A stretch of 64,000 bases of DNA from Candidatus Nomurabacteria bacterium (GTDB taxonomy: Bacteria; Patescibacteriota; Minisyncoccia; Phycocordibacterales; SBAW01): contig CALRFF010000002.1 in assembly GCA_943356495.1 (NCBI GenBank), positions 99,826 through 163,825 of the forward strand, given 5' to 3'. The translations under genes and the position numbers were made by a program. Below the pieces are notes generated by a model, which did not search any database, had not been told where the DNA came from, and worked only from the letters and a program-made list of their open reading frames with translations. Each line of letters starts with the position of its first letter. Positions within the stretch are counted from its first letter, which is position 1. Shown piece by piece: positions 1 to 64,000 of the stretch.

Positions 1-1
1 C

Positions 2-154
2 AAAGACAACGGCGCTCCTGGCTATCGCCCGCAGTATCATCCAGGCTACTACGCCGCATTTGTGCTTGACCTTGATGGCTACAACATAGAGGCTGTGTGG
101 GATGACTTGGAAAAGCTAAAAGAAGGTGGATTTATAGCCCCTCATGACCTCTAA
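2..154 (+). CDS. VOC/glyoxalase-family protein, C-terminal fragment (5' end outside window)
   Basis: Frame 2 runs open from the window start to TAA at 152-154. The translation ...YHPGYYAAFVLDLDGYNIEAVWDD... matches the conserved C-terminal beta-strands of VOC/glyoxalase proteins. Confidence 0.45.
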   Translation, partial: KDNGAPGYRPQYHPGYYAAFVLDLDGYNIEAVWDDLEKLKEGGFIAPHDL

Positions 155-935
155 TATTGAAAAAAGCGTCGAGGTTTTTAATGAGACAGTCCAACCCGAA
201 GGTTGGAGTATGAATGTACGTTTGGATTTGAGGGGGAAGATATTTGAGAATGGGGCTAACTATTTAGAGACAAGGAAAGATTTACTTCTCGCAATGTGTC
301 TCAACAATGGCTACTACAAAAGAGAGAATGTATATCGGATGTTGAAGTTTGGGCTTGCTTTTTCAGACCGCGTACAAATTTTTACTACTGACGGCCCCGC
401 TAGACATAACTATCGGGCGCTTGGAAGACCTGAAAACGAAATCATTCGGGACACTCGCCTTGCACGCAATCGCCTCCGCAATCAATGTGTCGAGGGATTA
501 AAAAGGATAAATGATGAACTCGCTTCTGATAAACAAAGGCTGGTTTCGTTCTTAGATTGGGAGGATATTTACGGGGATATGTCTTACAAAGATTCGTACG
601 CTACATTGAAAGATTTATTTGGCACAAATTCTGACTTCCGTGCGGACGTTGAGAAGACCTCTAAAAAGGTTCTTTTAAACCGTATGGGTATAAAAAGAGA
701 TATAGATGCGGCTGTTTCAACAGCTACTGAGTATGTATTAGAAGAACTTGCTTTTATTCTTTCCTACCACTCTCTCAACTCTAAAACCAAACCTATAGCT
801 GACCATGGGCAGAGCTCGTTTAATTATATTTATTACGAGCCATGGTCTGTTTTTGAAAATCTTGTAAATGGGACATACAACGCTCAACCCAAAGAAGGGA
901 TAGGATTTGTTGTTGCACACATCGAGAGTAAATAG
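144..935 (+). CDS. hypothetical protein (263 aa), possible partner of the downstream reverse transcriptase
   Basis: Long ORF in a lower-GC segment with no recognisable motif. Its start overlaps the preceding stop by 11 nt. The RT gene lies 360 nt downstream on the same strand. Confidence 0.5.
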   Translation: MTSNIEKSVEVFNETVQPEGWSMNVRLDLRGKIFENGANYLETRKDLLLAMCLNNGYYKRENVYRMLKFGLAFSDRVQIFTTDGPARHNYRALGRPENEIIRDTRLARNRLRNQCVEGLKRINDELASDKQRLVSFLDWEDIYGDMSYKDSYATLKDLFGTNSDFRADVEKTSKKVLLNRMGIKRDIDAAVSTATEYVLEELAFILSYHSLNSKTKPIADHGQSSFNYIYYEPWSVFENLVNGTYNAQPKEGIGFVVAHIESK

Positions 936-1297
936 GGGGCAAATCGGCTTGACTGTGGGTCTCCTTGTGTGATAATGGACAGTGGCTGAAGAAATAAATA
1001 TCGGGGCGAAGAGGTAAACCTCCAAGTTCCGTCGCTCGGTGCAGTCGTCCTTCGGATGGTGTTGACAAAAACACTATGAAAAGGGATAATTACACCGCAG
1101 CCACGAGTGTTTGGTTTTTCGGAATCAACATTCGGTTCTGCTCGATTAGAGCGCCACCAGTTGGCGACGACATTGGGCATCGAAGGCAAGGTTGTCGCAA
1201 GACGCCTTGCCGACATCGAGACTAAAAGGTAACGCTCGGCGTCTCGTCCTCGAAGAAACGCGCACTCGGCGCGTTTTTTCATTACACTGGTAATCCT
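936..1297 (+). ncRNA. candidate structured noncoding region upstream of the RT (possible RT-associated ncRNA)
   Basis: 362-nt gap with no ORF. It contains imperfect direct repeats (cgctcggtgcagtcgtccttcgg at about 1036 and cgctcggcgtctcgtcctcgaag at about 1227). It ends in a GC hairpin gcgcactcggcgcg followed by a T6 run just before the RT start codon. Confidence 0.25.
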
Positions 1298-2530
1298 ATG
1301 GCTGCTGATAAAAGTATCTTCTCTAAAGAAGCCTTAAAAAAGGCATGGAGGCGTATTTATCGCTCCAAATCAAAACGTAAAAGGAATACTTCTCGTGGTA
1401 TTGACGGGATTACAATTCAACAATTTAAGGACAACGAGGCAGAGTATATAGATACACTCTGGAAAGACTTACAAACAGATTCATTTCGTTTCCAAAAACT
1501 CTACGCCTATCAGCAGAAAAAGCCGGGCAAGAAAAAGCCTCGGTTGATTCAAGCCCCTACAGTAAGAGATCGTGTCGTGTTGTCGGTAATAAATAATTAT
1601 TTAGGACAACGACAGCCTGCCGACTCTTTCCGAGATTTAGGAATAGTCGGTTCAGTGAAAGGTACAACCCCTCGGCGTATTGTACGAGAGGTGCTTTCTT
1701 ACGAGAGTGAGGGATTTATCGCAGTCTTTAAAACTGACATAAAAGATTACTTTCCGTCGGTGGATATACCACGACTCAAACGGATGATGAACTCTCTTCT
1801 AAAGGAAGAGGTCTATTTACGCAAACTTATATTCGACTTTTTAAACATAAATAAAGAGAGAGGGCTTGCCCAAGGGTCGGCTATTTCTCCTCTGTTGGCG
1901 AATATTTACCTACGTGCGTTTGATAAAAAACTAGCCAACCGCAAAGACATCAAGCACTTACGATATGTGGATGACATCATCGTTTTTGCAAAAGAGAAAC
2001 GAAAAGCAAAGGAGGTATATAAACCTATAAAAGTGCAACTGTGGGGTAGAGGTCTCTCTATTCATTCTTTGTCGAGCAGGTCTAAGACGCAAACAGGCAT
2101 GCTCCGTTCTGGTGTCATTGATGTACTCGGCGTACGTTTTACGAAGCAAGGACTAAAAATAAAACAGAGTAAAGTTGATGGTTTTCGTAAAGAGGTAATC
2201 GGTAAGTTAAAGCCAGCAGTAATTCTTAAAGATGGAGACAAGAGTGTGCCTCAAAATCTTCGAGAGTATATTGAAAAACTCAATCATCGTATTAGAGGAT
2301 GGGGTAGTGCGTATGCCCTGTGCGACGAAGAAGAACTCTATACCCAATTGGATACGGAGATCCACGGTCGGCTAAATGCGCTTTTAGATTCCCTTTCAAC
2401 ACCTAGAGGAAAAGGTAGGCCAAGACTATTTCTGGATTCCTCTAAAAGGAAAAAGTTGTTGTTTTCGGTTGCTAAGTTAGAAAGCATCCGTATAAAAGTC
2501 CGCAGTAGCGCCCGATGGATGAGGAAATAG
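1298..2530 (+). CDS. reverse transcriptase, group-II-intron-like / retron-like (not DGR type), with thumb/X-like motif
   Basis: RT motif 0 is RGIDGITIQQF. Motif 2 is PTVRDRVV. Motif 4 is AQGSAISPLLANIYL (QGxxxSP). Motif 5 is RYVDDIIVFA (YxDD). The C-terminal RIRGWGSAY resembles the maturase domain-X RGWxxYY motif. No intron domain V/VI is seen downstream and there is no room upstream for domains I-III. Confidence 0.85.
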   Translation: MAADKSIFSKEALKKAWRRIYRSKSKRKRNTSRGIDGITIQQFKDNEAEYIDTLWKDLQTDSFRFQKLYAYQQKKPGKKKPRLIQAPTVRDRVVLSVINNYLGQRQPADSFRDLGIVGSVKGTTPRRIVREVLSYESEGFIAVFKTDIKDYFPSVDIPRLKRMMNSLLKEEVYLRKLIFDFLNINKERGLAQGSAISPLLANIYLRAFDKKLANRKDIKHLRYVDDIIVFAKEKRKAKEVYKPIKVQLWGRGLSIHSLSSRSKTQTGMLRSGVIDVLGVRFTKQGLKIKQSKVDGFRKEVIGKLKPAVILKDGDKSVPQNLREYIEKLNHRIRGWGSAYALCDEEELYTQLDTEIHGRLNALLDSLSTPRGKGRPRLFLDSSKRKKLLFSVAKLESIRIKVRSSARWMRK

Positions 2531-2533
2531 AAC

Positions 2534-2725
2534 CTAGCGTAGAGATTTATAGATCTCGGTTAGGTCTTTTACCGTAACATAAAACTCAGTACCGTCGCCT
2601 GTAATCTTCTTATCGGCAAGGTCTCTGACCATTTGCCCCATGATTTTCTGCTTTTTCTTTGATAGAGTGGAATATAGGTCGAGGAATCTACACTCTGCCT
2701 TTCGGTCGTTGAAGACCCTTTTCAT
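2534..2725 (-). CDS. small hypothetical protein (63 aa), translationally coupled to the serine recombinase
   Basis: Its start overlaps the recombinase stop by 4 nt on the same strand. The product is charged and basic. Confidence 0.4.
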   Translation of the reverse strand: MKRVFNDRKAECRFLDLYSTLSKKKQKIMGQMVRDLADKKITGDGTEFYVTVKDLTEIYKSLR

Positions 2726-4293
2726 CGGGCGTTAACATCATTAATGTTGTTAACATCCCCAACCATCTTGGCGACTAGACTTTGGGCTTCATAATAGGTT
2801 CTCACTTCGTCCACTACTCGGCACCAGAAGGGAAACTGCAAGTCGGAACCCGACCGCCTCGCGGACTCGGCGGTCAAAGCCCATAGTGTTTTCGGGCTGA
2901 ATTCAAATTGGCGATTTCGCAGAATATGGTTCGCGCCGATGTTTTTCAGAAATGCTGTCATGCCGCGGAAGTCGTTGCGGGAAAGCAGATTCGCGGCTTG
3001 ATTCAAGGACAAAACGAATTCACGAGCCGGTTCGAGCCAAGACACGCCTCTCTGCTCGATGTCGGTGATTTTTTCACCGATTCTCACTTTCTCGTTCACG
3101 AGCAGGTTCTTTTTGGCGGCGTATTCAGCTGTGGATAACGCGTCGTTCAGATATGCGTCCAGCAACTTTTCGAGCTTTGCATCTATATCTGTGACTTGTG
3201 TTTTCAGTTGCTGGACTTCACCTCGTGCTTCTTCTTTCGCCTGTGCCTCATCCTGCTCCAACGCCGCCAAAACCTTCTGCGTGTCTTGGCTCGACAAAGA
3301 AACTTTTTGTAGAAACAATTTGATTTGTTCTGTCAGCGCGGCTTCGCGTACATAATGCTTTTCGGTACATGCGCCTCGTTTCTTGGTACAGCGGTAGTAG
3401 GTGTAGATGCCGCCGTTGCCTTTCGCATATTGGGCGGTGATGGAGGCACCGCACGAGGCGCATTTCATGAGGCCGAGAAACGCGAAGTCGTTTTTGCGAA
3501 CTTCCTGCACCTTGCCGCGCTTGGCTAAAACTTCTTGGCATTTGTCAAAAAGTTTCTTTGTCAGAATCGGTTCGTGAGTTCCCTCAAAAATTTCCGACTT
3601 GAACCGCATAAGGCCGATGTAGAAGGGGTTTTGGAGTAGTTTTTGAACATTGCCCACCACGATTGTTTTGCCTCGGTGTCCCCGCAGGTTGTGCTCCTTG
3701 CACCAATTTGCGAGAGAGTAAAGAGTGTGGGCTCCAGTGGCGTACAGTTCAAAAAGTTTCCTCACTTTCGGTGACTTTTCGGCGTCCACATCAATACCGC
3801 GTGTGTTTGCATTGTTCAAGTACCCCACCGGAGCCCAGCCGGGCCATACGCCGTTTCGTATCTTTTGCCGCAAACCGCGCTTTACGTTCTCTCGCAAATT
3901 GTCAGAGAAGTATTTGGATTGCCCAAAAGCAATGTTCAGCATAAATAGTCCTTGTGGTGTCGGTTCAAACCAAAACGTCGGAAATTTGAGGGAACGAATC
4001 AAGCCGCGATCCACCATGTGGATGATTTTGCCTCCGTCCACGCTATTGCGAGCAAGGCGGTCAGGATGCCACGAGATAATCCCCTCTGCTTTCCCGCTCT
4101 CAATCAATGACAGCATTTCTGCGAATTTCATTCGCCCGGGCTCCTTGGCGGTTTTCGCCTCGCAGAACGAGGCGACAATATCAAATTTTTCTTTGGCGGA
4201 ATACTCTTGCAGCTCTGCGAGCTGCGCTTCAATGCTTAATACCTGCCGGTCATCTTCTTCGGTGGATTTGCGAGCGTAGAGTACATATTTCAT
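2722..4293 (-). CDS. large serine recombinase (resolvase/integrase family)
   Basis: N-terminal MKYVLYARKSTEEDDRQVLSIEAQ matches the YAR-S-T catalytic serine motif of resolvase domains. The recombinase domain, a zinc-ribbon (CASCGAS...YYRC) and a C-terminal coiled coil are present, typical of 500+ aa large serine recombinases. Confidence 0.9.
   Translation of the reverse strand: MKYVLYARKSTEEDDRQVLSIEAQLAELQEYSAKEKFDIVASFCEAKTAKEPGRMKFAEMLSLIESGKAEGIISWHPDRLARNSVDGGKIIHMVDRGLIRSLKFPTFWFEPTPQGLFMLNIAFGQSKYFSDNLRENVKRGLRQKIRNGVWPGWAPVGYLNNANTRGIDVDAEKSPKVRKLFELYATGAHTLYSLANWCKEHNLRGHRGKTIVVGNVQKLLQNPFYIGLMRFKSEIFEGTHEPILTKKLFDKCQEVLAKRGKVQEVRKNDFAFLGLMKCASCGASITAQYAKGNGGIYTYYRCTKKRGACTEKHYVREAALTEQIKLFLQKVSLSSQDTQKVLAALEQDEAQAKEEARGEVQQLKTQVTDIDAKLEKLLDAYLNDALSTAEYAAKKNLLVNEKVRIGEKITDIEQRGVSWLEPAREFVLSLNQAANLLSRNDFRGMTAFLKNIGANHILRNRQFEFSPKTLWALTAESARRSGSDLQFPFWCRVVDEVRTYYEAQSLVAKMVGDVNNINDVNAR
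2821..2921. repeat. IR-A: 101-bp perfect inverted repeat, copy inside the 3' end of the recombinase gene (partner at 4351..4451)
   Basis: The reverse complement of 2821-2921 equals 4351-4451 exactly. The recombinase C-terminal peptide NRQFEFSPKTLWALTAESARRSGSDLQFPFWC is therefore also encoded on the plus strand at 4351-4451. Confidence 0.9.
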
Positions 4294-4350
4294 GGCTTTT
4301 GGTACTTAAGAATTGGGAATAAGGAATGACCAAAAATTATTTTTCCCGAA

Positions 4351-4451
4351 TGCGAAATCGCCAATTTGAATTCAGCCCGAAAACACTATGGGCTTTGACC
4401 GCCGAGTCCGCGAGGCGGTCGGGTTCCGACTTGCAGTTTCCCTTCTGGTGC
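4351..4451. repeat. IR-A': partner of IR-A, abutting IR-B with a shared GTGC junction at 4448-4451
   Basis: Direct sequence comparison with the reverse complement of 2821-2921. Confidence 0.9.
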
Positions 4452-4551
4452 AGAATACTTGCATTAGTGCGAACCAGCCGCGCCGCCGGTGGCGGGGGCG
4501 GCGGCGCGGCGGGCCCCTTGCAAAAAACGCAGGCGGCGCAGCCGCTCCGCT
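4448..4551. repeat. IR-B: 104-bp perfect inverted repeat (partner at 5663..5766)
   Basis: The reverse complement of 5663-5766 equals 4448-4551. The stretch is G/C-rich (ccgccggtggcgggggcggcggcgcggcgggcc). Confidence 0.9.
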
Positions 4552-4690
4552 CGAAAACCGCCAAGGAGCCCGGAAAACATCGGCGCGAACTCATATTCTT
4601 CATAGGAATTCGGGAAAAATAATTTTTGGCCATACAATACTGAAATTAGCTTGTATATACAGGGTATTTTGGCATTTGCCCCAGGCGGGC

Positions 4691-4719
4691 TTGACAGGAT
4701 AGGCAAGGTATGCTATCCT
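4691..4719 (+). promoter_or_regulatory. candidate sigma70 promoter for ORF 4772..5443
   Basis: TTGACA at 4691-4696, a 17-nt spacer, then TATCCT at 4714-4719, about 50 nt upstream of the ORF. Confidence 0.35.
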
Positions 4720-4771
4720 ATACGCAGACGAACCAATCAACCGCGCTGAGGCGCAACCCTAGGAGGGGAAC

Positions 4772-5443
4772 ATGAAAGCTGTATTCTACCGTCATAACGA
4801 AACGTTGGCGGCTCTGGTTGCGAAGGCCAATCCTGATTTCGTCCATGAGTTTCCTGCCGAGATGTCCGTCGAGGACATTAAGCAAGAGCTCCTGACACGA
4901 AAGGCAGTGAAGCCGCTTATGGAACTAGTCTTCCCGCCAGACAATTCTTTCCACGATTGCGAGGTGCATGTGGACGGGACGGTCATGGCAGCCGGGATTG
5001 ACACGGTTCTCTGGCAACCATGTTCGCTTCACCTCATCCGTCAAGACAATGTGGGGGCGTACGATTGGTACGCTACCCGTGTTGCCGAAGCGGCCAATCT
5101 TTCCAGCCGAGTTATTGTGGTCAGCGATAGAATCGCGGACCACAATAGCGAAGCACTTTCTTCTCGAGAGGACTTCAGCCGTTACCAAACGGATGAAACG
5201 TATCGAGCGGAGGTGGAAAACTTGGTCGTCGCAAAATGGGTGGAGCGACTGGCGAAGCATGGAATCACTCCTGAAGTCGTCAACGTCGGCACGTTCCGTG
5301 GAATGCTTCTCTCAGGCGCCGTGGTGGTCTGTGATCATCACAATGGCGATATCTGTGAGCTCGAGGATTCCGTTGGATCAAGGGGAGGAATTTGGTTTAA
5401 TGCCTTCCCTTCATGTGGCGATGACGATTTTCTGGCCATGTAG
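4772..5443 (+). CDS. hypothetical protein (223 aa) lying between IR-B and IR-B'
   Basis: ORF preceded by an AGGAGG ribosome-binding site (ctaggaggggaacATG). No recognisable motif. Confidence 0.5.
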   Translation: MKAVFYRHNETLAALVAKANPDFVHEFPAEMSVEDIKQELLTRKAVKPLMELVFPPDNSFHDCEVHVDGTVMAAGIDTVLWQPCSLHLIRQDNVGAYDWYATRVAEAANLSSRVIVVSDRIADHNSEALSSREDFSRYQTDETYRAEVENLVVAKWVERLAKHGITPEVVNVGTFRGMLLSGAVVVCDHHNGDICELEDSVGSRGGIWFNAFPSCGDDDFLAM

Positions 5444-5662
5444 CTGGATCGGAGCGGGTTGATACCCCGCTTGGCAACAGAAGGTTCGAGTACTCGCAAG
5501 AGGCAGTAGGACCAAAACAATCATCGCGAAGCCACGCCGCGATTCATAAATTGTCTGCAAGCCATCTCTCACGAGGTGGCTTTCTTCTTTTTGTAAAAGA
5601 ACAATGCGGTATGCGCTCCGCGCATTCAAAATTTTTCCGCCAAAGAAAAATCTGATATTGTC

Positions 5663-5766
5663 AGCGGAGCGGCTGCGCCGCCTGCGTTTTTTGCAAGGGG
5701 CCCGCCGCGCCGCCGCCCCCGCCACCGGCGGCGCGGCTGGTTCGCACTAATGCAAGTATTCTGCAC
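5663..5766. repeat. IR-B': partner of IR-B
   Basis: Direct sequence comparison. Confidence 0.9.
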
Positions 5767-5768
5767 AA

Positions 5769-5795
5769 AATAATCCCCGAAAGGGGATTATTTGA
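5769..5795 (+). terminator. rho-independent terminator-like hairpin
   Basis: taatcccc-GAAA-ggggatta stem-loop followed by TTTG. Confidence 0.4.
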
Positions 5796-5817
5796 TGTCT
5801 GCTACAATAGACCCGTC

Positions 5818-6816
5818 ATGAAGTTATTTATCGCGCCAATTATAATTTCGCTGGTGGCGCTCGGCGCCGTGTATCTGTGGGGGGGACTCCCGGCTTTTAT
5901 ACTTGCCGCCCTGCTCTCGGTGCTCGAAATTACGCTCTCGTTTGACAACGCGGTCGTTAACGCCAAAGTGCTCGCACAAATGAGCGAGCGCTGGCAACGC
6001 CGGTTCTTAACGTGGGGCATCTTGGTAGCCGTGTTTGGCACTCGTCTTGTTTTGCCGGCAATTATCGTCGGGCTTGCCGCGTGGATATCGCCGCTTGCGG
6101 CAGCAGCCCTAGCTTTCGAGGATCCGGCGGCGTACGCGCACCTTCTTGAGGCGGCATCGCCCGCCATTAACGCCTTCGGCGGTGTCTTTTTGCTTATGGT
6201 GTCGCTCAAATACTTTTTCGATGTGGGTAAAAAAGTGCACTGGATAGCATGGATAGAGCGCTACTTGGCGCGCTGGGGCAGGGTAGAGGCTATCGAGCTG
6301 GCTATCGCGCTTGCTACGCTGCTCGGGCTTTCGTATCTTGCCGACAATCAGGCGCAGGTACTAGCCGCCGGCACCATAGGCTTGCTTACCTTTGTGGTTA
6401 TGCAGGGCATTACGAGCACGCTCGATTTTAAGGCCGGGCAGGTGGTGGCCGGAGGCGGCGTGCTATTTATATATCTCAACATTTTAGACTCGGCCTTTTC
6501 GCTCGACGGGGTGGTGGGCGCGTTCGCGCTTACTACGCAAATCCCCATTATCTTTGTGGGTCTTGGTATAGGCGCGTACTTCGTCCGCTCCATTACCGTA
6601 TATCTGGTGCGCCGCAAGACGCTCGAGGCCCTGCGTTATCTCGAGCACGGCGCGCATTGGGCGATACTCGGTCTCGGGCTCTCGATGCTGGTGGGTATTA
6701 TTGTCCACGTCCCCGAGGTAATCACCGGTCTTATAGGGTTGGTGTTCGTAACCTTGGCGTATGTGTCATCGCGCCGGGCGATACCCTCGCAAAAAACACT
6801 GGAGTCTTTGGGTTAG
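5818..6816 (+). CDS. TerC/DUF475-like integral membrane protein
   Basis: Multi-pass membrane protein with the LEITLSFDNAVVNA motif, which is the TerC-family LSxDN signature. Confidence 0.55.
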   Translation: MKLFIAPIIISLVALGAVYLWGGLPAFILAALLSVLEITLSFDNAVVNAKVLAQMSERWQRRFLTWGILVAVFGTRLVLPAIIVGLAAWISPLAAAALAFEDPAAYAHLLEAASPAINAFGGVFLLMVSLKYFFDVGKKVHWIAWIERYLARWGRVEAIELAIALATLLGLSYLADNQAQVLAAGTIGLLTFVVMQGITSTLDFKAGQVVAGGGVLFIYLNILDSAFSLDGVVGAFALTTQIPIIFVGLGIGAYFVRSITVYLVRRKTLEALRYLEHGAHWAILGLGLSMLVGIIVHVPEVITGLIGLVFVTLAYVSSRRAIPSQKTLESLG

Positions 6817-6849
6817 AAAAACCGCAGATTCGTGGTATAAAAATGGCAC

Positions 6850-6922
6850 GGTGGCCGTAGCTCAATGGTAGAGTCCTGGTTTGTGGTACCAGTTGTTGTG
6901 GGTTCGAATCCCATCGGCCACC
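6850..6922 (+). tRNA. tRNA-His (anticodon GTG) with encoded G-1
   Basis: Cloverleaf: 7-bp acceptor stem gtggccg/cggccac, D-arm gctc-aatggta-gagt, anticodon stem ctggt/accag with loop ttGTGgt, T-arm gtggg-ttcgaat-cccat. An extra 5' G pairs with discriminator C, which is the tRNA-His hallmark. Confidence 0.8.
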
Positions 6923-6935
6923 CCCTACTATCGGT

Positions 6936-7328
6936 ATGAAAGAATTTTGGTCAGAATTTAAAAGTTTTGCGGTTAAGGGCAACGCCCTCGAGCTTGCGAT
7001 TGCCGTTGTCGTGGGCAACGCGTTTTCCGGCGTGGTTAACTCGCTCGTTGCCGACATTATTACACCGGTTATCGGGCTTGCCACCAACAACGTAGACCTA
7101 AAGACTTTGATGTACGCGCCGCACGCGGGGGTCATTATTAAGTACGGCGCGTTTTTGCAGGCGATGGTGAACTTCCTCATTATTTCACTCTCTATATTTT
7201 TGGTATTTAAATTGCTCTCGATTGCCCGCAAACGGCTTTTTAGGCAGGGAGAAAAAGCGGTACCCCCCGAGCAAAAGCCGGCCCAAGAGCGTCTGCTCGA
7301 AGAAATTCGCGATCTGCTAAAGAAATAA
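6936..7328 (+). CDS. mscL: large-conductance mechanosensitive channel MscL
   Basis: MKEFWSEFKSFAVKGNALELAIAVVVGNAFSGVVNSLVADIITPVIGL matches the MscL N-terminus and TM1 consensus. Length is 130 aa. Confidence 0.9.
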   Translation: MKEFWSEFKSFAVKGNALELAIAVVVGNAFSGVVNSLVADIITPVIGLATNNVDLKTLMYAPHAGVIIKYGAFLQAMVNFLIISLSIFLVFKLLSIARKRLFRQGEKAVPPEQKPAQERLLEEIRDLLKK

Positions 7329-7342
7329 GGTAGAATAAGCGC

Positions 7343-8020
7343 ATGTCCGAGGATACAAAATTTGAGTTTACTACCCCGATGGCGGTAGTGGCGGCCGGCG
7401 TGATTATCGCAGGGGCAATTTTGTACGCCAACACGCAGTCGTCCGCCAATGCTGCGCCGCAAGGGGGTTCGCAGCCGACGGTAGAGGCCCACGTGCAGGC
7501 GCCGAGCGCGGCCGACTACCGCTACGGCTCGGCAAATGCGGAGGTGGTGCTTATCGAGTACTCCGACTTTCAGTGCCCGTACTGCACCATGGTGCATACG
7601 ACACTTAAAGGCCTCGTCGATTCTTCAAACGGCAAAGTGGCGTGGATAATGCGCAACCTGCCGCTTACGCAGATACATCCGCAGGCCAACCCCGCGGCCA
7701 ACGCCGCCGAGTGCATCGGGGAGCAGTTGGGCAGCGCCGGCTGGTGGCGGTATGCCGACGCCGTCTTTGCCAACCCCGACAAACTCAGCGCGCAATACTC
7801 GGCTGAGCTCGCCAAGCAGTTTGGCGCGGACACCGCCAAGTACAATGCCTGCGTTAGCTCGGGTAAATACCAAGCTAAAATAGATGCGCAAACCGCCGAC
7901 GTGCGCGCTTCCGGCGGCAACGGTACGCCCTTTACGGTCGTGTACGGTAAAGGCAAACAGGTGCCGGTGTCGGGGGCGGTGCCGGCGGCTATGTTTCAGT
8001 CGGTAATAGATTCCCTTTAA
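7343..8020 (+). CDS. DsbA-like thiol:disulfide oxidoreductase (thioredoxin fold)
   Basis: N-terminal TM anchor and the CPYC active-site motif (DFQCPYCTMVH). Confidence 0.8.
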   Translation: MSEDTKFEFTTPMAVVAAGVIIAGAILYANTQSSANAAPQGGSQPTVEAHVQAPSAADYRYGSANAEVVLIEYSDFQCPYCTMVHTTLKGLVDSSNGKVAWIMRNLPLTQIHPQANPAANAAECIGEQLGSAGWWRYADAVFANPDKLSAQYSAELAKQFGADTAKYNACVSSGKYQAKIDAQTADVRASGGNGTPFTVVYGKGKQVPVSGAVPAAMFQSVIDSL

Positions 8021-8037
8021 TAGCGTCTGAACTAACT

Positions 8038-8829
8038 ATGAACGATATATTTAAAGCAGGTCCGGTCAAATGGGCGGTCATTACTCTAACCGTGTTTTTG
8101 GGGCTTTTGTCGGTCGGTGCGCTTATGAACTTGCGCTACATCGGCGCGGGCGTCGCGGCGGCTAACACTATTTCTGTCTCCGGTTACGGCGAAGCCTTTG
8201 GCGCGCCGGACATCGCCACCTTTTACTTCTCGGTAGTCTCTGAAAAGTCGACTGTTGCAGCCGCGCAAGCGGACGCCACGGCTAAAATAAATGCCGTTAC
8301 CAAGTATCTTACCGACGCGGGTGTAGACAAAAAGGATATCCAAACCAGCGACTACTCGGTTAACCCGCAGTATGACTACATACAAGGCGTTTGCTCGGGC
8401 GGATACTGCCCGGGCGGCAAGCAGGTGCTTAAGGGCTACCAAGTGCGCCAGACCACCACTATTAAGGTCCGCGATACGGCTAAGGCCGGTGATCTTTTGG
8501 CCGGCGTAGGGGAAAAGGGCGCAACAGAAGTGTCGGGACTCAACTTTACTTTTGACGACCCGAACCAAATGCAAGACGACGCGCGCGGCAAAGCTATTGC
8601 CGATGCCAAAGCCAAGGCCGACGAGCTTGCTAAGCAGCTCGGGGTCCGGTTGGTGCGCGTAGTTTCCTTTAACGAAAACGGCGGCGGCTACCCATCGCCG
8701 ATGTACGCGCGCGACATGGCCTATGGCCTCGGCGGTGTAGCCAACGAAACCAAGGCGGTTGCTCCGGAAATCTCGATAGGCCAAAATAAAGTGACCAGCA
8801 CTGTCTCGGTAACCTACGAAATACGCTAA
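8038..8829 (+). CDS. SIMPL/DUF541 (YggE-like) periplasmic protein
   Basis: N-terminal TM followed by ISVSGYGEAFGAPDIATF, which is the SIMPL-domain signature. Confidence 0.65.
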   Translation: MNDIFKAGPVKWAVITLTVFLGLLSVGALMNLRYIGAGVAAANTISVSGYGEAFGAPDIATFYFSVVSEKSTVAAAQADATAKINAVTKYLTDAGVDKKDIQTSDYSVNPQYDYIQGVCSGGYCPGGKQVLKGYQVRQTTTIKVRDTAKAGDLLAGVGEKGATEVSGLNFTFDDPNQMQDDARGKAIADAKAKADELAKQLGVRLVRVVSFNENGGGYPSPMYARDMAYGLGGVANETKAVAPEISIGQNKVTSTVSVTYEIR

Positions 8830-8883
8830 ACCCCACCTTTTGGCGGGCAGGTTGACCAAAGCCTAAAAAAGAGTATAGTAAGA

Positions 8884-8908
8884 AAAAGCCCCCGGAAGGG
8901 GTTTTTTC
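8884..8908 (+). terminator. rho-independent terminator
   Basis: gcccccggaaggggc hairpin followed by TTTTTT. Confidence 0.6.
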
Positions 8909-8933
8909 TTAGGAAAATCACTCAATTAACGCC

Positions 8934-9104
8934 ATGTTTAACTATTTTAAAGAGGTGCGCGCCGAAATGAAGCATGTAAGCTGGCCGACCCGCCGCATGG
9001 TGGTCGTATATACCGCGGTCGTCGTTGCTATATCACTTAGCGTCGCGGTCTACTTGGGCCTTTTGGACTACGTCTTTACGGTGTTTATTAAACAGATCGT
9101 ATAA
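8934..9104 (+). CDS. secE: preprotein translocase subunit SecE (57 aa, below the ORF-track cutoff)
   Basis: MFNYFKEVRAEMKHVSWPTRRMVVVYTAVVVAISLSVAVYLGLLDYVFTVFIKQIV has a basic N-terminus and a single TM. It sits immediately upstream of nusG, the conserved secE-nusG-rplK order. Confidence 0.75.
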   Translation: MFNYFKEVRAEMKHVSWPTRRMVVVYTAVVVAISLSVAVYLGLLDYVFTVFIKQIV

Positions 9105-9118
9105 CCGTCACCAATCGT

Positions 9119-9670
9119 ATGAGTAAACAAGACACATCAGTCGGCCGCGCGTGGTACGCGATACACACCTACGCAGGGTATGAAAACGCGGTTGCCCGCA
9201 ACCTCAAACAGCGCATTGAGAGTCTTGGTCTTACCGACAAAATATTTCAGGTAGTAGTACCGACCGAACGTACGATAAAGATTAAGGGCGGCAAGCGCGT
9301 TGAGGAGGAGGAAAAGGTATACCCCGGCTACGTCTTGGTAGACATGATAGTGGACGACCAGTCGTGGTACGTCGTGCGCAACACTCCGCGCGTCACCGGC
9401 TTTGTAGGCTCGGGCGTTAATCCCGTGCCGCTTAAGGAGTCTGAGGTGGCGATATTGCTCGGCCGCATGCAGGCAACCGAGGGCAGTGTTAAACATGCTA
9501 TCGACCTCTCGGTGGGCGACCAAGTGACCATTGTTGACGGACCGTTTAAGGAGCTCGACGGCAAGGTGGGCGAGGTAGACGAGTCGCGCGGCAAGGTAAA
9601 AGTCTTGGTGGCGATGTTCGGCCGCGAGACGCCGGTGGAGTTGGACTTTTTGCAAGTAAAGCGCATATAA
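9119..9670 (+). CDS. nusG: transcription termination/antitermination factor NusG
   Basis: NGN domain (WYAIHTYAGYENAV) and C-terminal KOW (GDQVTIVDGPFKELDGKVGEVD). Confidence 0.9.
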   Translation: MSKQDTSVGRAWYAIHTYAGYENAVARNLKQRIESLGLTDKIFQVVVPTERTIKIKGGKRVEEEEKVYPGYVLVDMIVDDQSWYVVRNTPRVTGFVGSGVNPVPLKESEVAILLGRMQATEGSVKHAIDLSVGDQVTIVDGPFKELDGKVGEVDESRGKVKVLVAMFGRETPVELDFLQVKRI

Positions 9671-9694
9671 GCTATAGTCTCAATCTCAGAATAT

Positions 9695-10117
9695 ATGGCA
9701 AAGAAACTGGTTAAAAAGATAAAAATAATCGCCATGGGCGGCGCTGCCGCTATGACACCGGCCATGGGGCAGGTGCTGGGCCCGGCCGGCATTAACATCG
9801 GCGAATTTTTGAAGAAGTTTAACGACGCATCTAAAGAGATGCGCGGCGACATGGTGCCTGCGGTTATCAGCGTGTACGAGGACCGTTCGTACGACTTTGT
9901 ACTCCGCACGCCGCCGGCGTCGAGCCTTATCCTCAAAGCAATAGGTAAAGAAAAGGGGAGCGGTAAGCCTAATACTGGCAAAGTAGGCACCATTACCAAG
10001 GCGCAGGTTAAGGAAATCGCCGAGCGCAAAATGGTAGACCTTAACGCCCACACCATAGAAGAGGCGGTCAAAATTATCGCCGGCTCCTGTCGTAGTATGG
10101 GCGTAGACGTGAAGTAA
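9695..10117 (+). CDS. rplK: 50S ribosomal protein L11
   Basis: MAKKLVKKIKIIAMGGAAAMTPAMGQVLGPAGINIGEFLKKFN is the canonical L11 sequence. Confidence 0.95.
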   Translation: MAKKLVKKIKIIAMGGAAAMTPAMGQVLGPAGINIGEFLKKFNDASKEMRGDMVPAVISVYEDRSYDFVLRTPPASSLILKAIGKEKGSGKPNTGKVGTITKAQVKEIAERKMVDLNAHTIEEAVKIIAGSCRSMGVDVK

Positions 10118-10241
10118 CCGCCGATTCTTGCAAATTTCATACTTCTGTGCTACTATACGCCGCGGGTTTGTACCTGTGGCGTATTGCGTTTTGTAGCAAC
10201 CGCGTAACAACAATCATCAGACAACAAGCGGAGTTAAGCGA

Positions 10242-10658
10242 ATGAAGATTTACTTCGGCGGCGGCGTAGGCCATCGCCCCGGTCCGGTCGCCAAGCTGCT
10301 CGAGGCGCTCGCCCCCGTATTGCAGGGCCGTGGTCACACGGTGCTCAAATGCGGGCCGACGCCGACGGAAAGCGCGCTCTATGACGCCAACTTGGCGTGC
10401 ATTACGGCAAGCGACCTGTTTATCGCGCCGGTCGACGCTCCCACCATGGAGCTCGGCGCCGACTTGCAGGAAGCTATCCGTGTCGAAAAGCCGGTGCTGT
10501 GCATTACCGACGGCCGGAATCCTATCGCGTCGGCGTACCTTATCGGCGCCGACGCCGAGGGCGTTCTCGACCTCACGGCGTTCCGTGACGTCGACGATGC
10601 CGCCGAGAAGATCTGTGCCTTTGCGGTGATCGCGCAGGCACAGCGCGCGGCGGCGTAG
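10242..10658 (+). CDS. nucleoside 2-deoxyribosyltransferase-like (NDT-fold) protein
   Basis: MKIYFGGG N-terminus and PTMELGADLQEAIRVEKPVLCI resemble the NDT family Rossmann motif, including the catalytic Glu in an xELG context. The gene has very high GC. Confidence 0.45.
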   Translation: MKIYFGGGVGHRPGPVAKLLEALAPVLQGRGHTVLKCGPTPTESALYDANLACITASDLFIAPVDAPTMELGADLQEAIRVEKPVLCITDGRNPIASAYLIGADAEGVLDLTAFRDVDDAAEKICAFAVIAQAQRAAA

Positions 10659-10730
10659 TTGCGTTCGTAGCGTCAGTTTGTTGTGTTGGTTTGTAGTGCT
10701 GGTTGCGTCAGTTGTGTCGTGTAGGGCCCG

Positions 10731-10799
10731 GAGTAACTCCCGGGCCTTTTTCTTTTTAATAGTTAAAAAAGAACCCCGCGCCAATGGCGCGGGGTCGCA
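10731..10799. terminator. pair of bidirectional rho-independent terminators between convergent genes
   Basis: gcccggagtaactcccgggc followed by T-run on the plus strand. ccccgcgccaatggcgcgggg hairpin flanked by A-run upstream and T-run downstream, usable from the minus strand. Confidence 0.55.
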
Positions 10800-10801
10800 T
10801 A

Positions 10802-11536
10802 TTAACCGTAGAGCTCGGCGATACTTTTGTCGCAGCGCTTGTCGGTAAGGCTGAGGGCTCCTTCGATGCTCACAATGCTCTCGATGGCGTCCTCGGGCTT
10901 TTCGAAGTTGCGAGCCTCAATTTCCACGAATACGCGGTTTGCCGGCTGCTTGAGCAGGCCAACCTTGTAGACCACCACCTCGGCACTCCGGCCCAGAGCG
11001 TCCATGAGCTTCCAAAAATGGCCGCTCTGGTGGATGCAAAAGTGCTTGTGCTCCGCAAAAAGGCACACCGTCGACATGAAGGCACGCACATTCTGCACGT
11101 CGGCGTCGCGCAGGTCGAGGTCGAACTCGGCCCGTTGCTCGTTCTCGCCCTCCTTCATCTGCACTTTTACCGTAAGCTCGGAGAGCACGTTGGCAGAGAA
11201 ACGGTAGCGGAACGTCGCTTTGCCCCGCGGCCCCTGCAAGACCCAGTACTGGTCGATGCCGAGGAAAGGCTGGAACCGCCGTACCTGCAGATTGTGTTGC
11301 TGAAGCAAAGGGCCGATACGGCTCAGCGTCACGGTCATGCGGTGGTCGACGCTGTCGGTGCCGCCGACCTCGTATTTGCGCTCGATTTCGCGCTTCTTCG
11401 GCGGGATATCGGCGAGGTTAAACATGGCCCCCAGCTCGCCGTTGGTGCCACGGAAGAGCTGGTGCATCAGCGCCCGTCCCTCGGGGAAGAATGAGGTATC
11501 TGACGACATGACTGCCTCTTTATATGGTTTGTGCAA
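10802..11536 (-). CDS. CYTH-domain protein (triphosphate tunnel metalloenzyme / class IV adenylyl cyclase-like)
   Basis: N-terminal KKREIERKYEV matches the ExExK CYTH signature. Start codon is uncertain (M1 or the M at MSSDTSFF). Confidence 0.55.
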   Translation of the reverse strand: MHKPYKEAVMSSDTSFFPEGRALMHQLFRGTNGELGAMFNLADIPPKKREIERKYEVGGTDSVDHRMTVTLSRIGPLLQQHNLQVRRFQPFLGIDQYWVLQGPRGKATFRYRFSANVLSELTVKVQMKEGENEQRAEFDLDLRDADVQNVRAFMSTVCLFAEHKHFCIHQSGHFWKLMDALGRSAEVVVYKVGLLKQPANRVFVEIEARNFEKPEDAIESIVSIEGALSLTDKRCDKSIAELYG

Positions 11537-11572
11537 CTGCCGCCACTATACTCAAAGCCCGCGGGGAGTCAA

Positions 11573-12028
11573 TTATTTTTCCAAATCGATCCAGCGGTAC
11601 TGCAGCCCTTCGTGCTCGCGTGTTTCTTCTTTTATTTTTTTTGTAAATATATCTTCATAGGCGGGGAAGTAGGCGTCGGCCTCTTTAGTGTCGTCGATAA
11701 CCGTGAGATACAGGCGGTCGGCGTAGGGGAGCGCTTGTTCATAAATTTGCGCACCGCCGATGATAAATACTTCTTGCGTATCCAGTTTTTTTGCTTGCGC
11801 AATCGCGTCTTCGAGCGACAGCGAGGAGCGGCTTACCACTAAATTGGTGCGCCCCGGGAGTGGCTTGCCGATAGACTCAAAGGTCTTGCGGCCCATGATG
11901 ATAGGGTGGCCCATCGTGAGCGCCTTAAAGCGTTTGAGGTCATCGGGTATACGCCACAAAAGCTCATTGCCCGCCCCTAGCTCGCGGTTTTTGCCAATCG
12001 CGGCGATCATGCTGATACGTGGATTCAT
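11573..12028 (-). CDS. folA: dihydrofolate reductase
   Basis: MNPRISMIAAIGKNRELGAGNELLWRIPDDLKRFKALTMGHPIIMGRKTFESIG matches the DHFR signature. Start is placed at the internal Met. Confidence 0.85.
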   Translation of the reverse strand: MNPRISMIAAIGKNRELGAGNELLWRIPDDLKRFKALTMGHPIIMGRKTFESIGKPLPGRTNLVVSRSSLSLEDAIAQAKKLDTQEVFIIGGAQIYEQALPYADRLYLTVIDDTKEADAYFPAYEDIFTKKIKEETREHEGLQYRWIDLEK

Positions 12029-12060
12029 AAAAAAGCCCGTCCACAAGGGACGGGCTGCAG

Positions 12061-12888
12061 TTACTCGATCATTTTTGCGGCGATCGTCGGATGGCTTTCG
12101 TAATTCTCAAGTTTAATGTCGTCCATCGTAAAGCCGTCGATGTCTTTGACTTCCGGGTTAAGCCAGAGGGTGCAGAGCTTCATCGGTTCGCGGGGGAGTT
12201 GCTCTTTGACCGCATCAAAATGCTCGTGATAGATATGCGCGTCATTGAGCGTCAGGATGCACTCATGAGCAGTAGTGCCCGTTACCTGCGCCACCATATG
12301 GAGGAGGAGCGAGTAGGAGGCGATATTGAACGGCACCCCGAGGAACATGTCGCAACTGCGCTGGACCATATGGAGCGAGAGCTTGCCGTTGGCCACAAAG
12401 AACTGGAATAGCATGTGGCACGGCGGCAAGGCCATCTGGTCGATCTCGCCCGGATTCCACGCGCTGACGATGATACGGCGATTCGAGGGATCTTTTTTGA
12501 TCTTCTCTATCGCTTCTTTGAGCTGGTCGACGGTACGGCCGTCGGTGGTCTGCCAGCTGCGCCACTGCACGCCGTAGATGCGGCCCAAGTCGCCGTCGAA
12601 CTTCGCCTTCGGCTTCCAGTAGCTCGCTTGTGCATTGGCGGTCCAGATGGTTTTCTCCGAGCCGTTGAGTTCTTTGAGGCGGTTGTCGTCGTTGCTTCCT
12701 TCGAGAAACCACAAAAGCTCGCTTTTGACCGCTTTGAATGCGAGCTTCTTGGTCGTCATGGCGGGGAAGCCGTCGGCCATGTTGAAGCGCATCTGGTGCG
12801 CGAATATTGCGCGAGTCGTGGCATTGCGACCGACCCGGTCAACGCCCTCGTCCATAATTCGCTGCAATAGATCGTTGTAGATTTTCAT
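12061..12888 (-). CDS. thyA: thymidylate synthase
   Basis: The motifs LPPCH, SCQLYQ-like (SCDMFLGVPFNIASYSLL) and the ThyA C-terminus are present. Confidence 0.95.
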   Translation of the reverse strand: MKIYNDLLQRIMDEGVDRVGRNATTRAIFAHQMRFNMADGFPAMTTKKLAFKAVKSELLWFLEGSNDDNRLKELNGSEKTIWTANAQASYWKPKAKFDGDLGRIYGVQWRSWQTTDGRTVDQLKEAIEKIKKDPSNRRIIVSAWNPGEIDQMALPPCHMLFQFFVANGKLSLHMVQRSCDMFLGVPFNIASYSLLLHMVAQVTGTTAHECILTLNDAHIYHEHFDAVKEQLPREPMKLCTLWLNPEVKDIDGFTMDDIKLENYESHPTIAAKMIE

Positions 12889-12920
12889 GACTTTCTCCCT
12901 AGTGAGCTTCTAACTGAACG

Positions 12921-13595
12921 CTACTTTTTCTTGATGTCGCGGTCAAGGTAGAGGCGCGGCAACATGTCGGTGGGCTTCCAGTTCTTCTTTAGTTGGGCAA
13001 GCGAACCGCCGCTTTGGTATTTGCCGCCTTTGCCGTAGTCGCCCTCGAGTATGGGCCCTGTTTCAAAAAAGATAATTTGTGCGATGCGGCGGCCCACCAC
13101 AAGCGGTATGTAGTAATGGGTGGAGTTGTTGGTAATTTCCATGGTCCAGCGGTTGATATAGCCCACGTCGCCCCAGCCGGCGCATTTGCACACCTCGATA
13201 AAACTGCGGCCCAAGCTCGAGCGCGCCTTCATCATGGTGGTTATATGGTCGCGACCGCCGATAAACTCCTGCGTGTGGCCCAAAATTGTCTCGCCCGGAG
13301 CGAGCAAAATTATTTTATCGTTGGGCGAAATACCGTCGTACTCAAATTTATACTTGGCTAAAATTTCTTTAGCGGGCTTTGCCTGCTTGGCTTTGGTGCC
13401 CCACACACGCTCGATGTGCTGTTTGTCGTAGACGTTGTAGAGGTTTTGAAAATGTTTAGGCGTCTGCTCGGGGAAAAACCATTCTCCGAGTGTTACGTCG
13501 TAAGAGGATGTGGCCAAATTTTGTCGTTTAAACGGCGCTATCACAATAGACCCTTCTTTCATCGATTCCAGAATTTTTCGGTCGGAGAGTGCCAT
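12921..13595 (-). CDS. dcd: dCTP deaminase (dUTPase superfamily)
   Basis: MALSDRKILESMKEGSIVIAPF...LATSSYDVTLG matches the Dcd N-terminus consensus (ILSDRxI...PASYDL). Confidence 0.75.
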   Translation of the reverse strand: MALSDRKILESMKEGSIVIAPFKRQNLATSSYDVTLGEWFFPEQTPKHFQNLYNVYDKQHIERVWGTKAKQAKPAKEILAKYKFEYDGISPNDKIILLAPGETILGHTQEFIGGRDHITTMMKARSSLGRSFIEVCKCAGWGDVGYINRWTMEITNNSTHYYIPLVVGRRIAQIIFFETGPILEGDYGKGGKYQSGGSLAQLKKNWKPTDMLPRLYLDRDIKKK

Positions 13596-13643
13596 AGTCT
13601 TTTTTACTTCGAAACTGTAGCATGGAGAGGTAGCCGAAACACT

Positions 13644-14282
13644 ATGGACAAGCGCGGTAAATTTATTGTATTAGACGGCATGGACGGCTCCGGCAAGGGG
13701 ACGCAGCTTACACTCCTGCAAGAAAAGCTGGCAGGGCAGAACGTGCTCTTTACCCGCGAGCCGGGTGGCTCGCCCAAGGCCGAGGATATCCGCAAAATGA
13801 TTTTGCAAACCGGTGGTCCGGCAAGCAATGCGGTATGCGACTTCTTTTTATTTTGGGCGGCGCGGGGCTCGCACGTGCAAGACGTGGTCGCGCCCGCGCT
13901 CGAGCAGGGGACCCCTGTGCTCTGCGACCGCTACGACTCCTCGACTTACGCGTTCCAGATATTTGGCGAGCAGGCGCGGGAGGCCGAGTGGCTCAAGGGT
14001 ATGTTTGCGCAAATCCGCAACGGCCTACCTGCAGTGTACAAACCGGACCTGTATATAGTGCTCGACTTGCCCGCCGAGGTCGCCTTTGAGCGCCGAGCCA
14101 AGGACCAAGCGCAAGAAAAATCGAAGTTCGACATTAAGCCCTTGGAATATCACCAACGTGTGCGCGAAGGCTTTAAGCAATTCGCGGCCGAGTTCGGTTC
14201 CACGCAGTTTGTCGATGCCAACCGCACGCCCGAGGAGATGCACGCGGATATTTGGGGAATAGTTGAAAAAGCGCTAGGCTAA
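13644..14282 (+). CDS. tmk: thymidylate kinase
   Basis: Internal start MDKRGKFIVLDGMDGSGKGTQ (P-loop). The upstream extension in the ORF track is implausible because it overlaps the dcd promoter region. Confidence 0.85.
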   Translation: MDKRGKFIVLDGMDGSGKGTQLTLLQEKLAGQNVLFTREPGGSPKAEDIRKMILQTGGPASNAVCDFFLFWAARGSHVQDVVAPALEQGTPVLCDRYDSSTYAFQIFGEQAREAEWLKGMFAQIRNGLPAVYKPDLYIVLDLPAEVAFERRAKDQAQEKSKFDIKPLEYHQRVREGFKQFAAEFGSTQFVDANRTPEEMHADIWGIVEKALG

Positions 14283-14286
14283 CCAC

Positions 14287-15549
14287 ATGTACGAGTTTAT
14301 TAAAAAACAGGACGCCGAAGTTTTTGCAGCCCTTGCGGGCGAGGAGACCCGCGAGCAGGAGGGGTTGGAGCTCATTCCGTCCGAAAACTACGTCTCTAGC
14401 GCAGTGCGCGAGGCGCAAGGCTCGATACTTACCAACAAATATTCCGAAGGGTATCCCGGCAAGCGCTACTACGGCGGGCAAACGTACACCGATGTTGCTG
14501 AGACCCTGGCTATTGAACGCGCCAAAAAATTATTTGGGGCGGCATATGCCAACGTACAAACACACTCAGGCTCTAATGCCAATATTGCGATGTATATGGC
14601 ACTTTTGCAGCCGGGGGACACTGTGCTGGGTATGGATCTTTCGCACGGCGGCCACCTGACGCATGGGCACCCGGTTACCTACATCACCAAGTTCTTTAAC
14701 TTTGTGCGCTACAAGATGAAGGATCCGGAGACCGGAGAAATAGATTACGAAGAGATGCGCCGTGTGGCGCTCGAACATAAGCCAAAAATTGTGCTGGCAG
14801 GATTTTCGGCCTACAGTCGTGAGCTTAACTATCAAAAGTTCGTCGACATCGCGCGCGAAGTGGGCGCATACAGCGTTATCGACATCGCGCACATTGCGGG
14901 GCTTATTGCGGGCGGCGCGGTTAAGAATCCGTTTGACTACGGGTTTGATGTCATGACCTCGACCACGCACAAGACTCTTCGGGGTCCGCGCGGCGGGCTT
15001 ATCCTCACCCGCGAGAGCGAGGAAATCGCGAAGAAAATAGACAAAGCCGTGTTCCCGGGCCTGCAGGGCGGGCCGTTGATGCATGTTATTGCCGCCAAGG
15101 CGGTCGCCTTCGGCGAGGCGCTGCAGCCGCAGTTTAAAACCTACGCAGCGCAGGTGCTCAAAAATGCTAAGGCAATGGAGGTGGTGTTCCGCACTGCGGG
15201 TGTGCGCATGCTCGGCGGTGGCACCAGTAACCACCTTATTTTGGCCGATGTCTTCGGCTCGCTTGGCATTACCGGCCAAGAGGCGGAGAACGTGCTCGAC
15301 TCGGTGGGTATCACGCTCAACAAAAACGCCATTGCCGACGACACACGCAAGCCGATGGACCCTTCGGGTATCCGCTTCGGCACGCCGGCCATCACCACGC
15401 GCGGCTTTTCAGAGGGCGAGTGCACACGTGTCGCGGAGCTCATGCTCGAAGCCATGAAGCACAAGGTGGACGATGCCAAACTTGCCGCCATTCGCGAGGA
15501 AATCAAGGTGTTGGCGAAAAAATTCCCCGTTCCCGATTCGTTCGTCTAA
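14287..15549 (+). CDS. glyA: serine hydroxymethyltransferase
   Basis: LELIPSENYVSSAVREAQGSILTNKYSEGYPGKRYYGG and the PLP-lysine region TTHKTLRGPRGG are present. Confidence 0.95.
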   Translation: MYEFIKKQDAEVFAALAGEETREQEGLELIPSENYVSSAVREAQGSILTNKYSEGYPGKRYYGGQTYTDVAETLAIERAKKLFGAAYANVQTHSGSNANIAMYMALLQPGDTVLGMDLSHGGHLTHGHPVTYITKFFNFVRYKMKDPETGEIDYEEMRRVALEHKPKIVLAGFSAYSRELNYQKFVDIAREVGAYSVIDIAHIAGLIAGGAVKNPFDYGFDVMTSTTHKTLRGPRGGLILTRESEEIAKKIDKAVFPGLQGGPLMHVIAAKAVAFGEALQPQFKTYAAQVLKNAKAMEVVFRTAGVRMLGGGTSNHLILADVFGSLGITGQEAENVLDSVGITLNKNAIADDTRKPMDPSGIRFGTPAITTRGFSEGECTRVAELMLEAMKHKVDDAKLAAIREEIKVLAKKFPVPDSFV

Positions 15550-15567
15550 AAAGAGTACAATAGACGC

Positions 15568-16659
15568 ATGGACTTTAAGTCTACGCGGGCTTTTAAATGG
15601 TGGCGGCGGTATGAGCACCATCTGGGAGTAGGGGCCATACTTGTGGGCTTTTTCTTTGACCTACTGGTAGCCGACCGGCCGGACAGCGTTTTTAACAACC
15701 TGCTTCTGCTGTCGTATCTTTTTATCGCCGGTACTTTTATCGTCATACTTAACTTGCGCGAAACGCGGCGCAAAGAAAACACGAGCGCCGAGCCTTTGCT
15801 GTTGCTGCTTATGCTGCAGTTTTGCTTCGGCGGTTTGGCAAGTAATTTGCTGGTGCTCTACGGCCGCAGCGGCACGTTGGCGGGCAGTGCCGTGTTTTTA
15901 GGGCTGATGGGCGCGATGGTGCTCGGCAACGAGTACTTGCGCGGCCGATACACGCTGCTACGGTTTAATGTCGCGGTGTACTACTTTTTACTGCTGACGT
16001 ACTGCATTATCGCGGTGCCTACCTTTATCTTCCACTCCGTGGGGACGCTCGTGTTTCTTATGAGCGGGCTTATTAGTCTTGCGCTCATCGCCGTCTTTTT
16101 GGCGTTTTTGTACGGCACTGTGTTGCGTCGCTCGGGGGAGGCTCTGTACGGCGTGTCGATACTTATTGCCGTGGTATTTATTGTATTTAACGGATTGTAT
16201 TTTCTTAATGTTATTCCGCCGGTACCGCTGTCGCTCAAAGACATCGGTGTGTATCACTCGGTGTTAAAGCAGGGGAGCGGGGAGTATTTGGTTACGTACG
16301 AAAAGGCGCCGTGGTGGGCTTTTTGGCGCAGCACCAACGCGCGCTACACGCTCTCGTTGGGCGAAAGCGCCTTCTGCTTTTCATCCGTATTCGCGCCCAC
16401 AGGGCTTAGTACCGCCGTGTATCACCGGTGGGAGCAATATGACGAGAAGACCGGCGAGTGGCAGACCATGTCGCGCGTATCGTTTGAGATTTCCGGCGGG
16501 CGCGACGGCGGGTTTAGGGGTTGGAGCATGAAGTCGTCCCTGACTCCGGGGCAATGGCGCTGTGATGTAGAAACAGGCGGCGGCGCACTTATCGGCCGCG
16601 CTACCTTTGACGTGGTGCGAGCCTCGAGTACGCCGGCACTTTCGCAAACGACGCTGTAA
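15568..16659 (+). CDS. hypothetical polytopic membrane protein with C-terminal beta-rich soluble domain
   Basis: About 8 predicted TM helices followed by a roughly 150-aa hydrophilic domain. Confidence 0.45.
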   Translation: MDFKSTRAFKWWRRYEHHLGVGAILVGFFFDLLVADRPDSVFNNLLLLSYLFIAGTFIVILNLRETRRKENTSAEPLLLLLMLQFCFGGLASNLLVLYGRSGTLAGSAVFLGLMGAMVLGNEYLRGRYTLLRFNVAVYYFLLLTYCIIAVPTFIFHSVGTLVFLMSGLISLALIAVFLAFLYGTVLRRSGEALYGVSILIAVVFIVFNGLYFLNVIPPVPLSLKDIGVYHSVLKQGSGEYLVTYEKAPWWAFWRSTNARYTLSLGESAFCFSSVFAPTGLSTAVYHRWEQYDEKTGEWQTMSRVSFEISGGRDGGFRGWSMKSSLTPGQWRCDVETGGGALIGRATFDVVRASSTPALSQTTL

Positions 16660-16675
16660 GTGATACTCTAATTTC

Positions 16676-18238
16676 ATGATTCGCGAGCGGATAGAGGAGG
16701 CAGTGCGCAAGGCGCTGGGGAGCGACGCGCACTTTGTGGTGGAGCGGCCGCGCGCTATGGAGCACGGTGATTATTCCACCAACGCCGCGCTCGTAACCAA
16801 GGCAGACCCTAGCGAGCTGGCCGCTAAGTTACAGGGTATAGAAGGAGTAGAGCGTGTGGCGGTTGTAGGTAAATTTATAAACTTCTTTGTTGCCCGCGCC
16901 GCGCTGGTGCCCAGCGAGCAGCCGCTTCCGCAGCCGCACAAAGGCAAGACGATACTTGTCGAGTATACGAGCCCTAATCTGTTTAAGCCGCTCCATATAG
17001 GCAACTTGGTGAGCAACATTTTAGGCGAGGCCGTGGCGCGGCTGTTGGAGCGCTCGGGGGCAACCGTCGTGCGCATTAACTATCCGTCCGACATCGGCCT
17101 TACGGTGGCCAAAGCGGTGTGGGGTCTGCAAAAGCTCCAGCTTGACCCGCGTGACATCGCCGCGCTTGGCCGTGCCTATGTGGCGGGCACCGAGGCGTAT
17201 GAAGGTGCCGCCAAGCGCGAGATAGAAGACATAAACAAAGCGCTGTACGAAGACTCAAGTCCCGAGCTCAGTGCCTTGCGCGCAACCGGTATCGAAACGT
17301 CGCGCAAACATCTGGATGACTTGTGTGCGCGGCTGGGTACGAAGTTTGATGCGGAATTTTTTGAAAGTCAGTCAGGCCCTATCGGCCGCGAGTTGGTGCG
17401 CGCGCAGGTGGGTAGTGTGTTCGAAGATAGTGAGGGTGCTGTGGTGTACAAGGGCGAGCAGGACGGCCTGCATACCCGCGTGTTCCTTAACTCCCAAGGA
17501 CTCCCTACGTACGAAGCGAAAGACCTTGGGCTCTTTAAACTAAAACTCGATGCGTACCCTAATTTTGACGTCACTATTACCGACACCGGCCCCGAGCAGT
17601 CCGAGTATTTTAAAGTGCTGTATGCGGTGGCGCAAAAGGTGTTCCCGCAGCTGCAGGGGAAGTCGCTCCTGCATATTGCCCACGGATACTTAAAACTCAG
17701 TACCGGAAAAATGTCCTCGCGCCTCGGCAACGTCATTACTGGCGAGTCTTTGCTCGCCGACCTTACGGTGGCCGCGCGCGACAGGGAAGATGTTGCGGTG
17801 GGGGCGCTTAAGTACATGGTGCTTAAGTCCGGCAACGGTAAAGATATTGTCTTCGATCCCGAAAAGTCGCTGTCGCTCGAGGGCGACTCGGGGCCGTACC
17901 TGCAGTACGCCCGTGTGCGCGCAGGTTCGCTCCTTAAAAAAATAGCAGAGGCGGGGATTGCCGCGGGGACCGAAGACATGCCCGCCGAGGCGCAGGTACT
18001 CGAGCGCATGCTGCTGCATTATCCCGACACTGTTGCCCGCGCGGCAAACGAGCTTGAGCCGCACTACCTCACTACGTTTTTAACCGAGCTGGCGTCGGCA
18101 TTTAATAGTTGGTACGCGCAAGAGCGCATTATCGGCGGCACACACCCGCGTTACGGTGCGCTCATTACTGCCGCGGTCGAGCGCACGCTGCGCGAAGGTC
18201 TGGAGACCCTTGGCATCCCTGTGCCCGAGGAGATGTAG
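16676..18238 (+). CDS. argS: arginyl-tRNA synthetase
   Basis: The HIGH-region reads SPNLFKPLHIGNL. The C-terminal DALR anticodon-binding region reads EPHYLTTFLTELASAFNSWY. Length is 520 aa. Confidence 0.9.
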   Translation: MIRERIEEAVRKALGSDAHFVVERPRAMEHGDYSTNAALVTKADPSELAAKLQGIEGVERVAVVGKFINFFVARAALVPSEQPLPQPHKGKTILVEYTSPNLFKPLHIGNLVSNILGEAVARLLERSGATVVRINYPSDIGLTVAKAVWGLQKLQLDPRDIAALGRAYVAGTEAYEGAAKREIEDINKALYEDSSPELSALRATGIETSRKHLDDLCARLGTKFDAEFFESQSGPIGRELVRAQVGSVFEDSEGAVVYKGEQDGLHTRVFLNSQGLPTYEAKDLGLFKLKLDAYPNFDVTITDTGPEQSEYFKVLYAVAQKVFPQLQGKSLLHIAHGYLKLSTGKMSSRLGNVITGESLLADLTVAARDREDVAVGALKYMVLKSGNGKDIVFDPEKSLSLEGDSGPYLQYARVRAGSLLKKIAEAGIAAGTEDMPAEAQVLERMLLHYPDTVARAANELEPHYLTTFLTELASAFNSWYAQERIIGGTHPRYGALITAAVERTLREGLETLGIPVPEEM

Positions 18239-18285
18239 CCGCTTACGCAGGCAAAAAAGGCCTGCCAATGCTATAGTTTTTCAAT

Positions 18286-21200
18286 ATGGCCGACGGGCAG
18301 AGTAAAAGCGAGACCGTACAACGCGAGGAAGAAGTGCTCGCTTTTTGGAAGCGCGAGGGAATATTTGAAAAGTCGCTGGAAAAGCCTGCGCCGAAGGGCG
18401 ATTTTATTTTTTATGACGGGCCGCCGTTTGCCACCGGTTTGCCGCACACCGGCTCGCTCCTTTCTTCGATCATCAAAGACGTGGTGCCGCGTTACAAAAC
18501 GATGCGCGGGTACCGCGTGCCGCGCCGTTGGGGCTGGGACTGCCACGGTCTGCCGATTGAGAGCTTGGTAGAAAAGACGCTTGGCTTAAAAACTAAAAAA
18601 GATATTCTCGACATCGGGATAGATACCTTTAACGAAAAGGCGCGCAGCATGGTGCTCGAGTATGTGCACGAGTGGGAGCGCTATGTCGACCGCGTGGGCC
18701 GCTGGGTCGACTTTAAAAACTCCTACAAGACGATGGACAACTCCTACATCGAGTCGGTGTGGTGGGGACTCAAGCGGCTAAACGAAAAAGGGTTGCTGTA
18801 TGAGGGCCGCAAGGTGCTCATGTATTGCCCGCACTGCGAGACGCCGTTGGCTAAGGCCGAGATAGCAATGGACAACACCTACAAAGATGTCACTGATGAT
18901 GCGGTGACGGTGAAGTTTAAAATAAAAAATCCCCACAAACACGATTTGCCCGAAAACTCGTATTTGTTGGCGTGGACCACCACCCCATGGACCCTGCCGG
19001 GCAACGCGGCCTTGGCGGTGGGGGAAAAGGTTGAGTACGGCATTGTAGAGGTTAACGGCGAGCATCATATCAGCGCCACTCCGAGCGGCAGTATCTTTGG
19101 GGCCGACTTAATGGGCGTAGAGTACGAGCCCCTTTTTGCGGTGCCTGCACTGCGCGCGGCGCAGTCGTACAAAGTGTACGCCGGCGATTTTGTGTCGACC
19201 GAAGAGGGGACCGGTATTGTGCATGTGGCGCCGATGTACGGCGAGGACGATTTTGCACTTGGGCAAAAAAACAAAATGCCGTTGGTGCAACTCTTAACGG
19301 CCAGCGGTTCGTACAACGATGAAGCCCCCGAGTTTATCCGCGGCCTCTACTTTAAAAAAGGCGGCAAGCTGATAACCGAAGATTTGGAAAAGCGCGGGCT
19401 GGTGTTTAAAAAAGAGGCGCATACGCACTCCTACCCGCACTGCTACCGCTGCGGCACGGCGCTTATCTACAACGCGGTGTCCTCGTGGTTCATCAACATA
19501 CAAAAGGTAAAGCAAAAGATGCTTGCCGAAAACGAGAGTATCACGTGGTTTCCAGAACATTTAAAACACGGGCGTTTTAAACATATTGTCGAGAACGCTC
19601 CGGACTGGACCATCTCCCGCAACCGCTTTTGGGCGTCGCCTTTGCCGATATGGAAGGAGCGCGGCGGTAAAAAAATGATGGTAGTCGGCTCGATCGAGGA
19701 CCTACTGGCTAAAACCAAGCGCTCGGGCAACCGCTACTTTGTCATGCGCCACGGCCAAGCAACCAACAACACGCAAGGGCTCGCCGACGGCACCGACAAG
19801 ATAAGCCACTCGCTTACCGAGGTGGGGGTACAGCAGGTGCTTGCAAGCGCCGCGGAGTTAAAAAAACAACGCGTCGACCTTATCGTGCATTCGCCCTTGC
19901 GCCGCACTACCGAAACCGCGGAGCTCTTGCGCAAAGAGTTGGGGCTGCCCGAGTCGGCGCTGGTGGCCGACGGGCGTCTGCGCGAGGTGCATACCGGCGT
20001 GTATGACGGCACCCCGTTAGACGCGTGGCGCTCCTTCTTTTCGAGCTTCAGCGAGCGGTTTACTAAAGCGCCGGAAGGCGGCGAAAATTATACGCAGGTC
20101 CGCAAACGTGCCGGCGAGGCGCTGTTTGATCTTGAGTCGCGCTACGCTAATAAAACGATCGTCATGGTGACTCACGGCGGACCGGGGTGGCTCCTCCATA
20201 CGGTGGCGTGCCGGTACTCGCTCGAGCGCGCCATGGCCGCCCGCACCGAAGACGAGGGGTACCTTACTACCGCCGAGGTAAAAGAGTTGCCTTTTGTGCC
20301 GTATCCGCACAATGCAAACTTTGACCTCGACCTGCATCGACCGTACATAGACAACATTGTGCTTACCGACGGTACGGCAGAGTACGAGCGTATTCCCGAA
20401 GTTATCGACTGCTGGGTCGAGTCCGGCTCGATGCCGTTTGCCGCAGCCGGCTATCCTAAAGACAAATCGCAGGTTGAACCCGAAGGCTTTTTGGGCTTCG
20501 GGGTTAAGGGCTACCCCGGCGATTTTATCGCCGAGTATATTGCGCAAACCCGCACCTGGTTTTACTACATGCACGCTATGGGTGTGCTGCTGTTTAAAAA
20601 ACTGGCGTTTAAGGCCGTGGTGTCTACCGGCACTATACTTGCCGCCGACGGCTCCAAGATGAGCAAGTCCAAAGGCAACTACACCGACCCGTACGAGCTG
20701 ATGGACAAGTGGGGCGCCGACGCATTGCGCCTGCATTTGATGGGTAGTGTCGTCATGCAGGGTGAAGACCTTAATTTTAGAGATGATGACGTCCGCGAGG
20801 CGCACAACCGCGTGCTCGGCATACTCTGGAACTCGTACAAATTCTTCGAGCTGTATAAGCGCGAATACAACCCGGCGGTGCGCGCGCAGGACAGTGCGCA
20901 TGTACTCGACCGCTGGCTGCGCGCACGGCTTGGCGAAACGGTCGCCACCATGACCGAGGCGCTCGACAGTTACGACCTGCCGCGCGCGGTGCGCGTGCTG
21001 CGCCCGTTGGTAGAGGATTACTCGACATGGTACCTGCGCCGCTCGCGCGACCGCACCAAAGGCCAAGACAAAGAAATGGCGCTTGCCAACCAGCGCGCGG
21101 CGCTTCTGACTATCGCAAAATTGTGCGCGCCTATTATGCCTTTTATCGCCGAGGCGATGTACCGCGGCATCACCGGCAAGGACAGCGTGCACTGGTGCGA

Positions 21201-21669
21201 CTGGCCCGAGGCACTCGCCGTTGACCGACAACTGCTGCAGGACATGGCCACAGTGCGCGAGCTGGCGAGCGCGGGGCTCCAGTTGCGCGAGCGTGCCGGC
21301 ATAAAGGTGCGCCAGCCGCTCGGGCTTTTTGAGACCGCAACGCCGGTCGCCGATGAACTTAAGCCGCTGCTCATGGACGAGCTCAATGTTAAAGAAATCC
21401 GCTGCACAGAAGGGCTTGCAGAAAGCAGGCTCGACACGCACATAACAGACGAACTAAAAGAGGAAGGGATGTTCCGCGACTATGTGCGCACCATACAAGA
21501 GTGGCGCAAAGAGCAAAAGTTTTCTATCAGCGACCGCCCCGGCCTGCTTATCAACACCAACGTGGACCTCGACTTTTTGCGCAAATACCGCGACGCTTTG
21601 CAGGAAGCGACGGGCCTTATATCCCTTGAGGTTAAAGAGGCGGGGGAGGTGCGGTTAGAAAGACTATAA
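18286..21669 (+). CDS. ileS: isoleucyl-tRNA synthetase (type 2, eukaryote-like) carrying an inserted PGAM-like histidine phosphatase domain
   Basis: N-terminus EEEVLAFWKREGIFEKSLEK...YDGPPFATGLPHTGS and WGWDCHGLPIE match type-2 IleRS. The KMSKSKGN motif is present. A roughly 185-aa block (aa ~482-665) has the RHGQATNN, LRR and VTHGG motifs of the histidine phosphatase superfamily. Confidence 0.9.
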   Translation: MADGQSKSETVQREEEVLAFWKREGIFEKSLEKPAPKGDFIFYDGPPFATGLPHTGSLLSSIIKDVVPRYKTMRGYRVPRRWGWDCHGLPIESLVEKTLGLKTKKDILDIGIDTFNEKARSMVLEYVHEWERYVDRVGRWVDFKNSYKTMDNSYIESVWWGLKRLNEKGLLYEGRKVLMYCPHCETPLAKAEIAMDNTYKDVTDDAVTVKFKIKNPHKHDLPENSYLLAWTTTPWTLPGNAALAVGEKVEYGIVEVNGEHHISATPSGSIFGADLMGVEYEPLFAVPALRAAQSYKVYAGDFVSTEEGTGIVHVAPMYGEDDFALGQKNKMPLVQLLTASGSYNDEAPEFIRGLYFKKGGKLITEDLEKRGLVFKKEAHTHSYPHCYRCGTALIYNAVSSWFINIQKVKQKMLAENESITWFPEHLKHGRFKHIVENAPDWTISRNRFWASPLPIWKERGGKKMMVVGSIEDLLAKTKRSGNRYFVMRHGQATNNTQGLADGTDKISHSLTEVGVQQVLASAAELKKQRVDLIVHSPLRRTTETAELLRKELGLPESALVADGRLREVHTGVYDGTPLDAWRSFFSSFSERFTKAPEGGENYTQVRKRAGEALFDLESRYANKTIVMVTHGGPGWLLHTVACRYSLERAMAARTEDEGYLTTAEVKELPFVPYPHNANFDLDLHRPYIDNIVLTDGTAEYERIPEVIDCWVESGSMPFAAAGYPKDKSQVEPEGFLGFGVKGYPGDFIAEYIAQTRTWFYYMHAMGVLLFKKLAFKAVVSTGTILAADGSKMSKSKGNYTDPYELMDKWGADALRLHLMGSVVMQGEDLNFRDDDVREAHNRVLGILWNSYKFFELYKREYNPAVRAQDSAHVLDRWLRARLGETVATMTEALDSYDLPRAVRVLRPLVEDYSTWYLRRSRDRTKGQDKEMALANQRAALLTIAKLCAPIMPFIAEAMYRGITGKDSVHWCDWPEALAVDRQLLQDMATVRELASAGLQLRERAGIKVRQPLGLFETATPVADELKPLLMDELNVKEIRCTEGLAESRLDTHITDELKEEGMFRDYVRTIQEWRKEQKFSISDRPGLLINTNVDLDFLRKYRDALQEATGLISLEVKEAGEVRLERL

Positions 21670-22236
21670 ATGTACGAAGTAGCAGTTTTTGACGGCGTGG
21701 TGCTCGGCAAGCGGAACTACCGCGAGGCCGACTCGCTGGTGTGGCTTTTTACCTCGCAGGGCTTGTTGCGCGCCAAAGCTACCGGCGTTCGTAAAGAAGA
21801 GTCCAAGTTGCGCTACGGTATCGAACCGTTGACCCGTGCCCGCTACAGCGTGGTGCGCGGCAAACATGAGTGGCGCTTGGTGGGCGTGGAGGCGGTGTCG
21901 CGCAGCTACGTCAGTGCACCGTTTGCCGGCCGGCAAGCTATTGCGCGCGTGGCGCGCCTGCTGGGGCGGCTTATCCACGGGCAGGAGCCCTCGGCCGAGC
22001 TGCATGCGACCGTACTTAGTAGTTTCGATGCGCTTGCCGCTGCCGAGTCGCCCGAGGCCGTAGAGGTAGTGGCGGTGTTGCGTATACTTTCGCACCTCGG
22101 GTACTTGCCGCAGACAGATGCGTTGGCGCCGTTTATCGACAGCGAGTTTAGCGTCGAGCTGTCCGCCAAGGCACTCGAGGCAAAAGCATTGCTGGTGCGC
22201 ACGATAAACGAGTCGCTCCAAGCGACAGGGCTGTAA
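21670..22236 (+). CDS. recO: DNA repair protein RecO (short form)
   Basis: N-terminal OB-fold pattern (VVLGKRNYREADSLVWLFTSQGLLRAKATGVRK) is typical of RecO. Its start abuts the ileS stop. Confidence 0.5.
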   Translation: MYEVAVFDGVVLGKRNYREADSLVWLFTSQGLLRAKATGVRKEESKLRYGIEPLTRARYSVVRGKHEWRLVGVEAVSRSYVSAPFAGRQAIARVARLLGRLIHGQEPSAELHATVLSSFDALAAAESPEAVEVVAVLRILSHLGYLPQTDALAPFIDSEFSVELSAKALEAKALLVRTINESLQATGL

Positions 22237-22252
22237 GTTATACTTACCCGGT

Positions 22253-24127
22253 ATGGACAAGCACGATAAGAGCTCGGTAGACGGTCTTAAGGACAAGCTC
22301 TACTCGCGCACTCAGCACGACATGCAAGACGTGCGTGCGCCGCTTACGCACGAGGATTCTACGGTGCCCGTGGCATGGAAGGACGGTCAGGGCACGATAC
22401 CGCCGCGCGAGCCTAAACCGTTTGTGCCGACGCAGGAGTCGCGTATGAGCTTTGCGACCAAGTTTTTTATAGTGTCCGTCGGATTCTTTTTTGCGGCGAT
22501 AGCTATCGCGGGGGTGGCATTTTTTTGGGGGCCTAACACTATTTCTCCGCAAAACATCGACGTGCAGGTGGTAGCACCGTCACTGGTGGACGGCGGCAAA
22601 GAGGCGCAGTTCCAAATAATTATCAACAATAAAAATCCCGCCCCGCTCGAGCTGGTCGACTTGGTTATCGACTATCCCTCCGGCACGCGCAACCCAAAAA
22701 ACTCGACCCAGTCGCTGCTCCACGAGCGTCAATCGCTCGGTACTATTGCGGCCGCAACGCAGGTTAAGCGCACCAGCTCGGCGATACTCTTCGGTCAGGA
22801 AGGCTCTGCGCAGACCGTGCGCGCCACCATCGAGTACAGTGTGCAGGGGAGCAATGCCGTTTTTACCCGCTCCGGCGAGGTACGTGTTACCGTCGGTTCC
22901 GCGCCGGTGTCTGTTTCGGTTAACACGCCGCAGGAAGCTATTGCGGGGCAATCATTTGCGCTCGACGTGGTGGTGCGCAGCAATGCGACAACGCCGGTTA
23001 ACAACATTGTGGTGCAGGGCCAGCTGCCGTTCGGCTACTCTATGGCGTCCTCGCAGCCCAAGGCCGACTCCGGCGCGCTGTGGCGTTTGGGCACGCTTAG
23101 TCCGGGGGAGTCACAGACGATCCACATTGTAGGGAGTATCGACGGACAAGACGGTGACGCGCGTGTCTTTAAATTTTTGGTCGGGCAAAACAATGACAGC
23201 ACCGATCCGACGGTTAAGGTGCCGTTTCTTACGATGCCCGCAACGGTCACGGTAAGCCGGCCGTTTATTAGCGGCACTATAGCGGTCAACGGCCAAACAT
23301 CGGCCAAGGTGTCGGCCTCTGCAGGGAGCCCTGTGCAGGGCGCTATTACGTGGCAAAACAATCTTTCGACTCCGATACAAAATATTCAGGTGACGCTCAA
23401 GTTAAGCGGCCCGATGATAGACAAAACATCCGTCAACGCGGGCAGCGGCTTTTATCGCTCTTCCGACAATAGTATTGTCTGGACCGCCAGCCAAGACCCG
23501 ACGCTTGCGCAGGCAAGCGCGGGCGCCACCGGCCAGCTTAGCTTTTCGTTTAATACGCTCGCGCCGGGACAGGGGGGTATTATTTACACCAATCCTACGG
23601 CGACACTCAGTATGTCGATAGCGGCCGAGCGTCCCGGCGAGGGTGACGCACCGCAGGCGGTCACTGCCGCGGCGTCGACGCAGGTTACTTTTGCGTCGCA
23701 AACCGCGCTTGCGGCAGCCGTGCAATATGTGTCGGGCCCGCGTCCGCCGGTTGCGGAGTCGCCGACTATATACGCGGTGCAGTGGTCGGTTAAAAACTCT
23801 TCCAACGCCGTGGGCGGCGCAATCGTATCCACCGTGTTGCCGCCGTATGTCGCATTTTTGTCGGGCCAAAGCGGCATTACGTACGATGCAGGCAGCCGCA
23901 CCGTTACGTGGAGCATCGGCGAGCTTAAAGCGGGGGTAGGGTACACCCTGCCTGTGCTTACAGGGACGTTCCAAGTAACGCTGACACCCTCTACGTCGCA
24001 GGTCGGCACGGCACCGGCGCTTATGGGCTCGAGCCTGTTGTCGGGTACCGACCGCTTTACCTCCGGTAAGGTCGGCGCATCGGCTTCGGCCCCCGACGGT
24101 ATAGACACGATCGCTCCGAAGCAGTAA
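22253..24127 (+). CDS. hypothetical membrane-anchored surface protein (624 aa)
   Basis: Cytoplasmic N-terminus, a single TM (FFIVSVGFFFAAIAIAGVAFFW), then a long beta-rich extracellular region. Confidence 0.5.
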   Translation: MDKHDKSSVDGLKDKLYSRTQHDMQDVRAPLTHEDSTVPVAWKDGQGTIPPREPKPFVPTQESRMSFATKFFIVSVGFFFAAIAIAGVAFFWGPNTISPQNIDVQVVAPSLVDGGKEAQFQIIINNKNPAPLELVDLVIDYPSGTRNPKNSTQSLLHERQSLGTIAAATQVKRTSSAILFGQEGSAQTVRATIEYSVQGSNAVFTRSGEVRVTVGSAPVSVSVNTPQEAIAGQSFALDVVVRSNATTPVNNIVVQGQLPFGYSMASSQPKADSGALWRLGTLSPGESQTIHIVGSIDGQDGDARVFKFLVGQNNDSTDPTVKVPFLTMPATVTVSRPFISGTIAVNGQTSAKVSASAGSPVQGAITWQNNLSTPIQNIQVTLKLSGPMIDKTSVNAGSGFYRSSDNSIVWTASQDPTLAQASAGATGQLSFSFNTLAPGQGGIIYTNPTATLSMSIAAERPGEGDAPQAVTAAASTQVTFASQTALAAAVQYVSGPRPPVAESPTIYAVQWSVKNSSNAVGGAIVSTVLPPYVAFLSGQSGITYDAGSRTVTWSIGELKAGVGYTLPVLTGTFQVTLTPSTSQVGTAPALMGSSLLSGTDRFTSGKVGASASAPDGIDTIAPKQ

Positions 24128-24135
24128 AAAGGAGT

Positions 24136-25467
24136 ATGCAAGAAACATCCGACGTTATGGAGAAAATAGTCTCGCTCGCCAAGCGGCGCGGGTTTGTGTA
24201 CCAAGGATCCGAAATATACGGCGGGCTTGCCGGCACGTGGGACTACGGTCCGCTCGGCGTCGCACTGAAAAAAAATATAGAAAACGCGTGGTGGAGGTTG
24301 TTTGTCGACTCACGCGACGACATGTACGGGCTCGACTCGGCTATTTTAATGAATCCGAAGGTGTGGGAAGCGAGCGGCCATACCGAAGGGTTTAGTGACC
24401 CGTTGGTGCAATGCGCAAAGTGCAAGCGTCGCTTTCGTGCGGACCATCTTGATGACACCGGCAAGTGTCCCGAGTGCGGCGGTGCGCTGTCGGAGCCGCG
24501 GCAGTTTAATATGATGTTTAAGACGACCGTCGGCTCGGTCGACGGCTCGGACACCACGGTGTACCTGCGGCCCGAAACGGCGCAGGGCATGTTTGTAAAC
24601 TTTAAAAACATTATCGACTCCTACCACCCCAAACTGCCGTTCGGGTTGGCGCAAATCGGCCGCAACTTCCGCAACGAGATAGCGCCGCGCGACTTTATCT
24701 TCCGCGTGCGCGAGCTCGAGATTATGGAGCTCGAGTATTTTATAGAGGAAAAAGAGTGGGCTAAGCAGTTTGAGTATTGGCTTGGGGTCATGCGCGCGTG
24801 GTTTAGCTCGCTTGGGTTTGCAGAAGGGGATATTAAAGAGATAGAGATCCCCGATGGCGAGCGTGCCCACTACAGCAAGCGCACCGTGGACTTTCATTTT
24901 AAATATCCGCACAAGTTCGACGAAATAGGCGGGCTTGCGTATCGCACCGACTTTGACCTAAAGAGTCACATAGACAAAAGCGGCGCCGACCTGCGCTATC
25001 TTGACGCTGCCACAAACGAAAAGTTTGTACCGCACGTGCTCGAGCCTACGTTTGGGCTCGGCCGCCATGTACTCGCGGTGCTCGCAAAAGCCTATACCGA
25101 AGACGAGTTGGGCGGCGAGACGCGCGTGTACTTGAAGTTCCCCCCGCACCTCGCACCCATTAAAGCCGCGGTGTTTCCGTTGCTTAAAAATAAACCCGAA
25201 CTGGTAGAAAAAGCGCGCGAGGTCTATACCATGCTTAAAAAGGACATTCCGCAGATAGCGTGGGACGATAACGGCAACGTGGGCAAGCGCTATCGTCGCC
25301 AAGACGAGATAGGCACCCCGTGGTGCATCACGATTGACTTTGACACCTTGGGCGAGACCCCCGAGATGAAGGACACGGTTACCGTGCGCGACCGCGACAG
25401 TGGGGCGCAGGAGCGCGTCGCTATTGCCGATCTTGCAAACCTCCTTCGTGCTAAGATAGCCGCATGA
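24136..25467 (+). CDS. glyQS: glycyl-tRNA synthetase (alpha2 dimeric type)
   Basis: RRGFVYQGSEIYGGLAGTWDYGPLGVALKKNIENAWW matches the class II GlyRS N-terminus. Confidence 0.9.
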   Translation: MQETSDVMEKIVSLAKRRGFVYQGSEIYGGLAGTWDYGPLGVALKKNIENAWWRLFVDSRDDMYGLDSAILMNPKVWEASGHTEGFSDPLVQCAKCKRRFRADHLDDTGKCPECGGALSEPRQFNMMFKTTVGSVDGSDTTVYLRPETAQGMFVNFKNIIDSYHPKLPFGLAQIGRNFRNEIAPRDFIFRVRELEIMELEYFIEEKEWAKQFEYWLGVMRAWFSSLGFAEGDIKEIEIPDGERAHYSKRTVDFHFKYPHKFDEIGGLAYRTDFDLKSHIDKSGADLRYLDAATNEKFVPHVLEPTFGLGRHVLAVLAKAYTEDELGGETRVYLKFPPHLAPIKAAVFPLLKNKPELVEKAREVYTMLKKDIPQIAWDDNGNVGKRYRRQDEIGTPWCITIDFDTLGETPEMKDTVTVRDRDSGAQERVAIADLANLLRAKIAA

Positions 25468-26534
25468 GCAGCACGGACACGACCGTCCACATTTCTCTCG
25501 GTTCTATTGTAAAAGTCCTCCTATCCCTCGCGGTGGTGGCGTTGCTCTGGTTCCTGCGCGACTTGGTGCTTATTGTGCTGACGGCGGTGGTTATCGCCTC
25601 GGCGATAGAGCCTGCGGTGCGCTTTTTTATGAGGCAAGGGATACATCGCGTGTTTGCGGTGATACTCATGTACCTCATGATGGGGTCGGCGTTTTTTAGC
25701 GTCGTCTTCTTCTTTATCCCGCCGATACTTACCGATGCGGCCAACTTTTTGCAGCGATTGCCGGAAACCTTTGCCAACCTCAATATTACCGACGTCACGC
25801 ACGGGCTCTTGCCGTGGGGGCCGGTGTCCGACACGCTTTCCTCGGCCGACCTGTTGCGCAACATTTCTCAAACACTCGCCGACACTACCGGCGGCGTGTT
25901 TACGACACTCTCGGCGTTCTTCGGCGGAGTTACGTCGTTTATTCTTATCGTCGTATTTTCTTTCTACTTCTCGGTGCAGGAAACCGGCGTAGACGACTTT
26001 TTGCGCATTGTCTCGCCGACGAAGCATCAGGCCTACATACTCGGGTTGTGGAAGCGGTCGCAAGACAAAATAGGCAAGTGGATGCAAGGACAGTTGGTGT
26101 TGGCGATTATTGTCGGCGTGCTTTTGTACCTCGGCTTGCTTATCCTCGGCGTCCCGTACGCGCTCCTTTTGGCGGTGCTGGCGGCGATGTTTGAGCTGAT
26201 ACCGGTCTTCGGGCAGATACTCGCCGCCATACCGGCGGTAGCCATTGCTTTTACCTCGGGCGGGCCGACCGCGGCACTGTTGGTGCTGGGCTTGTATTTG
26301 GTGGTACAGCAGTTTGAAGCACATCTTATTTACCCCGTGGTCGTCAAAAAAGTCGTGGGCATACCGCCGCTGCTGGTTATTTTGGCGCTTTTGGTGGGGT
26401 ACAAACTGGTCGGCTTTTTGGGGGTACTGCTGTCCGTACCTATCGCGGGTGCGATACAAGAGCTGGTAGCCGACCTGGAGAAATCTAAGGCAAAGTCTTT
26501 GCGCAACCTTGCCGAAGAGGAGAAATCTGCGTAG
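25464..26534 (+). CDS. AI-2E family transporter (UPF0118/PerM-like)
   Basis: Eight-TM topology with family-typical spacing. ATGA overlap with glyQS. Confidence 0.75.
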   Translation: MSSTDTTVHISLGSIVKVLLSLAVVALLWFLRDLVLIVLTAVVIASAIEPAVRFFMRQGIHRVFAVILMYLMMGSAFFSVVFFFIPPILTDAANFLQRLPETFANLNITDVTHGLLPWGPVSDTLSSADLLRNISQTLADTTGGVFTTLSAFFGGVTSFILIVVFSFYFSVQETGVDDFLRIVSPTKHQAYILGLWKRSQDKIGKWMQGQLVLAIIVGVLLYLGLLILGVPYALLLAVLAAMFELIPVFGQILAAIPAVAIAFTSGGPTAALLVLGLYLVVQQFEAHLIYPVVVKKVVGIPPLLVILALLVGYKLVGFLGVLLSVPIAGAIQELVADLEKSKAKSLRNLAEEEKSA

Positions 26535-26543
26535 GCTAAACCA

Positions 26544-27971
26544 ATGGCCGACAAGAAGTTTTATCTTACGACGCCGATTTTTTATCCCAATGCCAAGCTG
26601 CATATGGGTCATGCGTACACCACGACACTCAGCGACATAGTGGTCCGCTATCATAGACTGTTGGGGGAGAAGACCTATTTTTTAACCGGTTCCGACGAAA
26701 ACACGCAAAAGGTTGTGCAAGCCGCCGCTGCGGCGGGGGAGGAGCCAAAAGTGTTTCTCGACAAGATTGTAGAGAATTTTAAAACACTGTTCAGCTCGCT
26801 CGACATTTCCTACGACCAGTTTATCCGCACCAGCGACGAGCAGGCTCATTGGCCGGGCGCTATTGCGCTCTGGAACAAATTGCAAGAGAGCGGTGACTTG
26901 TATAAAAAAGAGTACGAAGGTTTGTACTGCGTCGGGCACGAAGCGTTTATTACCGAAAAAGATTTGGTAGACGGAAAATGTCCCGACCACGGCACCGTGC
27001 CGCAGTATATTAAAGAAGAAAACTATTTCTTCCGTCTGTCGCGCTACACGGAAGATATACGCAAAAAAATAATCGCCGACGAGCTGGTGGTCGCCCCCGC
27101 GACGCGCAAGCGCGAAATCCTTTCTTTGCTCGACGAGGGGCTGCAGGATGTCAGTTTTTCGCGTCCGCGCACCGCAACATCGGTGGGCATACCCGTACCG
27201 AATGACGACTCGCAAGTGATGTACGTATGGTGCGATGCGCTGAGCAACTACATTACGGCTCTTGGCTATGGTCGGGACGACGCTTTGTATCAGGAGTTTT
27301 GGCCGGTCAACGTGCACGTGATAGGCAAAGATATTTTGCGCTTCCATGCGGCTATATGGCCGGCTATGCTTATGAGTGCCGGCATCGCGCTGCCAAAAAC
27401 TATATTGGTCCACGGGTTTATCACCTCGGGCGGTAAAAAAATGTCCAAGACGTTGGGTAACGTGATAGACCCTGAAGAGTTGTTGGCTGAGTACGGCACC
27501 GACGCGGTGCGCTACTACTTGGCGCGCTATATTTCGCCGTTTGAGGACGGCGATATTACCCGCGAGCATTGTAAGGCGGCCTACAACGCCGACTTGGCAA
27601 ACGGCTTGGGCAACCTTGCGGCACGCATTATGCAGTTGGCGCAGACACATTTGAGCGAACCGGTCGCGGTGGAGTGGAAGCCGTTTCCGAAAGAGTTTAC
27701 GGATGCGATGGAGAAATTCGAGGTTAATCGCGCGGTGGAATATGTGTGGCAGCGTATCCAAGCGCTTGATCAAAAAATAACTGCCGAAGCGCCGTTTAAA
27801 GTGGTTAAAGAAGACGCGCAGAAGGGCAAGGCGATAATTACGGAGTTAGTTACGGAGCTTGCCGCAATTGACCTTATGCTCGAGCCGCTCGTGCCGCAGA
27901 CAAGCAAAAAAATAATCGAAGCGATTATGGCTAACAAAAAGCCGGAGAATCTGTTTCCCCGCAAAGACTAA
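26544..27971 (+). CDS. metG: methionyl-tRNA synthetase
   Basis: [19 protein letters not shown] (HIGH region) and KMSKTLGN are present. Confidence 0.9.
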
Positions 27972-27972
27972 G

Positions 27973-28731
27973 ATGCGGCTCTTTGACGCGCATTGCCACC
28001 TGCAGCTGCCCCAGTACGACGCCGACCGCGCCGAAGTGTTGGCGCGCATGGCATTGGCGGGGGTGGGCGCGGTGGTTATCGGCACCGATTTTGAAACATC
28101 AAAGGCAGGGCTTGAGCTTGCGAAACAACATGACTTTTTATGGGCATCTGTCGGTCTGCATCCCAACGACAATGCCGACGAAGAATTTGATGTGGCACAG
28201 TACGAGGCACTGGCCCGCGACCCAAAAGTGGTAGCTATAGGGGAGTGCGGGTTGGATTACTTTAGGACCACCGGCCAAGGCCAGCGCAAAAGGTTCGAGG
28301 CACAGATAGCGCTTGCGCAAAAAGTAAACAAAGCGTTGGTGGTACATTGCCGCAATGCGCACGAGGACTGTATTAGTGTTTTGCAAAACACTGCAATAGC
28401 AAGCAAGGTGCCGGTGGTTATTCATTTTTTTACAGGTTCGGGCGAGCTGGCACAACAGTACCTCAATCTTGGGTGCTATCTCTCGTTCCCGGGGCCTATA
28501 ACTTACACCGACATGTACGACGACTCTATTCAGGTGTGCCCTATGGATAAGATGCTGGTAGAGACCGATGCTCCCTTTGCCGCACCGGTCCCGCACCGCG
28601 GCAAGCGCAACGAACCCGCATATGTTGCTGCAGTGGCCGCCAAAATCGCCGCGGTTAAAGGAATCCCCGCAGAGGAGGTGTGTCGCCAAACCGTCCTTAA
28701 TGCACAACGGATTTTTACTATTGACAAGTAG
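27973..28731 (+). CDS. tatD: TatD-family metal-dependent hydrolase/DNase
   Basis: MRLFDAHCHLQ N-terminus and conserved His/Asp/Glu spacing. Confidence 0.85.
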   Translation: MRLFDAHCHLQLPQYDADRAEVLARMALAGVGAVVIGTDFETSKAGLELAKQHDFLWASVGLHPNDNADEEFDVAQYEALARDPKVVAIGECGLDYFRTTGQGQRKRFEAQIALAQKVNKALVVHCRNAHEDCISVLQNTAIASKVPVVIHFFTGSGELAQQYLNLGCYLSFPGPITYTDMYDDSIQVCPMDKMLVETDAPFAAPVPHRGKRNEPAYVAAVAAKIAAVKGIPAEEVCRQTVLNAQRIFTIDK

Positions 28732-28812
28732 CACCAAAAGGAGTATAATAATAGGCGAACTGATGGGACCCGAAACTCGTCGGGCCACAGAACAGTTCGT
28801 TTAAAAAGGAGA

Positions 28813-29496
28813 TTGATGATGTCGATGCAACCCGCATTGAACACGTCGCCGGTCGTGACCGCCGATAGCCCCAAGGGGCTGCGTGCGCTCGAGACCTTCC
28901 GCGCCCAATACAACAAGGCCCAGCTCGACGACGAGGGTGCCCAACTGCTCAATGAGCACAAGGACTTCGCCGCTTACTTAGCCGAGGGCATTCGCAAGTT
29001 CTCGACCAAAGGGTCGGTGTTCCCGGTTTATCTCGAGATCGAGACGGGCAGCAAGTCGAGGGACGAGCTGCTGAAGGAACTGAAGGCGGCCGAGGTCGAG
29101 GTCTCCAAGTACGCCAAGGACATCATGTCCAAGGACGCTTGGAAGCCTGGCGAGAAGCAGGTCGTCAAATTCGCGCGGGTCAAGGTGAGCGAACTCGGGT
29201 TCACCAACCCGAACAAGCTTCCAACGACTCGCGAGATCTGGGCACGCATCCAGGAACTCGGGCACAGCCTCTGCGAGCCGGCTGACGGCCCGGCCATCCG
29301 GCTGAGTCTCAAGGACCAGCCGCGCGGCGACTACTTCTGGACTGCGATGGAACAGATTTCGGACTCCGGCGGCAGCCCGAGCGTGTTCTTCGTCAAGCGG
29401 TACGACGGCGGCAAGCGCTGGCTCCACGACTTTTGGGTCCGCCCCGACGACCGGTGGTTTCTCGTCGTCGAGTTCGTGTTCCGTCTCCGCAAGTAA
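28813..29496 (+). CDS. DGR target (variable) protein, C-terminal CLec-fold-like variable region
   Basis: Its last 132 nt (the VR) match the downstream TR with adenine-specific substitutions. The TR-encoded ancestral C-terminus ...NDNWVNPDNQWNLDNEIVFRLR follows the Asn-rich, GFRxxR-like ending typical of C-type-lectin-fold DGR targets. Confidence 0.85.
   Translation: MMMSMQPALNTSPVVTADSPKGLRALETFRAQYNKAQLDDEGAQLLNEHKDFAAYLAEGIRKFSTKGSVFPVYLEIETGSKSRDELLKELKAAEVEVSKYAKDIMSKDAWKPGEKQVVKFARVKVSELGFTNPNKLPTTREIWARIQELGHSLCEPADGPAIRLSLKDQPRGDYFWTAMEQISDSGGSPSVFFVKRYDGGKRWLHDFWVRPDDRWFLVVEFVFRLRK
29360..29491 (+). repeat. DGR variable repeat (VR)
   Basis: 132-nt ungapped alignment to the TR with 19 mismatches, all opposite TR adenines. 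The 3' 21 nt are identical (IMH-like). Confidence 0.9.
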
Positions 29497-29543
29497 CACT
29501 CAAGTTTTAGGGTTTAGCCCTAACTCTTGGTCCTTAGCCCTTC

Positions 29544-29579
29544 GGCCCGCATCGCAAGATGCGGGCCGCTTTCTTTTTT
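29544..29579 (+). terminator. GC hairpin with GCAA loop plus T-tract downstream of the VR (terminator / DGR-associated stem-loop)
   Basis: ggcccgcatc-GCAA-gatgcgggcc followed by gctttcttttttg. Confidence 0.6.
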
Positions 29580-29813
29580 GTATACTAAGGAGCGGTAGTA
29601 GGCGAGTATGCGTGCGGCAAGGACTGCGCGCTGCCCAATCCAGCAGACTTGCGCTGAGAATTTTTTCAACTGCGGTTGAGAAAAGAGTGGTTCAAGCGAG
29701 CTTAAAAAATAGAAGATACTTGGTGCGAGGCGCTACGGCATTGCGATGCCAAATACGATACAGGTTCTTGAATAATCGAGAGCCGGTGGCACGGGCGGCG
29801 CCCCGCACATAAA

Positions 29814-29945
29814 CGGACTCCGACGGCAACCCGAACGTGTTCTACGTCAAGCGGAACGACGACGGCAAGCGCTGGCTCAACGACAATTGGGTCAACCCCG
29901 ACAACCAGTGGAATCTCGACAACGAGATCGTGTTCCGTCTCCGCA
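29814..29945 (+). repeat. DGR template repeat (TR)
   Basis: Noncoding copy of the VR. It contains the AAC/AAT codons (in target frame) at every position that differs in the VR. Confidence 0.9.
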
Positions 29946-29952
29946 GCTCTCT

Positions 29953-30351
29953 TTATTTCTCCCCTGCCTTGGTAGGGGAGTTTTGTTTTGCGAGCTGACC
30001 GCTCCAACCATTGAGCATCTTTCCTATCTCGTCGAGTGGTTGAGCTAGCGCTAAGTAGCGTTTGTCGCGCAGAGATTTTGTCTCCCAAAGAATCAGGAGT
30101 AAAAAGTTGAGCGTGTTGAGCTTTTGCAGAGCCAACAGTACTACGGGACTCTTTTTATCCTTGGGGGCATAGACCGCCGAGGTTATACGTTCGATAAGGT
30201 CAATAAACAAGATGTCTACTCTTTCGCCTAGCGTGTAGCGATGGGCCTTTGGCAGCGTAAGATAGTACTCATGCCACAACAAATAAGCCTGTTTGACCCG
30301 CTCCAAAATAGGCAAAAGCCGTTGGGGGGGGGCTCGTAAAAGAGGACTCAC
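29953..30351 (-). CDS. avd: Avd-like DGR accessory variability determinant (four-helix-bundle family), encoded antisense to TR/RT
   Basis: ILERVKQAYLLWHEYYLTLPKAHRYTLGERVDILFIDLIERITSA aligns with Bordetella bAvd (IVERYERVISYLYPIAQSIPRKHGVAREMFLKCLLGQVELFIVAG). Length is about 130 aa with a basic C-terminus. The start codon is uncertain (the ORF track used GTG). Confidence 0.7.
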   Translation of the reverse strand: MSPLLRAPPQRLLPILERVKQAYLLWHEYYLTLPKAHRYTLGERVDILFIDLIERITSAVYAPKDKKSPVVLLALQKLNTLNFLLLILWETKSLRDKRYLALAQPLDEIGKMLNGWSGQLAKQNSPTKAGEK

Positions 30352-31315
30352 TCATACATATGACGATATCATTTCTGTCGAGAACCTGCTCGCGGCATGG
30401 AAGGAGTTTCGGCGTGGTAAGCGGTCCAAGCTAGACGTGCTGGAGTTTCAAACTGACTTGATGTATCAAATCACCGCTTTGCACGATGAATTAAAGAACA
30501 AAACGTACAAGCACGGCGGCTACCACCACTTTCGCATCAGTGACCCAAAACCCCGCGACATACACAAGGCGAGTGTACGCGACCGGCTGCTTCATCACGC
30601 CATATATAGAAAGCTGTACCCGTTCTTCGACAAAAAGTTCATTGCCGACTCTTACTCCTGCCGCCTGGGGAAGGGGACGCATAAGGCGATGAGTCAGTTC
30701 CGCCGATATGCCGGCAAAGTATCCCGCAACCATACCCGCACGTGCTGGGTCCTGAAGTGCGACATCCGCAAGTTCTTTGCCTCGATCGACCACCGGGTGT
30801 TGTTCTCCATCCTCGAGCGCTCCATACCCGACTCGGATATCCGCTGGCTCTTGCAGGAGGTGGTCGGCAGCTTCCGTGCGAGGCTAAACCTCGCACAAGG
30901 GTTGCCGCTCGGGAATCTCACAAGCCAACTCTTGGTCAACGTGTACATGAACGAGTTTGACCAATACACGAAGCACACGCTCAAAGCCAAGCACTTCATT
31001 CGCTATGCGGATGATTTTGTGCTGCTTTCGCACAACAAAACAGAGCTAGAAAAAAGACTACGATATATCGTAGTCTTTCTATGGGACAAATTAAAGCTGA
31101 AATTGCATCCCAACAAAGTATCCATCAGCACCTTTGCCTCCGGCGTCGACTTTTTAGGCTGGGTGCACTTTACCGACCACCGTGTGTTGCGTACTGCGAG
31201 CAAAAAGAGGATGCAGCGACGGCTACGAGAGCAAGCAGGGAATGAAAGTACCCGTCAATCATATATCGGGATGTTGAAGCATGGGAATACCGAGAAGTTG
31301 CGGCAAAAAATCTGA
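30293..31315 (+). CDS. DGR reverse transcriptase
   Basis: N-terminus ISVENLLAAWKEFRRGKRSK matches the bRT-like WENLWAAYRKAARGKR. SYSCRLGKGTHKA is the DGR-specific motif. LPLGNLTSQLLVNVYM has the I/LGxxxSQ signature in place of QGxxxSP. RYADDFVLL is the YADD motif. Length is about 330 aa. The true start is probably downstream of the TTG chosen by the ORF track. Confidence 0.9.
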   Translation: MTRSKIGKSRWGGARKRGLTHTYDDIISVENLLAAWKEFRRGKRSKLDVLEFQTDLMYQITALHDELKNKTYKHGGYHHFRISDPKPRDIHKASVRDRLLHHAIYRKLYPFFDKKFIADSYSCRLGKGTHKAMSQFRRYAGKVSRNHTRTCWVLKCDIRKFFASIDHRVLFSILERSIPDSDIRWLLQEVVGSFRARLNLAQGLPLGNLTSQLLVNVYMNEFDQYTKHTLKAKHFIRYADDFVLLSHNKTELEKRLRYIVVFLWDKLKLKLHPNKVSISTFASGVDFLGWVHFTDHRVLRTASKKRMQRRLREQAGNESTRQSYIGMLKHGNTEKLRQKI

Positions 31316-31332
31316 TATGGTAAGGTACTTTC

Positions 31333-31842
31333 ATGGCAGAAACGTCGCAGGTCTCTCCGGAGATCTCATCCCAAGCGAACGCCGATGGCCGACCCGTATA
31401 CGAGGTCGGTTTTCACCTGCTCCCTAGCATACCCGAAGAGGGTCTTGGTGCGGTTGTAGAGAAGATCCGCACGCTGCTCGGCAAGGCGGAGATTATTGCA
31501 GAAGGCTTTCCCGCAAAGATGACGCTCGCGTACACTATCGAGCGCGCGCACACCGGCAAGCGCGACAAGTTTACCCAGAGCTACTTCGGCTGGATTAAGT
31601 TTGTGGTCGAGGACCGCTCTAACACGCAGGCGCTCCAAGAGTCGCTCCGCACTATGCCGGAGGTATTGCGCTTTTTGGTTATCGAAACTACCCGCGAGGA
31701 TGCCAAAGAGGCGCCGCGCCGTGCAGTCTTTAGCTCCGACCGTCTCGAGGGCGAAACCATCAAAAAGCCGGTTGCAGCCGAAAAGGGCGGGGAGGTCAGC
31801 CAAGCCGAGCTCGATAAGTCGATCGAGGCCCTGACCGGCTAG
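31333..31842 (+). CDS. rpsF: 30S ribosomal protein S6 (with N- and C-terminal extensions)
   Basis: The core YEVGFHLLPSIPEEGLGAVVEKIRTLLGKAEIIAEGFPAKMTLAYTIE matches S6. It is followed by ssb and rpsR in the conserved operon order. Confidence 0.8.
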   Translation: MAETSQVSPEISSQANADGRPVYEVGFHLLPSIPEEGLGAVVEKIRTLLGKAEIIAEGFPAKMTLAYTIERAHTGKRDKFTQSYFGWIKFVVEDRSNTQALQESLRTMPEVLRFLVIETTREDAKEAPRRAVFSSDRLEGETIKKPVAAEKGGEVSQAELDKSIEALTG

Positions 31843-31857
31843 GCGTATACTTATTGT

Positions 31858-32313
31858 ATGTATCTCAACAAGGTAATGCTCTTCGGTAACCTGACCCGTG
31901 ACCCGGAGGTCCGCGCCTTGCCGAGCGGCGGCAATGTATGTTCCTTCAGTATCGCGACTAACCGCAATTACAAAAAGCCGAGCGGCGAGAAGGTCGAGGA
32001 GGTCGAGTTCCACAACATAGTGACCTTCGGCAAGCTTGCTGATCTTTGCGCGCAGTATCTTAAAAAGGGCGGCAGCGCGTATGTCGAAGGGCGCCTCAAG
32101 ACCCGCTCATGGGAGGGCAAAGACGACGGGAAAAAGCAGTACAAGACCGAGATTATCGCCGACACGGTGCAGTTTGGCCCGCGGGGCACCACTACGGGGG
32201 CGGGCGGGGCACCGGCTCGGGTAACCGACGCCGAGGCGCCGCAGAAGGCTCCTAAAGACGACGCAATAGACTACCCCGCAGAAGACATTAATCCTGAGGA
32301 CATCCCGTTCTAA
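31858..32313 (+). CDS. ssb: single-stranded DNA-binding protein
   Basis: The OB-fold reads LNKVMLFGNLTRDPEVRALPSGGNVCSFSIATNR. The acidic C-terminal tail ends ...EDINPEDIPF. Confidence 0.9.
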   Translation: MYLNKVMLFGNLTRDPEVRALPSGGNVCSFSIATNRNYKKPSGEKVEEVEFHNIVTFGKLADLCAQYLKKGGSAYVEGRLKTRSWEGKDDGKKQYKTEIIADTVQFGPRGTTTGAGGAPARVTDAEAPQKAPKDDAIDYPAEDINPEDIPF

Positions 32314-32322
32314 AAAACTTAT

Positions 32323-32517
32323 ATGGCAAAAGAATACGTACCCCAATTTAATACGATCGACTACAAGGACATTGAGACCATCAAGAAGTTCCTTAACCCG
32401 CACGGCAAGATAATGGCGCGCCGCCGCACCAACCTGTCTTCGCACGGTCAGCGCGCGCTCAGCGAAGCCGTTAAACGCGCCCGCTTTATGGCGCTCCTGC
32501 CGTATATCGTCCGCTAA
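32323..32517 (+). CDS. rpsR: 30S ribosomal protein S18
   Basis: [50 protein letters not shown] is canonical S18. Confidence 0.9.
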
Positions 32518-32629
32518 AGGCTCCTAAAAACGAAGTTTGAAGGAACGCAGAAAATTTCCTGCTGATAAATTTTCCTAACGCACGGCCTCGACAGGCCTGC
32601 GTACATTCCTTCAAACTTGTTTTTCTACG

Positions 32630-33199
32630 CTATTTCTTATCCACACGCTCGACGTAGTCGCCGGTTTCGGTATTGATGCGCACAATGTCGCCTTCGTTGA
32701 TAAAGAGGGGGGCGTTAATAACGGTGCCGGTCTCGAGCGTAATCTGCTTGCTGCCGCCTTGCGCGGTATTGCCTTTGACCGCCGGTGGCGCCTCGGTAAC
32801 CTTAAGCTCGAGTTTAATGGGGATTTTAATGCCGATAATTTTTTCGTCAAAAACAAGCGCCTCAAGCAACATATTAGGCTTCAAAAATTGTCCACCGGTG
32901 CCTATAGTCTCCGCGCTCAACATAAAGCGGTCTGCGGGATTTTCTTCGGCGCAAAACCACTGCTCTCCTTTATTTTTGTAGAGGTATTTGACTGACTTGG
33001 TAGACAGGTCGGCCTCGGCGACCTTTTCCGACACATGAAAAGCCTGTTCGGTTACCTTGCCGGTAATAATGTGGCGCAATTTGGTTTGGTTAACCGGCTT
33101 GCGCTGCTGCTTGCGGAAGACGTGTGCATCCAGTACTTCGTACGGCTCACCGTCGAGGAGGATTACCTTTTTAGGCAAAATTTCATTGTATTCGAGCAT
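32630..33199 (-). CDS. efp: elongation factor P
   Basis: MLEYNEILPKKVILLDGEPYEVLD and the KPGKG-like loop region match EF-P. Start is placed at the internal Met (ATG at 33197-33199 on the minus strand). Confidence 0.9.
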   Translation of the reverse strand: MLEYNEILPKKVILLDGEPYEVLDAHVFRKQQRKPVNQTKLRHIITGKVTEQAFHVSEKVAEADLSTKSVKYLYKNKGEQWFCAEENPADRFMLSAETIGTGGQFLKPNMLLEALVFDEKIIGIKIPIKLELKVTEAPPAVKGNTAQGGSKQITLETGTVINAPLFINEGDIVRINTETGDYVERVDKK

Positions 33200-33221
33200 T
33201 CGAAGACTATATACTAGGCTC

Positions 33222-34463
33222 ATGCAGTGGGTCAATCGCGAAGCGCTCCAAACTCTGCTTGCCTATGTCGCTTCGAGTCCCCATGCGGACTTCTATCGCG
33301 CCAAATACAAACAGAGTGGCGTAGTGCCTACCGTAGAAGCGTTTTCATTTCTCCCGCTGTTGTCGCGCCGCGAACTCACCGACACGCCGGTCGCTGCGCG
33401 CACCTTTGTACCGCCAAGCGAGGTACGGTTTGTGGCGTTTACCTCGGGCACGTCGTCCAAGGTGCCGCTTATTACGCCGTTTAGCGACGTGGAAAATTAC
33501 TTTTTTGAACCGTCACTCGGTCTTGCGGTCGCGCGGCCGCTCATTATATATCCGCCGCTTAACAAAAACTTCGGGGCAAGTTTTATCCAACAGTGTCGGC
33601 AGGCCATGCGGCCCGTGTCACCTATGTTTGCGGACTTTCAAAACCTTGGAGGTAGCGCCCTTATAGCTAAAGAAATGCAGTGCGATTCGCTCTACGCCAC
33701 GCCCACTATTGCGGCGCTCTTTGCGGCGCACGCTACAGCACTCGGCATAGCGGACACATTCAAATTATTGGCACTTTCGTCTGAAACGTTAACGGAGGCG
33801 CGCCGGCAGGAGTTACGTCGCGCGTATCCCAACGCCAAAATAGCCAACCTATACGCTTCATCCGAAATCGGCCAGTTTGTTATGGCCCCCTGTGCGGCCA
33901 TGATAGAGCGGGGAGTAAGCGAGTTTCATGTTATAGACCAAGCGTTGGCCGCGGTCGAGCTTATCGACGGCGAGTTGGTCGTATCCTACGGCCTTAACCG
34001 CGCTATGCCGCTGGTGCGCTACCGCACGGGCGACTTTTTTGAGGAAGGCACAGCGTGCGCCTGCGGCAAGCCGGGGCCGGTGCTGCAATGGTCGCACCGC
34101 GACAGCGACCGTATGCGCATTAACGGCATCGAGTTTACCGTGGACGAGGCCGACCGCGTGATGGGCGAGTTGCCGCATATGCCCGCCCCGCAGTACCAGA
34201 TACATTTTAGCGACGGCGAGAAGGGTGGGGTTGCTATGCGGGTCGAGATAGCCGACGCCGCGCTTGCCGCGCGGAGAGTAGAGGCAGAGGCGTTGGCGCA
34301 AAGTATCGCGCGCGACTTGCCCGGGCGATGGCATATTTCGCCGACGGCAACGCTGGCGACCGCGCTCGAGCGGGGACTCTTGTCGGCGGTGTCGGTGGCC
34401 ATAGTACCCGCAGTGTCCGACACTACCGTTAAGTCAAAACGTTTTGTAAACCATGTCCGTTAA
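33222..34463 (+). CDS. adenylate-forming enzyme, PaaK/coenzyme-F390-synthetase-like
   Basis: FAFTSGTSSKVPL fits the S/T-G-T-S/T-G-x-P-K AMP-binding P-loop. VRYRTGDFFEE matches the YRTGD motif. Internal Met start chosen. Confidence 0.6.
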   Translation: MQWVNREALQTLLAYVASSPHADFYRAKYKQSGVVPTVEAFSFLPLLSRRELTDTPVAARTFVPPSEVRFVAFTSGTSSKVPLITPFSDVENYFFEPSLGLAVARPLIIYPPLNKNFGASFIQQCRQAMRPVSPMFADFQNLGGSALIAKEMQCDSLYATPTIAALFAAHATALGIADTFKLLALSSETLTEARRQELRRAYPNAKIANLYASSEIGQFVMAPCAAMIERGVSEFHVIDQALAAVELIDGELVVSYGLNRAMPLVRYRTGDFFEEGTACACGKPGPVLQWSHRDSDRMRINGIEFTVDEADRVMGELPHMPAPQYQIHFSDGEKGGVAMRVEIADAALAARRVEAEALAQSIARDLPGRWHISPTATLATALERGLLSAVSVAIVPAVSDTTVKSKRFVNHVR

Positions 34464-36012
34464 CTTGCACCGTCGGTGGTTTTTGTTGCCGATACTGTCC
34501 GGCGTACTTTTGGTGCTTACCTTCCATCCGTTTAATGTGTGGCCGTTGGGATTTGTGGCGCTTGCGCCGCTGTATTATTTTGTCGGCGGTTTTCCGCATA
34601 CGCGGTGGATTGTGTTTTGGGGCGGCTTTATCGCCGGCGGAATCTTTTCCTTTTGTTTGTCGTACTACACCATCGTGCAGTTTCATTGGCTGCCGGAAGC
34701 GTATTTGTTTGTCGGGGCAGTGCGGCTGCTGGTGGTACCTATTACGCTTTTGGGCGGCGCGATGTGCGGCGGCGCGATGCTGCTGTATCGTGCTCTACGC
34801 TGCGACTCGCTGCTTGGCAATGCACTTCTTGCCGCGGCTTTGTATACCGCGGCCGAGGTGGCGCTCGGGTATATATTTGGCGGCTACTATTTAGGACTGC
34901 TTGCATACGCGGCGACACCGGTCCCGCTGGTACTGAGTATTGCGGCACTCGGCGGCGCGCATGCGGTGTCTTTTGTACTTGCGTTTGTCAACGGCTATGT
35001 GGCCGAAGCCTGTATAGTGTGGCGGGCCAACCGCCCCGCGGTTTTGCGTGCAGCTGTAGTGGCACTGTGTTTCGCTGCGCTTGTGCTGTTACCCAATTGG
35101 ATATACCTACATCAACCGTTACCTACCACCCAAACATTTTCGGTAGTGCTGCTCCAACAGGGTTCGCGCGAGCGTATGGTATTCGGCAAAGAGCATGACG
35201 GCATATTTTCCTGGGGTATGGGCGGCCGGCTTACCGACGCAGCCTCGAGTTCGCCCGATTTAGTTATCTACCCTTTTTCGCCGGTCGAGGGTGCATTGTA
35301 CCGTGCTGAGGCGCCGGCGTTTAATAAAGAGGTGTTGGTCGCAAGCGAAAAGTCGGTAGCACGTTTTCTTGCCGAGGTTATGCCCGCACGTGTCCCGCTT
35401 ATGACATGGAACAATGTCTACGCGGACGGTAATTTTTACAACCAATACGAAGTGTGGCAAGACGGCGCGGTTGCCGCGCAATATCAAAAGCGCGTCCTTT
35501 TTGCATTTATGGATTACACGCCCCTCTGGGCTCAGCGTATCGGTTTATTCTCGACTCCGTTTGATGTGGTAGCCGGCGCGCAAGACAACCGGCTTGTGCT
35601 CGGCGACATCGCGCTCGGCGGGCTTATGTGTTCGGAGTTGCACAACACCACCCTTGCCCGTGCCGAGGCACGGGTTGCGCCGCTTATTATTGCGGTGGGC
35701 TCCGAGGCAATGTTTCAGGACGATGTTGCCAGTGCCTTTAGTCTTAAGGCGGCGCAACTACGCGCTGTAGAAAATAATGTACCGGTTATCCGCGGCAACA
35801 TCCTCGGCCCCTCGGCTATTATCGACCGTTTTGGCTCCCTTTCGGCCTTTGCTCCGGCCGGGGCAGAGGCGACTATTGCTGCCGATGTAGCGCTTACAGC
35901 GCCACGCGCGACCCTGTATAACCGCCTCGGTGGGTGGTTAGTAGCCTTGCTTATATGTGGCATACTAGGCAACGCATGGCATACACGCTCACGGGCAAAG
36001 ACCTTACTATAG
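34453..36012 (+). CDS. apolipoprotein N-acyltransferase-like protein (polytopic N-domain plus C-terminal CN-hydrolase-like domain)
   Basis: The first hydrophobic helices (LLVLTFHPFNVWPLGFVALAPLYYFV) resemble the Lnt N-terminus. Seven to eight TM helices are followed by a roughly 280-aa soluble domain. Assignment is tentative. Confidence 0.45.
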   Translation: MSVNLHRRWFLLPILSGVLLVLTFHPFNVWPLGFVALAPLYYFVGGFPHTRWIVFWGGFIAGGIFSFCLSYYTIVQFHWLPEAYLFVGAVRLLVVPITLLGGAMCGGAMLLYRALRCDSLLGNALLAAALYTAAEVALGYIFGGYYLGLLAYAATPVPLVLSIAALGGAHAVSFVLAFVNGYVAEACIVWRANRPAVLRAAVVALCFAALVLLPNWIYLHQPLPTTQTFSVVLLQQGSRERMVFGKEHDGIFSWGMGGRLTDAASSSPDLVIYPFSPVEGALYRAEAPAFNKEVLVASEKSVARFLAEVMPARVPLMTWNNVYADGNFYNQYEVWQDGAVAAQYQKRVLFAFMDYTPLWAQRIGLFSTPFDVVAGAQDNRLVLGDIALGGLMCSELHNTTLARAEARVAPLIIAVGSEAMFQDDVASAFSLKAAQLRAVENNVPVIRGNILGPSAIIDRFGSLSAFAPAGAEATIAADVALTAPRATLYNRLGGWLVALLICGILGNAWHTRSRAKTLL

Positions 36013-37526
36013 GGCAGATAGCTGCCATAGCCCGCGGCGCGCGCGTCCAGCTCTCGAGCGGTGCGCTTGCCCGCGCCAAGCGCTCCAAAACCTTTTTAGA
36101 TGCCGAGGCGGGCAAGCGTATTATCTACGGCGTTAACACGGGGTTTGGCCCTATGGCCTCGGTGCTTATCGGCAAAGACGACCTTGCGGCACTGCAGCAC
36201 AACTTGGTGCGTAGCCATGCTTGCGGCGCGGGCAAGCCGGTGCCGGAGGAGTATGTGCTTGCCGCTATGGCGGTGCGGCTTAATACGCTGCTGCGCGGAG
36301 ACTCCGGCGTCTCACCAGCACTACTAAAATTATTGGCGCAGCTTATCAACGCGCGTTTTGCCCCTGTGGTGCCGGAGCACGGCGGGGTAGGGGCTTCGGG
36401 TGATCTTATACAACTTGCGCACATCGCACTCGGGATTATAGGAGAGGGCGAGGTATATCTGCGCGGAGTACGTATGCCGGCTTCCGCGGCGTTTAAAAAA
36501 TTACACCTGAAGCCCCACGTGCTCGAGCAAAAAGAAGGCTTGGCGCTTATTAACGGCACTTCTTTTATGACCGGTGTCGGGGCGCTTGTGGCACACGAGG
36601 CGTCGCACATACTCGGCACGGTGGTGCGCAGCAGCGCCTTGGCGCTTGAGGCGGCGGGTGCCTTTGATGATGCCTTGTCGCCCTACCTGCACGCCGCGCG
36701 TCCGCATCAAGGGCAAGGCGAGGTGGCAAAACTACTGCGCTCGCTTACTGCGCAGACAAAACTTTTACGCTCGCGCCGTACATTTGAGCGCTCGCGCGCG
36801 CTCGAAACGCAGACTGTAGCGCTTGGACACGCCGCGCAAGACGTATACTCGCTTCGTTGCAGCCCGCAAATCCTCGGACCCATACTCGAAACACTGCGCA
36901 ATACCGAGCGTGTGCTTACCGTAGAGATGAATGCGGCAACCGATAACCCGCTTATTGACGTTGCGGGCAAGAACATTCTCCATGGAGGCAACTTTCACGG
37001 CGAATATGTTGCCGCCGCAATGGATATGCTTAAACTATCGCTCGCTAAACTGTCGGTGCTGTGCGAGCGCCGCCTTAATTACTTTTTACACGACAACATT
37101 AACGGCATGTATCCGCCGTTCCTAAACCTCGGCACTCCGGGGCTCACTCTGGGACTCCAAGGGTTGCAGTTTGTGGCTACTTCGACTACGGCGCTAAACC
37201 AGACCTTGGCCTACCCGCACTCGCTCCACTCGATACCGAGCAACGCCGATAATCAGGATGTCGTTTCGATGGGCGCGGACGCGGCGCTGCTGTGTGGAAA
37301 GGTCGCCGCAAACACAGCTATCGTTGCCGCTATAGAGTTGGCGGCCCTTTCTCAGACATTTGCAATAACCGGTGCCGAACGTTCGGCAAGCGGGCAGGGT
37401 AGGGTGTTGTTGCGCGCGGTCCGCGGCACAGTACGTCCGGTGCGTGAAGACAGGCCTTTGTATGCCGATATACAAAAACTCGCCGAGGCGGTGCGCCTTG
37501 GCGAGTTGGGGGAGCCCCTTTTGTAG
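35976..37526 (+). CDS. MIO-dependent aromatic/histidine ammonia-lyase family enzyme
   Basis: GASGDL (the Ala-Ser-Gly triad that forms the MIO cofactor) is present, with flanking GVNTGFG and NGTSFMTG motifs characteristic of HAL/PAL/TAL/aminomutases. Internal Met start. Confidence 0.85.
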   Translation: MAYTLTGKDLTIGQIAAIARGARVQLSSGALARAKRSKTFLDAEAGKRIIYGVNTGFGPMASVLIGKDDLAALQHNLVRSHACGAGKPVPEEYVLAAMAVRLNTLLRGDSGVSPALLKLLAQLINARFAPVVPEHGGVGASGDLIQLAHIALGIIGEGEVYLRGVRMPASAAFKKLHLKPHVLEQKEGLALINGTSFMTGVGALVAHEASHILGTVVRSSALALEAAGAFDDALSPYLHAARPHQGQGEVAKLLRSLTAQTKLLRSRRTFERSRALETQTVALGHAAQDVYSLRCSPQILGPILETLRNTERVLTVEMNAATDNPLIDVAGKNILHGGNFHGEYVAAAMDMLKLSLAKLSVLCERRLNYFLHDNINGMYPPFLNLGTPGLTLGLQGLQFVATSTTALNQTLAYPHSLHSIPSNADNQDVVSMGADAALLCGKVAANTAIVAAIELAALSQTFAITGAERSASGQGRVLLRAVRGTVRPVREDRPLYADIQKLAEAVRLGELGEPLL

Positions 37527-37788
37527 TAGTTTAGAGAATCGAGCTGCAACCGGTAAAGTGCGTGCCGCCGCTTGCCAGTTGGCAGTCGGTCGCCGGAGCA
37601 ATGCGGAGTGTTTGGCTGTCGCCGAGCGCTTTAACGATAAAACTAGTAAGGACTTGTGATACGACGGTAACGAACGCAACTGCGGCGAGCATCATAAACA
37701 GCACCGATGCGCGTAGATGGGTAGTGAGTGTCATGGCTTTAGTATGTGCTTTGTAGTGCATATCGGCAATTACGCTATCCACATGGGT

Positions 37789-38382
37789 TTATACCTCCTG
37801 ATAGTGGGGGTCTACGATTACCCGCAAACTCTTAGAGTTTGAGGAGCCGCCGTCGCCGTTTTGGCATGTGATGGAAAAGGTCGTAGTTTGCGTAAGTGCG
37901 CCGGTCGATACTTGGCCTGTTGCACCGCCGCTAAAGGTAAGGCCATTTTCGCCTGTTACCGTGCACGTGGTGGCGTCGGTGACATTCCAATGGAGTGTGG
38001 TGGAGTCGTTGGTGCCTATGGTCGACGGTTCGGCGTAAAAGCCGGTGTCCGGCAAAAAGCCGGGCGCGGGGCATTGTGAGTTAGGCGGCGCGCTTGAGTT
38101 GCAAGTGCCACCCACAATAAAGCCGGAGTTGCGTTGGCCGCAACTGTTTGCAGGCGAAGCGCACGCTTCGCCTGAACCGCCCCCTCCGCCTCCGGCGTTT
38201 TCGTTAACGCAGTTTTTAAAAATATTGTAACCGCAGGGAGCAAGTGCGTTTAGGGCAAGACCGAAGACAATGTCGGATACGATGACGCCCAGCAGCGGTC
38301 CTATAATTGGCGCAAGCACTATCGCTACTACAACGATGAGTATTGTGAGTATGCTTGAGCCCTTTGGGTTTTTGCGCGGCAT
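37789..38382 (-). CDS. hypothetical membrane-anchored secreted protein with Gly-rich linker and Ig-like C-terminal domain
   Basis: N-terminal TM, a GGGGGSG linker and a Thr-rich beta domain. Confidence 0.4.
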   Translation of the reverse strand: MPRKNPKGSSILTILIVVVAIVLAPIIGPLLGVIVSDIVFGLALNALAPCGYNIFKNCVNENAGGGGGGSGEACASPANSCGQRNSGFIVGGTCNSSAPPNSQCPAPGFLPDTGFYAEPSTIGTNDSTTLHWNVTDATTCTVTGENGLTFSGGATGQVSTGALTQTTTFSITCQNGDGGSSNSKSLRVIVDPHYQEV

Positions 38383-38389
38383 ACAATAA

Positions 38390-38896
38390 TTAGCGAATAT
38401 TAATAGTATACATCGTCCCCAGCCACAGTATAAACGCGAGCGCTAGGGCTGCCCGCCCCTGCCACGAGTCGCGCAGCCCTTTGCGCAGCGTATAGAGGTA
38501 CCATAACAGGAGCGCGTTACATATCAGCATCACCACCCAGCTTACTTTTAGTTCCTGCACCAAATAGTAGTGATAGCCGACCAGCAAGAGGTTTGCGCTT
38601 AGGTTGAACGCAAATACGTAGATAAGCCAATACTGGCGCGTAAAAAACATATAGGCAGCGACCATATACAAGAGCCCATAGGCCGGCGCCGAATACAGGA
38701 CAACACTGCTTAGGTGCCAAGTGATATAGGCGTTAAGAAACGCTATGGCGCCCAATATCAGCAGGACAACGCCGAAAAAGTTGAGTAGGAGCCGATGGCG
38801 GTAGGATACGACAGGGTAGGTGGATAACATAAGGCTAGAAGAGTTACATATCAAGTATACTGTAGGTACGCAGAGCCCCGTACTTAATTTATGCAC
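38390..38896 (-). CDS. hypothetical integral membrane protein
   Basis: Four to five TM helices. Tail-to-head with the previous gene. Confidence 0.4.
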   Translation of the reverse strand: MHKLSTGLCVPTVYLICNSSSLMLSTYPVVSYRHRLLLNFFGVVLLILGAIAFLNAYITWHLSSVVLYSAPAYGLLYMVAAYMFFTRQYWLIYVFAFNLSANLLLVGYHYYLVQELKVSWVVMLICNALLLWYLYTLRKGLRDSWQGRAALALAFILWLGTMYTINIR

Positions 38897-39637
38897 ACTG
38901 GTATACGCACCGCACTTATTTTTGCGCTAGGGCTCTTTGGGGGCTTGGCGCTGGCGGTACCTATACTTTTTTTTGCATTGCGTACCGAAGCTGTACAGGG
39001 TCTTATACGCTCGAGTGTCGTGGCGTCTCAAACATGGCCTGATGTAACAACTCTTATCCAGCAGGCGGGCGGCGGCAGTCCCGAGCAAACCAAAGCCGCG
39101 CTCGACCTACTTTCAGCAAAACTAAGTGTTGTTGTCCCGTCCTCTGAGGGTACGGCCGAATATGCGGTTGCGCTTAACGGGCTGTTTGCCGACCTACAAG
39201 CTATTGCGTCGAGCACGAACCAGCTGGGTCCGCTGCTCGTACAAATGAACAGCCAGTCGCTCAGCGGCGATTTTACCGGCTTTTTTGACCTCGTGTACCG
39301 CGCTAAAGTGCTGGTTGCTCAACAAAAAGCTATTTCGGCGCAATTTTCCCAACACCTTACGGCACTCTCGGCCGCTAACCAAAAAACACCCAATGCCGTA
39401 ACACGCTCGCTGACGCAGGCCTTGCTTGCGGCAGGGCAGCCGGTGCCTGTCGACTTTAATAGCTATCTCTCTACACTCGACCAGCTCCTTTCCGGTAGTG
39501 TGCCGTCTGCCGCGCTTATTGCCGACATGGGGGCAAAGGCGGGAGTATTTAGTAAAGACTTGGAAGTATTTGGCGCAAGCTTGCAGCAGCTGCTTGTGCG
39601 ATTTGGCACTATACTCGGCACCGCGCCTACTCAATAG
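38891..39637 (+). CDS. hypothetical secreted/membrane-anchored protein
   Basis: N-terminal TM. Ala/Leu/Gln-rich helical sequence. Confidence 0.4.
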   Translation: MHTGIRTALIFALGLFGGLALAVPILFFALRTEAVQGLIRSSVVASQTWPDVTTLIQQAGGGSPEQTKAALDLLSAKLSVVVPSSEGTAEYAVALNGLFADLQAIASSTNQLGPLLVQMNSQSLSGDFTGFFDLVYRAKVLVAQQKAISAQFSQHLTALSAANQKTPNAVTRSLTQALLAAGQPVPVDFNSYLSTLDQLLSGSVPSAALIADMGAKAGVFSKDLEVFGASLQQLLVRFGTILGTAPTQ

Positions 39638-39639
39638 CA

Positions 39640-40128
39640 GTGGCTCAAGGACTTGGCATGTTGCTCCTTTTTTCGTGGGCAGTGTGTTGGTATTTTTTTT
39701 GCATACGGTATAACAAGCCTCCGCATACGGAGACGCGCGCCAGTCATATTTTTACCGTTACGAGTTACGCCGTGTTTTGTGTATTGATAGTTTGGAGTTT
39801 GTATATGTGGCTGGTGCCGCCCGCAGTGCCTCGTGGGTGGATACTGCTGGTCGCGGCATCACTGACTTTGGGAGGACAGTGGGGTATGTGCGCCGCCCGC
39901 AAAGAGCTGCCGCTCTCAACGTACCAAGTAGTCATGCGCATTTTACCTATGCACATCAACACGGGCATATACGGGTACTTTACGCACCCGATGTACATAG
40001 GGCTTCTTGCCGCGCTGCTTGGGTCGGCGCTAGTATTAGATAATGAAGCGGCAGTAGGGGCGCTGGTCCTGCTATTGCCGGTACTTGCGGTGCGTGCGTG
40101 GGCGGAAGAGGGGCTGAAACTCCGGTGA
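39640..40128 (+). CDS. isoprenylcysteine carboxyl methyltransferase (ICMT)/phospholipid methyltransferase-family membrane protein
   Basis: Membrane protein with GIYGYFTHPMYIGLLAALLG, which resembles the ICMT-family motif. Confidence 0.45.
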   Translation: MAQGLGMLLLFSWAVCWYFFCIRYNKPPHTETRASHIFTVTSYAVFCVLIVWSLYMWLVPPAVPRGWILLVAASLTLGGQWGMCAARKELPLSTYQVVMRILPMHINTGIYGYFTHPMYIGLLAALLGSALVLDNEAAVGALVLLLPVLAVRAWAEEGLKLR

Positions 40129-40154
40129 ACGCCACCCTGTTATAAGGGTACGCC

Positions 40155-40760
40155 ATGATATATGCTACAGGCATGGAGTATCTAAGCCTCGAGGATACCG
40201 GGGAGGGGAAGAGCGATGAAGAATTGCTTAGCCTTTCGGTCGCACACCCGTCCTTGTTTGCGTTGTTGGTGCGCAAGTACGAGGCGGCCTTTTTGCGCAA
40301 GGCCGTGTCTATTATCCGCGACGAAGAAGAGGCTATAGACATTGTGCAGGAAGCGTTTACCAAAATATATCTCAATGCTAAAAAGTTTACCCCGCAGGCG
40401 GGAGCGAGCTTCTCCTCATGGGGCTACCGGATACTTATTAATACCGCGCTTACGCACTACCAAAAGCGCAAGCGCCGCGGCCTGCACACGGCCCAACTCG
40501 ACGAGGAAATTTGGCAGCTTATCCCCGACAAGCAGCTGCGTCAGTTTGAAAAAACTGAGTTTATGGACGAGGTGGCGTCGGTGCTTACGCGTATGCCCGG
40601 CACCCTTGCCCGCGCTCTTACGCGGTTTTTCTTAGACGGAGCATCGCAAGAGGAGATAGCGCAGGAAGAGGGGCTGTCGGTAGGAGCGATAAAAACCCGC
40701 GTACACCGCGCGAAGGCGGAGTTTAAAAAAATACACGAAACCTTAGAAGTTAAGCCCTAG
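40155..40760 (+). CDS. RNA polymerase sigma-70 family (ECF-type) sigma factor
   Basis: Region 2 reads EAIDIVQEAFTKIY. Region 4 HTH reads LDGASQEEIAQEEGLSVGAIKTRVHRAKAEFKK. Confidence 0.8.
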   Translation: MIYATGMEYLSLEDTGEGKSDEELLSLSVAHPSLFALLVRKYEAAFLRKAVSIIRDEEEAIDIVQEAFTKIYLNAKKFTPQAGASFSSWGYRILINTALTHYQKRKRRGLHTAQLDEEIWQLIPDKQLRQFEKTEFMDEVASVLTRMPGTLARALTRFFLDGASQEEIAQEEGLSVGAIKTRVHRAKAEFKKIHETLEVKP

Positions 40761-40771
40761 TTGTAACGTAT

Positions 40772-41092
40772 ATGCAAAGCAATATTGAGCGGCAGGTTAT
40801 GGCGTCGGTGGGGGTTATTTACGGCGCACGCAAACTGCTTAGCGCGACCGCGCTTAAGGTCTACGCCCTTGCCGTGGCGGGTTACGCGCTGGTGCAGCTT
40901 ACCTGGGTGCATCGCGTATTCGAAAATTGGGCAAATGTCGGCATCGGCGGTACGTGGGAGTTTGCAACCTATGCGCTACTGCACACCAACCTCCCCGTAC
41001 AAATTGCGCTCGGTATCCTTGCGGTACTCGGACTTTCTTTGCTGCGCGACATGGTACGCACGCTTGCCGGCTCTAGCCTGCAAACCGCATAG
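40772..41092 (+). CDS. hypothetical membrane protein, possible anti-sigma factor partner
   Basis: Two to three TM helices. Lies immediately downstream of the ECF sigma factor. Confidence 0.3.
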   Translation: MQSNIERQVMASVGVIYGARKLLSATALKVYALAVAGYALVQLTWVHRVFENWANVGIGGTWEFATYALLHTNLPVQIALGILAVLGLSLLRDMVRTLAGSSLQTA

Positions 41093-41095
41093 GGA

Positions 41096-42202
41096 CTACT
41101 CCTCGCTTGAGGAGCCGCTTGAGGCGACTTTGGCTTGCACAACGTTGTCGCTGAGCGCCTTGCGGATTTCTTTAAGCAGCTCGTTGGCTATTTTTTTATT
41201 TTCCCGCAGGTAGGTGCGCGACGCGTCGTACCCGCGACCCAGCTTTTCTTCTCCAAAACTATAGGAAGAGCCGGATTTTTGTACCACACCCAAACTTTCG
41301 CCCAAGGCAAGTAGCTCGCCCTCGCGCGAAATCCCTTCGTTGTACATCAGGTCAAACTCGGTTTTGCGGAAGGGGGCGGCCACTTTGTTTTTAACCACCT
41401 TGACGCGGTGCCGACCGCCCACCACTTCTTCGCCTTTTTTTATCTGCGCGATACGGCGGATATCAAGACGCACCGAGGTATAAAATTTTAATGCCTTGCC
41501 GCCGGTGGTCGTCTCCGGATTGCCGAACATCACCCCAATTTGCATGCGGATCTGGTTGATAAAAATGACTATAGTCTTTGACTTGGCGGTAATGGCCGTA
41601 AGTTTGCGCAAGGCCTGCGACATAAGCCGCGCTTGTTTGCCCACTTGGTAGGAGCCCATGTCGCCTTCTATTTCGTCTTTGGGGGTAAGCGCGGCGACCG
41701 AGTCTATAACCACGATGTCGATTTTGCCCGAGCGCACCAACGACTCTACAATCTCGAGCGCCTGCTCGCCGGTATCCGGTTGGCTTACCAGCAACTCGTC
41801 TATTTTTACGCCGATTTTTTTAGCGTATTCGGGGTCAAGCGCGTGCTCGGCATCTATAAAGGCGCAGATGCCGCCTTTTTTCTGCGCCTCGGCGATAGCA
41901 TGCAAGGTAAGCGTTGTTTTGCCCGATGACTCCGGCCCGTAAATTTCCATAATGCGGCCGCGCGGATAGCCGCCGATACCGAGCGCCCAGTCGAGCCCGA
42001 TAGAGCCGGAAGGGATGACGTCGACGTCGACTTTTGCCGAGTCGCCGAGCTTCATAATAGCTTCGTCGCCGAACTTGGTTTTAATATCGCGGATAGCGGC
42101 GTCTATGGCAGTCGAGTCCTTGCCGTCTTTGTTTCCCATCGACTTCTCCGGCTTTTTTTCTTTTGATTTAAGTGCCATGCAATTTATGCGTTTAGCGGAC
42201 AA
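41096..42202 (-). CDS. recA: recombinase RecA
   Basis: [36 protein letters not shown] contains the Walker A motif. Canonical RecA throughout. Start uncertain (M1 or the M at MALKSKEK). Confidence 0.95.
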
Positions 42203-42528
42203 TAGGTGACTACGGTGAGCGCGACTGATTGATGCGCACGGCGGCCAAACCGGTCTACCGCCGCCACGGTGATTACAGTATAGCCCGCAGGCGGGGAGAA
42301 GCGGTACACAAATTTGCCCGCCTCATCGGTGTAGGAGGGCGCGTCATTAATGGTCAAAAAAGCTATATTTTGAGCCGTACCTTCAATAGTCACCAGTGCT
42401 GTCGAGGTTGCGGAGCCGTTTTTTGGGGTGTTGATACTGATCTCGGGGCCCGCAACCAGCTTGCGGGCCTCAAATGCCCCGTAGCCTAAAAGGACAACGA
42501 GCGCGAGGCCGATAAGCAGGCGGTTCAT
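42184..42528 (-). CDS. hypothetical secreted protein (114 aa)
   Basis: N-terminal signal/TM. Co-oriented between ftsK and recA. Confidence 0.35.
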
Positions 42529-44744
42529 AGATTCTCTTCGCCGGAGGAGGGGGAGGCACCGACGGGGCCTTGGCCCTTTTCCAAAATTTCGCGGGGCTTG
42601 GCACCGTCGCCGGGGCCTATGACCCCGCGTTCTTCAAGTATGTCGATAATGCGCGCCGCGCGGGCGTAGCCGATGCGCAGTTTGCGTTGCAGGTAACTGG
42701 TCGAGGCTTTGCCGGCTTCTTGTACCGCCGCGCGCGCCGCTTGGTACAGGTCGTCGTCTATGTCATCCTCATCGCCGCCAAAACCGCCGCCGTTGTTAAC
42801 ACTGGAGCCCAAGCCCACGCCGTCATTGCCGGCCGAGGGGGGCACCAGCTCCACGGGTAGCTCCGGTTCATTATGTTTTGCGATAAAGTCGACGATTTTC
42901 TTTACCTCATCTTCGCCGATAAAAGCGTTTTGCAAGCGCACGGGCTTGTTCATGTCGGCCGAAAGGTACAGCATATCGCCGCGGCCGAGCAAGTTTTCGG
43001 CGCCGCCTTGGTCGAGTATGGTGCGTGAGTCTATCTGGCTTGCTACTTGCAGAGCAATGCGCGCGGGAACGTTTGCCTTAATAAGACCGGTAATAACATT
43101 TACCGATGGCCGCTGGGTCGAAAGGACCAAGTGTATACCCACCGCGCGCGACATTTGTGCCAACCGCACTACTGCGGCCTCAAGCTCGCGCGGGTAGCTC
43201 TGCATAATATCGGCAAGCTCGTCGATAATAATGACGATGTAAGGCATCGCCTCGGGCACGGTCTCGCCCTCCTCTAGTTTGCCGCCGCGTCCGCGCAACT
43301 CTTCGAGTGCGGGAGTGAGCACGTTGTGGTGGTACGACTCGATGTCGCGGACACGATGCTCCTCGAGCAGGTTGTAGCGGCGCTCCATTTCTTTACCGGC
43401 CCAGCGCAGGGCAACAATCGCTTTTTTAGCATCGGTAATAACGGGGGTCAGCAGGTGCGGGAGCGAGCGGTACAGGGTTAACTCGACACGTTTAGGGTCG
43501 ACCATAATAAACCGCAGCTGCTGGGGGCCGCACCGGTACAACAAACTGTTGATGAGCCCGTGGATAGCGACCGACTTGCCCGCGCCGGTTGCGCCCGCAA
43601 TAAGCGCGTGCGGCATTTTGGCGATGTTGGCAAACTTGGCGCCACCCGCAATGTCTTTACCCATAGCGACAAGCAGTGCGGCGTTGCTGTCTTTAAACTC
43701 GGCACCGTCGAGCAAAGAACCGAGCCCCACGGTTACTTTAGTTGTGTTGGGGACCTCAATGCCGACCAGCGATTTGCCGGGTATCGGTGCTTCAATACGG
43801 ATCGACGAGGCGCTCAGCGCCAACTCGAGGTTTTTTTGCAGGGTCAAAATTTTCTGCAACCGCACGCCTTGGGCGGGCTTGACCGCGTAGCGGGTTACCG
43901 ACGGGCCGATAGAAATTTCATCAAGTTCTACCGTAATACCGAAGTCCTGTAGCGTGCGCTTAATAATATTAGCGTTTGCTTTTATGTCGCCGACGCCGGG
44001 GCGTCCCTTGTCGCGCTCAAGCAGGCTAAGCGGCGGCGGCGTATATTGGCCAAGAAGTGACTTTAGTTTGTTTGCGTTGCTTTTTGCCGCAACTATAGGC
44101 GCGGCAGCAGGCGCCTCGTACGCCTCTTCTTGCTCGTCTGCAGCGTCGCTGTCTTCCTCGGTCGCTTCTTCAGCGTCCTCGGTTTCCTCCATATCAAGGC
44201 CCGACATAGTCGGTTCTTTTACGGTGGGCGTACCGCGCAAGCGTCTAAACAAGTTCATCACCAGACGCCCCGCGCCGATAAACGGCTCGAGGCTTATGCG
44301 CCCTTCAAGCAAGAGTAGTAGGGAAATAAGAGACACGCCGCCCAGCAGTACCAGTGCGGCATAGATGTCAAAATATTGAATAGCGGGGGAGGCAATAAGC
44401 GAGCCAAGCAGCCCGCCGTGTTCGGAGACTATCTGTACAAAGCCGAGCCCTGCAATAAGAAACACCGCGCTCGCCGCCATTTTAACTATCGAAAATGCGC
44501 CGGTCTCTTCGCGCAGCGCATTGCCCGCAAGCATAAAAAACAGCAAGGGGACAAGGAAGTAGCCGACCCCGAGGAGCGAGGCAAACAGGCGATACGCGTC
44601 CGACCCTGCAATACCCGCCGCGCCAAAGGCGGCCAAGGTAAGAAAGAGCCCGATGATAATAAGTACCACTACCACAATGGCCCGTTTTGTCTCGCCCGGA
44701 ATACGCGCGCCAGCCTTGCCGTTCGAGCTCTTTTTACGCGCCAT
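42525..44744 (-). CDS. ftsK: DNA translocase FtsK/SpoIIIE
   Basis: N-terminal TM helices, an acidic linker, the motor domain with GATGAGKSVAIHGLINSLL (Walker A), and a C-terminal gamma-domain wHTH. Confidence 0.9.
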   Translation of the reverse strand: MARKKSSNGKAGARIPGETKRAIVVVVLIIIGLFLTLAAFGAAGIAGSDAYRLFASLLGVGYFLVPLLFFMLAGNALREETGAFSIVKMAASAVFLIAGLGFVQIVSEHGGLLGSLIASPAIQYFDIYAALVLLGGVSLISLLLLLEGRISLEPFIGAGRLVMNLFRRLRGTPTVKEPTMSGLDMEETEDAEEATEEDSDAADEQEEAYEAPAAAPIVAAKSNANKLKSLLGQYTPPPLSLLERDKGRPGVGDIKANANIIKRTLQDFGITVELDEISIGPSVTRYAVKPAQGVRLQKILTLQKNLELALSASSIRIEAPIPGKSLVGIEVPNTTKVTVGLGSLLDGAEFKDSNAALLVAMGKDIAGGAKFANIAKMPHALIAGATGAGKSVAIHGLINSLLYRCGPQQLRFIMVDPKRVELTLYRSLPHLLTPVITDAKKAIVALRWAGKEMERRYNLLEEHRVRDIESYHHNVLTPALEELRGRGGKLEEGETVPEAMPYIVIIIDELADIMQSYPRELEAAVVRLAQMSRAVGIHLVLSTQRPSVNVITGLIKANVPARIALQVASQIDSRTILDQGGAENLLGRGDMLYLSADMNKPVRLQNAFIGEDEVKKIVDFIAKHNEPELPVELVPPSAGNDGVGLGSSVNNGGGFGGDEDDIDDDLYQAARAAVQEAGKASTSYLQRKLRIGYARAARIIDILEERGVIGPGDGAKPREILEKGQGPVGASPSSGEENL

Positions 44745-44897
44745 AGATAGCGAAATAATACCACCTTACAAGCAGTAAGTCCTTGTGTAGAGCCAAAGTT
44801 GCACGGGGTTACAGAGGTGCTACACTCAAAGACACGAAATGTCCGTTTGAAGTCCTTGTGAAGTAAAGGACAATAACAGACAAGTCAAGGACAACCT

Positions 44898-45575
44898 ATG
44901 CCGGATAACAGCAAAAAATTTCACGAATTTGCTTTAAGAACAAGCCTTTTTAAAGGACGCGCTGACTGGTATTTTTGTTATCTGAAGTCGGAAAAAATTG
45001 CTCACGTGTTGTCCGTATTGCTTAAACCGTCGGACGGGCAGGGGGGTGTGGATATCTTTTATCGGGCAGCCGAGTTGCCTCAAACGGTTGTGCACGTCGC
45101 GGCCGGCGAGGTTGATGTTTCGGTCGCTCTTGCGGATGTTTTCGGCCTGTTGTCCGATCTGCGCATTGCGGCTAGTACGGGCACGATTAGCAAAGAGGCG
45201 GCGGCACTTTTATGCAAAGAATACGAGGGCGTCGCAGAGCGGCTGGTTACCGGCTCGCACCCCTCCCCTTTTGTTACGGCCGACGACTTCCGTTTGGCGC
45301 CGTTGCCGGAGCTCGACTCCCCCCTTGCTCACGCGCCGCTTCATGTAAAGGACATAAAGGACACCAAGAAAATGTCCGATACGCCACAGTCAGAAAGAGT
45401 GTCTTTAATACTGGGGTTTATAAAGAAAAACAGGCAAGCCTCTATAAAGGAGATAGCTGCGGTGGTAAAGGGCTGCAGCGAAAAGACTATCCAACGCGAA
45501 CTAGGTACCCTTATTGAGCGGGGTTTGGTCCGTAAGGTCGGCGAACGGCGCTGGAGCATGTATGTACCGGCCTAA
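44898..45575 (+). CDS. hypothetical protein with C-terminal winged-HTH (DeoR-like) domain
   Basis: The C-terminus reads SLILGFIKKNRQASIKEIAAVVKGCSEKTIQRELGTLIERGLVRKVGERRWSMY. Confidence 0.45.
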   Translation: MPDNSKKFHEFALRTSLFKGRADWYFCYLKSEKIAHVLSVLLKPSDGQGGVDIFYRAAELPQTVVHVAAGEVDVSVALADVFGLLSDLRIAASTGTISKEAAALLCKEYEGVAERLVTGSHPSPFVTADDFRLAPLPELDSPLAHAPLHVKDIKDTKKMSDTPQSERVSLILGFIKKNRQASIKEIAAVVKGCSEKTIQRELGTLIERGLVRKVGERRWSMYVPA

Positions 45576-45984
45576 GGTTTTGGTCTGTACCTCCGGGCGC
45601 CCTTTTTTGGTAACTTTTTGCCCTATTGACCCGTTTTAGGCCTCTATATATAGTGGCTAGGTGGTACACACGCGACAGAGGTCCCTTAGGGGGCCATTAT
45701 GCGTTGTCCACAGGGCTTTTTTGCGATATTGCTAGGGCTTCATATAATGAACCCTAGGCCACAGGGACAGCCCTGCGGCACGTTCGTTGACAATTGCTTT
45801 CGGCATACATACTCCCGAACTCCTTATCCCTTCACGAAAGATTACGTCTGAAACTCCGTCAATACCTTGGCTACCAAAGCCTTCCTTTTCTTTTCAGAAA
45901 GAATCTGGGGGCAGGTAGAGTTTGTGCGTGTGCGCATTACTCGTGATTACCAGTTAGTTCGATTTATTCGTTCGTATAATTATT

Positions 45985-48900
45985 ATGACTATTACTCAGA
46001 GTTCTACTCGACTTCTCGCATTGACGCTCGGCGTCGCGGTTGTCGCGGCTTCGTTCTTCGCGGTCCTTGTGACCCCGGCGCACGCGGCTTCCTGCCCGGC
46101 CCTCTCTCGCTCCCTTTCGCAGGGAATGACCGGAGCGGACGTTAAGGATCTTCAGGTGTTCCTCAACTCGAACGCGGCGACTCAGGTCGCGGCATCGGGC
46201 GCAGGCTCCCCTGGCGGTGAGACCACCTTCTTCGGCGGTCTTACTAAAGCGGCAGCTATCAAGTTCCAGGCGGCTAACGGCGTTTCGCCGATTGGCATCG
46301 TAGGTCCGGCCACTCGCGCGGCTATCGCAAAGGTTTGCGGCGGCTCGACGGGCGGCTCCACTGGTGGCAACACCGGCGGCACCGTAGGCGGCCAGGTAAC
46401 CGTAAGCGCTGCGGCGCAGCCGGTTAACAGCCTTGCAGTTGCAAGCGCGGCTCGCGTACCGTTTACGACCTTTACCCTGACGAACAACAGCAGCTCTCCG
46501 GTGGTCATCAACTCCGTAACGGTGCAGCGCACCGGCCTCGGCGTTGACGCGAACTTCTCCGGCGTCGTCCTTTTGGATTCCAACGGTCTCCAGATCGGCA
46601 ATTCCAAGACGTTCAACAGCAACCACCAGGCAAACGTTGCCGACACTGGCTTTACTCTCGCAGCAGGTGCCTCGATGACCTACACGGTCGCGGGTAACAT
46701 TGCGGCGGCGGCTACGGCTCAGTCCGGTCAGGTCGTTTCCCTCGCGGTTGTCGCGATAAACAGCTCGGCGGTTATCTCCGGTTCGCTCCCGATCACGGGT
46801 GCTAGCCAGACGATCAACACCACGCTCACTCTTGGCTCGGTATCGACCACGACTTCGTCGGTCGTTCCTCCGACCTCGACCACCCACACGCAGAACATCG
46901 GTGACACGGGCGTCCGCTTTGCGGGTCTCAAGTTCACCGCAGGTTCCGCTGAGGATCTCAAGCTCTACAGCATCCGCTGGCGCCAGATCGGCTCCGGTAG
47001 CTCGGTAGACGTCGGCAACGTTATCACTAACGTAGGCGGCACTATCTACCCGACCACCGTCGACTCGACCGGCAAGTACTACACCACGGTGTTCCCGGGT
47101 GGGATCATGATCCCGAAGGGCAACAACGTTGATGCGTACATCCAGGGCGACCTTCTTGGGTCTAACTCGGCCGGCCGCACCATCCAGTTCACCATCGACC
47201 GCGTAACGGATGTTTACTTCGTTGGCCAGACCTATGGCTACGGCGTAACTCCGTCTGGCACCAGCCAGCCGTGGTTCACGGGTGACAGCTTCTCGATCAG
47301 CGCAGGCACTGCAACGACGCTCAGCAAGTCCAACGCGACCGCTGACGCCGCGCAGAACATCGCGGTAAACGTACCGAACCAGCCGTTGGGCGGGTTTATT
47401 ACGAACTTCCTCGGTGAGCCGGTCTCGATTACGGGCCTGACCATCACGGTCGCGTCCTCGTCGAACGACGGTGCCTCGGTTACGCCGCTCTCCAGCGTAT
47501 CCATCGTCAACGAGAACGGTGCAGTAGTATCGGGTCCGGTTGATCAGTCGGCTGCAAGCTTGACCTTCTCCGACACGATCACCTTCCCGACGGGCATCCA
47601 CACCTACCACGTTCGCGGCAAAGTCGCGACGGGTGCGGTAAACAACCAGACCTTCACCCTTACGGTTACGCCGTCCAACTGGACAAACCCGACGGGCCAG
47701 GTTTCGGGCAACTCGATCTCGATCAGCAACGCGGCCTTCGCGCTTAACGCGATGACGGTCCGCGCCGCGACGACCTCGATCACCGTCTCGTCTAACCCGA
47801 CCGCGCAAAACGTCGTAGCAGGTACGCAAGGCTTTACCTTTGCGAAGATCCAGCTTGACGCTTCGCAGTCCGGCGAAGACATCCGCTACAGCTCGCTCCC
47901 GCTTTCCTTCACTGGCGCTAACACGCCGGCAGGTCAGTTGAGCAACTGCCAGCTCTTCGACGGTGCAACGGCTATCGTCAACGGTTCACGCGTAATCAAC
48001 AGCCTCTCGGCCTCTGCAGCTAACAGCTTTGTCTTCGACAACGCGCTTGTCGTACCGAAGGGTACCGTCAAGGAGCTCTCGGTCGTCTGCAACATAAGCT
48101 CTGGCGCTACGAACCAGACCTTCATCTTCGGTATCAGCAGCACTTACAGCTACTCGGCTACCGGCGTAACCTCGGGCGTGTCCATCACCCCGTCCGTTAC
48201 TACGGCAACCGGCGGTACAATGACGGTCGCTTCGGGCTCGGCTACGGTTGCGGTTGACTCCAGCTCGCCTTCCTACGCCCTCAAGGCGGCAGGCAGCGCT
48301 GGTGTCACCTCGACGGTGCTCAAGTTCCGCGCTAACAACGAGGCGCTTAACCTCAACAAGATCGGCCTTACTCTCACCAACAGCGGTAACACCAAGTCCA
48401 CTGGCGCTGCGGGTAACTCCGGTACTAACGGCGGTTCTAGCGACATCGTAATGGCGTACATCTACAGCGGCTCGACGCTCGTCGGTACGGCTACCTTCAC
48501 GGGTACCGGCACCACGGCTACGTCGACCCTGTCGACTCCGGTCGCGCTTGCTAAGGACGCGGACACGCTCCTTACCGTCAAGCTTGACCTCGCGGCAATC
48601 GGCGTCAGCTCTCCGGGCGGCGTAGGCGATGTCATCAAGGTTGATCCGCTTAACTTCGAGGCTTCCGGCGCTTCCTCGGGTACGACCGTCACTGGTCCGA
48701 CCGCGACGAACACCGTTACCACGGGCGCAGCGGGCATCCAGATGTTCAAGAGCTACCCGACCTTCGCAGCTGGCCCTGCTACTGCGACGAACCCGAACGG
48801 TTCTGCTCAGCCGCTGAAGAAATTCAGCATCACGGCTAACAGCGCCGGCTCGGTCGGTCTCTACCAGATCGCGGTATCTATCGCGACCTCGTCTGCGACC

Positions 48901-49359
48901 GTTCGTAACCTCAAACTCTTTGCCTTCACCGACTCCAGCTACTCGACTCCGGCGAACGTCTCCGGTACGACTGGCGGTCAGTTCGGCGGCACGGCTGAGT
49001 TGAGTGCGATAGCAGATATTGCCGCTCCGACCGTCACCTTCTACCAGTCGACGCCGCTCCAGGTCTCGGCGGGCGCCACCATGTACTTCACCCTCATCGG
49101 TGACGTAGCACCGGTCGGCTCCGCAACGAACTGGACTATCACGTCGACGGTCCTCGGTGACTCGGCGACTTCCTCGAGCCCTGCTGGCTGGAATGCCACC
49201 ACGACTCCGGGTCGCAAGGGCGTAGTCTCGGGCGTAGCTACCACGACTTCCGGTTCTGACTTCTTCTGGTCGGATAACGCCACTAGTACGGCGACCACCG
49301 CGGATATCGACTGGTTCAACGGGTACTCTGTCCCTGGTCTCTCATCGTCCGGCTTCTAA
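45985..49359 (+). CDS. large cell-surface protein (1124 aa) with N-terminal peptidoglycan-binding domain and long Thr/Ser/Ala/Gly-rich beta region
   Basis: Signal/TM (LLALTLGVAVVAASFFAVLV), then a PG_binding_1-like segment (GMTGADVKDLQVFLNSN...LTKAAAIKFQAANGVSPIGIVGPATRAAI), then about 1000 aa of low-complexity beta-rich sequence. Confidence 0.7.
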   Translation: MTITQSSTRLLALTLGVAVVAASFFAVLVTPAHAASCPALSRSLSQGMTGADVKDLQVFLNSNAATQVAASGAGSPGGETTFFGGLTKAAAIKFQAANGVSPIGIVGPATRAAIAKVCGGSTGGSTGGNTGGTVGGQVTVSAAAQPVNSLAVASAARVPFTTFTLTNNSSSPVVINSVTVQRTGLGVDANFSGVVLLDSNGLQIGNSKTFNSNHQANVADTGFTLAAGASMTYTVAGNIAAAATAQSGQVVSLAVVAINSSAVISGSLPITGASQTINTTLTLGSVSTTTSSVVPPTSTTHTQNIGDTGVRFAGLKFTAGSAEDLKLYSIRWRQIGSGSSVDVGNVITNVGGTIYPTTVDSTGKYYTTVFPGGIMIPKGNNVDAYIQGDLLGSNSAGRTIQFTIDRVTDVYFVGQTYGYGVTPSGTSQPWFTGDSFSISAGTATTLSKSNATADAAQNIAVNVPNQPLGGFITNFLGEPVSITGLTITVASSSNDGASVTPLSSVSIVNENGAVVSGPVDQSAASLTFSDTITFPTGIHTYHVRGKVATGAVNNQTFTLTVTPSNWTNPTGQVSGNSISISNAAFALNAMTVRAATTSITVSSNPTAQNVVAGTQGFTFAKIQLDASQSGEDIRYSSLPLSFTGANTPAGQLSNCQLFDGATAIVNGSRVINSLSASAANSFVFDNALVVPKGTVKELSVVCNISSGATNQTFIFGISSTYSYSATGVTSGVSITPSVTTATGGTMTVASGSATVAVDSSSPSYALKAAGSAGVTSTVLKFRANNEALNLNKIGLTLTNSGNTKSTGAAGNSGTNGGSSDIVMAYIYSGSTLVGTATFTGTGTTATSTLSTPVALAKDADTLLTVKLDLAAIGVSSPGGVGDVIKVDPLNFEASGASSGTTVTGPTATNTVTTGAAGIQMFKSYPTFAAGPATATNPNGSAQPLKKFSITANSAGSVGLYQIAVSIATSSATVRNLKLFAFTDSSYSTPANVSGTTGGQFGGTAELSAIADIAAPTVTFYQSTPLQVSAGATMYFTLIGDVAPVGSATNWTITSTVLGDSATSSSPAGWNATTTPGRKGVVSGVATTTSGSDFFWSDNATSTATTADIDWFNGYSVPGLSSSGF

Positions 49360-49395
49360 TTAGCCAGACACCGGTCTAGGCGACAACTAGACACC

Positions 49396-49426
49396 AAAAA
49401 CCCCTCCCTTGCGGAGGGGTTTTTGC
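49396..49426 (+). terminator. rho-independent terminator
   Basis: aaaaacccctccc-ttgc-ggaggggttttt. Confidence 0.7.
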
Positions 49427-50020
49427 GTTGTTAGACTAAAAGCCATGCATACTAAACGCTATATACTGCTTGCGCTGGTTATAGGTCTTGCCTTTGGTGT
49501 CGGCGGCTGGCTCGTCTTTGCGCCCAAAAACACTACTCCTATAGAAACTACCGTTACCGACCTCGGCAACGGCTACGCGTTGGTAACTACCGGTAGCAGC
49601 ACTATTACTGAAATTAAAGACGACCCCAAACCTACCGTTACCCCGCCCGCGGTTGTCGCGCTTAGTATCTCGGCCGACCTGCCGGTCGAGGCAAAAGCGG
49701 CTTTGCAAAGCCAGTTCAACACCTATGCGGCGGGCCTAAAAGCTGCGCCCGCCCGCACCGACCTATGGCTGAGTCTTGGGATTGTTTACAAAATAGCGGG
49801 GCAGTATCAGGCAGCCGCAAGCGCGTGGACATACGTCGGCAAAGCCGGCGGGAGCACGGTCAACTATGTGGCCTACGGCAACTTGGGCGACCTCTACCTT
49901 AACTTTACGCACGAGTACGCTAAAGCCGAGACCAGTTTTAAGGCGGCCCTCGCGCTAAAGCCCGGTGTTGCTGATTATCAGGCGGGTCTTGCGGCCGCGC
50001 GGGAAGCACAAGGTAAATAA
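49409..50020 (+). CDS. hypothetical secreted TPR-like protein
   Basis: N-terminal TM. The C-terminal half has TPR-like helical repeats (LGIVYKIAGQYQAAASAW..., AKAETSFKAALALKPGVADYQAGLAAA). Confidence 0.4.
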   Translation: MRRGFCVVRLKAMHTKRYILLALVIGLAFGVGGWLVFAPKNTTPIETTVTDLGNGYALVTTGSSTITEIKDDPKPTVTPPAVVALSISADLPVEAKAALQSQFNTYAAGLKAAPARTDLWLSLGIVYKIAGQYQAAASAWTYVGKAGGSTVNYVAYGNLGDLYLNFTHEYAKAETSFKAALALKPGVADYQAGLAAAREAQGK

Positions 50021-50025
50021 AGTAT

Positions 50026-50901
50026 ATGAAAAAGTTTGCACACGTAGTGGCAGTTGCGGGTGTAGTGTTGGTGGCGCTGGTTGCTACACCGGCGCTTGCC
50101 GCGCCCACCGCCGAGCTGCACATTACCGCCGAGGGCAAGTTGAGCGCGAAAAACATTGTTGTACTGCAAAAGTCGGGGACTACGCTGTTTTGCCGCGCGC
50201 TGTGGGGCAATGCGTTTGTCCGGTTGACGGTACTGACCACGCCCGACACGGTGTCGGCGGTTATTGTGCGTAACCACGGCGGTATTGCCACGATTGATGA
50301 AATACAAGACGGCGACCTTATCTCGGTCGAAGGTTCTTTGGTGCCGGCGGCCGACTCGCTGCAAATTAACGCCAAGCGCATAGTCGACTACTCGCTTAAC
50401 AAAGAGCCGAAGACGCTTGCGGGTACGATACAAAGCGTCGGGGGCGGCACCTTTGTGCTTACCAACAAGCTTTTTAACAACACGACCGTGGTGGTCGGTA
50501 CCTCAACCCTTACCAAAGGTGTGCGTACCATTACCATTGCCGAGCTTGTGGTTAAAGACAAAGTGCTTTCCGCCAAAGGCTTGTACGACTACACCACCAA
50601 CACGCTTACGGCATCCTCTATCGAAATCTTTCAGGACAAGGCGGTGTTTAAACAGCGGGCCTTCGAAGGCACTATCCGCGCCATATCCGCTACAACGCTC
50701 CCCGCAACCGTAACCATCGCTACCGCCGGTGCAGACTATATGGTGTATTTGCCTGCGGGGACCAAAGTGCTCAACAAACTCCGCGCCCCCGCCGACCTGT
50801 CGCGCTTTGCGCCGGGCGACAAGGTAGCGATCCTCGGCTCTATCCGCCAAACCAATCTGGCCGAGGTAGACGCGGTCTCCATCCGCAACCTCAACTTCTA
50901 G
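50026..50901 (+). CDS. hypothetical secreted protein (291 aa)
   Basis: Signal peptide (VAVAGVVLVALVATPALAAP) followed by a beta-rich sequence. Confidence 0.45.
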   Translation: MKKFAHVVAVAGVVLVALVATPALAAPTAELHITAEGKLSAKNIVVLQKSGTTLFCRALWGNAFVRLTVLTTPDTVSAVIVRNHGGIATIDEIQDGDLISVEGSLVPAADSLQINAKRIVDYSLNKEPKTLAGTIQSVGGGTFVLTNKLFNNTTVVVGTSTLTKGVRTITIAELVVKDKVLSAKGLYDYTTNTLTASSIEIFQDKAVFKQRAFEGTIRAISATTLPATVTIATAGADYMVYLPAGTKVLNKLRAPADLSRFAPGDKVAILGSIRQTNLAEVDAVSIRNLNF

Positions 50902-50949
50902 CTGTAGCTCTAGCCGACAGTAAGTCTGTGTATAAATAGCTTGCATATA

Positions 50950-50975
50950 AAAGACTACGATATATCGTAGTCTTT
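50950..50975. repeat. 26-bp perfect palindrome aaagactacgatatatcgtagtcttt (copy 1, abutting the start codon of the TrpR/YerC-like gene)
   Basis: Self-complementary sequence. Identical copies at 51388-51413 and 31053-31078. Confidence 0.9.
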
Positions 50976-51386
50976 ATGCCGCATGTATCCAGACATACTC
51001 CGATTAAAAAGGTTTCAGATAAAACATTCGGTTTGTTTATGGAATGTGTTACCGGCAAGTGGTCGAAAGATGAGCGTAGAGCATTTTTTGATAATCTCCT
51101 GACCCCTACCGAAAGAGTTATGTTTTCAAAAAGATTGGCAATAATATACATGCTTGCCAAAGGCCACTCATTTGATGCCATTCAAGAAACATTACGAGTA
51201 AGCCCCTCCACAGTTGCACGTCTGTGGAGTGCAATCCAAAAAGGTAAATATACTGAAGTCACTCGGCACCTGCAAAAACAATTAGAGCGCGATACTGATT
51301 TTGAACACTGGTTTTCGCTACTGATGCCCCCGATGCATATGAGCAAAAAGCAATATGCTGAACGTATGCGTCGTCTCAATCTATAA
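50976..51386 (+). CDS. TrpR/YerC/YecD-like DNA-binding protein
   Basis: LLTPTERVMFSKRLAIIYMLAKGHSFDAIQETLRVSPSTVARL matches the YerC/YecD Trp-repressor-like family pattern (LLTP.E......R......L..G.S...I......S..T..R). Confidence 0.6.
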   Translation: MPHVSRHTPIKKVSDKTFGLFMECVTGKWSKDERRAFFDNLLTPTERVMFSKRLAIIYMLAKGHSFDAIQETLRVSPSTVARLWSAIQKGKYTEVTRHLQKQLERDTDFEHWFSLLMPPMHMSKKQYAERMRRLNL

Positions 51387-51414
51387 AAGACTACGATATA
51401 TCGTAGTCTTTTAT
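51383..51414. repeat. 32-bp perfect palindrome ataaaagactacgatatatcgtagtcttttat (copy 2, overlapping the stop codon of the TrpR/YerC-like gene)
   Basis: Self-complementary. Its outer flank tatgcaag is the inverse of the flank cttgcata at copy 1. Confidence 0.9.
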
Positions 51415-51428
51415 GCAAGTGATGTTTT

Positions 51429-52034
51429 TTGTTGGTTTATAATTTAGACATGAATGCTTCAGGGGTTTTGGAGCGGGTTTGGCTGTGGGTTAAGTGGCCG
51501 GTCATTGTACTGGCGGTGGGCTTTGTTGCTTTTGCTATATGGGGCACGATGCTCGCGCTCGACAAAGACAAGACCGATGCCGCTGTGGCGCAGATACATG
51601 CGCAAAAGCTTACCCTTGCCGATGTAGTGGGCGCTAACCTACCATCGGTCCCCGACCAAGCAGAGAACGACGCCACTGTTGCGGGGATAGATACAAACAA
51701 CAACGGTATCCGCGACGATGTCGAGTTGGCTATTTTTGCAAAATACCCTACCTCCGCCAAAATCCGCGCGGCAGCACTACAGTATGCGATGGCGGAGCAA
51801 ATGTATTTAACTAAAGTTTTTAATACAGGTACATGGAAAGCTGTGGCGGAAGAAGTCGGACGAGCACACACTTGCGTTATAAATGCGGGCGCAAACAGAA
51901 AAGAAGTTGAAGTCTTGGTATCAAATACACAGTTAAGAAAAGAAACAAGGACTAAAGCCTTTGAATTTATTACTAGCCACGGTGACGCTCGGGGTGAGCC
52001 ATGCGATGTAGCTTTAAATACATTACCCAATTAG
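51429..52034 (+). CDS. hypothetical membrane-anchored protein (201 aa)
   Basis: N-terminal TM (WPVIVLAVGFVAFAIWGTMLAL). Confidence 0.4.
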   Translation: MLVYNLDMNASGVLERVWLWVKWPVIVLAVGFVAFAIWGTMLALDKDKTDAAVAQIHAQKLTLADVVGANLPSVPDQAENDATVAGIDTNNNGIRDDVELAIFAKYPTSAKIRAAALQYAMAEQMYLTKVFNTGTWKAVAEEVGRAHTCVINAGANRKEVEVLVSNTQLRKETRTKAFEFITSHGDARGEPCDVALNTLPN

Positions 52035-53923
52035 CTTTTGTCCTTTTTCTTTTTCCGACAATTGCTCAAGCTGCATGTCTGGCGGATGGGTACACGGTAG
52101 TTTTTATAAATGGGATACGTAATACAAGAGAAGAAGCAGAACAAAATAAGTCCGAACTGCGTGACATTTTAGGAGTTAATTTTAATAACCAAACTATATA
52201 TTACGCTACGGGTTACAACGCCACTCACTTGCAGGGTGGTGGGGACTTGGTAGAGGCGGCGTTGCCGCAGTTTAACGAGTACGATTTGCAGACTATTTTG
52301 ATGCAGATGCACGACGAGGTGCAGACTCGCAAACTGCTTTTGGTAGGTCACTCACAGGGGGCGGTCTATGCAAACAGGTTATACGAGTATTTGGTTGCCC
52401 ACGGGGTACCAAAAGAGTCGGTGGCGGTGTACGCAGTAGCCACCCCAACTGCCTATGTGGCAGGCGGAGGAAAGTATCTTAATTATCAGGCCGACACGGT
52501 TATCTATGATCCTTTGCTGCAGGTTGGTGCGGTCGTGCCGCCTTTGCCAAACGTACTAGTTAAGGATTGGTGGGATAACCCAAACGCCAAGGGCGACAAT
52601 TTAGGCCATAGTTTTATTGATGTGTATCTTGCTAATTTTGCCGATCGTATGACGTCGGATATTAAAAGCCAATTGTTTGTATTGCGTTCGACCAATGCCA
52701 CTACCACAGGCGGCTGCTTTGAGGCGCCGGCAAAGACGCTTGCCTACCAAGCAATGGGCGCCGGCCTCGCGGTGGGCGAGCCTTTGGCTGTCGGTGTAAA
52801 AGTGACGGGACAGGTGGGGGCGTTGGCGCTTGGTGGGGTGATAAAAGTATACGATTTAGCCTATGCCGCAGCGGGTTCGGTATTCGGACTCTTCGGCTCG
52901 AAAGAAGATAAGGATAATGACCGCGCTGCGGTTACTACTGCGTTTGCCGCTTTTAAGGGCGTGCTCGGGTCGAGCTTGGATGTTGCAGATGTAAACCAGT
53001 TGCAGAAAGAATACGGAGATAAAAACTTAGGCAGTGCGGCTATGTTGGCGTTTCTGCCGGAGGAGCCGCAGGCTGTACCGGAAGTGTTGGGTACCTCGAC
53101 CCAGCCTGTCGCGACGACCACCGCGACCACTACTCCAAGTGCCCAAGTTTTTATAGACATACCGGAAGCGCCCGCAGTTTTTGTCCCTGACCCCTCGACG
53201 GTACACCTTAACTCTCCGGCATTTGGCGGGCCGCAAGCGTCTCAGCAAGCTCCTGCACCGGTGCTGGTTGCACCTACTATTGCATTTAGTAACTGGACTT
53301 CGCCCGACGGCTCTCAATTTTGTTCGTTGGTGCAGCGTACGGTAGACGTATCGTGGAACGCCGTTCCGAACGCCGCCTACTACAGTTTGTACTTGGAGCA
53401 CGCGAGTGGGGGCCCGATTGATTTTGGTACCACCACCGGCACCGCGTGGCCAGCGACGCTGACTTTTTTTGGCAGCGACCCAACAACGGTGACTGTTGTC
53501 GCGCACGACACAGGTGGCGGCTCAGCCACCTCGACCATGCTTGCAAACACAGCATTAGTCGACCAACAACCGCCGAGTATCATTTCTTTTTCTCCAGCTA
53601 TAAGCGCAACCGGTATTGCAACTACGTCCGCTGTTGCACTGACTTTTGACGAACCACTTAAAGCCTCGCTGGTAACCGCCGCAAACTTTACCTTGTTTAA
53701 ACTCGACTCTATTGCCGGACAAATAGCGGTTGACTCTACCGTGTCGCTTAGCGGCGACGGCACGGTGGTGACTATGCAACCAAATACGCCGCTTACCTAC
53801 AACGCGGGGCACCGGCTTGCTGTTTCGTGCGCCATAACCGACTTGGTGGGGAATCACCCTGCCTCTAGTTTTCTGTTATTTGCAGATCTGGTGACTCCCT
53901 ATTTTACGACTGAGGTACAATAA
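52001..53923 (+). CDS. secreted alpha/beta-hydrolase (lipase/esterase-like) with C-terminal Ig-like (Big) domains
   Basis: Signal peptide. LLLVGHSQGAVYANRL contains the GHSQG nucleophile-elbow motif (GxSxG). The C-terminal third is Thr/Ser-rich beta repeats. Confidence 0.55.
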   Translation: MRCSFKYITQLAFVLFLFPTIAQAACLADGYTVVFINGIRNTREEAEQNKSELRDILGVNFNNQTIYYATGYNATHLQGGGDLVEAALPQFNEYDLQTILMQMHDEVQTRKLLLVGHSQGAVYANRLYEYLVAHGVPKESVAVYAVATPTAYVAGGGKYLNYQADTVIYDPLLQVGAVVPPLPNVLVKDWWDNPNAKGDNLGHSFIDVYLANFADRMTSDIKSQLFVLRSTNATTTGGCFEAPAKTLAYQAMGAGLAVGEPLAVGVKVTGQVGALALGGVIKVYDLAYAAAGSVFGLFGSKEDKDNDRAAVTTAFAAFKGVLGSSLDVADVNQLQKEYGDKNLGSAAMLAFLPEEPQAVPEVLGTSTQPVATTTATTTPSAQVFIDIPEAPAVFVPDPSTVHLNSPAFGGPQASQQAPAPVLVAPTIAFSNWTSPDGSQFCSLVQRTVDVSWNAVPNAAYYSLYLEHASGGPIDFGTTTGTAWPATLTFFGSDPTTVTVVAHDTGGGSATSTMLANTALVDQQPPSIISFSPAISATGIATTSAVALTFDEPLKASLVTAANFTLFKLDSIAGQIAVDSTVSLSGDGTVVTMQPNTPLTYNAGHRLAVSCAITDLVGNHPASSFLLFADLVTPYFTTEVQ

Positions 53924-54019
53924 GAGAGTGAACCCGCGGTTTTTTACCAAGACTTTTAACAAATTCTTTTTCGGGTTTTTGTGCATTATCGGTTTGGCGT
54001 TTGGGGTCATGCTCGTGGC

Positions 54020-54236
54020 GGGCAGCTTTAATAGCCCGCCCCACCCCGACCAAGTCGGGGCATCTACCTTTGCCCCGTAGGCAGCTTGCGCGTAGGGGCC
54101 CTTTTATGTAGAGTGTTGCCATAGGGTCAGAGACAGCGGGCTTCCCTGCAAGAAGGGACTTAATGCCAAAGGGCGCCTGCCGAGACGGTCGAACTCCAAC
54201 CCTTAATAAAGGGTATTTTTATACCCAAAAATAATT
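54020..54236 (+). promoter_or_regulatory. candidate rplJ (L10) leader / autoregulatory region
   Basis: About 215-nt structured GC-rich untranslated region directly upstream of rplJ. The regulatory role is inferred by analogy to L10 leaders and is not demonstrated here. Confidence 0.3.
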
Positions 54237-54725
54237 ATGGCGATTACACGCAAAAAGAAAGAAGAAATAGTGGCGAAAGTTGGTGAGATTACTAAGTCTG
54301 CCAAGACGCTTGTCTTTGCGCAGTTTAAGGGTCTTACCGTCGCCGAGCAAAACGAAATGCGTAAAGCGTTTCGTCCGCTGGGTGTCGGCTACACGGTAGC
54401 CAAAAAGTCGCTCCTTAACCGAGCGCTTACGGCCGCGGGCTACACCGGTACCGCGCCGGAACTTACGGGCGAGATAGCGCTTGCGTACGGCGAAGACGAG
54501 TTGGCGCCTGCGCGCGAGCTTGCGGTCTTTGTTAAAAAGTTCGGCGAGCACCTTGCCTTTGCGGGCGGCGTGTTCGGCGGCAAGTTTATGAGCAAAGAGG
54601 AGATTGTCTCTATTGCGGCTATCCCGGGTATGGAGACACTTCGTGCTATGTTTGCTCAGGTTATCAACTCGCCCCGCCAGCGCTTTGCGGTGGTGCTCAG
54701 TGAGGTAGCAAAAACTAAGAATTAA
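54237..54725 (+). CDS. rplJ: 50S ribosomal protein L10
   Basis: [45 protein letters not shown] is canonical L10. Confidence 0.9.
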
Positions 54726-54742
54726 TATTTAGCAGTACTACT

Positions 54743-55105
54743 ATGTCACAGGAACAAATTATCGAAGCAGTAGAAAAGATGACCGTGCTCGAGCTCAACA
54801 CCCTCGTCAAGGCCATTGAGGAAAAGTGGGGTGTCTCGGCGGCCGCGGTTGCGGCGGCAGGCCCGGCGGCAGGCGCCGCGGCGGGCGAGGAAAAGTCCTC
54901 GTTTAACGCGCATCTTACCGACGCCGGTGCTCAGAAGGTGCAGGTTATTAAGGCGGTTAAAGACGCGCTCGGTCTTGGCCTTAAGGAGGCGAAGGACTTG
55001 GTAGATGCGGCTCCGACTGTTCTTAAGGAGGGTCTTAAGAAGGAGGATGCCGACAAGCTTAAGGCGGCTATCGAGGCAGCCGGCGGCAAAGTGGAGTTGA
55101 AGTAA
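54743..55105 (+). CDS. rplL: 50S ribosomal protein L7/L12
   Basis: N-terminal dimerisation helix, an Ala/Gly-rich hinge, and C-terminal [56 protein letters not shown]. Confidence 0.95.
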
Positions 55106-55159
55106 CCTTTCCCAAACTCTCGCCGTTATAGAGGGCGAGTAATAGCAATATAGTTAACA

Positions 55160-55186
55160 AAACCCCCGCTCGCGCGGGGGTTTTGT
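55160..55186 (+). terminator. rho-independent terminator after rplL
   Basis: aaaacccccgctcgcgcgggggtttt. Confidence 0.7.
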
Positions 55187-55570
55187 TATGCCTGCACTCC
55201 GTAGCTTTAGCGGAGGAGTGTAACTTCAGGTGTAGTGGACGAGTAATAAACAACGGACGGACTGACAGCGGTGGCCTGAGGGTTACACCATAAGAGCTAG
55301 ACCCTTCAGCTCCGTCCCCATCGCAAGCCTCTTACTTTTGTAAGAGGCTTATTTTTTGCATGGGATACTAAGGGTAGTTGCACGAAGCAGGGAGGCTCGC
55401 ATGCCGCTGCAGTTTTTGCCGCTTATTTACATCAGAATTTTCTTCCCGTGGCTTGCGCCATGGTTCAGGGTGCCGGCCGCCGAAACGCACCCGGCCGAGT
55501 AATGGAGAGCCCCCTTTGCACGGGGGCTTTTTTCTGCGTAGAATAGGCCTCTACCGATTGACCAAATCCC

Positions 55571-56155
55571 ATGAAATCCGACCCGCTCTGCAAACTCTTC
55601 GGCTCGACCGCACGCATTAAACTCCTTCGTTTATTTTTATTTAATCCGCGCCTTACCTACACCGTGCCCGACGCCGCCCAGCGTGCCCGCGTACCGGAGC
55701 GCACCGCTCGCCGCGAGATAACCCTGTTCGTATCGGCCGGTTTAGTAAAGCGCGCGCGTCTGCGCAGCGCCGGCGCGCGTTTCGGGCTTAACGCCGACTT
55801 TGGCTATGTGACGGCACTGCAAAACTTGCTCCTTAACGCGCCGGCGCGCGGCGCGGATATTGCCGAGCATTTGCGCCCGAGCGGTGCGATAAAACTGGTT
55901 ATACTGTCGGGTATTTTTATGGGTGAGTGGGAGGGGCGCGTGGATTTGTTGGTGGTAGGGGACCGCATGAAGGAACCTAAGCTCCGCATGGCGGTGCGCC
56001 GGCTCGAGGCGGAGCTCGGCAAAGAGGTCCGCTACAGCCTGCTTACCACGGAGCAGTTTTTTTACCGCATGGGGCTCAATGACCACCTAGTGCGTGATGT
56101 CTTGGACTACCCGCACAAGATTGTCTTCGACAAGCTTAATATTGGCCTCAAATAA
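55571..56155 (+). CDS. hypothetical protein with N-terminal winged-HTH-like segment
   Basis: ORF of 194 aa. N-terminus TARIKLLRLFLFNPRLTYTVPDAAQRARVPERTARREITLFVSAGLVKR resembles a wHTH. Confidence 0.4.
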   Translation: MKSDPLCKLFGSTARIKLLRLFLFNPRLTYTVPDAAQRARVPERTARREITLFVSAGLVKRARLRSAGARFGLNADFGYVTALQNLLLNAPARGADIAEHLRPSGAIKLVILSGIFMGEWEGRVDLLVVGDRMKEPKLRMAVRRLEAELGKEVRYSLLTTEQFFYRMGLNDHLVRDVLDYPHKIVFDKLNIGLK

Positions 56156-56275
56156 GCCTATTTTGGGCCTGCCTGCCGGCAAAGGCAGGTATCCACACAG
56201 GCCTATTGTAAGAGGGCGGGGGTTGCTACAATTAGGGGGTCGAATTTAATAGATTATTAACTAACCAATTTTAGT

Positions 56276-56959
56276 ATGATCGTTTCTAATTGGACGGTAG
56301 CGCTCCAACAGTCGTTCAACAACCTGTTGTGGTGGACCGTCAACTTCATTCCGCAGTTCGTACTTGCGGTCGTTATCTTTGTGGTGGGCTGGTTCATCGC
56401 GACCCTTATCGGCCGCGTTGTGGCACAGGCTATCCGCGCTATCCGCGTTGACCATGCGTTGCGCACTGCCGGCGTTGACGACATCGTCACCCGCGCGGGC
56501 TACAAGCTTGACTCCGGCGAGTTCATCGGCGGGCTTGTTAAGTGGTTCCTCATCATCGTGGTGCTCTGGGCGGCGTTGACGGTTATGGGCCTTACGGCGG
56601 TCACCGGCTTTATCCAGCTGGCGCTCTTGCCGCTCTTGGGCCGCGTAATCGTTGCGGCGTTCATCATTATGATCGCAGCAGTCGTTGCCGAAGTAACGCA
56701 GGGCGTAGTAACCGGCGCGGCTCGCGCTGCGGGCATCGCCTCGGCGGGTGTTGCCGGTACGGTAGCACGCTGGGCTATCTGGGTGTTCGCTATTTTGGCG
56801 GCGCTCGACCAGCTCCAGATCGCTCCGGGCGTAACGCAGGTGCTTTCGACGGGTATCGTCGTAGCGCTCGCGCTTGCGTTTGGTCTTGCCTTCGGCCTTG
56901 GTGGTCAGGAGGCGGCGGCTCGCGCTATAGAAAAAGCGCGTTCCGGTATGCGCGACTAA
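56276..56959 (+). CDS. membrane protein with repeated conserved-TM-helix segments
   Basis: Multiple TM helices with a repeated pattern (VVGWFIATLIGRVVAQAI, VAAFIIMIAAVVAEVTQGVV). It is followed by a terminator at 56982-57010. Confidence 0.45.
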   Translation: MIVSNWTVALQQSFNNLLWWTVNFIPQFVLAVVIFVVGWFIATLIGRVVAQAIRAIRVDHALRTAGVDDIVTRAGYKLDSGEFIGGLVKWFLIIVVLWAALTVMGLTAVTGFIQLALLPLLGRVIVAAFIIMIAAVVAEVTQGVVTGAARAAGIASAGVAGTVARWAIWVFAILAALDQLQIAPGVTQVLSTGIVVALALAFGLAFGLGGQEAAARAIEKARSGMRD

Positions 56960-57041
56960 TTAAGTCTCCAAGTTCTCAAAAAAGCTCCGGCCAGTTGCCG
57001 GGGCTTTTTTATTTTGGTTAACTGCGGGTAGACGTATAAGT

Positions 57042-57302
57042 ATGGAGGCGACGATGGCAAGTAAACCGATTATCAGGCGCGATGAGCTTGTGGTGCATCT
57101 CAAGCATCGCTTGGGCCAAGTGAGCATCGACAAGCGGACCGTGCTCGAAAAGGTCCACGGCATGCCGGAGGCGATGGTGAGCCTCCGGCTCGATGCGCTC
57201 ATCGGCGAAATGACCATGCGCGTTGCGGTCGAAGCTATGTACGAGGAGCTCAAAGAGCGCATCGGCGCCGAGCCCGAAAACGGCGTCCAGTTCGTCGACT
57301 AA
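57042..57302 (+). CDS. small hypothetical protein (86 aa)
   Basis: ORF preceded by AGGAGG-like tatggaggcgacgATG and followed by a terminator at 57303-57332. Confidence 0.3.
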   Translation: MEATMASKPIIRRDELVVHLKHRLGQVSIDKRTVLEKVHGMPEAMVSLRLDALIGEMTMRVAVEAMYEELKERIGAEPENGVQFVD

Positions 57303-57364
57303 GCCCCCGGCCGCCCATTAGGGCGGCCCTTTTCTTGCCCAAAATGCCCTTATTTTGGTTGAGT

Positions 57365-57393
57365 TTGACACGCCTTAGGCCCTCCTATATACT
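57365..57393 (+). promoter_or_regulatory. candidate strong sigma70 promoter of the 23S-5S rRNA operon
   Basis: TTGACA at 57365-57370, a 17-nt spacer, then TATACT at 57388-57393, about 275 nt upstream of the mature 23S 5' end. Confidence 0.5.
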
Positions 57394-57667
57394 GACCTCT
57401 ACAAGATATGTTGATCACAAAAGACCTTATGAAGCGCCATCGGTAAGCCCTTCGGGTTTTGCCTGCGGCCGCTTCGAAAGAAGCGGTTTTTTGTTTCAAG
57501 GATATCTTCGGCCTTTGACAACTGAATTCTGTCACGCAGCACCACGTTTGAGACGTGGGTCTTTTGTGGGTGTGGAGACAGGCAGGTAAAAAAATCAAAA
57601 AGAAGAAAAGTAGAACAACAAATTATTGCGGTCCTTAAGTCCTCTTCTCTCAAACAAAGGGAAGAGA

Positions 57668-60935
<3,268 letters not shown>

Positions 60936-61030
60936 TTCGCCTCCCGCAAGGGAGGCGGGGAGAAGAGGATATTGAGGATCGCAATAATTTGTTGTTACCT
61001 TACTTTTGATTTTTTTTGGACTTTGTACTC

Positions 61031-61142
61031 TGGTGGTTCAACGGCGGGGTCACACCCGTTCTCTTTCCGAACACGGAAGTTAAGCTCGCTAGTGGCGATG
61101 GTAGTCACTGTTACAGGTGGCCAGAGTAGCTAACCGCCAGAG
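61031..61142 (+). rRNA. rrf: 5S ribosomal RNA
   Basis: tctggtggttcaacggcggggtcacacccgttctctttccgaacacggaagttaagctcgctagtggcgatggtagtcactg...ccagagtagctaaccgccaga matches the 5S consensus (helix I pairing tctggtgg/ccgccaga, loop C ccgaac). Confidence 0.85.
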
Positions 61143-61190
61143 TAGAAGGTCTAAAACCTATATTTGACAACGCGCTTTCGGGCGTGATTT

Positions 61191-61961
61191 TTGCGTTACA
61201 ATAGACGCATGGCATTGAGTTGGGGTAAACGCAGGAAGTTTTTGTATACCGCCGTGGCGGGAGTACTTGGGCTTGTGGTGTTGGTGTACGGCTACGCTAC
61301 CTTTTTTATCACTACGCCCACGTGCACCGACGGTGTACTCAATGGTACCGAGCATGGCATAGACTGCGGCGGCGGCTGCGCACTGGTGTGCCGCAACGAG
61401 GCCGAAGCACCTAAAGTGCTTTGGAGCCGCGTCTTTAAAGTAAGCGAGGGCTCCTACACCGCAGCCGCGTACATACAAAACGACAACCCCGGCGCCGGCG
61501 CCAAACGTGTTGCCTACTCGTTTCAACTTTTTGACGAGGAAAATCAGCTTATTATCGAGCGCAACGGCATCGTAGACTTGCCGCCGGTGCAAACTATCCC
61601 GATTATCGATGCCAATATTCCGTTGGCTAACCGCGCCCCGACGCGGGTGCTGTTTGGTTTTTCGGGCGTGCCGGTATGGGAGAAAGTCGCCGCAACCAAA
61701 ATTCCCAAACTGCGTATCACCGCGCAAAGCCTTGCGCTCGACGGTTCTAAACTGCAGGCAACACTCAGCAACGAGTCGACCGTCGATGCGCGCAATGTTA
61801 CCTTAGGAGCCGTTTTGTTTGATGCTTCCGGCACCGCGCGCGCGGCAAGCAAAAGCACGCTCAATGTTTCTAAAAAGTCTTCTACGCCGGTGGTATTTAC
61901 CTTCCCCGGCGGGGTACAGGGCGTGGTGCGCGCCGAAATTACGGTGCTACCGTCGTTCTGA
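61191..61961 (+). CDS. hypothetical membrane-anchored protein (256 aa)
   Basis: N-terminal TM (FLYTAVAGVLGLVVLVYGYATFFI), a Cys-rich segment, and a beta-rich domain. Confidence 0.45.
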   Translation: MRYNRRMALSWGKRRKFLYTAVAGVLGLVVLVYGYATFFITTPTCTDGVLNGTEHGIDCGGGCALVCRNEAEAPKVLWSRVFKVSEGSYTAAAYIQNDNPGAGAKRVAYSFQLFDEENQLIIERNGIVDLPPVQTIPIIDANIPLANRAPTRVLFGFSGVPVWEKVAATKIPKLRITAQSLALDGSKLQATLSNESTVDARNVTLGAVLFDASGTARAASKSTLNVSKKSSTPVVFTFPGGVQGVVRAEITVLPSF

Positions 61962-61973
61962 TACAGTAGGTGG

Positions 61974-63116
61974 GTGACTCCGATTTCCCTTACCGCCACT
62001 AAAAAAAGTTCGGTCGATTGGTTGATGCTCGGGAGCGCTTTGGTGCTTGCGGCATTAGGGCTTATTACGATGAGCTCGTTTCAATCGCAGGACCCGTTTT
62101 TGTTGCGGCAGCTGGCATGGATAGTGGTGGGTCTTGTCGCTTTTTTTGTTGCGGCGCAGGTTGACTGGCGCTTTTTGCGCCGCTCGGGCGTGGCGGCCGG
62201 TCTGTATGCGCTTTTGCTCTTGCCGCTCCTTTTTCTTATTATCGCCGGTACCGCTATATTGGGCGCCAAGAGTTGGTTTGACTTCGGTATAGCGGCGTTT
62301 CAACCCACCGAGTTCGTTAAGCTGGCGCTTATTATCGTGCTCGCTAAATATTTTTCGCGGCGCCATATCGAAATAGCAAACTTTCGCCATATCTTTGTCT
62401 CGGGCGCATACGCGGCGGTTATGTTTTTATTGGTGGCGCTGCAGCCGGACTTCGGCTCGGCTATTATTATTTTTTGCATCTGGCTGGGGCTGGTGCTGTG
62501 CTCGGGGCTTTCGCGCATGCACTTGCTCGCTATCCTGACGCTCGGTGTAGTCGCCTTTGCGGGATTGTGGCTCTTTGGTTTTAGGGACTACCAAAAGCAG
62601 CGCATTATGACGTTTATCGCGCCCAGCGACATTCATGGCGCGGGCTACAACGCGTATCAATCAACCGTTGCGGTAGGCTCCGGCGAATTGTTGGGCAAAG
62701 GGATAGGATACGGCACGCAAAGCAAACTCCGCTTTTTGCCCGAGTATCAAACTGACTTTATTTTTGCCGCCTATGCGGAAGAGTGGGGGTTTGTCGGCGT
62801 AGTTATAGGCCTCGCGCTCTATGGGGTATTGTTTTGGCGGCTTTTGCGCGCGGCCGCGCGCGGTGCATCAAACTTTGAAACACTCTTTATATTGGGTGTG
62901 CTGTGTTACTTTGCGGCGCATGTGGTGCTCCATGCGGGTATTAACCTCGGGGTCCTGCCGGTAACGGGTACGACTATACCCTTTATGAGCTACGGCGGCT
63001 CGCACCTGCTGGCGGAGTTTTTGGCGCTCGGCATGGTTGCCGGCATGAGCGCCTACTCGCGCGTGGCCCACCCGCAAGCCTTGCAGCGCGACTGGGCCGG
63101 CGGCTATGATCGCTAA
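61974..63116 (+). CDS. SEDS-family peptidoglycan glycosyltransferase (FtsW/RodA/SpoVE)
   Basis: Ten TM helices. The conserved segments read FQPTEFVKLALIIVLAKYFS and PVTGTTIPFMSYGGSHLLAEFLALGMV. Confidence 0.85.
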   Translation: MTPISLTATKKSSVDWLMLGSALVLAALGLITMSSFQSQDPFLLRQLAWIVVGLVAFFVAAQVDWRFLRRSGVAAGLYALLLLPLLFLIIAGTAILGAKSWFDFGIAAFQPTEFVKLALIIVLAKYFSRRHIEIANFRHIFVSGAYAAVMFLLVALQPDFGSAIIIFCIWLGLVLCSGLSRMHLLAILTLGVVAFAGLWLFGFRDYQKQRIMTFIAPSDIHGAGYNAYQSTVAVGSGELLGKGIGYGTQSKLRFLPEYQTDFIFAAYAEEWGFVGVVIGLALYGVLFWRLLRAAARGASNFETLFILGVLCYFAAHVVLHAGINLGVLPVTGTTIPFMSYGGSHLLAEFLALGMVAGMSAYSRVAHPQALQRDWAGGYDR

Positions 63117-64000
63117 TACAGCGATAGTGTTTTGGCGTGCATGGCCTCAAGGCCGAAGTTTGCTACTACGTGTTTGCGCAAGGCGACGCCAAAGCGTTGA
63201 CGCAATGCTCCGTCGCGCAACAGGCGCTCCAGCGCCTCGGCAAGCGCGCGCGGGTCATCGCGTTTTACCAGCAGGCCGCTTTGTTCGTCAGTAACTATTT
63301 CCGGTATGCCGCCCACGCGGGTTGCTACCACCGGCAGTCCGGCGTATCCGGCCTCGATAAGCGCGTAGCTTAACGCCTCGGTGTGCGAAGGGAGCGCAAA
63401 CAGGTCGAGCGCCAACAAGTGGCGCGGGCCGTCGATAACGTGGCCAAGGAGGAGTACGCGGCCCTGCAGGCTTTCCTCTCCGATAATCGTTTCAAGAAAA
63501 CGGCGCTCGTTGCCCTCGCCCATAATAACCACCACCAAATCGTGGCCCTTGCGCACCAGTATGCCGGCCGCGCGAATAAGGTTGTGCAGGCCTTTGTTCC
63601 AACTTAGTTCCGCCAATGTGCCAAGCCAGATGCTTTCGGGGGAGAGCGCGGAGCCCGTGGGTATCTTGCCGGCCAACGCTACACGCGCACTACCCGCGTC
63701 TATAAAATGAGGCTCCGCGAGCCCGTTGTGTATAAGCACTATCTTGCGCCGCGCAAACCACATGTGCCGAGCATCGCGGACAACAGCCTCCGACACGGCA
63801 ATAGTGACGTCGCACAGCGCCACCGTGAGGTAGTGCAGCAGATAAATAGGGAACCGTTGCCACAAAGGCCGGGGCTCGTTAAACGCCCATCCGTGCGCGG
63901 TAAATATAATCCGGTCGATGCTGGAAAAGCGGCCGGCTATTGCACCCAGTATCCCTATTTTTGAGCTATTAAGATGCACCGCGTTTGGCCGCTCGGCATC
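63113..64000 (-). CDS. glycosyltransferase family 4 (GT-B, GT1/GT4), N-terminus beyond window end
   Basis: The C-terminal domain reads EAGYAGLPVVATRVGGIPEIVTDEQSGLLV (the E-x7-E region). The ORF runs off the window at 64000. Confidence 0.75.
   Translation of the reverse strand, partial: DAERPNAVHLNSSKIGILGAIAGRFSSIDRIIFTAHGWAFNEPRPLWQRFPIYLLHYLTVALCDVTIAVSEAVVRDARHMWFARRKIVLIHNGLAEPHFIDAGSARVALAGKIPTGSALSPESIWLGTLAELSWNKGLHNLIRAAGILVRKGHDLVVVIMGEGNERRFLETIIGEESLQGRVLLLGHVIDGPRHLLALDLFALPSHTEALSYALIEAGYAGLPVVATRVGGIPEIVTDEQSGLLVKRDDPRALAEALERLLRDGALRQRFGVALRKHVVANFGLEAMHAKTLSLY

Follow-up and report, generated by a model that had tools for sequence, protein, structure and literature searches.

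A variable poly-G tract in the avd/RT overlap of a Patescibacteria DGR as a putative slipped-strand contingency switch

The window (the whole 64-kb stretch of DNA analyzed here), from a Patescibacteria (CPR) genome, carries a complete diversity-generating retroelement (DGR) at 28.8-31.3 kb. The element consists of a target gene with its VR, a TR, an antisense avd gene and an RT gene (Table 1), and the neighboring genes are metG, tatD, rpsF, ssb and rpsR. The sequence features named in the initial annotation of this locus were all present in the window. The target gene product gave no match in Pfam and NCBIfam family scans. TR and VR form a gapless pair of 132-135 nt with 19-22 mismatches, every one of them opposite a TR adenine (22 mismatches in the 135-nt pair, 19 when the first three are left out). 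The VR end and the stop codon of the target gene are separated by 5 nt.

Table 1. Features of the DGR locus (positions in the window)
Feature	Position	Strand	Remarks
DGR target gene	28813..29496	+	227 aa; VR at 3' end; from the ORF list
VR	29360..29491 (about)	+	ungapped match to TR at offset 454
Terminator-like hairpin after target gene	29543..29568	+	11 pairs and T tail
TR	29814..29945 (about)	+	37 adenines, 22 differing in VR
avd as assembled (G9)	29953..30351	-	132 aa from GTG 30351
Conserved hairpin, CTCCCCTGC-loop-GTAGGGGAG then TTTTGTTTTG	29959..29990	+	terminator-like on the TR strand, directly after TR
RT upstream ATG	30271..30273	+	in frame at G8/G11 only; 347/348 aa, MPQQISLFDPLQNRQKPLGG-ARKRGLTHTY...
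DGR RT as assembled (G9)	30293..31315	+	340 aa from TTG 30293; longest RT ORF
Alternative avd starts after tract	TTG 30315-30313; TTG 30306-30304	-	120 aa; 117 aa
Poly-G tract (G9), putatively hypermutable	30324..30332	.	CCC codons in avd 5' end, GGG codons in RT 5' end
avd start conserved in relatives	ATG 30353..30355	-	complement of RT His-21 codon CAT

The RT matched RVT_1 at 9.8e-26, and its best solved homolog was the Bordetella bRT (8ub7_A, E = 2.7e-43, residues 22-313). Query residue 22 aligns to bRT residue 8, and the conserved part of the RT starts at approximately residue 21-22 (position 30353 onward). The DGR-type motif LGNLTSQ was aligned to IGSLTSQ of bRT. Judged from its sequence, the RT is a member of the DGR clade. 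It grouped with CPR DGR RTs upon clustering, and its nearest relatives came from Patescibacteria/CPR MAGs throughout. A scan of viral contigs with the RT returned just three matches, all at 28% identity; a phage-borne origin of this RT clade was therefore rejected, and the clade appears to be cellular.

The Avd sequence scored 54.6 bits (1.1e-14) against NCBIfam NF033474, under the curated cut-off of 80, and 36.2 bits (9e-9) against Pfam bAvd PF22296, under the curated cut-off of 40. PDB searches with the single sequence and with an 18-sequence profile gave no match, so that a fold search was needed. In the AF2 model (18 homologs, pLDDT 86.8), Avd folds into a four-helix bundle whose helices span residues 12-30, 35-61, 64-90 and 96-124, the core bundle beginning near residue 12. 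When superposed on the Bordetella phage Avd (4dwl), the model gave TM scores of 0.76/0.90 with an rmsd of 1.4 Å. It also fits the Avd chains of the bRT-Avd RNP (8ub7), and the TM scores over the two structures were in the range of 0.73-0.90. The modeled fold identifies the minus-strand ORF at 29953-30351 as Avd, and a search of the locus for a better Avd candidate, which had been raised earlier as a possible objection, found none. The avd stop codon occupies 29953-29955, 7-8 nt beyond the TR end.

Relatives for comparison were 80 loci from species-representative genomes, 80 metagenomic loci and 2 contigs with the window's own Avd, giving 163 RT loci with the window included. Of these, 155 extend beyond the RT start on its upstream side, and every one of them has an avd gene that lies immediately next to the RT start and is read from the opposite strand; co-oriented avd was found in none, and the remaining 8 of the 163 contigs stop at the RT start. 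Such an arrangement, TR-(avd)-RT, was defined as architecture B3 and makes up 90% of the CPR DGR set in a previous work (Wu et al., 2018, NAR 46:11, PMC5758913). The window DGR belongs to B3, with a reverse-strand avd between TR and RT, and it shares with the CPR B3 DGRs the order and orientation of target/VR, TR, avd and RT as well as the host lineage. The initial annotation was correct in placing avd antisense; its view that this orientation is unusual does not hold, as the arrangement is already published and not new.

A hairpin within the last avd codons had also been described before, and its stem-loop was located at 29959-29980 (9 pairs, dG -26 kcal/mol, z -4.7, not equaled by any shuffle). 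The same bases code on the other strand for the conserved Avd C-terminus (...KQNSP..AGEK). At their avd 3' end, 104 of 140 relatives have an equivalent stem with a T tract, compared to 20 of 306 random windows, and a 27-sequence alignment contained compensatory changes in 6 of 7 hairpin pairs. With its GC-rich stem-loop and the following U tract on the + strand, the hairpin has the form of a putative intrinsic (Rho-independent) terminator. It is most likely the intrinsic terminator, or a 3' structure, of a separate TR transcript. Because the conserved terminator-like hairpin directly follows the TR, the TR RNA is predicted to be discrete and to end at this point. Transcription of the TR through the antisense avd, as considered in the initial annotation, is unlikely in view of the hairpin, the TTTTGTTTTG behind it and their conservation. 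A conserved hairpin after the TR would alter the template RNA shape expected for B3 DGRs. A permissive Rfam scan of 29400-30500 found no family and gave just two sub-threshold chance matches at the target-gene terminator.

The avd and RT ORFs overlap at 30293-30351. The presence of this overlap and of the nine-G run inside it was reported before and is confirmed here; the overlap measures 59 nt and not "up to 58". As assembled, the run is translated to A-P-P-Q in avd and to W-G-G-A in RT. The 64-kb window contains two G/C runs of at least 7, the G9 among them. Pure poly-G of 6-14 (mode 9-10) occupies the avd/RT junction in 132 of 149 non-redundant loci, with G9, G10 and G11 found at 46, 36 and 16 junctions, respectively. 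Another repeat takes this place at nine junctions: (GT)7-18 at six, and (CTGG)10, (GA)6 and a long poly-C at one each, the poly-C probably being an assembly artefact. At the other eight, the scan found no repeat; inspection revealed a G run in L096 and L129 and decayed remnants in L037 and L124. Outside the junction, just 9 G/C runs of at least 8 were found in 949 kb of related loci, compared to runs of at least 6 at 132 of the 149 junctions, which argues that the G9 tract is beyond chance. The tract site is flanked by the conserved sequences for Avd helix 1 on one side and the RT N-terminus on the other. A repeat tract that is long for the genome is located inside the 5' ends of both genes, as in known contingency loci. 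The repeat units seen at the junction are 1, 2 or 4 nt in length; none is a multiple of 3, and all of them are frame-shifting. The junction appears to be conserved as a repeat and not as a particular sequence. A G-quadruplex or another sequence-specific role of the tract is hard to square with the (GT)n, (GA)n and (CTGG)n replacements.

We compared the tract length among assemblies of the same organism. Ten further assemblies, the contigs behind the gene calls of the window's Avd cluster, were available besides the window. Of these 11, five carry G9 (window, L081, L082, L169, L170) and six carry G10 (L163-L168). A single extra G sets L163 and L164 apart from the window and is the sole difference in 3,354 nt, VR included. 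L165, also G10, differs from the window chiefly by a substitution cluster in the VR. The diversified VR of L165 suggests that the DGR is active in this species, and it provides indirect sequence evidence for ongoing mutagenic retrohoming (VR diversification). Both G9 and G10 were produced by each of the three pipelines, Logan, ENA and NCBI.

Beyond this organism, tract length also varies within five sets of assemblies whose sequences are identical or near-identical. L010 and L104 have G9 and G10 with 0 mismatches in 5,963 nt; the lengths are G9/G10 in L004/L090, G7/G9 in L005/L093 and G10/G9 in L009/L095. The same element recovered from four metagenomes carries G10, G8 and G10 in L139, L140 and L142, and an interrupted G6-A-G4 in L141. 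Two strains that are 99% identical (L038/L148) carry (GT)10 vs. (GT)7. Apart from the tract, the near-identical sets differ mainly or only in the VR, where the non-tract differences of L004/L090, L005/L093 and L139/L140 are clustered. As a control, 27 other homopolymers of at least 7 in the same alignments were inspected, and none contained an indel. These comparisons point to a hypermutable tract whose length is polymorphic among otherwise identical genomes, as would be expected of a contingency locus. The proposal that the G9 run is a slipped-strand site predicted length heterogeneity, and heterogeneity was found across independent assemblies (G9 in five, G10 in six); an invariant tract length, the outcome that would contradict the proposal, was not observed at the assembly level.

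ORFs were computed for tract lengths of G7-G11 in the window. Each 1-nt change in the tract shifts both reading frames, because the tract is downstream of both upstream start codons. At G8 or G11, Avd could be read from ATG 30355-30353 (MSESSFTSPPQRLLPILERV..., 133/134 aa) and RT from ATG 30271 (347/348 aa). At G9, the starts are GTG 30351 for Avd and TTG 30293 for RT. At G7 or G10, Avd is left with the TTG codons at 30315 and 30306, both after the tract, as its only starts, and RT has no canonical start, its frame at G10 being open upstream of the tract for only 54 nt. Together with the length variation between assemblies, these computed frames agree with the earlier suggestion that the tract is able to toggle avd and/or RT. 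By direct reading, no Shine-Dalgarno-like sequence precedes any of the candidate starts in the window.

An RT start downstream of 30351 would remove the overlap. It is impossible in the window, because no canonical start lies between the tract and the conserved N-terminal block: no in-frame ATG, GTG or TTG was found from 30332 to codon 48. ATG 30360 was rejected as RT start since it is out of frame and not conserved, and it arises from Tyr-Asp/Glu codons. A near-cognate start at window codon 15, the position homologous to the Met of relatives, was looked for and is absent. The 284-aa RT of the automatic annotation (from Met57) would leave out the conserved N-terminal block. In L003, L004 and L021 the equivalent of ATG 30271 is in frame with RT as assembled. 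RT lacks a start beyond the tract in the window and in about half of the relatives. In 53 relatives the RT has its own ATG, approximately 13-16 nt beyond the tract, so that only the avd frame can be toggled in these loci, or the tract may be a promoter spacer there.

The upstream avd ATG shows signs of selection. It is complementary to the His codon of the conserved RT H-T/S-Y motif, and among non-redundant loci this codon is CAT in 123 and CAC in 2, compared to a ratio of 1129:1151 in the rest of the same RTs. This bias suggests that the avd-strand ATG is maintained. Six loci lack a repeat tract, and in five of them an upstream ATG is in frame with avd. The anti-His ATG is found in the tract-less loci L055, L060 and L080; L062 has GTG at this position followed by a Met codon, and L037 has an ATG elsewhere. 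The upstream avd ATG is absent from L124, which has a decayed tract.

We then considered the 38 loci in which RT has no start beyond the tract. In 37 of them, the phase that brings the avd ATG into frame also opens an upstream RT ATG, compared to 25 of 91 for the other phases (Fisher 2.5e-14). The joint ATG phase can be ascribed to the codon-aligned antisense overlap, in which the ATG of each gene is complementary to a His codon within its partner; a further requirement is that the overlapped codons avoid antisense stops. Enrichment of the assembled phase for the ATG-in-frame state was expected and not found. Among CAT loci the three phases are distributed 12/22/21; as assembled, an upstream ATG is in frame with avd in 35 of 122 loci, and 7 of the 38 loci without a post-tract RT start were assembled in the ATG phase. 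G8 or G11 is present in none of the 11 assemblies of this organism. The lack of enrichment fits a switch that is mostly off, and it fits equally well a tract whose phase does not matter.

On this evidence the G tract is probably a slipped-strand contingency switch acting on the DGR machinery, and we infer an effect on protein output and DGR activity. The tract inside the head-to-head avd/RT overlap would gain or lose G's by slipped-strand mispairing. G8 or G11 would join the conserved ATG starts to both genes; G9, the assembled state, would leave only the weak GTG (avd) and TTG (RT) starts; and G10, found in other samples of the same organism, would leave RT without a start codon and restrict Avd to the TTG starts after the tract. 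DGR cDNA synthesis requires both Avd and RT, and for this reason the tract could set targeted hypermutation to on, low or off in a stochastic, heritable and reversible manner. Extended to the whole group, the proposal is that most CPR/Patescibacteria B3 DGRs carry a contingency locus that gates diversification, with both genes gated together in the subclade of the window; we regard this extension as evenly balanced. The phases encoded in DNA could be blurred if RNA polymerase slips, or ribosomes shift frame, on the tract.

A different explanation, which we consider unlikely, is that the tract is hypermutable but buffered. Avd would be made from a TTG after the tract and RT through a non-canonical start, polymerase slippage or frameshifting. 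Changes in tract length would hardly matter in that case, and the run would be kept as a tolerated poly-Pro/poly-Gly linker or leader. The about random assembled phases agree with such buffering, and the gene callers do pick TTG starts. TTG encodes the Leu ahead of the conserved helix-1 Pro of Avd in 61 of 107 loci, against a background of 18%. Position 1 of the NCBIfam Avd model and the start of the predicted helix 1 both fall at this TTG-rich Leu-Pro site, after the tract. These two observations make a short, tract-independent Avd plausible. With a short form of this kind, the switch may act to tune the amount of Avd. Buffering, however, does not account for the 123:2 bias toward CAT, by which the upstream ATG is preserved, for the in-frame upstream ATG in almost all tract-less loci or for the single phase that opens ATG-started frames for both genes. 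It also does not explain why a mutable repeat (G, GT, CTGG, GA) has been kept at this site across RTs that are 60-75% identical, and in the G10 state the window RT lacks a near-cognate start codon where relatives have their Met.

Transcriptional phase variation, in which the tract is the spacer of a promoter, or of overlapping divergent promoters, between avd and RT and its length tunes the -35/-10 spacing, appears more doubtful still. Promoter switches of this type are known with poly-G and with (TA)n tracts. In Haemophilus influenzae a (TA)n tract is such a spacer between the divergent, non-overlapping fimbrial genes hifA and hifB and co-regulates both. The window resembles hifA/hifB in having a single repeat tract between two divergent genes, and differs in that the tract lies within ORFs and that a promoter is not detectable. 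In the 57 relatives counted here as having an RT ATG after the tract, the tract is outside the RT ORF and a TAnnnT-like hexamer often follows it directly; a weak -35-like CTGGCA was also seen by direct reading approximately 7 nt upstream of the tract in several such loci. The subclade of the window, by contrast, has no -10-like hexamer after the tract, and the Pro codon that would form the -35 element uses all four synonymous codons. A sigma-70 consensus scan of 29450-30550 on both strands, with a consensus that may not be that of CPR, found no site. A frame switch predicts both the CAT/ATG codon bias and the joint ATG phase, whereas a spacer predicts neither. Homopolymer sequencing or assembly errors with no biological variability are highly improbable as the source of the length differences: the Illumina indel error climbs at G runs of at least 9, obvious poly-C artefacts occur at the tract site in two relatives (L006, L023) and 8 contigs end within approximately 110 nt of the tract, but both lengths recur in several independent samples through the same pipelines, 2-nt differences (L005/L093, L139/L140) and an interrupted allele (L141) exist, the control homopolymers do not vary in the same alignments, and (GT)n tracts, which are not error-prone, vary as well.

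Read as a slipped-strand frame switch, the tract resembles the poly-G/C contingency loci of Campylobacter jejuni, Neisseria meningitidis and Haemophilus (e.g., PMC4965091, PMC5084427, PMC11868660), which likewise have 7-14 G/C near the 5' end of the CDS. Length polymorphism between otherwise identical genomes and frame-shifting units of 1, 2 and 4 nt are common to those loci and the CPR junction. In contrast to them, one tract here shifts two overlapping divergent genes, its putative control is over a mutagenesis machine and not a surface structure, and the host is an uncultured CPR bacterium.

Another system for comparison is the DGR of Bordetella phage BPP-1, with an order of mtd-avd-TR-brt: avd is co-oriented and upstream of the TR, and the TR-brt spacer RNA is part of the template RNA. 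The window DGR is similar to it in that bRT is the closest solved RT, the Avd fold is shared (Avd 4dwl, bRT-Avd-RNA 8ub7) and the TR/VR differences are adenine-specific. It differs in the antisense avd between TR and RT and in the terminator-like hairpin after the TR. We know of no repeat tract in the BPP-1 DGR.

Literature searches that combined DGRs with poly-G, homopolymer, phase variation or SSR returned nothing relevant in the searchable literature. Wu 2018, Roux 2021 and PMC11661182, a survey from 2024, contain no mention of a junction repeat or homopolymer, a head-to-head start overlap, a frameshift or a post-TR hairpin. The searchable literature thus holds no earlier description of the hypermutable avd/RT tract; Paul et al. 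(2017, Nat Microbiol 2:17045), which was outside this comparison, may mention it. More than 130 loci across many Patescibacteria lineages carry such a tract. An always-on hypermutator risks ruining its own target, and to our knowledge the control of DGR activity in nature is largely unknown. If the frame-switch reading is true, a repeat switch in the overlap of two essential genes would be a simple control for a very large uncultured group, and the locus would be a two-tier evolvability device in which random phase variation gates targeted hypermutation. The tract offers a testable handle on DGR gating in this large uncultured lineage.

A contingency locus at this position would also account for the routine mis-calling or truncation of the RTs and Avds of these DGRs by annotation. 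Gene callers either reduced the window RT to a 284-aa fragment or missed it. For Avd they chose four different starts depending on the tract length, and the Avd cluster of the window holds gene calls of 109, 117, 120 and 132 aa. Since the RT and Avd calls are fragmentary or vary with tract length, DGR surveys may under-count or mis-describe such elements.

The divergent starts of avd (the DGR accessory protein gene, Avd being a four-helix bundle) and of the RT share 21 nt in relatives with a separate ATG for the RT, as for example at the related loci L065, L067, L056 and L034. The shared segment has the form ATG-N15-CAT and is read as M-x5-H in both strands, as MKIQLSH in the RT and MAQLNFH in Avd. 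The avd start is the complement of the RT His-7 codon, and the RT start that of the Avd His-7 codon. The conserved Pro in helix 1 of Avd is preceded by a Leu codon that was TTG in 61 of 107 loci, vs. 18% TTG for Leu codons elsewhere in avd. Such an excess points to a second start at the TTG, independent of the poly-G tract in the avd/RT overlap, from which a short Avd would be made.

Automatic gene calling (L081 and L163-L170, other assemblies of the same organism) yielded the RT as a 284-aa fragment from Met57. In several NCBI/ENA contigs it was uncalled, and an opposite-strand ORF of 100 aa was called in its place. Avd calls were 109, 117, 120 or 132 aa long. DGR surveys may mis-describe this clade.

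The tract tends to be a place where assemblies break or go wrong. In two relatives the expected G tract is replaced by 40-50 nt of poly-C (L006, 1-50; L023, ∼690-760), bordered by the end of a contig or by a run of N. Contigs ended within ∼110 nt of the tract in 8 of 163 cases (L054, L068, L079, L102, L113, L130, and L153 among them). The 64 kb contain only one other G/C run of at least 7, a G7 lying ∼20 codons inside a gene for a membrane protein; this might be another site prone to slippage.

Window features discussed in the text
Feature	Position	Strand	Remark
DUF475/TerC-family membrane protein ORF	5818-6816	+	Pfam 2.3e-94
G7 run	5879-5885
VR	29360-29491
Target-gene terminator	29543-29568
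Terminator-to-TR interval	29580-29813		∼230 nt
G9 tract	30324-30332
TTG before helix 1 Pro	30313-30315
RT	30293-31315
RT stop to rpsF	31315-31333		18 nt

In the interval between the target-gene terminator and the TR, neither a convincing ORF nor an Rfam match was found; it may comprise the promoter together with a structured 5' segment of the TR RNA. On the other side, rpsF begins so close to the RT stop, with ssb and rpsR following on the same strand, that the DGR is immediately upstream of a ribosomal-protein operon. Some CPR DGR cassettes contain ribosomal protein genes (Wu et al., 2018; PMC5758913).

Between otherwise near-identical pairs (L004/L090, L005/L093, L139/L140, and L165 vs. the window), substitutions concentrate in the VR, which is evidence at the population level for activity of these DGRs.

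Follow-up and report, generated by a model that had tools for sequence, protein, structure and literature searches.

Intragenic roadblock operators include the PurR box in E. coli purB, CcpA cre sites within ORFs and lacO2 in lacZ. To our knowledge, no dedicated transcriptional regulator has been described for any DGR. A literature search found none, and it likewise gave no account of palindromes within the RT genes of DGRs, of TrpR-like regulators linked to a DGR or of the Patescibacteria motif described here. Within the TrpR family, TrpR and HisR bind palindromic operators of approximately 20 bp whose consensus is lineage specific, with one site at the regulator's own gene, and the TrpR-family repressor YerC of B. 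subtilis is HisR (PMC9413887).

The window (the whole 64-kb stretch of DNA that was analysed) carries a DGR comprised of the following features:

29360..29491, + strand: variable repeat (VR), at the 3' end of target ORF 28813..29496, identified by comparison with the TR
29814..29945, + strand: template repeat (TR), 86% identical to the VR, with mismatches confined to TR adenines
29953..30351, - strand: Avd-like accessory gene, divergent from the RT gene and overlapping its 5' end; Avd profile matches lie below cut-off
30293..31315, + strand: DGR reverse transcriptase (RT), 340 aa, with GNLTSQ and YADD motifs; assigned by an RVT_1 match (91 bits, E=1e-25), homologues and synteny

The RT belongs to a genuine DGR. 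All of the mismatches between TR and VR over the 132-nt repeat fall on TR adenines, and a GC-rich hairpin with a GCAA loop, a canonical DGR element, lies 3' of the VR at 29543-29568. The Avd-like ORF scored 36 bits against bAvd (cut-off, 40) and 55 bits against NCBIfam DivGenRetAVD (cut-off, 80), and the divergent avd/RT arrangement is repeated in L002, L004, L006 and L008. The gene order TatD, target, avd (- strand), RT, rpsF, ssb, rpsR, efp is common to two relatives, indicating that the DGR has been vertically inherited at this locus.

A perfect 26-bp palindrome, AAAGACTACGATATATCGTAGTCTTT, is present in the window in three exact copies:

31053..31078, no strand: palindrome, DGR RT copy, a candidate intragenic operator; exact match, which orthologous RTs carry at the same codons although their flanks have diverged
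50950..50975, no strand: palindrome, 5' yerC copy, a candidate autoregulatory operator; its last base directly precedes the ATG
51386..51411, no strand: palindrome, 3' yerC copy; its first base is the last base of the TAA stop

An earlier note on this DNA had placed the first copy in frame within the RT gene, translated it as KRLRYIVVF between YADD and LKLHPNK, and reported identical copies at both ends of a TrpR/YerC-like gene. Each of these observations was confirmed: the RT copy is an exact match with 26 of its 26 bp palindromic, translation of the RT ORF assigns it to codons K254-F262, and the other two copies bracket the yerC-like gene. The same note held three chance occurrences to be implausible, and this was borne out by 100 dinucleotide shuffles, in which the expected number of matches was 0; a chance origin is thereby ruled out. 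No fourth site within 3 mismatches was found elsewhere in the window. Together with its flanks, the 3' yerC copy forms a perfect palindrome of 32 bp (51383-51414). The constrained unit comprises a conserved 14-bp core, TACGATATATCGTA, and outer arms that are variable but symmetric. The centre sequence by which such palindromes could be recognised in this clade is GATATATC.

The exact 26-mer was used to scan one genome per species, which returned ten contigs from seven Patescibacteria MAGs (labelled, as deposited, Saccharibacteria, Nomurabacteria and Adlerbacteria), and a scan of metagenomes with a 20-mer core added 68 further contigs. Approximately 33 of the matches lie in RT genes, at identical codons, and the site occupies these codons in about 20 distinct orthologous RTs. 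The orthologous RTs with the 26-mer are 61 to 79% identical in amino acid sequence and their flanking synonymous sites are scrambled, but the codons AGA CTA CGA TAT ATC GTA GTC TTT are invariant across them. In 24 distinct RT segments, pairwise identity at third codon positions was 0.94 within the 26-mer compared with 0.51 in the 90-nt flanks, although these loci were collected by DNA match, so that the 20-mer core is ascertained and its apparent invariance inflated. In the same segments, third-position identity falls sharply at positions 0 and 27, the bases adjoining the 26-mer, and the codon before the eight invariant ones is AAA, GAA or CAA, the AA that completes the palindrome always being kept. 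The L091 RT (QERLRYIVVF), which was retrieved by protein similarity alone, also contains the exact 26-mer. The site identity and the nucleotide constraint are direct observations, and the RT site is evidently under nucleotide-level selection.

Whether or not they carry the palindrome, 119 RT homologues have an equal spacing between YADD and LHP, which means that nothing has been inserted into the RT. In this respect the earlier note, which saw no length insertion at the palindrome, was upheld. The idea that the site had been acquired recently or in this lineage only, or is a gene-conversion footprint in this genome, was not supported, given the number of distinct orthologous RTs that share the site and the vertical inheritance of the locus. 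The check that the note had proposed, a comparison of orthologous DGR RTs for lineage specificity, showed that related Patescibacteria carry an identical 26-mer over the corresponding codons, which rules out both a recent insertion and a feature unique to this genome.

The peptide RLRYIVVF is found in just 14 of the 119 nearest RT homologues; many carry xLRYIVVF or LRYIEVF. The DNA underlying these variants is as follows:

Window RT site: KRLRYIVVF, AAAGACTACGATATATCGTAGTCTTT, perfect, 26 bp
L084 RT site: KILRYIVVF, AAATACTACGATATATCGTAGTATTT, perfect, 26 bp, with AAATAC..GTATTT arms
L094 RT site: QTLRYIEVF, AAACACTTCGATATATCGAAGTGTTT, perfect, 26 bp, AAACAC-TTCGATATATCGAA-GTGTTT
L086 RT site: QVLRYIVVF, TACTACGATATATCGTAGTA, perfect, 20 bp
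L085 and L093 RT sites: QTLRYIVVF and KTLRYIVVF, imperfect, one-mismatch intermediates

This DNA shows the variants to be palindromes altered on both arms and not products of decay. Among the RT variants, palindrome positions 4/23 and 8/19 co-vary, and the inner stem and central ATAT are invariant, which is more than a plain hairpin would require. The arm variants extend beyond the RT, with TAC..GTA also flanking the yerC-like gene in L092 and CAC..GTG in L079. Agreement of variants within a genome is free of ascertainment bias only for the yerC pairs, L074 and L094 (RT and TatD).

The gene between the two distal copies, and an element upstream of it, are as follows:

50927..50935, + strand: TGTGTATAA, a DnaA-box-like 9-mer with one mismatch, the reverse complement of TTATACACA, 14 nt upstream of the 5' palindrome
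50976..51386, + strand: 136-aa TrpR/YerC-family helix-turn-helix protein, candidate palindrome binder, assigned by PF01371, fold and homologues

The 136-aa protein scored 42.6 bits against PF01371 (Trp_repressor; cut-off, 27), begins with MPHVS and has the recognition helix VSPSTVARLW. It fell below the curated equivalog cut-offs for YerC/YecD (TIGR02531, 27.1 versus 42.2 bits) and TrpR (TIGR01321, 22.4 versus 67.25 bits) and therefore belongs to a separate subfamily and is not a HisR or TrpR orthologue. An AF2 model of the protein (pLDDT, 84) was compared with the PDB using Foldseek. The top 29 matches were all TrpR or TrpR-like chains, with a target-normalised TM of 0.73 to 0.80, and the model matched E. 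coli TrpR and S. aureus 3kor over the whole TrpR chain; the model thus has the TrpR fold. A match of the protein to PDB entry 3kor had an E value of 8e-5. Among 1.84 billion representatives, 1036 related 50%-identity clusters were found at E<=1e-3. The SPSTV.R segment of the recognition helix and an MPH[VIL]S N terminus are conserved across this YerC-like family.

The layout in which one palindrome abuts the ATG and another the stop recurs in at least nine contigs, with homologues at 57 to 72% identity. In 12 further distinct yerC-like loci the 5' palindrome is separated from the ATG by 0 to 2 nt, and a palindrome of co-varying sequence is kept at both ends of the gene in 13 distinct loci and one paralogue. 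More distant homologues are also bracketed, by palindromes that all retain TACGATATATCGTA but whose arms differ with the lineage:

L092 yerC-like: 61% identity to the window protein, arms TAC..GTA
L079 yerC-like: 52% identity to the window protein, arms CAC..GTG
L083 yerC-like: 41% identity to the window protein, arms TTAA..TTAA
L081 (Giovannonibacteria) yerC-like: 39% identity to the window protein, arms GTGA..TCAC

The site and the protein family are thus observed to be co-distributed and to co-vary. The yerC-like gene adjoins RNase J or rplJ-rplL, depending on the lineage, and both it and the DGR are in conserved chromosomal neighbourhoods, which suggests that neither is a recent arrival. 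No Shine-Dalgarno sequence was found before the yerC-like gene, although the clade uses AAGGAG. Of 13 distinct yerC-like loci, 11 have TGTGGATAA or a 1-mismatch variant upstream of the gene, at distances that agree to within a few nt. It is not the ordinary -10 element of the clade, for which upstream k-mers gave TATACT/TACAAT, together with TTGACAA and AAGGAG.

The L074 contig (MAG H43-bin025), which also carries the yerC-like gene, encodes a second TrpR-family protein at 10773-11195 (PF01371, 50.5 bits) with the recognition helix GHDTIHRVQRW. This gene is bracketed by a palindrome of its own, TACTATGATATATCATAGTA, of which a third copy, a perfect 26 bp located 1.2 kb away, ends a neighbouring ORF. 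The pattern of two paralogues in one genome, each with a symmetrically differing palindrome, is the one expected of protein-specific operators and is not one that generic hairpins would be expected to give. The variant site of the paralogue is TATGATATATCATA.

The 26-mer can be translated in both of its open frames, as KRLRYIVVF or KTTIYRSL. Besides the RT, it is found in frame in genes for RNase HII, an HhH-GPD glycosylase, MiaA, MurD, an ATE_C/GNAT transferase and a GT4 glycosyltransferase. In the RNase HII, transferase and MiaA genes it occupies an equal gene position in different contigs; the two RNase HII orthologues show clear divergence from one another, as do the transferase orthologues, and RNase HII with the 26-mer matches its Pfam model from one end to the other and so has no added length. 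Outside ORFs, the 26-mer lies 4 to 25 nt past the stops of uvrB, asnS/aspS and ribonucleotide reductase genes, between the convergent rplK and folA, and after recJ. The RT was the most frequent class of site and the yerC-like loci the second, with all others limited to five contigs or fewer each. Intergenic copies turn over: the window has two extra genes where L039 has the rplK/folA palindrome. Between the window and L039, nusG-rplK and folA are 82 to 90% identical, and identities in this range between housekeeping proteins suggest that the exact 26-mer belongs to a fairly narrow clade. A scan of a viral collection for the palindrome gave one unrelated-looking match.

Several familiar identities for the palindrome were rejected. 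It is not an internal promoter for rpsF-ssb-rpsR, as the genes 3' of the RT vary between lineages. It is not a LexA/SOS box; L084 lexA has no nearby core, and the sole core match in the L084 locus is the RT site. A bias toward genome-maintenance genes and the existence of variants recall uptake sequences, but the palindrome has far too few copies. Rfam 15 gave only chance-level matches, far under the gathering scores, which rules out a known RNA family.

Taken together, we consider the 26-mer to be, on balance, probably the operator of a 136-aa, Patescibacteria-specific TrpR-family regulator, with the RT copy acting as an intragenic operator of the roadblock type. The earlier note had offered three roles, namely, an operator linking the RT to the YerC-like regulator, an RNA hairpin and a mobile repeat. 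The first of these is favoured by the bracketing of the gene family in distant lineages, by the lineage- and paralogue-specific variants and by nucleotide-level retention in orthologous RTs, and the other two are weakened. We infer binding, the symmetry of the dimer, roadblock repression and any ligand from the sequences. The protein would bind as a symmetric dimer that recognises the conserved core TACGATATATCGTA, the outer arms being lineage specific. The bracketing copies would bring about autoregulation of the yerC-like gene, the 5' copy being placed between the upstream control region and the ATG, and the 3' copy may insulate or terminate. In the RT, the operator would have been built from codons that also suit the helix lying between RT motifs 5 and 6. 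Once bound by the regulator, it would stop RNA polymerase with approximately 240 nt of the RT gene still to be transcribed, leaving a message cut short of motifs 6-7 and the thumb. The regulator would similarly obstruct RNA polymerase at sites within or behind other genes, and DGR mutagenesis would be tied to whatever signal the regulator senses.

Some observations weigh against the operator model. Most of the other sites are not in promoter positions but within ORFs or directly behind the 3' ends of convergent genes, where a classical repressor would not be expected to bind. The double symmetric changes equally fit base pairing in a hairpin or cruciform, or gene conversion between the arms. 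The constraint covers 26 bp and exceeds the 18 to 20 bp typical of TrpR-family operators, and the regulator scores below the NCBIfam YerC/YecD cut-off (27 versus 42 bits).

The same pair of protein and site might instead serve an architectural or replication-linked role, with sites scattered in the manner of parS/ParB, matS/MatP or Noc. Such a role would suit the small number of sites (3 in 64 kb), many of them intragenic at orthologous positions and as highly conserved as parS, as well as the conserved DnaA-box-like 9-mer beside the 5' yerC site and the many hosts or neighbours in DNA metabolism (RNase HII, HhH-GPD glycosylase, uvrB, RNR, recJ/RNase H, folA and the RT). We consider it unlikely. 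The domain search found neither a ParB-like nor a CTPase domain in the 136-aa protein, the 64-kb window has no GC-skew switch, and intergenic sites are gained and lost between close relatives, as at rplK/folA. TrpR-family proteins, moreover, are known as ligand-controlled repressors (PMC9413887).

A still less probable account is that the palindrome acts through structure only, as an RNA hairpin or DNA cruciform (a bidirectional terminator, mRNA stabiliser or pause site) in which the YerC-like protein takes no part. Folding predictions give stable hairpins (-15 to -22 kcal/mol; z, -5 to -8), A-tracts lie to the left of the palindrome and T-tracts to the right, many copies are found 4 to 25 nt past the stops of convergent genes, and the arm changes are compensatory. 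However, the terminator scan passed over the copies in the window, with nothing terminator-like between 50700 and 51700 and the RT copy also uncalled. The stem has approximately 36% G+C and is followed by TTT (TTTT at the 3' yerC copy), whereas an intrinsic (rho-independent) terminator has a G+C-rich stem and a U-run, an identity that the palindrome does not fit. Termination within RNase HII, MiaA, MurD or the RT would also be harmful. The loop and inner stem are invariant even where the proteins are just 39% identical, paralogous regulators are bracketed by paralogue-specific palindromes, and no Rfam family matched; these points, too, weigh against a role through structure only.

Improbable, and the weakest of the three, is a selfish or recombinogenic repeat (REP/RAYT-, attC- or dif-like, or spread by short-patch gene conversion) with the yerC-like gene as a cassette and the RT copy as a tolerated footprint, since the RT and RNase HII have no length insertion, the sites hold orthologous positions in diverged genomes under sharp nucleotide-level constraint, no transposase or recombinase lies nearby, the flanked gene encodes only an HTH protein, copy number is low and yerC synteny (with RNase J or rplJL) is conserved across distant lineages. 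A mobile yerC cassette is kept as a minor rival by rearrangements in L012, where an "empty" palindrome joins the upstream flank of one yerC site to the downstream flank of the other, and in L005, which at the syntenic locus has a glycosylase gene with an internal palindrome in place of the palindrome-yerC-palindrome unit of L010. The yerC-like gene also has a GC content of approximately 40% in a context of approximately 57%. The extra host-protein length seen with in-frame mobile insertions of the Rickettsia RPE/MITE type was absent from the RT and RNase HII; the L094 TatD site, which has 21 nt in common with the RT site and falls where the length differs by 7 codons, is a possible exception. 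Short-patch gene conversion may be a source of new sites.

If the operator model is correct, the 136-aa protein would be the first candidate regulator of a DGR, and the pair of a small regulator and a candidate operator in the RT would provide a handle on how cells restrain a self-mutagenic retroelement. It would also be among the few regulator/motif pairs predicted in Patescibacteria, in a family of more than 1000 sequence clusters. The RT site would be a case of overlapping codes, in which one set of bases serves both a protein helix and a 26-bp DNA site, the two evolving through paired symmetric substitutions. More tentatively, and with considerable doubt, we suggest a TrpR-fold family extending across the Patescibacteria, with long in-frame palindromic sites and symmetric variants, for which the DGR RT would be the best-conserved target in this clade after the regulator's own gene. 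This would constitute the first dedicated, possibly metabolite-sensing, switch for hypermutation.

A TrpR-family regulator with a palindromic operator is an already known kind of system; what appears to be new, on the literature searched, is the subfamily, the bracket architecture, the candidate operators written in frame together with their symmetric variants, and the connection with a DGR. Like TrpR and HisR, the 136-aa protein belongs to the same Pfam family and fold, and its candidate target is likewise a symmetric palindrome with a lineage-specific consensus, present also at the regulator's own gene. Unlike them, it falls in a Patescibacteria subfamily with the MPHVS N terminus and a C-terminal extension of approximately 30 aa. 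The motif here is TACGATATATCGTA, whereas theirs is cacTTTA-N6-TAAAgtg or TGTACTAGTTAACTAGTACA; the constraint covers 26 bp and the gene is bracketed at both ends, and the other sites are intragenic or 3' terminal rather than in the promoters of amino acid biosynthesis genes. With the intragenic roadblock operators it shares a palindromic operator in coding sequence, an unchanged protein length and a repressor encoded elsewhere (operator and repressor being putative here), but the host is a DGR RT, the site is identical across orthologues and the same candidate operator is found in several unrelated ORFs.

As with parS/ParB, there are few perfect palindromes per genome, often within ORFs, conserved beyond neutral expectation and in or beside the gene for the binder, but the candidate binder here is a 136-aa TrpR-fold protein. 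The arrangement resembles a REPtron, in which REP palindromes flank a RAYT gene, in that a single small gene lies between two palindromes that are also dispersed in the genome, often at the 3' ends of genes. It differs in that the flanked gene has no HUH/Y1 transposase domain, only three copies are present in 64 kb, and the dispersed copies hold orthologous, constrained positions that include in-frame ORF sites. Finally, the cis elements of DGRs (the IMH and the GC-rich hairpin/cruciform 3' of the VR) are also inverted repeats tied to a DGR, whereas the 26-mer is AT rich, lies inside the RT ORF and not beside the VR or TR, and is also present in non-DGR genes.

At 11 of the 13 distinct loci that carry the yerC-like gene, a 9-mer resembling a DnaA box lies about 14 nt (within a few nucleotides) upstream of the palindrome on the 5' side of the gene. 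These are the window itself and the comparison loci L009, L010, L012, L013, L032, L038, L051, L070, L079 and L092. Its sequence is TGTGGATAA, which is TTATCCACA in reverse complement, and the window has TGTGTATAA at 50927-50935. Such 9-mers, allowing at most one mismatch, are enriched in the window, with 27 found and 7.9 expected.

In L039, the 47-bp gap between the convergent rplK and folA genes (4391-4439) is filled by the palindrome, while the corresponding gap in the window (10117-11573) holds two extra ORFs and lacks it; close relatives therefore differ by gain or loss of intergenic sites. L010 (2909-3770) has yerC between two palindromes, flanked by genes for an RRM protein and RNase J. 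In L005 (570-1600) the same two genes flank an HhH-GPD glycosylase gene with one internal palindrome, and the palindrome is the sole element that L005 and L010 share within this interval. L012 has three palindromes within 1.3 kb (100-127, 842-867 and 1284-1309), in a region where part of the RNase J 3' end is present twice as well. The first is an "empty" site, flanked upstream like the second palindrome and downstream like the third. This resembles the outcome of yerC excision from, or insertion into, a duplicated unit. A second TrpR-family paralogue, of 140 aa, was noted in L074 (9524-11237). It has its own palindrome, TACTATGATATATCATAGTA, on both sides, and an ORF of 369 aa on the minus strand takes its stop codon from a third perfect 26-bp copy of this palindrome.

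Copies also were observed elsewhere. A glycosyltransferase gene in L003/L052 (3821-3893) contains two, 47 bp apart, one perfect and the other with six mismatches; they are translated in two different open frames, as KTTIYRSL and LLRYIVVL. The TatD gene of L094 carries a partial site, CAAACACTTCGATATATCGAA, at 7926-7951, which matches the RT site in that genome over 21 identical nt. At this site the L094 and window (27973-28731) TatD genes differ in length by 7 codons, which could represent a short-patch insertion or gene conversion. The sole match to the 18-mer ACTACGATATATCGTAGT in the viral collection was L087 400-417 (IMG/VR UViG 3300011994_000002), the flanks of which are unrelated (cacaACTACG..GTAGTctcc).

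Some orthologues of the DGR RT contain a second, short palindrome near codons 45 to 55, centered on TGATATATCA (L002 1264, L061 1985, L084 and L094 10165). It reaches 20 bp in L094 (TGACTTGATATATCAAGTCA), and the window RT has the degenerate TGATGTATCA in its place (30459-30468). A few codons beyond it, many RT relatives carry AGTAGGTC-A-GACCTACT.

The first 6,000 nt of the window (1-6000) are low in GC (43 to 53%) and probably constitute an integrated mobile element.

Features of the low-GC region
1298-2530, second reverse transcriptase, non-DGR
2722-4293, minus strand, large serine recombinase
2797-5766, span of long inverted repeats of 125 nt (93%) and 104 nt (100%)

In the DGR itself, the Avd-like gene (29953-30351, minus strand) is divergent from the RT gene (30293-31315, plus strand), and the two share 59 bp at the 5' end of the RT gene, an arrangement also found in L002, L004, L006 and L008. 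Transcription from the TR into the RT must therefore cross avd in the antisense direction. Two G+C-rich hairpins with 4-nt loops accompany the repeats.

Hairpins of the DGR
29543-29568, loop GCAA, 47 nt past the VR
29959-29980, 14 nt past the TR

The hairpin that follows the VR resembles the one known from DGR target sites.

Follow-up and report, generated by a model that had tools for sequence, protein, structure and literature searches.

Among regulators with the TrpR fold, E. coli TrpR and HisR (YerC/YecD) of Firmicutes are the closest described systems for the locus analyzed here. The known operators of TrpR and HisR are 20-bp palindromes, and about half of the hisR genes are preceded by a site of their own (PMC9413887). 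The residues by which TrpR contacts tryptophan are not kept even in HisR (PMC9413887). We analyzed a stretch of 64,000 nucleotides from a Candidatus Nomurabacteria genome, referred to as the window, in which a gene for a TrpR-fold helix-turn-helix protein is bracketed by two copies of a perfect palindrome. The protein shares with E. coli TrpR the fold and, as predicted, a symmetric palindrome of about 20 bp which is read by a dimer. As in E. coli trpR, the operator would overlap the promoter of the regulator's own gene. A variant found at a related locus (L091) has the outer half-site TGTAC...GTACA, the same as in the motif of E. coli TrpR. E. coli TrpR has only 108 aa, whereas the protein described here has 136 aa with an MPH(V/I)S arm and a helical C-terminal extension of about 45 aa. 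In contrast to the E. coli operator, the site is a perfect palindrome of 26-32 nt with a TATATA centre and occurs on both sides of the gene. No tryptophan biosynthesis regulon is evident here, and other sites are located within ORFs. With HisR the locus shares the upstream site at the own gene, and YerC-like structures are the top match of the protein. However, the HisR motif is cacTTTAnnnnnnTAAAgtg, no his genes are located near the gene described here, and neither two-sided bracketing nor ORF-internal sites are described for HisR.

Other features recall more distant systems. The lac operators O1 and O2 are located 401 bp apart with O2 inside lacZ, and looping between them needs a tetramer. 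Here, too, about 400 bp separate two (near-)identical putative operators, the first at the putative promoter and the second further downstream, but their spacing is simply the length of the gene, while the lac loop is formed by a tetramer. parS in spo0J, TerB at tus and Ter at rtp are examples of few, conserved sites which are often located in ORFs, one of them being autoregulatory. The site described here is also short, conserved and present in few copies per genome, some of them in ORFs and one at the own gene, but protein families and sequences differ and Ter sites are asymmetric. REPtrons are RAYT genes flanked by REP palindromes, and palindromic elements are known within ORFs of Rickettsia. 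As in REPtrons, the gene is flanked by palindromes which are also dispersed in the genome, but it encodes a helix-turn-helix protein instead of a Y1 HUH transposase and the copies per genome are few. As in Rickettsia, palindromes are translated in frame in housekeeping proteins, but here they represent equal-length changes in situ and no insertions. To our knowledge, CPR/Patescibacteria possess very few transcription factors, none of which is characterized experimentally. Diversity-generating retroelements (DGRs) are exceptionally common in CPR, and we know of no work on the regulation of their activity by the host. No paper in the literature was found to contain the sequence of the palindrome, or to connect CPR DGRs to a palindrome or a TrpR-like factor.

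Palindromes flanking the TrpR-like gene

The gene (50976-51386, + strand) is located between two copies of an identical 30-nt direct repeat, TATAAAAGACTACGATATATCGTAGTCTTT (50946-50975 and 51382-51411), each of which contains the perfect palindrome AAAGACTACGATATATCGTAGTCTTT. The upstream palindrome of 26 nt (50950-50975), our proposed operator O1, directly abuts the ATG at 50976. The downstream palindrome, ATAAAAGACTACGATATATCGTAGTCTTTTAT (51383-51414), is perfect over 32 nt and contains the stop codon TAA (51384-51386). It is proposed as operator O2 and/or as insulating hairpin. The first-pass annotation of this DNA had already described palindromes which bracket the gene at its ATG and TAA, and both the identical repeat and the perfect palindromes were confirmed. 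It missed, however, that the 26-nt palindrome occurs once more, as an exact copy at 31053-31078. Three matches were observed in the window and none was expected from 100 shuffles; a chance origin of the copies is excluded. The outer flanks cttgcata (50940-50947) and tatgcaag (51412-51419), also noticed before as being inverted, are exact reverse complements, but their centre is shifted by 2 nt relative to the centres of the palindromes. Homologous cassettes of other genomes do not show this symmetry of the outer flanks. In the window, the downstream copy resembles an inverted duplicate of the upstream copy plus its flank.

Upstream of the gene, a TGTG(G/T)ATAA box was identified (TGTGTATAA, 50927-50935, + strand), which in close relatives is fixed 14 nt upstream of the A-tract of the palindrome. 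Either TGTGGATAA or TGTGTATAA is present in 9 close cassettes with constant spacing, and in the P0034 orthologue the distance is 19 nt. At several loci, the box is located directly downstream of the GC-rich terminator of the preceding gene. The conserved unit thus reaches left to the box, so that the palindromes, previously regarded as the frame of the unit, bracket the gene but are not the unit's outer ends. The box type represented by TGTGTATAA matches the DnaA box sequence, with one mismatch in the window, and is possibly a -35 region or the site of another regulator. Allowing up to one mismatch, the motif occurs 27 times in the window compared to 8 expected occurrences (3-fold enrichment). 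A role of TGTGGATAA in promoters generally, or in a cluster of DnaA boxes, was also considered and rejected, because the majority of the copies lie within genes and none of the gene starts has them at a constant position.

A candidate -10 element, TATAAA (50946-50951, + strand), would overlap the left A-tract of the upstream palindrome. In L091, a perfect TATAAT occupies the equivalent position, 4 nt ahead of the palindrome. A consensus scan of the + strand between 50700 and 51700 identified no full sigma-70 promoter, so that the overlap of operator and promoter is putative. A lone TATAAT (51438-51443) is located 23 nt past the downstream palindrome, and the next called gene has its ATG at 51450.

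As RNA, the palindromes form stable hairpins of -17 kcal/mol upstream (z = -5.7), -19 kcal/mol downstream (z = -6.1) and -15.1 kcal/mol in a third fold (z = -5.0), which answers the folding check recommended earlier. A pair of terminators or attenuators had been suggested as well. The stability of the hairpins and the location of most stand-alone intergenic copies just past gene 3' ends agree with this, but the consensus scan for terminator-like sites, defined by at least 5 U of 8 directly past the stem, revealed none in the region 50700-51700. The tails past the stems are TTTATGCC and TTTTATGC, in which the T-run is too short. In Rfam 15 no family was detected, the single match being at chance level (14.3 bits, gathering score 167). 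Invariance of 14 bp over phylum-level lineages is not required of a plain terminator, which counts against this reading, while termination or insulation is possible as a second role of the sites.

The encoded protein

The protein of 136 aa matches the Pfam family Trp_repressor (PF01371) at residues 20-91 with 42.6 bits (cut-off 27, E = 6.4e-11). Its AlphaFold2 model (pLDDT 82) consists of eight helices. The best Foldseek matches are TrpR-/YerC-like structures (probability 1.0, target-normalised TM-score 0.72-0.78). Crystal structures of YerC-like proteins, 3kor, 3frw and 3g1c, rank at the top. All of the top 30 matches in the PDB are TrpR-/YerC-like chains (probability 0.99-1.0, target-normalised TM-score 0.63-0.78). 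With a Pfam score above the curated cut-off and an all-helical TrpR fold in the model, in which helices D and E form the helix-turn-helix, the earlier designation as a Trp-repressor-like product holds. The protein stays below the cut-offs for TrpR proper (NCBIfam equivalog TIGR01321, 22.4 vs 67.25 bits) and for YerC/YecD, that is HisR (NCBIfam TIGR02531, 27.1 vs 42.2 bits). In alignments, the subfamily is marked by a near-invariant N-terminus, MPH(V/I)S, and by the motif SPSTV in the recognition helix. YerC has neither this N-terminal motif nor the C-terminal extension. Matches to helix-turn-helix models of transposases remained under the cut-offs, and a domain profile search gave no ParB-like or other enzymatic domain. 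The family comprises 1709 representative clusters at E ≤ 1e-10 (clusters at 50% identity). It apparently represents a CPR-wide TrpR-fold subfamily which is specific to Patescibacteria/CPR. A large family of about 1700 clusters is now defined together with its probable recognition sequence.

Conservation of the palindrome in related genomes

Of the orthologues and paralogues, 11 were examined, with identities between 100% and 26%. Every one of them is bracketed by palindromes, and in all of them the copies are located 0-40 nt from the start codon and 0-100 nt past the stop codon. In close homologues, the palindrome abuts the start codon in the form GTCTT(T)ATGCCGCA. The bracketing copies are the sole copies in the 20-kb loci L083, L085 and L091. 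The 14-bp centre, TACGATATATCGTA / ACGATATATCGT (TACGATA|TATCGTA), is invariant. Arm positions 8-10 vary by lineage, yet they do so symmetrically. Each of them shows 3-4 pair types among 77 unique sites, and the two arms are complementary at 76/77, 77/77 and 69/77 sites, respectively. Symmetry covers about 13 nt per arm and is down to chance by position 15. Contig L078 carries two paralogues, each of which is bracketed by its own palindrome type, GACTACGATATATCGTAGTC and TACTATGATATATCATAGTA. They also differ in the recognition helix (SPSTVAR vs GHDTIHR). The site variant of the paralogue is written ATGATATATCAT / ACTATGATATATCATAGT. The exact 20-mer was detected in 82 public loci, and every locus with an organism name belongs to CPR, while the homologous proteins are only 60-72% identical. 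The site is better conserved than the protein. Metagenome-assembled genomes contain 3-6 exact copies each, and viral contigs gave no match to the exact 20-mer. Three observations, namely the bracket conserved in all 11 members, the variants specific to a lineage or paralogue and the profile of the symmetry, lead us to infer that the protein binds as a dimer to a palindromic operator of about 20 bp. As determinant of palindrome positions 8-9, residue 81 in the recognition helix was considered. This prediction was derived from 7 orthologues and then tried on three more, P0044, P0042 and P0054, all of which falsified it.

The gene order is conserved, being RRM-protein gene -> gene <- RNase J in 10 loci and in P0034. 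In three lineages (window, P0046 and P0042) the gene is located upstream of rplJ. The GC content of the gene is below that of its surroundings in the window, but low GC is common to the family (12 of 12 lineages) and, as a trait of the whole family, gives no sign of recent transfer. No integrase, transposase or recombinase was called within 10 kb, and the sole ORF of the unit encodes the helix-turn-helix protein. The first-pass annotation had proposed to compare this locus across genomes for presence or absence of the cassette, and had named conservation in place with diverged flanks as an argument against mobility. This is what was observed, and the idea of a tiny mobile cassette in an ancestral palindrome is refuted by this criterion. 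The gene is a vertically inherited, syntenic gene of Patescibacteria/CPR.

Copies in the DGR reverse transcriptase and in other genes

The third copy (31053-31078) is located in frame within a reverse transcriptase (RT) gene, where it encodes KRLRYIVVF, 13 codons past the catalytic YADD motif. The RT has 340 aa (30293-31315, + strand; Pfam RVT_1, 9.8e-26) and belongs to a DGR. A template repeat (TR, 29814-29945, + strand) adjoins the RT gene, and the variable repeat (VR, 29360-29491) is located at the 3' end of the target gene (28813-29496). Between TR and RT, a bAvd-like accessory gene was found on the opposite strand (29953-30351, - strand), which matches Pfam bAvd with 9.1e-9 and 36.2 bits at a cut-off of 40. 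TR and VR are 132-nt repeats with 86% identity, and 19 of 19 mismatches are located at TR adenines. Since the repeats differ only at TR adenines and the RT and a bAvd-like ORF are adjacent, the retroelement of the window is a bona fide DGR.

In public data, the site recurs at identical codons in the RT genes of other CPR genomes, of which 19 are further unique genes. DGR RT genes contain 19 of the 63 unique GAC-type sites, and CAC and TAC types are also seen in RT genes. Around the site, third codon positions of the RT genes are 62% identical, and the AAA and TTT just outside the search pattern are 94-100% conserved, which indicates a constraint at the nucleotide level within the gene. The variants ILRYIVVF and TLRYIVVF are encoded by perfect 26-nt palindromes of the TAC and CAC type, respectively. 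In both, the change in the left arm is nonsynonymous and that in the right arm synonymous. Judging from these codons, perfect symmetry is kept because each nonsynonymous change is paired with a synonymous one. At the site, where the family consensus is xLRYIxxFL, the homologues of the RT are free of indels.

Further in-frame copies were found in rnhB, murD and miaA as well as in a MutY-like gene, an ATE-like gene and a glycosyltransferase gene. They use either open frame and none is an insertion. Alignment of RNase HII and MurD to PDB homologues revealed no insertion at the segment encoded by the palindrome, and close relatives of RNase HII carry KRLAFIVVF or KRLQYIVVF of equal length. Insertion in frame, as known for the palindromic elements of Rickettsia, was rejected as their origin, since indels are missing in RT, RNase HII and MurD. 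The alignments indicate that ORF-internal sites arose in situ by equal-length changes at pre-adapted beta-strand motifs. They are a clean natural case of a DNA-level signal selected in coding sequence at such "pre-adapted" peptide motifs. Stand-alone intergenic copies are mostly located 3-50 nt past gene 3' ends or between convergent genes. They were also considered as parts of DGR loci, but an RT gene was found near only 1 of 40 stand-alone sites. Outside the regulator's own gene, most sites lie in ORFs or just past gene 3' ends and thus off promoters, which counts against an operator role.

Operator model and alternative explanations

The palindromes are probably a pair of cognate operators of the TrpR-fold protein, which would regulate its own gene and bind the site in the RT gene as well. 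The earlier interpretation was partly supported as a whole. Among its suggestions, the autoregulatory operator pair is favoured by the bracket in 11 of 11 members and by the lineage- and paralogue-specific variants. The analysis shows the anatomy, conservation, covariation and synteny of the locus, the fold of the protein and the in-situ origin of sites within ORFs. That the protein binds DNA and acts as a repressor, that it has a ligand and that it affects the DGR are predictions of this model. The dimeric protein would bind the palindrome as its cognate site. The upstream copy is located between the sole plausible promoter elements and the ATG, so that the bound protein would shut off its own transcription, as in classical autorepression of the TrpR/HisR type. 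The downstream copy might act as a second operator, with binding being cooperative or about 436 bp being looped out. Alternatively, it might insulate the small gene from its neighbours, either as a hairpin or as a roadblock. At the identical site in the RT ORF (31053-31078), the same protein would form an intragenic roadblock. In other genomes it would also bind sites in a few housekeeping ORFs and at gene 3' ends.

With 26-40 nt the perfect palindromes exceed usual operators in both length and exactness. This suggests that hairpin formation is an additional constraint or that quasi-palindromes undergo templated correction, and gene conversion rather than the protein could keep the flanking copies identical. 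An unlikely alternative builds on this and explains the sites as bidirectional terminators or insulators, composed of A-tract, stem and T-tract, which isolate the gene without involvement of the protein, the copies being kept identical by gene conversion and quasi-palindrome correction. The stable folds (-15 to -19 kcal/mol, z between -5 and -6) would fit, as would the AAA...TTT flanks at 46 of 63 unique GAC-type sites and the intergenic copies past gene 3' ends or between convergent genes. The symmetry also exceeds a protein footprint of 20 bp, in L001, L004 and L028 by a further 8-10 nt, and its extension varies between sites. In L098, positions 10-11 are not the same in both copies, while each copy is still self-symmetric. 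However, a stem does not need the invariant 14-bp centre over phylum-level lineages, the T-run is too short for the terminator criterion, and the upstream genes of several cassettes own a GC-rich terminator just ahead of the TGTGGATAA box. Such an explanation also leaves open why a site occurs at every family member, in 20-kb loci solely there, and why paralogues on one contig have specific types. A terminator inside the rnhB, murD, miaA or RT ORF would be harmful.

It is quite unlikely that the protein binds a few chromosomal sites in order to organise, pause or mark DNA, like parS/ParB, matS/MatP, NBS/Noc or Ter/Tus-RTP, with a non-transcriptional function and autoregulation as a by-product. 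The low number of 3-6 exact copies per metagenome-assembled genome, the sites in unrelated housekeeping ORFs in either open frame without insertion, and an exceptional sequence conservation like that of parS are consistent with such a role. The same applies to the syntenic core gene beside rplJ/rpoBC and to the DnaA-box-identical motif upstream at fixed spacing. On the other hand, the bracketing copies are the sole copies within 20 kb in most lineages examined, a perfect palindrome lacks the polarity which Ter sites require, no enzymatic domain, ParB-like or other, was detected in the protein, and the strong bias to DGR RT genes (19 of 63 unique sites) would be left unexplained. Very improbable is a mobile cassette of gene and one palindrome, comparable to integron cassettes, Xer/dif modules or REPtron-like units, which inserts into a palindromic site and duplicates it, solitary palindromes being empty sites. 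The identical flanking copies, the inverted outer flanks in the window, the low GC of the gene and the solitary copies scattered over genomes could be explained in this way. In addition, L016 contains a gene-less copy of left flank, one palindrome and right flank 740 bp from the full cassette, but a duplication with a later deletion between the direct repeats accounts for this equally well. Synteny in deep lineages with diverging flanks, a bracket of the same age as the family (11 of 11 members down to 26% identity), family-wide low GC (12 of 12 lineages) and the lack of a recombinase or transposase within 10 kb speak against insertion. So do the extension of the conserved unit past the palindrome to the TGTGGATAA box, the in-situ formation of ORF-internal copies without indels and the lack of the exact 20-mer in viral contigs. 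A dif/Xer-like 11-6-11 architecture, a DNA-uptake sequence and a telomere-resolvase site were considered and set aside since copy number, ORF-internal locations and missing enzymes do not fit.

If the palindromes are operators of the TrpR-fold protein, binding at the RT site would tie the output of hypermutation to the signal sensed by the regulator. More tentatively, and with considerable doubt, a host-encoded TrpR-fold regulator which is widespread in CPR might control DGRs through an operator in the RT coding sequence, whose type tracks the host regulator, so that hypermutation would be gated by a signal. The signal may be physiological, such as how well the host cell supplies amino acids, and the targets may be surface proteins, while rnhB, murD, miaA and the other ORF sites may constitute a small regulon of intragenic roadblocks. 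If true, DGR regulation would for the first time become concretely accessible, through a conserved, co-varying site of a host factor in the RT gene. In all three genomes which show both, namely the window, H43-bin025_1 (L012 with L013) and ERP119705_co17_126 (L003 with L014), the type of the palindrome in the RT gene is the type that flanks the TrpR-like gene.

Palindromes at the ends of the TrpR-like gene

The ORF at 50976..51386 (+) encodes a protein of 136 aa, which passed the Pfam Trp_repressor threshold (42.6 bits vs. 27). It is flanked by two identical copies of a 30-nt direct repeat, TATAAAAGACTACGATATATCGTAGTCTTT (50946-50975 and 51382-51411). A perfect palindrome of 26 nt (50950-50975) abuts the gene, ending one base before the ATG, and a perfect palindrome of 32 nt (51383-51414) contains the TAA stop codon, as described in the first-pass annotation. 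The outer flanks cttgcata and tatgcaag, described there as inverted, are perfect reverse complements of each other, though shifted by 2 nt relative to the centres of the palindromes. The palindrome matches three times in the window vs. 0 expected from shuffles. The third match (31053-31078), absent from the earlier annotation, is located in frame in a reverse transcriptase (RT) ORF. The upstream palindrome lies within the ~60 nt separating the terminator of the upstream gene from the ATG, with a -10-like TATAAA (50946-50951) directly 5' of it; in locus L091 a perfect TATAAT takes this place.

The AlphaFold2 model of the protein is all-helical (pLDDT 82). Among PDB structures, it most closely resembles YerC-like "putative Trp repressors" and E. 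coli TrpR. The protein stays under the cut-offs of both NCBIfam families, TrpR and YerC/YecD, which in contrast lack its N-terminus MPH(V/I)S(K/R) and its C-terminal extension. This N-terminus is nearly invariant and is kept despite synonymous codon variation.

The bracket in the gene family

Bracketing by palindromes characterises the gene family and not the window locus in particular. All close homologues (60-72% identical) share one arrangement, consisting of a TGTG(G/T)ATAA box, a 14-nt spacer, a palindrome abutting ATGCCGCA (Met-Pro-His), the gene and, 0-3 nt from its stop codon, another palindrome. A palindrome variant also brackets every more distant orthologue fetched (identities refer to the window protein). 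The same variant occurs upstream and downstream in P0034 (52%, CACTACGATATATCGTAGTG), P0046 (39%, GTGATACGATATATCGTATCAC), P0044 (~37-39%, TAGTACGATATATCGTACTA), P0063 (~29-38%, TACTACGATATAT(C/T)(G/A)TAGTA) and P0066 (26%, TGTACGATATATCGTACA). One copy on each side was found in P0042 (~36-40%; upstream AGTGATACG...CGTATCACT, downstream CCGATACG...CGTATCGG) and P0054 (~37-39%; upstream TACAACGATATATCGTTGTA, downstream imperfect). P0060 (~30-36%, TCATACGATATATCGTATGA) has two copies upstream and three downstream, and a Saccharibacteria homologue (L007, 1-800; 40%, AACTACGATATATCGTAGTT) has five and two. The upstream copies in L007 include two tandem 64-nt units, each with a second small hairpin, which resembles an iteron array. 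Palindrome types are specific to paralogues: on contig L078, a 28%-identical, more canonical YerC-like paralogue with the recognition helix GHDTIHR is bracketed by ACTATGATATATCATAGT, and the MPHVS-type paralogue is preceded by the GAC type found in the window; its downstream copy is seen on the identical contig L013.

Gene neighbourhoods are conserved. The order RRM-protein gene, TrpR-like gene and convergent RNase J occurs at ten loci, and in P0034 rpoBC replaces the RRM-protein gene. In P0042, in Giovannonibacteria P0046 and in the window, where L10 is at 54237, rplJ-rplL follows shortly 3' of the gene. Compared with the surrounding genome, the gene is 3-13 points lower in GC in 12 of 12 lineages, so the GC dip in the window is a family trait. 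A profile search retrieved 1709 representative clusters at E<=1e-10, the named members all belonging to the Patescibacteria (CPR). The tiny mobile cassette considered earlier is ruled out by the conserved synteny, the family-wide low GC and the lack of any recombinase found within 10 kb of the gene in the window.

In locus L016, 740 bp 5' of the complete cassette (800-1330), there is a gene-less copy (60-170) made up of the box, one palindrome and the downstream flank of the cassette. It has the appearance of a duplicated cassette that later lost the stretch between its two palindromes by deletion.

Distribution of the palindrome

The exact 20-mer GACTACGATATATCGTAGTC was found in 14 genome loci, all CPR (Saccharibacteria, Adlerbacteria, Nomurabacteria and unclassified members), and in 68 metagenome loci, most of them from groundwater, with 0 matches among viral contigs. 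After removal of duplicates, 63 unique sites remained: 19 in RT genes of the diversity-generating retroelement (DGR) type, always at the same codons, 15 flanking homologues of the TrpR-like gene and 29 elsewhere. Since AAA...TTT flanks are present in 46 of these 63 sites, the conserved unit is a 26-mer. Over 77 unique sites, arm positions 1-7 (TACGATA|TATCGTA) show essentially no variation, positions 8-10 each show 3-4 base pairs and are complementary in 76, 77 and 69 sites, respectively, and symmetry reaches chance level by position 15.

Stand-alone intergenic copies are mostly located directly 3' of gene ends. The only clearly promoter-proximal one (L044, 155-174), on a GC-rich contig, has the exact 20-mer but lacks the A/T flanks and lies 6 nt 5' of the ATG of a gene whose product appears PadR-like from reading the sequence. 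In L011 (3819-3836), the variant ACTACGATATATCGTAGT abuts the gatA ATG at the gatC/gatA junction, in the same geometry as at the regulator's own gene and ~600 nt from an RT gene with the exact palindrome.

Copies inside reverse transcriptase and other genes

The window RT (340 aa, 30293..31315) belongs to a genuine, complete DGR (28813-31315), located directly 5' of rpsF-ssb. The target gene (28813..29496) carries the variable repeat (VR, 29360-29491) at its 3' end; all 19 mismatches to the 132-nt template repeat (TR, 29814-29945) fall at TR adenines. A bAvd-like ORF (29953..30351) lies on the opposite strand between TR and RT. The palindrome encodes KRLRYIVVF, 13 codons past YADD. An RT-then-S6 neighbourhood was also observed in L003 and L005.

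RT homologues show the site without length change (family consensus xLRYIxxFL); KRLRYIVVF occurs in 14 of the 119 best scorable homologues and many others are one residue away. For the variants TLRYIVVF and ILRYIVVF, coding palindromes of the CAC and TAC type were predicted, and two fetched genes confirmed this (AAACACTACGATATATCGTAGTGTTT, AAATACTACGATATATCGTAGTATTT). Each of these carries a nonsynonymous change in the left arm (R, T or I), and its counterpart in the right arm is synonymous (GTC, GTG or GTA). In the 18 unique RT sequences of the GAC type, identity at third codon positions of the flanks is 62%, and the AAA and TTT just beyond the search pattern are 94-100% conserved.

In-frame palindromes are also present in RNase HII, MurD, MiaA, MutY/Nth-like, ATE-like and glycosyltransferase genes, where the frame determines whether KRLRYIVVF or KTTIYRSL is read. 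Alignments to PDB homologues contain no insertion at the encoded segment, and in close relatives of the RNase HII the equally long segment reads KRLAFIVVF or KRLQYIVVF. Judged from these equal lengths and near-matching peptides, the ORF copies arose in place, by point changes at already similar motifs.

In Adlerbacteria T7_bin-136 (L009, 884-1603), the MutY/Nth-like gene (palindrome read as EKTTIYRSL) has RNase J and the RRM-protein gene as its neighbours, and so takes the slot filled by the TrpR-like gene in other genomes; no TrpR-like gene with an exact site was found in this metagenome-assembled genome. A second, distant RT-like ORF of the window (1298..2530), sharing 26% identity with the DGR RT by tblastn, adjoins two pairs of long inverted repeats surrounding ORFs, 2797-2921/4351-4475 (125 nt, 93% complementarity) and 4448-4551/5663-5766 (104 nt, 100%).

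Putative function of the palindrome

Characterised TrpR-family members bind lineage-specific 20-bp palindromes and are often autoregulated (PMC9413887). The cassette is probably a variant of this familiar design, an autoregulated TrpR-family repressor. New are the regular bracketing of the gene on both sides, a family that spans the CPR and has an invariant core site and, above all, a putative operator embedded in DGR RT genes and co-varying with them. The literature searched contained neither the palindrome sequence nor any link of CPR DGRs with palindromes or TrpR-like factors.

The palindrome is probably the cognate site of the 136-aa protein. As the upstream copy lies between terminator and ATG, directly after the -10-like element, bound protein would block transcription of its own gene. 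The downstream copy may act as second operator, roadblock or hairpin, and protein bound within RT and other ORFs could form an intragenic roadblock. The operator pair proposed in the first-pass annotation gains from the family-wide bracket and the paralogue-specific types. What the analysis establishes is the anatomy of the unit, its synteny and conservation, the covarying arms, the specificity of the types for paralogues, the protein fold and the origin in place of the ORF copies; binding itself, like repression, a ligand and any effect on DGR activity, is what we infer.

A hairpin acting independently of the protein, as terminator or insulator, appears unlikely as the whole explanation. The stand-alone copies 3' of genes fit the terminator role suggested earlier, or that of an insulator, but the sites fail a terminator scan, and neither the invariant 14-bp core nor the exclusive association with this TrpR-like gene family is expected of such a hairpin. 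Perfect symmetry over 26-40 nt, with site-specific extensions, exceeds the needs of a 20-bp operator; together with the two copies in L098, unlike each other but each self-symmetric, it indicates an additional hairpin constraint or templated quasi-palindrome correction. A non-transcriptional, parS/matS/Ter-like role of the protein-site pair seems unlikely.

Further features of the locus

A box, TGTGGATAA, exactly complementary to the DnaA box consensus TTATCCACA, precedes the palindrome in the window (50927-50935) and in cassettes L013, L014, L016, L017, L036, L055, L062, L074 and L083, at a fixed distance of 14 nt (19 nt in L083). With <=1 mismatch it occurs 27 times in the window vs. 8 expected, mostly within genes.

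The next gene has a lone, perfect TATAAT 6 nt 5' of its ATG at 51450 (51438-51452), which points to a leaderless mRNA. A -35 element would be expected at the position of the downstream palindrome, 23 nt 5' of this TATAAT. Contig L090, from the window's organism, ends 26 nt past the stop codon, within the downstream palindrome, and its sister assemblies break in the next two genes, probably due to the repeated palindromes.
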